A stretch of DNA of 11,121 nt from Candidatus Heimdallarchaeota archaeon (GTDB lineage: Archaea > Asgardarchaeota > Wukongarchaeia > Wukongarchaeales > JBHIFL01): contig JBHIFL010000113.1 of assembly GCA_046761065.1 (NCBI GenBank), forward strand, positions 1 through 11,121. Reading direction: 5' to 3'. The position numbers were made by a program, and so were the translations under genes. The notes under the pieces were generated by a model. The model ran no database searches. It was not told where the DNA came from and saw only the letters and a list, made by a program, of their open reading frames with translations. Below are positions 1 through 11,121 of the stretch, one piece after another (position 1 is the stretch's first letter; each line of letters starts with the position of its first letter).

Positions 1-53
1 TCGAACAGATGTACCTATCCCTCGCCCGCATGATGCTCGAGGAGGTCAAATAG
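1..53 (+). CDS. 3' end of an upstream gene (partial), ...EQMYLSLARMMLEEVK*; possibly the C-terminal helix of a small GTPase
   Basis: Open frame from nt 3 to TAG 51-53. The amphipathic peptide resembles helix alpha5 of Ras/Rab-like GTPases, but only 16 residues are visible. Confidence 0.35.
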   Translation, partial: EQMYLSLARMMLEEVK

Positions 54-424
54 CTGTAAGGGACCAAGAGGAGTACGAAGAGAGATTTGATGATCGAAAC
101 AATGACACGGACATCCAAGCACACGTCCGGTGGCAGCCCCCTAGACAAAGAAATCGGAGACCTAATTAAGGACATATGGTTGAAGGAGGTTGTTTCAGTT
201 CAATTATTCGGAATCAGGTGCAGTCCCGAGTTTTAAAGGACCTTATTTGGATTAACAATTTCTAGGGATGAGGAGAGTTGAATCTGAGACCGAGGCGACG
301 AAATGAGGGCAAGAATAAACCGATAAGATCATCGAGTGATTTAAATCCCAGTTCACGTAATCCAAAATGAAGCATGAAGTTCACGGAGACACATAAATTA
401 TTTGTCCATCTCACTAATTTCGAT

Positions 425-442
425 GGAAAACATTTTTACTAC
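425..442 (+). promoter_or_regulatory. Putative archaeal-type BRE/TATA promoter of the endonuclease gene
   Basis: GGAAAA followed by CATTTTTACT about 35 nt upstream of TTG 472. GAGGAG SD at 460-465. Confidence 0.3.
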
Positions 443-471
443 CTCAGATATTTGTTGTTGAGGAGTTATTC

Positions 472-1330
472 TTGGGTTCACGACAAGTTGTTTATGATTT
501 CATCCAAAAATTATCGAGTAGAGCGCATTACGGGCTGAGAGGCGAAAAGCCACTAGCAATAATTGCCACTCTTGAATATGTTCGAAAGAATAAGTTGTAC
601 GGCAAAACACTACTTGAATTGATCGACAACCACAACAATCCGATTAGAAACGAATTTTTAGAGGTAGCAAATCGATTCGGAAGGCTTAGCAATCCGAACA
701 ATTCCTGGAGCGTAATTACTGGCCCGGATCAAGAGTTACAGAACGCAATTAAGCACCACAGATTGGTTAATCAAGCATTTACGAATTTGACTGCCGATGA
801 GGTCAATGAGCTACTGAAAAGCCTCTATCAACGATTGGAAAAGCTCTCCCGTAGAAGGGAAGACAAACATAATTCATTTAACACCGCAAACACATCCCAG
901 GCCCAGGAAAATCACGCACAGGAAATAGTAGAATACTCTTTCAAGGGTGCAAAAACCATTTTAGGCATGTTACTAAACGAAATAAGGGAAGTCATAAAAT
1001 CTTCCACACGAAGGCATAACGAGATAATTTCCTCCTTTAGGAGAAGAGGTTGGAATACCGAGGTCTCGCTACTAGCTTCATATAGATGCGATGTGTACAA
1101 AGATTATGTCGCCATAGAGGTAGAATCTACAGACAAATCGAGTGTAATTGATGTATTGCACCGGAACTTCTTCAGATTCTGGATCCTTTATAGAATGAAG
1201 AAGATCAAGGCCGCTATTCTAATTACTTCATACAGAAGGGAGAGGTCAACTTCCACAGGGTTTTAGAAGACCTAGAAACCTAAGGGATTATTACGACGTC
1301 CCATTACACGTCATCGGGATAAAAAGCTAA
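472..1330 (+). pseudogene. Two-domain restriction endonuclease-like protein (helical N-terminal domain plus BglII/BstYI/BamHI-fold nuclease), frameshifted near the 3' end (pseudogene or sequencing error); called ORF 472..1266
   Basis: EYSFKGAKTIL, RRGWNTE and CDVYKDYVAIEVE (D207, E216, E218) and AAILIT match the BglII/BstYI-like pattern. The expected tail continues in other frames: GEVNFHRVLEDLET (1239-1280), then DYYDVPLHVIGIKS* (1286-1330). GAGGAG precedes the TTG start. Confidence 0.7.
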
Positions 1331-1459
1331 TATTCTGGGCTTGTATGGTTTCTCCTTTTCGTAGATGGTAGTAGGGCAGCTTAGAGGTTATGATCCACTT
1401 GACTACGGTAGATTAAAATTACCAAAGTACAGTAATATGAGAGGGAGGTCAAAACAGAG

Positions 1460-4400
1460 ATGTCGTTCTCCCCGTCTGCCTTGCTTGAGGAGCTGAGAGA
1501 GTCTTCTGACTTTAATGTAATTCATTATCAGCACTTATCGTCTGACGGTGCGGAATGGGGGCGGGATATTACCGAAATCGGGTTGCCTGATGCCTTGGTA
1601 ACATTGCTGCATGAAAGAGGAATTAACCGCCTGTTCAAATTTCAGGATCAGGCTTTACAAAAGATTCTTGCCGGACACGATACGGTCATTCTTGCACCGA
1701 CGGCAAATGGCAAGACGGAAGCCTTTTTGCTGCCCATCCTGTTACAATTAGAGCCCACGGATCCGAATGTCCGGGCACTTCTGATCTATCCAACCAACGC
1801 CTTAGTCAATGATCAATTCCGAAAGATACAGCCGCTCGCGACAAATATTGGCCTACAAGTGGCGTGTTTCATCGGAGATACATCACGAGAAGCACGCGAA
1901 CAGATGTTTCGGAACCCGCCGAACATCCTCTTGACAAACATCGACACGATCCACGCAAATTTGGCCAAGAGTCGCGCAAAAGACCAATTCAAGCAGTTGA
2001 TCCGATCGGTTCGTTTTATCATCTTAGATGAAATCCATATTTACAAGGGAACCTTTGGATCTCACGCGCATATGATTCTCAAACGCCTTAAGCGACTAGC
2101 AGAAGAAGTCCCCGTGACCATTGGTGCAAGTGCTACCCTCTCCAATGCTCTAACGTTCGTTACAAAGTTTTTTGGCCCTAAAACGGAGATTGTTACGTGT
2201 GGGAAACCGCGGGAGTATTCGGTGCATGTGGTCATGGTCTATCCCCAGATCCCTTATCAAGAGGCCATCAATGCGATAGTCAGAAAGCTCGAGGAACAGG
2301 AAGTCAAGACCCTAGTCTTTGCAAATGATCACCGGTCAAGTGAGATCACGGTACGGACGCTGCGTAAGGACGACATAAAGGCGGGACTTCATCGGAGTGG
2401 GTTGTCCATCAAGCGGCGTAAGCAGCTTGAAGGGGCCTTTCGAGAGGGAAGGCTCAAGGTGCTTGTTGCGACACCTACGATGGAATTGGGCGTGGACATA
2501 GGCAGTTTGGATGCCATTGTTTCTCCAGTCATTAACCTAACCCGGACTCAACAACGGATCGGGCGGGCGGGAAGGGAGGGCCAAGAGAGTTTTGCGGCAA
2601 TCATTCTCCGAAAAGCTGATGCTATCTCCGAATTCTACCGCCGGTTCCCCGAGAAATACTTTGAAGATAGAGAGGCCCTATATTTTGAGCCGCACAACGT
2701 CATAATCCTGAAAGATCAGCTCCTAGCAGCCGCGGCAGATGAACCCCTGTACGAGCGGGAAATGGAAGAATATTTACCTCTCTTGGAAGAAATGGTTGGG
2801 GAGGCGCTTCTACAGCGAGGCGAACCACCTGCACGCCGCTATAGTTTGACCCTCCAAGGACGAAAGCGTCTTTTTGGGTATAATATCCGAGGAGGAACCA
2901 AGACAGCACAGATTATCGATGTGAACACAGGAGAACCCCTTGGAACAGGACGAGAATTCCCGATGGCAACCCGCGAACTGCACCCAGGGGCGATCTACTC
3001 TTTGGAGGGTCGTACCTATAAATCCCTCACGTTTGACGTTGAAGCGGGTGAAGCCCAGGTTTACGAAATACAGAGCCAGCATTCGACCACGGCTCTTTAT
3101 TCCGTCCATGCTCAGCTCTTGGAAAGGGGAGAAACGCATAAACTCGAAAACTTGATTCTTGAACATGGACCAGTCTCGGTGACGGAGGTAGTGACTGGGT
3201 ATCTTGATCGGGGACCAGATGGCTCCATCGTGAACCAACACGAAATCACGCCGATCGAGTACACCTTTCAAACGGAAGGCTTGATCTTTCGATTCAGAAC
3301 GCTTGACCGGATTGAAAAACAGAACCGAATGCCCTTGCTCCATACCCTAGAGCACCTAGCGATCCTGAGTGCTGCGCAGATAACCGGGGGAGAACTCCGT
3401 GAATTTGGAGGCTTTTTTGAGAACGGGGAGGAACTCATCCTGTATGAGAGTACACCGGGCGGAAACGGCCTCATTACGTTACTGCTTGGTCGCCTAGAAC
3501 GCTTCTTACAGCGCCTTCATCTCATCCTGCAAGAGTGTGACCATCGGACACAAGACGGGGAGGCTTGCCCGTGCGTTTTCCTCTACTATTGTGGCAAACG
3601 GAACCATGACCTAGATAAAAGCCTTGCACGGGAATTCCTTACGGATTTGCTGGGTCCCCTAATGGATCGAATGGTGGGACCAACAGAAGAACTCCACCCA
3701 ATTGCAGAACCCCTCAGAGCAGAAATACTCGACGTCCTGAAGCAAGGACCTCTTGTCCTTGTTAAGAAGGGGCATTCGGTATTTGCTCATCCCCCAATTT
3801 GGCAGGTTACCTCTCCAACGGCGTTGGAAGAAGCCCTCAGGGAATTTCCCAATGATTGGTGGGAAGCTGGGAAGCTGGACGAGAGTGGGATCTTCACCCC
3901 CACCCTGAAGCCAACTACCCCAGTAGCCCCAATAAAAGAGGCGTTGGGTCTACCTCTTCCTTCTGGTAAGTTCATCGCCGAGGATGGTCATCGGGTGCGT
4001 TCTCGGGGAGAGCTGCTTATCGACAACTGGTTGTATCACCACGGAATTCTCCATGTGTATGAAAAGCTCATTTCTCGTTCTAGGGCAGTAACGATGCGCT
4101 GTGACTTCTATCTCCCTGAATTAGATCGTTACATTGAGTATTGGGGCCTGGAGACCGACGAGTATCAACAACGCCGACAAGAGAAGGAACAGCTTTACCA
4201 GACACTGGGATTAAAGCTCTTCTCGGTAGAGAATACGGATATCTATGATTTGGACGCACATCTCAGCAGCTTACTACACGATCAACGAGCAGCTGTCCCT
4301 AGCTCCTTGCCCGCAAGCCCGCATTCTATGTCAATTAAGGAAACAAAAGACGCCCGAACCAACGAACGGGTGCATCTTCGTGGAAAGAGAATTATTGGTC

Positions 4401-4702
4401 AGATGAGAACTATGCCAGAAGCGAAGATCACTTCCACAGGAAGATCCTACGTCGAGTTGGTTGTGCAAGACGCCACCAGTGCTGCAGTGATCCAGGTTTG
4501 GGGGGATAATTCCATTGAAAATGTCCGCCAAGCCTTAGCTCTCTCTGAGGGCGAAACGGTTGTACTTGACGACCCCATACTTCCTCCAACTCACTATCGT
4601 TCCGCAGAAATTTGGATTCATCAGTCGCAGTCCAAAATACGAAAAATCCACCGTGAGCGAGAATCAGGAACCAGCGTATCCCAGAATAACGTTGGAGTCT
4701 AA
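1460..4702 (+). CDS. YprA/MrfA/Hrq1(SftH)-like DEAD/DEAH-box SF2 helicase with DUF1998 Cys4 domain, fused to a C-terminal PD-(D/E)XK-type nuclease and an OB-fold
   Basis: Q motif LFKFQ; Walker A APTANGKT (aa79-86); Ia YPTNALVNDQ; II DEIH (aa190); III SAT; V ATPTMELGVDIG; VI QRIGRAGR (aa365); ELHPGAIY; HTLEH and YESTPGGNG; C693/C703/C705/C711 followed by NHDLDK. Then DGHRVRSRGELLIDNWL...CDF...YIEYWG, and GRSYVELVVQDATSAAVIQVWG. SD GGAGGT at 1444-1449. Confidence 0.92.
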   Translation: MSFSPSALLEELRESSDFNVIHYQHLSSDGAEWGRDITEIGLPDALVTLLHERGINRLFKFQDQALQKILAGHDTVILAPTANGKTEAFLLPILLQLEPTDPNVRALLIYPTNALVNDQFRKIQPLATNIGLQVACFIGDTSREAREQMFRNPPNILLTNIDTIHANLAKSRAKDQFKQLIRSVRFIILDEIHIYKGTFGSHAHMILKRLKRLAEEVPVTIGASATLSNALTFVTKFFGPKTEIVTCGKPREYSVHVVMVYPQIPYQEAINAIVRKLEEQEVKTLVFANDHRSSEITVRTLRKDDIKAGLHRSGLSIKRRKQLEGAFREGRLKVLVATPTMELGVDIGSLDAIVSPVINLTRTQQRIGRAGREGQESFAAIILRKADAISEFYRRFPEKYFEDREALYFEPHNVIILKDQLLAAAADEPLYEREMEEYLPLLEEMVGEALLQRGEPPARRYSLTLQGRKRLFGYNIRGGTKTAQIIDVNTGEPLGTGREFPMATRELHPGAIYSLEGRTYKSLTFDVEAGEAQVYEIQSQHSTTALYSVHAQLLERGETHKLENLILEHGPVSVTEVVTGYLDRGPDGSIVNQHEITPIEYTFQTEGLIFRFRTLDRIEKQNRMPLLHTLEHLAILSAAQITGGELREFGGFFENGEELILYESTPGGNGLITLLLGRLERFLQRLHLILQECDHRTQDGEACPCVFLYYCGKRNHDLDKSLAREFLTDLLGPLMDRMVGPTEELHPIAEPLRAEILDVLKQGPLVLVKKGHSVFAHPPIWQVTSPTALEEALREFPNDWWEAGKLDESGIFTPTLKPTTPVAPIKEALGLPLPSGKFIAEDGHRVRSRGELLIDNWLYHHGILHVYEKLISRSRAVTMRCDFYLPELDRYIEYWGLETDEYQQRRQEKEQLYQTLGLKLFSVENTDIYDLDAHLSSLLHDQRAAVPSSLPASPHSMSIKETKDARTNERVHLRGKRIIGQMRTMPEAKITSTGRSYVELVVQDATSAAVIQVWGDNSIENVRQALALSEGETVVLDDPILPPTHYRSAEIWIHQSQSKIRKIHRERESGTSVSQNNVGV

Positions 4703-4742
4703 AAGTTTGTAACTTGAAGGATAATCCACTTTAGTAGATCCT

Positions 4743-4795
4743 GACAAGCTAGGAGAGATGGAGAAAACCAAAATGAGCACTTGTCTAGCTTTTTT
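4743..4795 (+). terminator. Possible terminator: inverted repeat followed by a T tract after the helicase
   Basis: AAGCTAG (4746-4752) and CTAGCTT (4785-4791) are a perfect inverted pair. GACAAG/CTTGTC is an alternative pairing. A T-run follows. Confidence 0.3.
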
Positions 4796-4863
4796 ATTCA
4801 CAATATTTTTACAAAGCAAAAAACGCAACTATAGCAATCATCCAAGTCAGGAGTAAATGCAAC

Positions 4864-5457
4864 ATGCTACAAATTGAGACGCAGTTAGCGGCCTTCTACG
4901 CCAATATCAACACAGCGTGCTTTCGATGCCTTATGGCACCCAAAACGGGCCGTATCAATGCCAAAGGCTACTGGGTGGAACCGAAGAATATCTCAATGTG
5001 GCGCTCCTACGGCTTCATTCCCGTCGATTCCCTAAAAAGAACACGGTATTCGGTTGTCGCCTTCGTGGGCAAAAAGCCAACATGGAACATTGATGAGCCT
5101 GATCCGAAAAAGGGGGGCCGCTTTGATAGGATCAAGCGGGAAATGGTGGAGCTTATGCCCGGGTCGCTTGTTGTTGATTGGGTTTTCTGTCGGGGGGATG
5201 CTAATGCAAAAATCACAGGTGAGGAAATTCGAAACTGCCAAGAGAACCTTCAGAAACTACTGATTATGGCGCGGATCGAGGCCGTCGTAGCAACAGGCAA
5301 AGGGGTTCGCCGCTGGTTTGAGAACTATTGGCCGAAGCCCCGTACATTCGTGCTCGAAACTTGTGAGCATCCATCGGATCCCACGGTAAGCGATAACAAA
5401 AAACGCTTATCCGTGAAGGACATCTGTGCCAAATGGATCGATTTGAAGATACTGTAA
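4864..5457 (+). CDS. Divergent uracil-DNA glycosylase superfamily protein (family 4/5-like, probable 4Fe-4S cluster)
   Basis: C19-x2-C22 and C109-x15-C125; VAFVGKKP at motif A; VVDWVFCR; EEIRNCQENL; VVATG; C-terminal HPS (motif B). AGGAG SD at 4849-4853. Confidence 0.8.
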   Translation: MLQIETQLAAFYANINTACFRCLMAPKTGRINAKGYWVEPKNISMWRSYGFIPVDSLKRTRYSVVAFVGKKPTWNIDEPDPKKGGRFDRIKREMVELMPGSLVVDWVFCRGDANAKITGEEIRNCQENLQKLLIMARIEAVVATGKGVRRWFENYWPKPRTFVLETCEHPSDPTVSDNKKRLSVKDICAKWIDLKIL

Positions 5458-5470
5458 CCGCTACCGCTTC

Positions 5471-5585
5471 TCGTCATCCACCGTCTGGATGACGAACCAG
5501 AGGAACGGGTGTACCCATCGGTTCTGTTTTTTTCAAAAAAACTTCCCTGCGAAAATTAGCCGAATACTTGTTGTGCGCCGGCTAA
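5471..5585. repeat. Cluster of inverted repeats (hairpins), possibly including a bidirectional terminator
   Basis: TCGTCATCCA/TGGATGACGA (5471-5480/5486-5495, perfect 10 bp); GAAC-GGGT..ACCC-GTTC (5503-5524); G-T7-C-A7-C (5526-5542); TTAGCCG/CGGCTAA (5556-5562/5579-5585). Confidence 0.6.
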
Positions 5586-5685
5586 GTGAATGGCTCAACA
5601 GAACCTACCCTACGAGGGCAAACCCTCCATCCGCTGTTCTTCCAGTCTTTTTGGGAAAAAGGAATAGGAAGAAGAATAAACCATA

Positions 5686-5701
5686 GAAAAATATATTAAA
5701 A
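5686..5701 (+). promoter_or_regulatory. Putative archaeal BRE plus TATA box of the YaaA-RelE gene (likely leaderless or short-leader)
   Basis: GAAAAA-TATATTAAA about 30-40 nt upstream of ATG 5731. No SD precedes the ATG. Confidence 0.45.
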
Positions 5702-5730
5702 ATAGTTAATCATATTACTTTTGTGATTAT

Positions 5731-6915
5731 ATGCCAACCAATGAAATGTCATACAAGCCTGACAGTAAAATATTGATCGTAACCATTTGTTCACTAAACA
5801 AGGAAGATGGAGGAAAACCAGAATATAACATGAAGGATTCGATCAGATCCAAATTAGGGGGATGGCAAATCACATATCTACTCAAGACCCGCGAAGTAAT
5901 CCGAAATATGATATTGCAGAACATGATTGCTTACCAAAAAGTTCCGGGTTCAGAGCATCCATTAAATAAAAACCTAGTACGTGGAAAAGATTTCGGGGGC
6001 AAGAGACGTGCCAACTATTTACCCGCCATTGAGAGATATTCTGGACGATTCTACGGCGCGTTAGGAAAAAAGGGCAAAGAAAAATTGCTCCGTTCTCGAC
6101 ATCATGTTCTTATTCTATCTGGGCTTTATGGATTGGTAACCCCAACCGAACCAATTCAGTTATACAGTTGTCCGCTTGAGGAAGATTCAGTGGTTCAAAA
6201 AATCTGGCAGAAAGATAATGGTCTGACAAAAGTCCTTTTGGACTACATTAAAAAGGAAGGAATTGAACGCATCTTTGATCTAACGGGTCGTAAAGACTAT
6301 CGCAACCTTATTAACTGGTCTACTATCTGTAATGAAACAGGGGCAGAAGTTCTCTATTGTTTCTCAGTTATAGGTGCTGGGGAGGATGCATTGGTATCAT
6401 TTGGGAAGAATTTGAAAGAATTTTTGTTGGAAGCCTCAGAAGAAGACCTCCTGGCTATTAAGCCTGAAACAATAAGAAAAAGAGTCCTGTTTCGTACAAT
6501 TCCAGAGCCCCCGAAGGGTCTGCCAACGAAAGAAGAACGCAAGATTATCCGACAAGCGGAACGTGAAAGAAATCAACGTCCGTCATATTTTCTCAAGGAT
6601 TTTCCAAAAGCATTAGAACTAGATCTACTTGGAGATATTAGAGCGGATCAAGAACCACCATCGAAGTATTGGAAGCTTTCCTTTAGTTCCGAGTTTGAGA
6701 AGAATGTTCGTACCTATAAGAATCTTGGAGGGAGGATTCTTAAGGCAATTATGAAGCTTAGCAAAAATCCAACAAAACCAATTGGTAATACTATCATACA
6801 ACTAACCAAACCATATGAGCGTTATTGGCGTATTCGTGTTGGAACGTATCGACTCTTTTATGAGCCGATTAAAGAGACAAAAACAGTATTTCTTATGGCA
6901 TTTGGCCCAAAATAA
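5731..6915 (+). CDS. YaaA/DUF328-like domain fused to a C-terminal RelE/ParE-family toxin domain
   Basis: N-terminal part: LIVTICSLNK, YLPAIERYSGRFY, VLILSGLYGLVTPTEPIQLY and IFDLT (YaaA-like). C-terminal aa313-394: WKLSFSSEFEKNV...RILKAIMKLSKNP...YWRIRVGTYRLFY (RelE-like). Confidence 0.85.
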   Translation: MPTNEMSYKPDSKILIVTICSLNKEDGGKPEYNMKDSIRSKLGGWQITYLLKTREVIRNMILQNMIAYQKVPGSEHPLNKNLVRGKDFGGKRRANYLPAIERYSGRFYGALGKKGKEKLLRSRHHVLILSGLYGLVTPTEPIQLYSCPLEEDSVVQKIWQKDNGLTKVLLDYIKKEGIERIFDLTGRKDYRNLINWSTICNETGAEVLYCFSVIGAGEDALVSFGKNLKEFLLEASEEDLLAIKPETIRKRVLFRTIPEPPKGLPTKEERKIIRQAERERNQRPSYFLKDFPKALELDLLGDIRADQEPPSKYWKLSFSSEFEKNVRTYKNLGGRILKAIMKLSKNPTKPIGNTIIQLTKPYERYWRIRVGTYRLFYEPIKETKTVFLMAFGPK

Positions 6916-6971
6916 ACGCTGGATCCACTATGTCTTTGCAATCACACAATCAAAAACCAAAATACGGTATG

Positions 6972-7024
6972 GCTGAACTAAGTTGGTAAAACTGGATTTA
7001 CGCCAGATAACCAAAGGGTTAGAC
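6972..7024 (+). other. attC-like imperfect hairpin (integron-cassette-type recombination site candidate)
   Basis: GCTGAAC-N5-TGGTAAAACTGG-loop7-CCAGATAACCA-N4-GTTAGAC: AAC...GTT core sites and a perfect GTTRRRY. Read on the minus strand, GTCTAAC (RYYYAAC) contains the stop of the CPBP gene. It is short (53 bp) and has arm mismatches. Confidence 0.35.
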
Positions 7025-7621
7025 ATCACAAAATAGTGTGCAGAAAAGAACTGAACAAAGGGATGCCATAAAAATGATCACTATAAAGTATTGCAATCCA
7101 AAGCCAGGAGTATAGTAATGTGTACTGGCAAAGACGAGATTAGCTATGAGAAAATGGGCAATTGCAAGAGGGACTGAAACACCTCTGATCACTCTTTGAG
7201 CAAAACAAAGACGTTTTGCAGAAACTTGTAGTACCCAGTAAGGGAGTAATACCCGGCACATAAATTCTTCTGTGAGTGGAGCAAAGACCACAGTTGCCAA
7301 CTTATCTTTATTTTCTTCTATCATTAACGATAGGAAAATGTATAACCCAAGTATTATTACAGCAATAATTGTCACAGTTCGGTTTTTATTTAATTTCCAA
7401 CTTTTAGGACGAATAAAGTCAGCAAATATACTTCGTTTCTTGTATACCGTATAAAATCCGAGAAGGAGGGATCCAAAGTAAAACACAACAAGACCTGGAT
7501 GAGATAAAATAAATTCTCTATTTCTAGGGATTGTCAATAGGCAGAGTAAAGAAATGAAAAACGCGAGAAACGCTAGAAACGAGAAATGATGGTCTTTGAG
7601 TTCATCAAACGCCTTTTTCAA
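7019..7621 (-). CDS. CPBP family (CAAX protease/Abi) intramembrane metalloprotease, lacking the last HxxxN motif
   Basis: Multiple hydrophobic segments; APLTEEFMCR (EExxxR); VFASTH (FxxxH). TTG start with GAAGGGA upstream. The ORF ends before any HxxxN motif. Confidence 0.8.
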   Translation of the reverse strand: MKKAFDELKDHHFSFLAFLAFFISLLCLLTIPRNREFILSHPGLVVFYFGSLLLGFYTVYKKRSIFADFIRPKSWKLNKNRTVTIIAVIILGLYIFLSLMIEENKDKLATVVFAPLTEEFMCRVLLPYWVLQVSAKRLCFAQRVIRGVSVPLAIAHFLIANLVFASTHYYTPGFGLQYFIVIIFMASLCSVLFCTLFCDV

Positions 7622-7660
7622 TTTGTATCAATCCCTTCACATTATTTATTTCCGTGTATG

Positions 7661-7717
7661 ACATAACGTAAGGGCTATGTGATGCCTTCTTAGAGAAAAC
7701 TAGAAGAACATGAACCC
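7661..7717 (-). other. Partial attC-like hairpin at the junction between the CPBP gene and the helicase remnant
   Basis: Minus strand reads GGGTTCATGT...ACATAGCCC-N4-GTTATGT, with one extra C in the first arm and an inner stem CTTCTAG/CTAAGAAG. The outer AAC core is missing. Confidence 0.3.
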
Positions 7718-8196
7718 GAATTGCGAATGAAATAAGGAATTTTCTGGGTTGGGTGAAGGATCGGGCACATCCGGACGGTCGAGCTTGGGAGGTGGCGGTA
7801 CTCACCTTTTACAGGGGACAAGAGCGGCTCTTGAGACAGAAGGTAGCAAGTGTATTGAATACCTATCCTCGGAGAGTGTTCAGATACTGGACGGGTGGAA
7901 AAGATCGTGTGCGCATAGAAGTTTGCACCGTTGATCGGTTTCAAGGTCATGAAGCCGATTATGTGATGCTTTCTCTTGTTCGAACAAACGCCGTGGGATT
8001 CTTGGACAGCCCAAATCGGCTAAATGTTGCATTAACCCGTGCACGTTACCAGTTAATGATATTTGGGCATCGTGCATTTTTCCAGAGAAAATATATGAGA
8101 GACCGTGCGAGGTTTTTGTACGATTTGGCTTGTGACGAAGTAGGGACACCAACCCATAGGCCCTATGCAACGAAAAAACATCGCAAACGTTCTTAG
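7714..8196 (+). pseudogene. C-terminal remnant (AAA_12 / RecA2 domain) of a UPF1/DNA2/NAM7-like SF1 helicase, 5'-truncated; called ORF 7753..8196
   Basis: VAVLTFYRGQ, CTVDRFQGHEADYVMLSLVR, GFLDSPNRLNVALTRAR (SF1 motifs IV-VI). No Walker A/B. The frame is open back to TGA 7711-7713 (TRIANEIRNFLGW), and no SD precedes GTG 7753. Confidence 0.85.
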
Positions 8197-8216
8197 CAAA
8201 AACGTGTAGGTGGAAA

Positions 8217-9425
8217 ATGGTGGATTACCCTCCGATACAGCTCAAACGGAAGGTAAAAGTTCAATGCCTTGATGTCTCGGCGATTATTTCTCGACCGGAT
8301 TCAAGAGAAGACCTCCTTATAGTGTTACGTTTTGGCGACGAAATGCTAAAAAGGAGTTCGGAATTCTCTCCAAGAACGGTTGCAACCAAGCTATTACCAG
8401 ACTTTCCAATTAATGCCGGTCAAAGACTCTTGCGACGTCTTGAAGACCTTGATCTTGTAACGCGAGCAAATGGATCTAGCGGGGAAACTTTCCTTCCTTG
8501 GGAAGACACAATGTATGTGTTGACACCAAAGGGGGAAGAAGCAATTAAAGAAAACCGCATATTCCTGCCTGAGCGGCATGAAATTCAGGTACGCTATATT
8601 GAAGACGTATTATTCCCTCAACGTGTAATCGGGATGCAATTAATAACCGAATCTTTAGCGGACGTGATCAGGGAAGATAGAGGCGATGAAGAAAGTCCAT
8701 CTGAGCAAGAAAGAGAAAAAGACATTTTTTACATACCTGAAACGCTGAAAGAAATCCAGGGTCGCGAAATCACGATATTGGAAGGGGAGAAACCCTATGT
8801 AGGACCTATAACCTTTGAGAAAATCGAAGAAAAGGCGAAATATCGTACCATTGAGCAACAAGCGATCATTACCCTAGTTTATGAGAGATGGAGAGAGCCA
8901 ATCCTTACCTTACAGGTGGGCCAACAGACCCATCTCTTGCCAGCGCCAAAAGTCCCGTATAGGGAGCTTTTTCGTTCTCTTCTACACCAGGAAGCCTTAT
9001 CATGGAATGACGAGATTGAAGCCGTCGAATGTCAGTATGATGAGCTAATTGATGAGGAGAAGCGAAACTTCAAGCGTGATTTTATGGTTAAGATGCCCCA
9101 ATTTAACGAACTGGGGGTTTTTGAACCGACTGTGTTAAGAGGAGTCGCTATTGCTCCAAAAACAAAGAATGATGCAGAACTCTGGGCGGACTTTCTGGTG
9201 AGGGAGGCCGTCCGAGATTATACGACAGAAAACGAGTATGCGAGGATCGTTGACAAAGTTAGGGAAAATTTCCACCGGTGGGAGAATCTCCGAATTCAAT
9301 CGATAGAAGAACTCATACAAGAAGAAAAACGAACCTTGAACAGGGATGGCGTGTTTTCCTCCCGATATTGGTTCTTGCAAACCCCTCAGGATCTACAAAT
9401 AGTGTTAAAGGAGGAGAAAGCTTGA
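8217..9425 (+). CDS. Uncharacterised acidic 402-aa protein with a probable N-terminal winged helix; middle gene of the helicase-X-PLD unit
   Basis: Long ORF with AGGTGG SD, 20 nt after the helicase stop. RLLRRLEDLDLV...YVLTPKGEEAI is wHTH-like. Its stop overlaps the next start. Confidence 0.8.
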   Translation: MVDYPPIQLKRKVKVQCLDVSAIISRPDSREDLLIVLRFGDEMLKRSSEFSPRTVATKLLPDFPINAGQRLLRRLEDLDLVTRANGSSGETFLPWEDTMYVLTPKGEEAIKENRIFLPERHEIQVRYIEDVLFPQRVIGMQLITESLADVIREDRGDEESPSEQEREKDIFYIPETLKEIQGREITILEGEKPYVGPITFEKIEEKAKYRTIEQQAIITLVYERWREPILTLQVGQQTHLLPAPKVPYRELFRSLLHQEALSWNDEIEAVECQYDELIDEEKRNFKRDFMVKMPQFNELGVFEPTVLRGVAIAPKTKNDAELWADFLVREAVRDYTTENEYARIVDKVRENFHRWENLRIQSIEELIQEEKRTLNRDGVFSSRYWFLQTPQDLQIVLKEEKA

Positions 9426-10942
9426 TCTTCGAGGAAACCACAAAAGAAGTGGTCCATGATTATTCTGAGGATATCATCGAAAATGTCTGGTCTTTGCGAA
9501 GCCGAATAGGTTCTTCAACGCAGGTCAAAGAAAGTGAAGGAGATGGAGTGTGGTCTACAGGGGATCGGGGGGTATTTCGTAGCGTCCTCGTTTCAGCGAT
9601 TGGAAGAGCTCATGAAGTCGTCTGCATATCATCATTTCTTATGGGGGAAGAAGAGATAGAGCGGGCATTGCTCAGCGCAGTTGCTCGTGGCGTGCGAGTT
9701 TATATTCTTTCCGTACCTGATGTCATCTTAGATCGTGAAGAAGCAATAATGGGCGAAGAAGAGAGAGTAGACGAGCGGGCAGAAGAGTATAAAGCATTTT
9801 TAAACCACATAGCAGGAAAAATGTTGTTAAGGGCGGCAAGTCATTTCCACAGTAAATTCCTTTTGGTTGACCTGAAGGACTCAAGTCACATGGAGGGATA
9901 CCTAAGCACTGCTAATTTCAATAAGGCTCTTGTCGAAGGTGTAGAACTTGGAGTTCGCTTGACACCATCAGAGATTCATGGTGTTTTCCAGCAGTTTGTG
10001 CGTGGGTTCTGGGTCGAGGCTTCTCAAGAACTCCGTCATAAAGGGCGATTGAGCCCTGTATCTTCCCATCCAAAGGATCTAGCGATCCCTACAAAGGTTG
10101 ACGGGGTCCTGACAACCATTGCAAGCCGTAATTCAGACATCAAGACACTCCAAGAGGGGATAGTAGAATTTTTAGAACAGACGGAAGGCCCAGTTTACCT
10201 TTCGATGTTTGGGTTTGAAGAAGGGCATGCGGTATTGAGCGCGATCACAAACCACGCGAAGGAACGGGAGATTACCGTGCTTACGCGGCTTCGGCCAAGT
10301 TTTCGTCAAATTCGCGCTCTTAATGAGCTTGTGGATGCAGGAGTAACTATCCTTGGACATGAACGCCTTCATGCCAAGGCGATTGTAAGCAAAATGCAGG
10401 GGGAACCTGTTGCGCTGGTAATGACAGCCAATCTTCAATCGCGAGGAATGGATGAGGGATATGAAACCGGGGTTTTATTAAGAGGAAGGCGAGCCCAAAG
10501 AGTGGAAGAGATATTGAATCAGTGGACAGAAGAATTTCCATGGATCTTTCAAGGAGAAGCGAAACTTGGTGAGCTTCTGGGGCCCATATGGCTTAGTATT
10601 GAAAATAACTTTACGAAGACAGCAGTTGAGGAAGAGAAAACGATCGATGGAGGAGTTATACTCATTAAGTCGCTCGACATAGATCCAGTTAAAATGATTC
10701 CAGAAAGAAGAACGAGGTCAAAAGACGAATTCTATCACAGGGTCAAGGTGACTTACCACTTAAAGCCTCCCTTAGTACCGGCAATGACTAAACGAATAAA
10801 TGATGACGTATCTCCACTTCCGCTGTATAAAACAGATAAAAACACGTTTATAGCAGTAAAGAATGAAAAAGAGCTTCAATCTGCGATTTGGTTAAAAGAC
10901 CAAAGATATCCTAATGCCCTGATAGTAGTTGAAGGTAAGTAA
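9422..10942 (+). CDS. Phospholipase D-like nuclease with two HKD domains (506 aa from TTG 9422)
   Basis: HSKFLLVD (9848-9871) with STANF and ELGV; HAKAIVSK (10370-10393) with MTANL and ETGV. No signal peptide or TM segment is evident. Start reassigned to TTG 9422 because AAGGAGGAG lies at 9408-9416 and TTGA overlaps the upstream stop. Confidence 0.9.
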   Translation: MIFEETTKEVVHDYSEDIIENVWSLRSRIGSSTQVKESEGDGVWSTGDRGVFRSVLVSAIGRAHEVVCISSFLMGEEEIERALLSAVARGVRVYILSVPDVILDREEAIMGEEERVDERAEEYKAFLNHIAGKMLLRAASHFHSKFLLVDLKDSSHMEGYLSTANFNKALVEGVELGVRLTPSEIHGVFQQFVRGFWVEASQELRHKGRLSPVSSHPKDLAIPTKVDGVLTTIASRNSDIKTLQEGIVEFLEQTEGPVYLSMFGFEEGHAVLSAITNHAKEREITVLTRLRPSFRQIRALNELVDAGVTILGHERLHAKAIVSKMQGEPVALVMTANLQSRGMDEGYETGVLLRGRRAQRVEEILNQWTEEFPWIFQGEAKLGELLGPIWLSIENNFTKTAVEEEKTIDGGVILIKSLDIDPVKMIPERRTRSKDEFYHRVKVTYHLKPPLVPAMTKRINDDVSPLPLYKTDKNTFIAVKNEKELQSAIWLKDQRYPNALIVVEGK

Positions 10943-10947
10943 TTGTG

Positions 10948-10987
10948 TTGCAAAAAGATTTCCTCCGCTACCTACTCCTTTTTGTAA
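10948..10987 (+). terminator. Inverted repeat after the PLD gene, possible terminator
   Basis: TTGCAAAAAG (10948-10957) and CTTTTTGTAA (10978-10987) match at 9/10 positions. Confidence 0.35.
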
Positions 10988-11041
10988 TAAGATTATGTAG
11001 TGGATATTAAGCTTGAAGCCAGAATCCGCGGAGGAGGTGCA

Positions 11042-11121
11042 GTGGAGGAGACGCCACTATATCTTCGCTTCTATTTTTGGACAAAATCTAAACAGAACCA
11101 ACCAGGCAGGAGCGAGCTTTT
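11042..11121 (+). CDS. 5' end of a downstream gene (partial), MEETPLYLRFYFWTKSKQNQPGRSEL...
   Basis: GTG preceded by a strong SD (GGAGGAGGTG, 11030-11039). The frame stays open to the window end. Confidence 0.45.
   Translation, partial: MEETPLYLRFYFWTKSKQNQPGRSEL

What the first reader, a model, noticed from the sequence alone, without database searches (positions are those of the whole stretch)
5731..6915. YaaA/DUF328-like domain fused to a RelE toxin, with no antitoxin gene
Seen: one uninterrupted ORF joining a YaaA-like domain, a charged Pro-rich linker and an 82-aa RelE/ParE domain. It has its own promoter-like element and no small upstream antitoxin ORF. Known: YaaA binds DNA; DpdC of the 7-deazaguanine DNA-modification system carries a DUF328/YaaA-like domain; RelE proteins are ribosome-dependent mRNases normally paired with RelB. 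Inference: a single-protein sensor-effector (abortive-infection-like) in which recognition of damaged, branched or modified DNA releases a translation toxin. This is one of the best candidates here for an undescribed system.
Basis: partly seen in the sequence, partly recalled or inferred. Interest (0 to 1): 0.75.

Follow-up and report, generated by a model that had tools for sequence, protein, structure and literature searches.

The report
YaaA-like sensor fused to RelE toxin
This archaeal gene joins a probable DNA-reading domain to a translation-blocking toxin, and relatives attach the same domain to many other toxins, suggesting an undescribed family of one-protein antiviral alarms, although this particular copy may be weakened.

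Summary
The 394-aa ORF (5731-6915, +) is real: a YaaA/DUF6884-fold domain (aa 10-262), a partly helical linker and a RelE domain (aa 312-394). It recurs in an independent assembly, and 60 other 90%-identity clusters from archaea and bacteria share the fusion. No locus examined has an antitoxin-like neighbour. The same N-domain carries swapped partners elsewhere: HEPN types, Schlafen/AlbA_2, NERD, TIR, PIN-like and an unassigned domain, a repertoire like that of CARF sensors. About a third of independent loci lie beside a second DUF6884/YaaA-fold gene, often the PADLOC candidate PDC-M57. Best reading: a mobile one-protein sensor-effector that detects abnormal DNA and halts translation; trigger, activation and defence are inferred, not shown. 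The host bin is an Asgard archaeon; 1 of 400 genomes of the phylum has the gene. No PADLOC model or paper was found. This scan noted the family twice before on other DNA (e1-3062876, e1-5261430).

The parts
5731..6915 (+). Fusion gene, 394 aa: YaaA/DUF6884-fold domain + linker + RelE domain
   Evidence: same ORF in independent contig
5686..5715 (+). A/T-rich archaeal BRE/TATA-like promoter candidate
   Evidence: conserved upstream of the nearest relative L069 while DNA further upstream does not align; function inferred
5758..6516 (+). YaaA/DUF6884-fold putative sensor domain (aa 10-262)
   Evidence: VIA Z 15.8 to YaaA 5caj; hhalign 96.5% to DUF6884; near-invariant R54, R102, G105, Y133, G134, Q143, W159, W196 in 146 representatives
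5788..5802 (+). C-x3-K motif (C20..K24), as in DUF6884 and the ArcS catalytic motif
   Evidence: C in 105, K in 132 of 139 aligned representatives; motif described in PMC11701544 and PMC5699537
6517..6663 (+). Linker (aa 263-311), charged, with two predicted helices; candidate cis-inhibitor (inferred)
   Evidence: consensus
6664..6915 (+). RelE domain (aa 312-394): keeps R367, R369, R374 (E. coli K52, K54, R61 equivalents), ends at K394 (R81 position), lacks the Y87-equivalent tail
4864..5457 (+). Upstream uracil-DNA-glycosylase-superfamily gene; possible but unconserved partner
   Evidence: Pfam UDG E 0.017; Atlas features 0.94, TM 0.66; not beside the gene in any other locus

Best explanation
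The gene belongs to a mobile family of one-protein sensor-effector defence genes. SHOWN: a YaaA/DUF6884-fold domain is fused to RelE with no antitoxin gene, the same domain is repeatedly re-fused to other RNase, DNase and TIR effectors, and the gene moves as a single unit. INFERRED: the N-domain binds an abnormal DNA structure made during infection (abasic or base-modified sites are the best guess); binding relieves an inhibition held by the N-domain or linker; RelE then cuts mRNA in the ribosomal A site, stopping translation and virus production. This copy has lost the catalytic tail tyrosine and is about as likely as not to be attenuated or decaying.
For: 60 other two-domain clusters across archaea and bacteria; 259 clusters at 50% identity with E<1e-30, about 130 of the best 150 carrying an extra domain. 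Partners: Swt1-like and DUF4145/HepT-like HEPN (weak Pfam hits), AlbA_2 (E 5e-11), NERD (1e-9), TIR (6e-12), PIN-like (1e-3). Tree of 159 N-domains needs 24 effector changes where 12 is the minimum; RelE alone 10, 5 forced by well supported branches. One pair has 96% identical N-domains but 45% identical RelE ends; others have 77-79% identical N-domains and unrelated ends. RelE catalytic residues kept family-wide: R61-equivalent 81/81, K54-equivalent 81/81 R or K, R81-equivalent R or K in 74, Y87-equivalent aromatic in at least 68; dN/dS 0.05-0.16 on RelE in 8 of 9 pairs. No acidic small co-oriented ORF of 55 aa or more that looks like an antitoxin beside any locus. 12 of 36 independent locus groups have a DUF6884 or second YaaA-fold gene within 2.5 kb, against 11 strong DUF6884 hits in 21 genomes of 1.3-7.9 Mb, 4 of them adjacent; several are PDC-M57. 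Other neighbours: type I RM, GmrSD, NucS, GIY-YIG, AGOG-like glycosylases, TIR. B. subtilis YfjM (DUF6884) is enriched on abasic and ribonucleotide lesions (PMC10220248). Precedent for sensor-RelE without antitoxin: Cami1 (PMC11229360).
Against: No experiment. No PADLOC model matches. Two thirds of loci have no second YaaA-fold gene, and some copies sit among housekeeping genes, for example inside an NADH dehydrogenase operon, which fits a selfish addiction module equally well. The ligand is inferred from distant relatives. This copy lacks the Y87-equivalent; in E. coli RelE Y87A and R81A lower cleavage and R81A/Y87F nearly abolishes it (PMC2807027). In its three-member clade one member has a frameshift in RelE and one has lost RelE; dN/dS is 0.40-0.65 on the N-domain and 1.2 (0.6-2.7) on RelE.
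Confidence: 0.58

Rival explanations
1. Fused toxin-antitoxin (addiction or stress) module: the N-domain and linker act as a covalent antitoxin and autorepressor, and the toxin is released by proteolysis or stress, not by sensing invader DNA.
For: No separate antitoxin; solo insertions in housekeeping regions; patchy distribution, 1 of 400 phylum genomes; YaaA is a DNA-binding stress protein (PMC11701544).
Against: One conserved domain is unlikely to neutralise RelE, HEPN, Schlafen, NERD and TIR folds directly; the conserved pocket residues look like a ligand site; enrichment beside PDC-M57 and restriction genes.
Confidence: 0.15
2. The N-domain is an active enzyme, like DpdC or ArcS, that uses its C-x3-K pocket to modify or covalently trap 7-deazaguanine-type bases in DNA; the fused toxin is a back-up that fires when the enzyme is engaged or inhibited.
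For: C-x3-K motif matches the ArcS motif PC-X3-KPY (PMC5699537); model aligns to the ArcS-like AF0587 (Z 7.3, 127 aa); DpdC is a DUF328 protein acting on preQ0-DNA; archaeal viruses carry 7-deazaguanines.
Against: Profile match to ArcS is weak (hhalign 2.9%); the Cys is replaced by G or D in about a fifth of members; no transglycosylase gene among annotated neighbours; no PADLOC DpdC hit.
Confidence: 0.12
3. The N-domain senses a diffusible nucleotide messenger or a small excision product (CARF/SAVED-like) made in trans, not DNA itself.
For: The effector repertoire parallels that of CARF proteins; glycosylase-like and TIR neighbours could make such products.
Against: No cyclase, Cas10 or CBASS gene among annotated neighbours; the fold is YaaA, not CARF (Cami1 match Z 5.8 at rmsd 19, driven by RelE); known fold members act on nucleic acid polymers.
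Confidence: 0.08
4. The RelE domain is a harmless ribosome-binding or vestigial appendage throughout the family, and the protein works in DNA repair or stress response.
For: This copy is tail-less and under relaxed selection; YaaA and YfjM are linked to DNA damage.
Against: Catalytic arginines and tyrosine are conserved with dN/dS near 0.1 in the rest of the family; partners elsewhere are also toxin-type domains.
Confidence: 0.07

Closest known systems
Cami1 (CARF-RelE type III CRISPR effector)
   Same: Single chain, Rossmann-like sensor plus RelE, no antitoxin gene; cuts A-site mRNA when activated (PMC11229360).
   Different: Sensor here has the YaaA fold, not CARF; no CRISPR or Cas10 neighbours seen; ligand unknown.
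Type II RelBE toxin-antitoxin systems
   Same: C-terminal domain has the RelE fold and the K52/K54/R61/R81/Y87-type active site in most members.
   Different: No RelB gene; RelE is fused to a 250-aa domain; this copy lacks the Y87 tail.
E. coli YaaA (DUF328, PF03883)
   Same: Same fold (Z 15.8) and SGLYG motif.
   Different: 15-18% identity; far below every NCBIfam YaaA cut-off; nearly always fused to an effector; patchy and mobile.
DUF6884 / YfjM and PADLOC candidate PDC-M57
   Same: Homologous core (hhalign 96.5%) with C-x3-K and LS-x-x-YG motifs; frequent neighbour; the host bin carries a PDC-M57-like pair on another contig.
   Different: N-domain is about 110 aa longer, does not match PDC-M57A, and carries its own effector.
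DpdC and ArcS (7-deazaguanine-modifying enzymes)
   Same: DUF328-related fold; C-x3-K motif shared with ArcS.
   Different: No dpdA/dpdB context, no DpdC model hit, weak profile match to ArcS; enzyme activity untested.
HEC-07 (Payne et al., bioRxiv 10.1101/2024.01.29.577857)
   Same: Single-gene multidomain defence candidate ending in a RelE domain.
   Different: Unrelated N-terminal domains (AdoMetDC-like, thioredoxin-like); His-type active site.

Membership tests
RelE superfamily toxin domain | RelE fold | tested here: met
   Z 9-10, rmsd about 2 A over 78-83 aa; profile hits RelE structures to E 1.6e-9
RelE superfamily toxin domain | Basic catalytic residues (K52, K54, R61 equivalents) | tested here: met
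   R367, R369, R374; R61-equivalent in 81/81
RelE superfamily toxin domain | R81 and Y87 equivalents with C-terminal helix | tested here: not met
   This copy stops at K394 with no tyrosine; met in most relatives
RelE superfamily toxin domain | Ribosome-dependent mRNA cleavage and toxicity | not testable with these tools
   needs experiment
Type II RelBE system | Adjacent small antitoxin gene in an operon | tested here: not met
   none here or at the other loci scanned for ORFs of 55-130 aa; an antitoxin in trans is not excluded (two other RelE-like genes in the bin)
YaaA (DUF328) proper | YaaA fold | tested here: met
YaaA (DUF328) proper | Equivalog score; stand-alone protein | tested here: not met
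   22.6 bits against cut-offs of 204-392; fused
YaaA (DUF328) proper | DNA binding | not testable with these tools
   inferred from fold only
DUF6884 | C-x3-K and LS-x-x-x-G motifs | tested here: met
DUF6884 | Pfam gathering score | tested here: not met
   18.3 bits against 30
Dpd system (DpdC) | Match to DpdC models and dpdA/dpdB neighbourhood | tested here: not met
   no PADLOC hit; no such neighbour in the window or in Pfam-annotated loci
Cami1 | CARF sensor domain and type III CRISPR context | tested here: not met
   N-domain is YaaA-fold; no CARF hit in Pfam or PADLOC
PDC-M57 | M57A + M57B gene pair | tested here: not met
   absent from the window; present beside some relatives and on contig C214 of the bin
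Abortive-infection sensor-effector | Infection-triggered growth arrest that protects the population | not testable with these tools
   needs phage or virus challenge

The most novel reading that the evidence does not exclude
The YaaA/DUF6884 fold is an unrecognised immune receptor for base-modified or abasic DNA, used like CARF to switch on at least six kinds of effector. It would give cells a way to detect viruses by the very modifications (such as 7-deazaguanines) that hide them from restriction, or by the lesions that defence glycosylases leave.
Probability: 0.3. Interest if true: 0.85.

Novelty: new variant of a known kind. Interest (0 to 1): 0.66.

Why it matters
If true, it adds a new sensor domain to the short list that drives prokaryotic abortive immunity, with a ready-made set of natural effector swaps for testing it. 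It would also give a testable handle on what YaaA-fold proteins recognise, which is still unclear for YaaA and YfjM. The family spans archaea and bacteria and is not modelled in PADLOC-DB 2.0.

Tried and rejected
Lost stop or misassembly: rejected. A recent frameshift explaining the short C-terminus: rejected, because the nearest relative's RelE frame stops at the same position and an unrelated member, P0120, does too. The 65-aa upstream ORF as antitoxin: basic and not conserved. Sigma-70 promoter scan: chance level. Homodimer prediction: no verdict, evidence neither way. Intramolecular occlusion could not be examined because model coordinates are not returned. Viral contigs: no relative found. 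PADLOC: no match. Fold search of the unassigned partner domain: no clear match in Pfam, PDB or Atlas. Profile link to ArcS: weak. Seven literature searches found no paper on the fusion; the main YaaA paper was not held, and subscription papers are not covered. The upstream UDG-like gene as fixed partner: not conserved. No mobile-element repeats around the gene.

Full report
Observation. The window holds one ORF at 5731-6915 (+), 394 aa. Pfam finds YaaA (aa 79-159, E 1.4e-9) and ParE/RelE (aa 322-391, E 2.1e-5), both over their cut-offs, and DUF6884 weakly. An AlphaFold2 model from 57 homologues has mean pLDDT 91.8. It matches E. coli YaaA (Z 15.8 over 224 aa) and RelE/YoeB toxins (Z about 10 over aa 311-394). 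A separately assembled Logan contig is 99.7% identical over 6776 nt and has the same ORF and stop codon. The only small co-oriented ORF upstream is basic and not conserved. An A/T-rich element at 5686-5715 is conserved in the nearest relative and looks like an archaeal BRE/TATA promoter.

Host. The window is a whole contig of a 4.4-Mb bin with an archaeal 16S primer site, two actins and a profilin, so an Asgard archaeon. The bin has 8.2% contamination and the contig's tetranucleotide profile is fifth lowest of 43 similar-sized contigs, so the assignment is likely but not certain. Only this genome among 400 of the phylum has the gene, which points to horizontal gain.

The fusion is a family. 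Of 89 homologues, 60 besides the query carry both domains. They come from archaea (Bathyarchaeia, Pacearchaeota) and bacteria (alpha- and gammaproteobacterial MAGs). A profile of the N-domain finds 259 clusters at 50% identity with E below 1e-30, and about 130 of the best 150 carry an extra domain.

Effector swapping. The partner domains are RelE, a divergent RelE-like group, several HEPN-like groups, Schlafen/AlbA_2, NERD, TIR, a PIN-like domain and two unassigned domains. The HEPN calls rest on weak Pfam hits (Swt1-like, DUF4145, HepT-like) or only on an R-x4-H motif. On a tree of 159 N-domains the effector label changes at least 24 times where 12 is the minimum, and RelE alone needs 10 changes, 5 of them forced by well supported branches. 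P0028 and P0032 have 96% identical N-domains but 45% identical RelE ends; P0122 shares 77-79% of its N-domain with RelE members yet ends in an unrelated domain. By established knowledge this is the pattern of a modular sensor such as CARF.

The RelE domain looks active in the family. The equivalents of E. coli R61 and K54 are kept in 81 of 81 members, R81 in 74 (R or K) and the Y87 aromatic in at least 68 (roles from PMC2807027). dN/dS on the domain is 0.05-0.16 in 8 of 9 pairs. No locus scanned has an acidic small ORF of antitoxin type beside the gene, so control is probably in cis.

This copy may not be. It ends at K394, the R81 position, and has no Y87 equivalent or tail. The nearest relative (79% DNA identity) stops at the same place in its RelE frame, so the short end is older than this copy, but that relative also has a frameshift inside RelE. 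The third member of the clade has no RelE and a PIN-like domain at its N-terminus. In this clade dN/dS is 0.40-0.65 on the N-domain and 1.2 (bootstrap 0.6-2.7, only 66 codons) on RelE. Relaxed selection is the simplest reading; diversifying selection is not excluded. I put the chance that this copy is weak or inactive at about one half.

What the sensor may read. The N-domain is homologous to DUF6884 (hhalign 96.5%) and keeps its C-x3-K and LS-x-x-YG motifs; C20 is present in 105 and K24 in 132 of 139 aligned members. Pfam's curators regard these motifs as a possible active site and cite the DUF6884 protein YfjM as a binder of DNA lesions (PMC11701544); YfjM was enriched on abasic and ribonucleotide lesions (PMC10220248). 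The same C-x3-K opens the ArcS motif, the model aligns to the ArcS-like AF0587 at Z 7.3, and DpdC, a DUF328 protein, converts preQ0-DNA to ADG-DNA. The ArcS profile match is weak, so 7-deazaguanine sensing is a lead only.

Neighbourhood. There is no obligatory partner; one copy sits inside an NADH dehydrogenase operon. But 12 of 36 independent locus groups have a DUF6884 or second YaaA-fold gene within 2.5 kb (after removing two loci where the second hit is a piece of the same broken gene). In 21 host genomes there are 11 strong DUF6884 hits, 4 of them adjacent to the fusion, and in three genomes the only strong hit is the adjacent one. Several are the PADLOC candidate PDC-M57. Glycosylase-like genes, GIY-YIG, NucS, GmrSD, type I RM and TIR genes also recur. 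In the window the upstream gene is of the UDG superfamily, to which the antiviral glycosylase Brig1 belongs (PMC11078745), but this pairing is not conserved. The bin has a PDC-M57-like pair and a DUF6884 plus glycosylase-like pair on other contigs.

Mechanism. Shown: architecture, absence of an adjacent antitoxin, effector swapping, conserved catalytic residues in the family, enrichment beside DNA-reading defence candidates. Inferred: DNA-lesion or modified-base binding, relief of cis-inhibition, A-site mRNA cleavage, abortive infection. Confidence in this reading for the family is 0.58; rivals are a fused addiction module (0.15), an active deazaguanine-type enzyme with back-up toxin (0.12), a small-molecule sensor (0.08) and a non-toxic repair protein (0.07).

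Known systems and novelty. It works most like Cami1 (CARF-RelE) but fails membership in Cami1, RelBE, YaaA proper, Dpd and PDC-M57. PADLOC has no model for it and seven literature searches found no description, with the limit that subscription papers are not covered. The ESM Atlas holds an automatically named YaaA-AlbA_2 cluster. This scan noted RelE and HEPN members twice on other genomes; those notes are leads, not independent support. Verdict: a new variant of the one-protein sensor-effector kind, interest 0.66, with the advice to test intact-tailed relatives alongside this copy.

Noticed in passing
P0184:295-405 and 17 relatives (alignment A3): An unassigned domain of about 110 aa fused to the same N-domain; confidently modelled (pLDDT 96-98) but without a clear Pfam, PDB or Atlas match. 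Candidate new effector.
   Followed up: partly
window 7753-10942 (+): C-terminal fragment of a superfamily 1 helicase (AAA_12; Mokosh MkoA-like) with no N-terminal part, followed by a 402-aa gene and a PLD gene (DrmC/MkoB-like): probably a broken helicase-PLD defence operon.
   Followed up: partly
window 1460-4702 (+): MrfA-like DEAD helicase with Zn-binding domain and a C-terminal PD-(D/E)XK-like region matching PDC-S69.
   Followed up: no
window 4864-5457 (+): Divergent UDG-superfamily gene in a defence island; candidate antiviral glycosylase.
   Followed up: partly
window 472-1266 (+) and 7019-7621 (-): BglII-like restriction-fold gene (E 7e-4) and an Rce1-like CAAX protease gene, both A/T-rich.
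   Followed up: no
G000:C214:1-1978 (L067) and G000:C78:4895-8233 (L068): The host bin has a PDC-M57-like pair and a DUF6884 gene beside a glycosylase-like gene on other contigs.
   Followed up: partly
L063:439-3453: An AGOG glycosylase-YaaA fusion lies directly upstream of a YaaA-HEPN fusion.
   Followed up: no
L074:6001-7188: A YaaA-like-RelE gene inserted in the middle of an NADH dehydrogenase operon.
   Followed up: no
L061:5258-10127: Methanospirillum YaaA-TIR gene flanked by another TIR gene and an HD-CE gene; a cultured host for testing.
   Followed up: no
L069:777-1925: Nearest relative has a frameshift inside the RelE domain and a 993-aa DUF6884-containing gene downstream.
   Followed up: yes
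L057:2213-4423: N-domain breaks off and runs in frame into an unrelated 500-aa sequence, possibly a deletion fusion.
   Followed up: no
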